From: Naegleria gruberi
Taxonomy: Eukaryota
NCBI GenBank assembly: GCA_000004985.1
Contig: GG739559.1
Direction: 5' to 3' (one strand)
Length of the DNA: 1,104 nt
Positions 1 to 1,104 of this stretch are shown here, piece by piece. The position numbers and the translations under genes are program-made. Numbering within the stretch: position 1 is the stretch's first letter; every line of letters begins with the position of its first letter. The notes under the pieces are model-generated. The model was not told where the DNA came from, ran no database searches, and saw nothing but the letters and a program-made list of their open reading frames with translations.

Positions 1-107
1 ACCACAGATAGTGATGATGTATTTTTTTTGGTAGTTTTATGAAAGCCTTGTCTGGATGCAACCAAGGAAGGCTTGAAAATGATCAGCCGAAGTTAATATG
101 ATAATAA

Positions 108-217
108 AGAATATGTTGGTTACTGATTGTTTATAAGGACTTTTTCAGTTATAAATCTGGAGTATATCATCACGTTTCTGGAAGAATGGTTGGTGCACAT
201 GCCATCAAGATTGTTGG
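108..217 (+). CDS. Cathepsin B-like (papain family C1) cysteine peptidase, internal exon carrying the active-site His region; 5' boundary uncertain and the gene continues upstream of the window
   Basis: Reading the frame whose codons begin at positions divisible by 3 (open from 108) gives [37 protein letters not shown]. This matches the cathepsin B block ...[32 protein letters not shown], including the GxHAI(R/K)I(L/V)GWG signature around the catalytic His. Read without splicing, the frame hits a stop at 252-254. Confidence 0.75.
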
Positions 218-265
218 GTATGTTTTTTTATATTGTTGCAAAATTGTGAAATAACTCTATAATAG
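218..265 (+). other. Spliceosomal intron 1 (48 nt), GTATGT...TAG
   Basis: It begins with GTATGT exactly where cathepsin homology breaks (after ..IVG). It ends ...ATAG immediately before homology resumes (GWGVD...). The length is 3n and it contains an in-frame TAA. A possible branch point is ATAAC about 12 nt before the AG. Confidence 0.6.
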
Positions 266-327
266 ATGGGGAGTTGATTCTGCTTCAAAACTTCCTTATT
301 GGATTTGTGCTAATTCATGGGGAGAAG
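266..327 (+). CDS. Cathepsin B-like cysteine peptidase exon (catalytic Asn/Trp region)
   Basis: Translates with a split Gly codon gg|a as (G)WGVDSASKLPYWICANSWGE. This matches cathepsin B WGVENGTPYWLVANSWN(T/E)DWG. The NSW motif contains the papain-family catalytic Asn. Confidence 0.7.
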
Positions 328-384
328 GTTTGTTTTCTATTTTATTGTCGTTTATCAAGTATTAATCAAAATGTTTGAAACAAG
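328..384 (+). other. Putative intron 2 (57 nt), GTTTGT...CAAG
   Basis: The unspliced frame reads ...WGEGLFSILLSFIKY* with a stop at 363-365. Splicing g|GTTTGT...ACAAG|at restores ...NSWGE-DWG..., which is the conserved spacing of NSWGxDWG. The length is 3n. Support is weaker than for intron 1 because only a 3-residue match follows the junction. Confidence 0.35.
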
Positions 385-410
385 ATTGGGGACTTGAAAA
401 CAGAATGTAA
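385..410 (+). CDS. Cathepsin B-like peptidase, putative terminal exon (DWGLENRM*), stop TAA 408-410
   Basis: After proposed intron 2 the frame reads DWGLENRM then TAA. The expected C-terminal GYFRI...CGIE segment is not found in any frame downstream, so the gene looks truncated (see findings). Confidence 0.35.
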
Positions 411-420
411 AAAAAATATG

Positions 421-432
421 AAAATGACAAAA
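421..432 (-). terminator. Pol III oligo-T terminator of the tRNA gene
   Basis: The minus strand immediately after the acceptor stem reads TTTT G TCA TTTT, so a T4 run begins at the discriminator. A second T4 run follows, and a T6 run lies further on at plus 411-418. Confidence 0.6.
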
Positions 433-520
433 GGCGACTGAGGGAATTGAACCCTCGACCCTCAGTTATCTCAGCATTTCTGCCTACAAGACTGATGCAC
501 TGCCACTGTGCTAAGCCGCC
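432..520 (-). tRNA. tRNA-Thr (anticodon UGU) with 17-nt intron; nuclear Pol III-type gene
   Basis: Minus-strand sequence: GGCGGCT-TA-GCAC-AGTGGCA-GTGC-A-TCAGT-CTTGTA[GGCAGAAATGCTGAGAT]A-ACTGA-GGGTC-GAGGG-TTCAATT-CCCTC-AGTCGCC-T. Acceptor stem is 7 bp with one G-U. D stem is 4 bp. Anticodon stem is 5 bp. The variable loop is 5 nt. T stem is 5 bp with a TTCAATT loop. A box is TAGCACAGTGG and B box is GGTTCAATTCC. U33 and A37 are in place. The loop CTTGTAA is the same as in vertebrate tRNA-Thr(TGT). The discriminator is U. Intron lies at plus 468-484 and the anticodon at plus 486-488. Confidence 0.85.
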
Positions 521-544
521 TTACGATCATATGAAAAAAATATG

Positions 545-557
545 TATATTTATAAGT
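545..557. promoter_or_regulatory. TATA-like element in the divergent tRNA / DUF4116 spacer
   Basis: On the minus strand, TATAAATA sits at -34..-27 relative to tRNA position 1. This is the TATA placement used for tRNA genes in several eukaryotes. On the plus strand the same tract, TATATTTATAAG, lies about 60 nt upstream of the ATG at 615, where a Pol II TATA would be expected. Confidence 0.35.
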
Positions 558-614
558 TCTAAATTGAGGAACTAACATTGGAACAAGAACTTTGTTAAAA
601 ACTTTACAAAAAAA

Positions 615-1091
615 ATGACAACACATTGCACAATTTTGCTTTTAGATTCAAACTGTTCATCACGAATTTTACGAGAAAAATATGACCTGGAAAGAAAGGC
701 TCTCAAGGCAATTCCCTTCTTTTCCGAAATTGCCCAACTATTCGAATTTGATCCGATCATGTATGGACTGGCATTGGAGAGGATGAAGTTGGATAATTTA
801 TTCATCTCTGAGTGTATGAGAAACAATGAAGAGATTATGCTGAAGGCTATCCGATTGGATTTTTGTAGAATTTATGATGCAAGTAATGAATTGAAGAAAA
901 ATCGAGAATTTGTGATGAAGGCTTTGAGAGTGAATGGGAGAGCTTTTGAACTGATGGTAAACGAGTTGCGAAACGATCAAGAATTGGTACGATTGGCTAT
1001 TGAGAATGGATGTGGAGATGCCTTGGAGTTTGCAAATGAAGATCTTAGGTCTGATAGAGAATTAGTGTTGAAGCTATCAGAAATTCGATGA
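615..1091 (+). CDS. DUF4116-type repeat protein (uncharacterised), 158 aa, stop TGA 1089-1091
   Basis: Uninterrupted ORF with an A-rich context before the ATG (acaaaaaaaATGa). The C-terminal 88 aa form tandem units: NEEIMLKAIRLDFCRIYDASNELKK / NREFVMKALRVNGRAFELMVNELR / NDQELVRLAIENGCGDALEFANEDLRS / DRELVLKLSEIR*. These match the DUF4116 hallmarks L-x-x-D and NGxAL, with a conserved E-h-V-h-K-A-h between them. A degenerate unit DLERKALKAIPFF lies at aa 24-36. Confidence 0.8.
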   Translation: MTTHCTILLLDSNCSSRILREKYDLERKALKAIPFFSEIAQLFEFDPIMYGLALERMKLDNLFISECMRNNEEIMLKAIRLDFCRIYDASNELKKNREFVMKALRVNGRAFELMVNELRNDQELVRLAIENGCGDALEFANEDLRSDRELVLKLSEIR

Positions 1092-1104
1092 GTGCTTTTT
1101 CACA

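Follow-up and report, generated by a model that had tools for sequence, protein, structure and literature searches.

Does this stretch of Naegleria gruberi DNA carry a threonine tRNA gene that is interrupted by an intron, and, if so, how would the intron be removed and does this copy of the gene work? The sequence under study (the window) covers the whole of a 1104-bp contig, unplaced within the N. gruberi nuclear genome; it is AT-rich, with a G+C content of 35%. The GT–AG introns of the gene fragment that flanks the tRNA gene, together with the N. gruberi origin of the contig, indicate a nuclear eukaryotic setting.

We conclude that the minus strand from 520 to 432 is very probably a nuclear, Pol III-transcribed N. 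gruberi tRNA-Thr(UGU) gene with a canonical 17-nt intron located one base 3' of the anticodon. In other words, both the nuclear tRNA gene and its protein-spliced intron are of a standard type, and the isoacceptor and the lineage are ones for which such introns have not been discussed.

The tRNA gene and its intron

The Rfam model of tRNA (RF00005) matches the minus strand from 520 to 432 over its full length (model positions 1–71). The score is 58.5 bits, twice the gathering threshold of 29, the E value is 7.9e-12, and the alignment treats the extra bases as inserted into the anticodon loop. When introns are enabled, ARAGORN predicts a tRNA-Thr(tgt) at c[431,521], 74 nt long after splicing, with a 17-nt intron, 'ggcagaaatgctgagat', whose insertion position is 37-38. 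The interval 431–521 includes one fortuitous A–T pair of the acceptor; the gene proper is 520→432. The coordinates, strand, anticodon, intron sequence and intron position that the initial annotation had proposed are all correct according to these two programs, and its reading of the gene holds in essence; in its intron mode, ARAGORN calls the expected Thr(tgt), interrupted at 37/38 by the 17-mer GGCAGAAATGCTGAGAT.

The gene, its anticodon, the position of its intron and its promoter and terminator motifs are directly observed. They are listed below in window coordinates, with the basis of each assignment in brackets.

432 to 520, minus strand: tRNA-Thr(UGU) gene with its intron, 89 nt, with +1 at 520 and the discriminator U at 432 (Rfam, ARAGORN)
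485 to 520, minus strand: 5' exon, tRNA positions 1–37 (ARAGORN, sequence, fold)
486 to 488, minus strand: anticodon UGU (ACA on the plus strand), between U33 and A37 (ARAGORN and sequence)
468 to 484, minus strand: intron, 17 nt, GGCAGAAAUGCUGAGAU, between positions 37 and 38 (ARAGORN; Rfam insertion)
473 to 484, minus strand: predicted intron hairpin, pairs G.U, G-C, C-G and A-U with a GAAA tetraloop (MFE and centroid fold)
470 to 473, minus strand: U G A G of the intron, at −6 to −3 relative to the 3' splice site (can be paired with G35, U34, U33 and C32)
432 to 467, minus strand: 3' exon, tRNA positions 38–73 (ARAGORN, sequence, fold)
503 to 513, minus strand: Box A, internal Pol III promoter, TAGCACAGTGG (from the sequence)
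443 to 453, minus strand: Box B, GGTTCAATTCC (from the sequence)
409 to 431, minus strand: candidate Pol III terminator T-runs (from the sequence; putative function)
547 to 554, minus strand: TATAAATA, −34 to −27 from the tRNA start (from the sequence)

The 5' exon comprises the acceptor GGCGGCU, the D arm GCAC/AGUGGCA/GUGC, the anticodon stem UCAGU and CUUGUA of the loop. The 3' exon comprises A38, the anticodon stem ACUGA, the variable loop GGGUC, the T arm GAGGG/UUCAAUU/CCCUC, the acceptor AGUCGCC and the discriminator U. The spliced tRNA is 72 nt long and all of its 21 stem pairs are standard, including one G.U, so that the cloverleaf has no mismatch. The usual invariant bases are all present (U8, A14, G18G19, A21, U33, A37, G53-T54-T55-C56, A58 and C61), as is the G15/C48 pair. 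The spliced anticodon loop is CUUGUAA (7 nt), and the variable loop GGGUC makes the molecule a class I tRNA. The assignment of the gene as a Thr isoacceptor rests on the anticodon and on this class I shape, both read from the DNA, and is in this sense a probable one.

The consensus of Box A is TRGCNNAGTGG and that of Box B is GGTTCGANTCC. Both boxes of the tRNA-Thr(UGU) gene agree with the Pol III consensus and, with the T-runs, give it the organization of a type 2 gene. The T-runs are TTT at 431–429 (TTTT if the discriminator is counted), TTTT at 424–421 and T8 at 416–409; the last of these overlaps the stop codon of the convergent cathepsin-like neighbour. On the other side of the gene, TATAAATA may be an upstream promoter element or plain AT-rich spacer, and we gave this TATA-like motif no weight because the spacer is so AT-rich.

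The cloverleaf was also examined by comparison with other Thr(UGU) genes. A long exact pattern made of the two exons had no match in JGI metagenomes. A relaxed pattern, based on the anticodon arm, retrieved 30 metagenome and 6 viral loci, which together with the window represent 18 distinct 72-nt Thr(UGU) sequences; 16 of these, including that of the window, were aligned. The 17 other distinct genes all measure 72 nt, have a 5-nt variable loop, and have the same anticodon loop as the Naegleria gene (17/17), but none is a close relative of it (51–59 of 72 positions identical). Over the 16 aligned genes, 98.2% of the cells of the cloverleaf pairs are paired, compared to 81% in shuffles, and double-sided changes occur at 11 pairs. 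The covariation score is 0.488 versus 0.142, a value reached by none of 500 shuffles, and the register-shifted controls all score far lower. It is important to note that the anticodon arm is invariant by design of the search and uninformative in this respect; the acceptor, D and T stems are the independent evidence.

Folding and probable processing of the precursor

The foldability of the precursor is likewise a direct result. The MFE structure of the 89-nt molecule (−33.6 kcal/mol, z = −2.16) keeps the cloverleaf, and with it the mature domain, intact and uses the anticodon stem of the intron model, with pair probabilities of 0.84–0.92. The intron folds into a hairpin (G.U/G-C/C-G/A-U, GAAA cap) whose pair probabilities are 0.90–0.98. 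The GCA-GAAA-UGC mini-hairpin that had been noticed by eye in the letters is thus predicted by the calculation (0.91–0.98), with one additional G.U pair. The 3' splice site is predicted to be single-stranded, its flanking bases being unpaired with probabilities of 0.98 and 0.99; A37 is predicted to be unpaired as well (0.97), and the first base of the intron to be usually paired, in the G.U at the foot of the hairpin.

A strict bulge–helix–bulge motif (hBHBh') can be drawn around the splice sites, in which all pairs are standard or G.U and each cut falls after the second base of a 3-nt bulge. On its 3' side, the anticodon stem is followed by the 3-nt bulge A-U|A, which bears the 3' cut. The central helix has 4 bp (C32-G, U33-A, U34.G and G35.U). 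On the 5' side, the 3-nt bulge U-A|G bears the 5' cut and is followed by a 3-bp helix (G-C, C-G, A-U). The initial annotation had pointed to this geometry as a thing to look for: the cloverleaf is kept, the 3' splice site is unpaired and the motif is drawable, its strict form having an energy of −29.6 kcal/mol, 4.0 above that of the MFE structure. A version with a 3-bp central helix has −31.5 kcal/mol, which is 2.1 above. Within the motif, C32 and G(−3) are complementary and could form an anticodon–intron (A-I) pair, with a predicted probability of 0.05; such a pair is known from eukaryotic pre-tRNAs (PMC4090602). The folding model gives both the A-I helix and the strict BHB a minor share of the thermodynamic ensemble.

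The possibility of drawing a strict hBHBh' is rare by chance: out of 200,000 shuffles of the intron that preserve its composition, 0.19% allow it, as do 0.06% of random 17-mers at the composition of the window. We read this compatibility as a sign that the intron is probably shaped for splicing; it does not follow that the Naegleria enzyme would need the motif.

An alternative pairing, between UCAG of the 5' strand of the anticodon stem and CUGA of the intron, had been suggested to compete with the proper stem. The complementarity exists, but not the competition: the pair probability is 0.000 and the fold in which this helix is forced has −28.4 kcal/mol, 5.2 above the MFE. We rejected this helix on energy, and consider it negligible in the precursor. 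The proposed pairing has its origin in the pentamer CUGAG, which occurs twice, 9 nt apart, on the minus strand (470–474 and 461–465); one copy is the 3' end of the intron, and the other is the 3' strand of the anticodon stem plus one base. This duplication could be a trace of the origin of the intron, or a coincidence.

The intron is located exactly at 37/38 and it is short (17 nt), as are canonical protein-spliced introns (TSEN/EndA-type). The group I introns found in anticodon loops of bacterial and organellar tRNAs measure a few hundred nucleotides and have a catalytic core. A self-splicing group I intron was discarded here, based on the length of only 17 nt and on the results of an Rfam scan (E ≤ 1), which finds no intron family in the window.

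From these features we infer the transcription of the gene, the cleavage and ligation of its precursor, and any role of the intron. Pol III would start via the internal A and B boxes and stop in the T-runs just 3' of the gene. The 89-nt body would adopt the usual cloverleaf, its anticodon arm being lengthened by the GAAA-capped hairpin of the intron. TSEN, the tRNA splicing endonuclease, would then cut after A37 and before A38, at sites set by their distance from the mature domain, and the C32:G(−3) pair would assist it by presenting the 3' site in a 3-nt bulge. The two halves would be joined by tRNA ligase to give the 72-nt tRNA with the loop CUUGUAA. This mature tRNA would read ACA, plus ACG by wobble.

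For the endonucleases of eukaryotes, distance from the mature domain is the main measure, although a BHB can be used by them as well (PMC4090602). One may propose that the Thr(UGU) intron is a conserved trait, specific to Naegleria or to Heterolobosea, and that its near-perfect BHB geometry reflects splice-site recognition of an archaeal-like, motif-dependent kind, or else a modification in the anticodon loop that depends on the intron. We consider this proposal as a whole to be improbable. The alternative to motif-dependent recognition is that the usual ruler mechanism operates on a neutral intron.

Neighbouring genes and the status of this copy

The contig contains a gene fragment, the tRNA gene and a small gene for a repeat protein, a content which suggests repeated or hard-to-assemble sequence. 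The two neighbours of the tRNA gene are the following.

129 to 410, plus strand: cathepsin-B-like fragment of the papain family (Peptidase_C1), convergent with the tRNA gene (Pfam PF00112, E 3e-15; homologues, alignment, tblastx)
615 to 1091, plus strand: DUF4116-repeat protein NAEGRDRAFT_55032, divergent from the tRNA gene (100% identity and coverage to XP_002667961.1 / EFC35217.1; PF13475, E 2.5e-28)

The exons of the cathepsin fragment extend up to 217, from 266 to 327 and from 385 to 410, with the stop codon TAA at 408–410; they are separated by GT–AG introns at 218–265 (48 nt) and 328–384 (57 nt). The closest relatives are cathepsin-B-like proteins, including a partial protein from N. lovaniensis (78% identity). 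The fragment ends with WGLENRM*, and homology does not extend past WGL, whose distance to the tRNA 3' end is about 37 nt; the C-terminal 25–30 residues or so of the homologues (WG-x-x-GFF-x-I..RG..ECGI) are absent. The initial annotation described a convergent protein-coding gene at a distance of 21 nt. Its orientation and distance hold (stop codon at 408–410, tRNA end at 432), but the gene is not intact, since it is truncated at its C-terminus. From the alignment, this neighbour is best described as a truncated cathepsin-B paralogue, which may be a pseudogene or mark a rearrangement breakpoint beside the tRNA gene. We also considered a cathepsin gene that runs past the tRNA, the latter being within a spliceosomal intron, and rejected it: no downstream frame encodes GFFxI..RG..ECGI.

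The first intron of the fragment splits a stretch that is contiguous, according to tblastx, at an N. lovaniensis locus (L001, 147–452) and at an ENA metagenome locus (L002, 4078–4353); since both are contiguous at this point, the intron looks copy- or lineage-specific. The similarity to these two loci stops just before the second intron, about which neither is informative. Both loci were examined for synteny, and there is no tRNA near their cathepsin homologues.

The other neighbour, NAEGRDRAFT_55032, corresponds to the longest ORF of the window, and its start codon lies 94 nt from the 5' end of the tRNA gene. A pyrimidine-rich sequence at 633–644 on the plus strand, ...TTTTGCTTTTAG, which comes after the annotated ATG (615), resembles a 3' splice acceptor, and the gene model may be incorrect at its 5' end. 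Last, a match to the bacterial antisense RNA HPnc0260 at 331–464 on the plus strand was dismissed (29.9 bits versus a gathering threshold of 59, E 0.85); its best-scoring part overlaps the 3' end of the tRNA gene, on the opposite strand.

Explanations other than a functional, intron-containing tRNA gene have to be weighed. By default, ARAGORN disallows introns, and it then reports a single gene in the window, a 91-base Thr(tgt) on the minus strand (431–521), which would correspond to an intron-less tRNA with a long variable arm. The likelihood of this is close to nil. In such a model the anticodon stem has to accept an A.A mismatch and a U.G pair, and the variable region has to reach 22 nt, which is a much poorer fold than the one with an intron; Rfam puts the extra bases inside the anticodon loop, the MFE structure contains the anticodon stem of the intron model, and the variable loop of the other Thr(UGU) genes is uniformly 5 nt long. 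It is the class of Leu, Ser and Sec tRNAs that has long variable arms. It is also very improbable, if slightly less so, that the element is a chance cloverleaf or another tRNA-like element (the head of a SINE, for instance, or a tRNA of viral or organellar origin). Nothing specific favours this idea; the anticodon arm is shared by Thr(UGU) genes of giant-virus MAG contigs, some of which have introns of 13–14 nt. Against it, the full-length match to the tRNA model has a far too small E value for a chance cloverleaf, and the flanks are N. gruberi nuclear genes. We rejected a giant-virus origin in particular, since there is no special similarity (the identity to the viral copies, 52–58/72, is no higher than that to intronless metagenome copies, up to 59/72) and since the known Naegleria giant virus, Naegleriavirus, encodes no tRNAs (PMC11043551).

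The main residual doubt, which is a small one, concerns the expression of this particular copy. It could be non-functional, as a pseudogene or a dispersed tDNA repeat, with a 17-nt insertion that is never processed, or only unproductively. The contig is a tiny unplaced fragment, and the loss of the C-terminus of the adjacent cathepsin-like sequence suggests a rearranged region, so that this copy could be redundant or decaying; moreover, the 924 tDNAs reported for N. gruberi are a large number for the genome, and many of them may be redundant (PMC2888827). We nevertheless consider a non-functional copy unlikely. There are no mismatches in the four stems, and the invariant bases, both promoter boxes and the terminator are intact. 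The insertion is found exactly at 37/38 and is compatible with a BHB (0.2% or less by chance), which is unexpected for a random disruptive insertion. This flawless structure and the BHB-compatible intron argue that the gene is expressed, or was so until very recently.

Thr(UGU) introns in other systems

In 576 eukaryotic genomes from GtRNAdb, the intron-rich families are Tyr-GUA (more than 90%), Ile-UAU and Leu-CAA, then Arg-UCU and Met-CAU (PMC12168002). The statement of the initial annotation that Thr introns are less usual agrees with such surveys, Thr(UGU) being outside the conserved set of intron-containing tRNAs. Genes with introns represent about 7% of the tRNA genes in animals, 6% in plants and about 50% in fungi (PMC12168002), and in Cryptococcus 92% of the tRNA genes have an intron (PMC4090602); in view of the fungal values, a Thr intron is not exceptional across eukaryotes. 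Canonical eukaryotic tRNA introns measure 6–133 nt and are located at 37/38 (PMC4090602).

In the searchable literature, we found no description of tRNA introns of Naegleria or other Heterolobosea; the only other discobids named in the tRNA-intron surveys drawn on here are trypanosomes, which have tRNA introns. Since one survey counts 924 tDNAs for N. gruberi (PMC2888827), it is very probable that the present gene was already among earlier predictions, where it drew no comment. Taken alone, the gene is of little weight: it extends the record of canonical tRNA introns by one isoacceptor, Thr(UGU), and by one poorly sampled lineage, the Heterolobosea (Discoba). If it is true that every Naegleria Thr(UGU) gene bears this intron, the latter would be a handy lineage marker, and TSEN recognition in a deep-branching eukaryote could be studied on it as a simple substrate.

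Thr(UGU) genes with an intron are also found on giant-virus MAG contigs and freshwater metagenome contigs: L008 2835–2920, L015 6440–6524 (the same as L033 7256–7340) and L025 3668–3754 (the same as L034 116–202). Like the Naegleria gene, these have the same anticodon arm, an insertion at 37/38, a G at position −3 of the intron, a 72-nt class I body and U73. Unlike it, their introns measure 13–14 nt, are unrelated in sequence and give other predicted precursor folds; the bodies are 52–58/72 identical to the Naegleria gene and sit in clusters beside tRNA-Gly genes. These Thr(UGU) genes are mis-parsed by ARAGORN, which calls them tRNA-Ser(tga) and sets the intron at position 34, despite their 5-nt variable loop. 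The lesson for annotation is that tRNA searches which are blind to introns mis-model such genes, as a 91-nt 'long-arm' tRNA here and as Ser(tga) in the viral case.

The archaeal hBHBh' introns, which are processed by EndA, resemble the Naegleria intron in that the same succession of elements can be drawn (helices of 5, 4 and 3 bp, the first being the anticodon stem, with a 3-nt bulge between each and the next). The differences are that the host is a eukaryote, that G.U pairs make up half of the 4-bp central helix, and that the motif lies 4 kcal/mol above the MFE.

The closest parallel to be drawn with reference cases is with the introns of the yeast tRNA-Phe(GAA), tRNA-Tyr(GUA) and tRNA-Ile(UAU), which depend on TSEN (Sen2/Sen34/Sen15/Sen54) and a ligase. 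Like these, the Naegleria intron is short and is inserted at 37/38; complementarity to the anticodon loop is present, the C32:G(−3) pair is possible, and the 3' site is predicted to be single-stranded. The mature domain is intact, and the intron splits the Pol III boxes A and B. Contrary to these cases, the isoacceptor is Thr(UGU), which is outside the intron-rich families, and the host is a heterolobosean.
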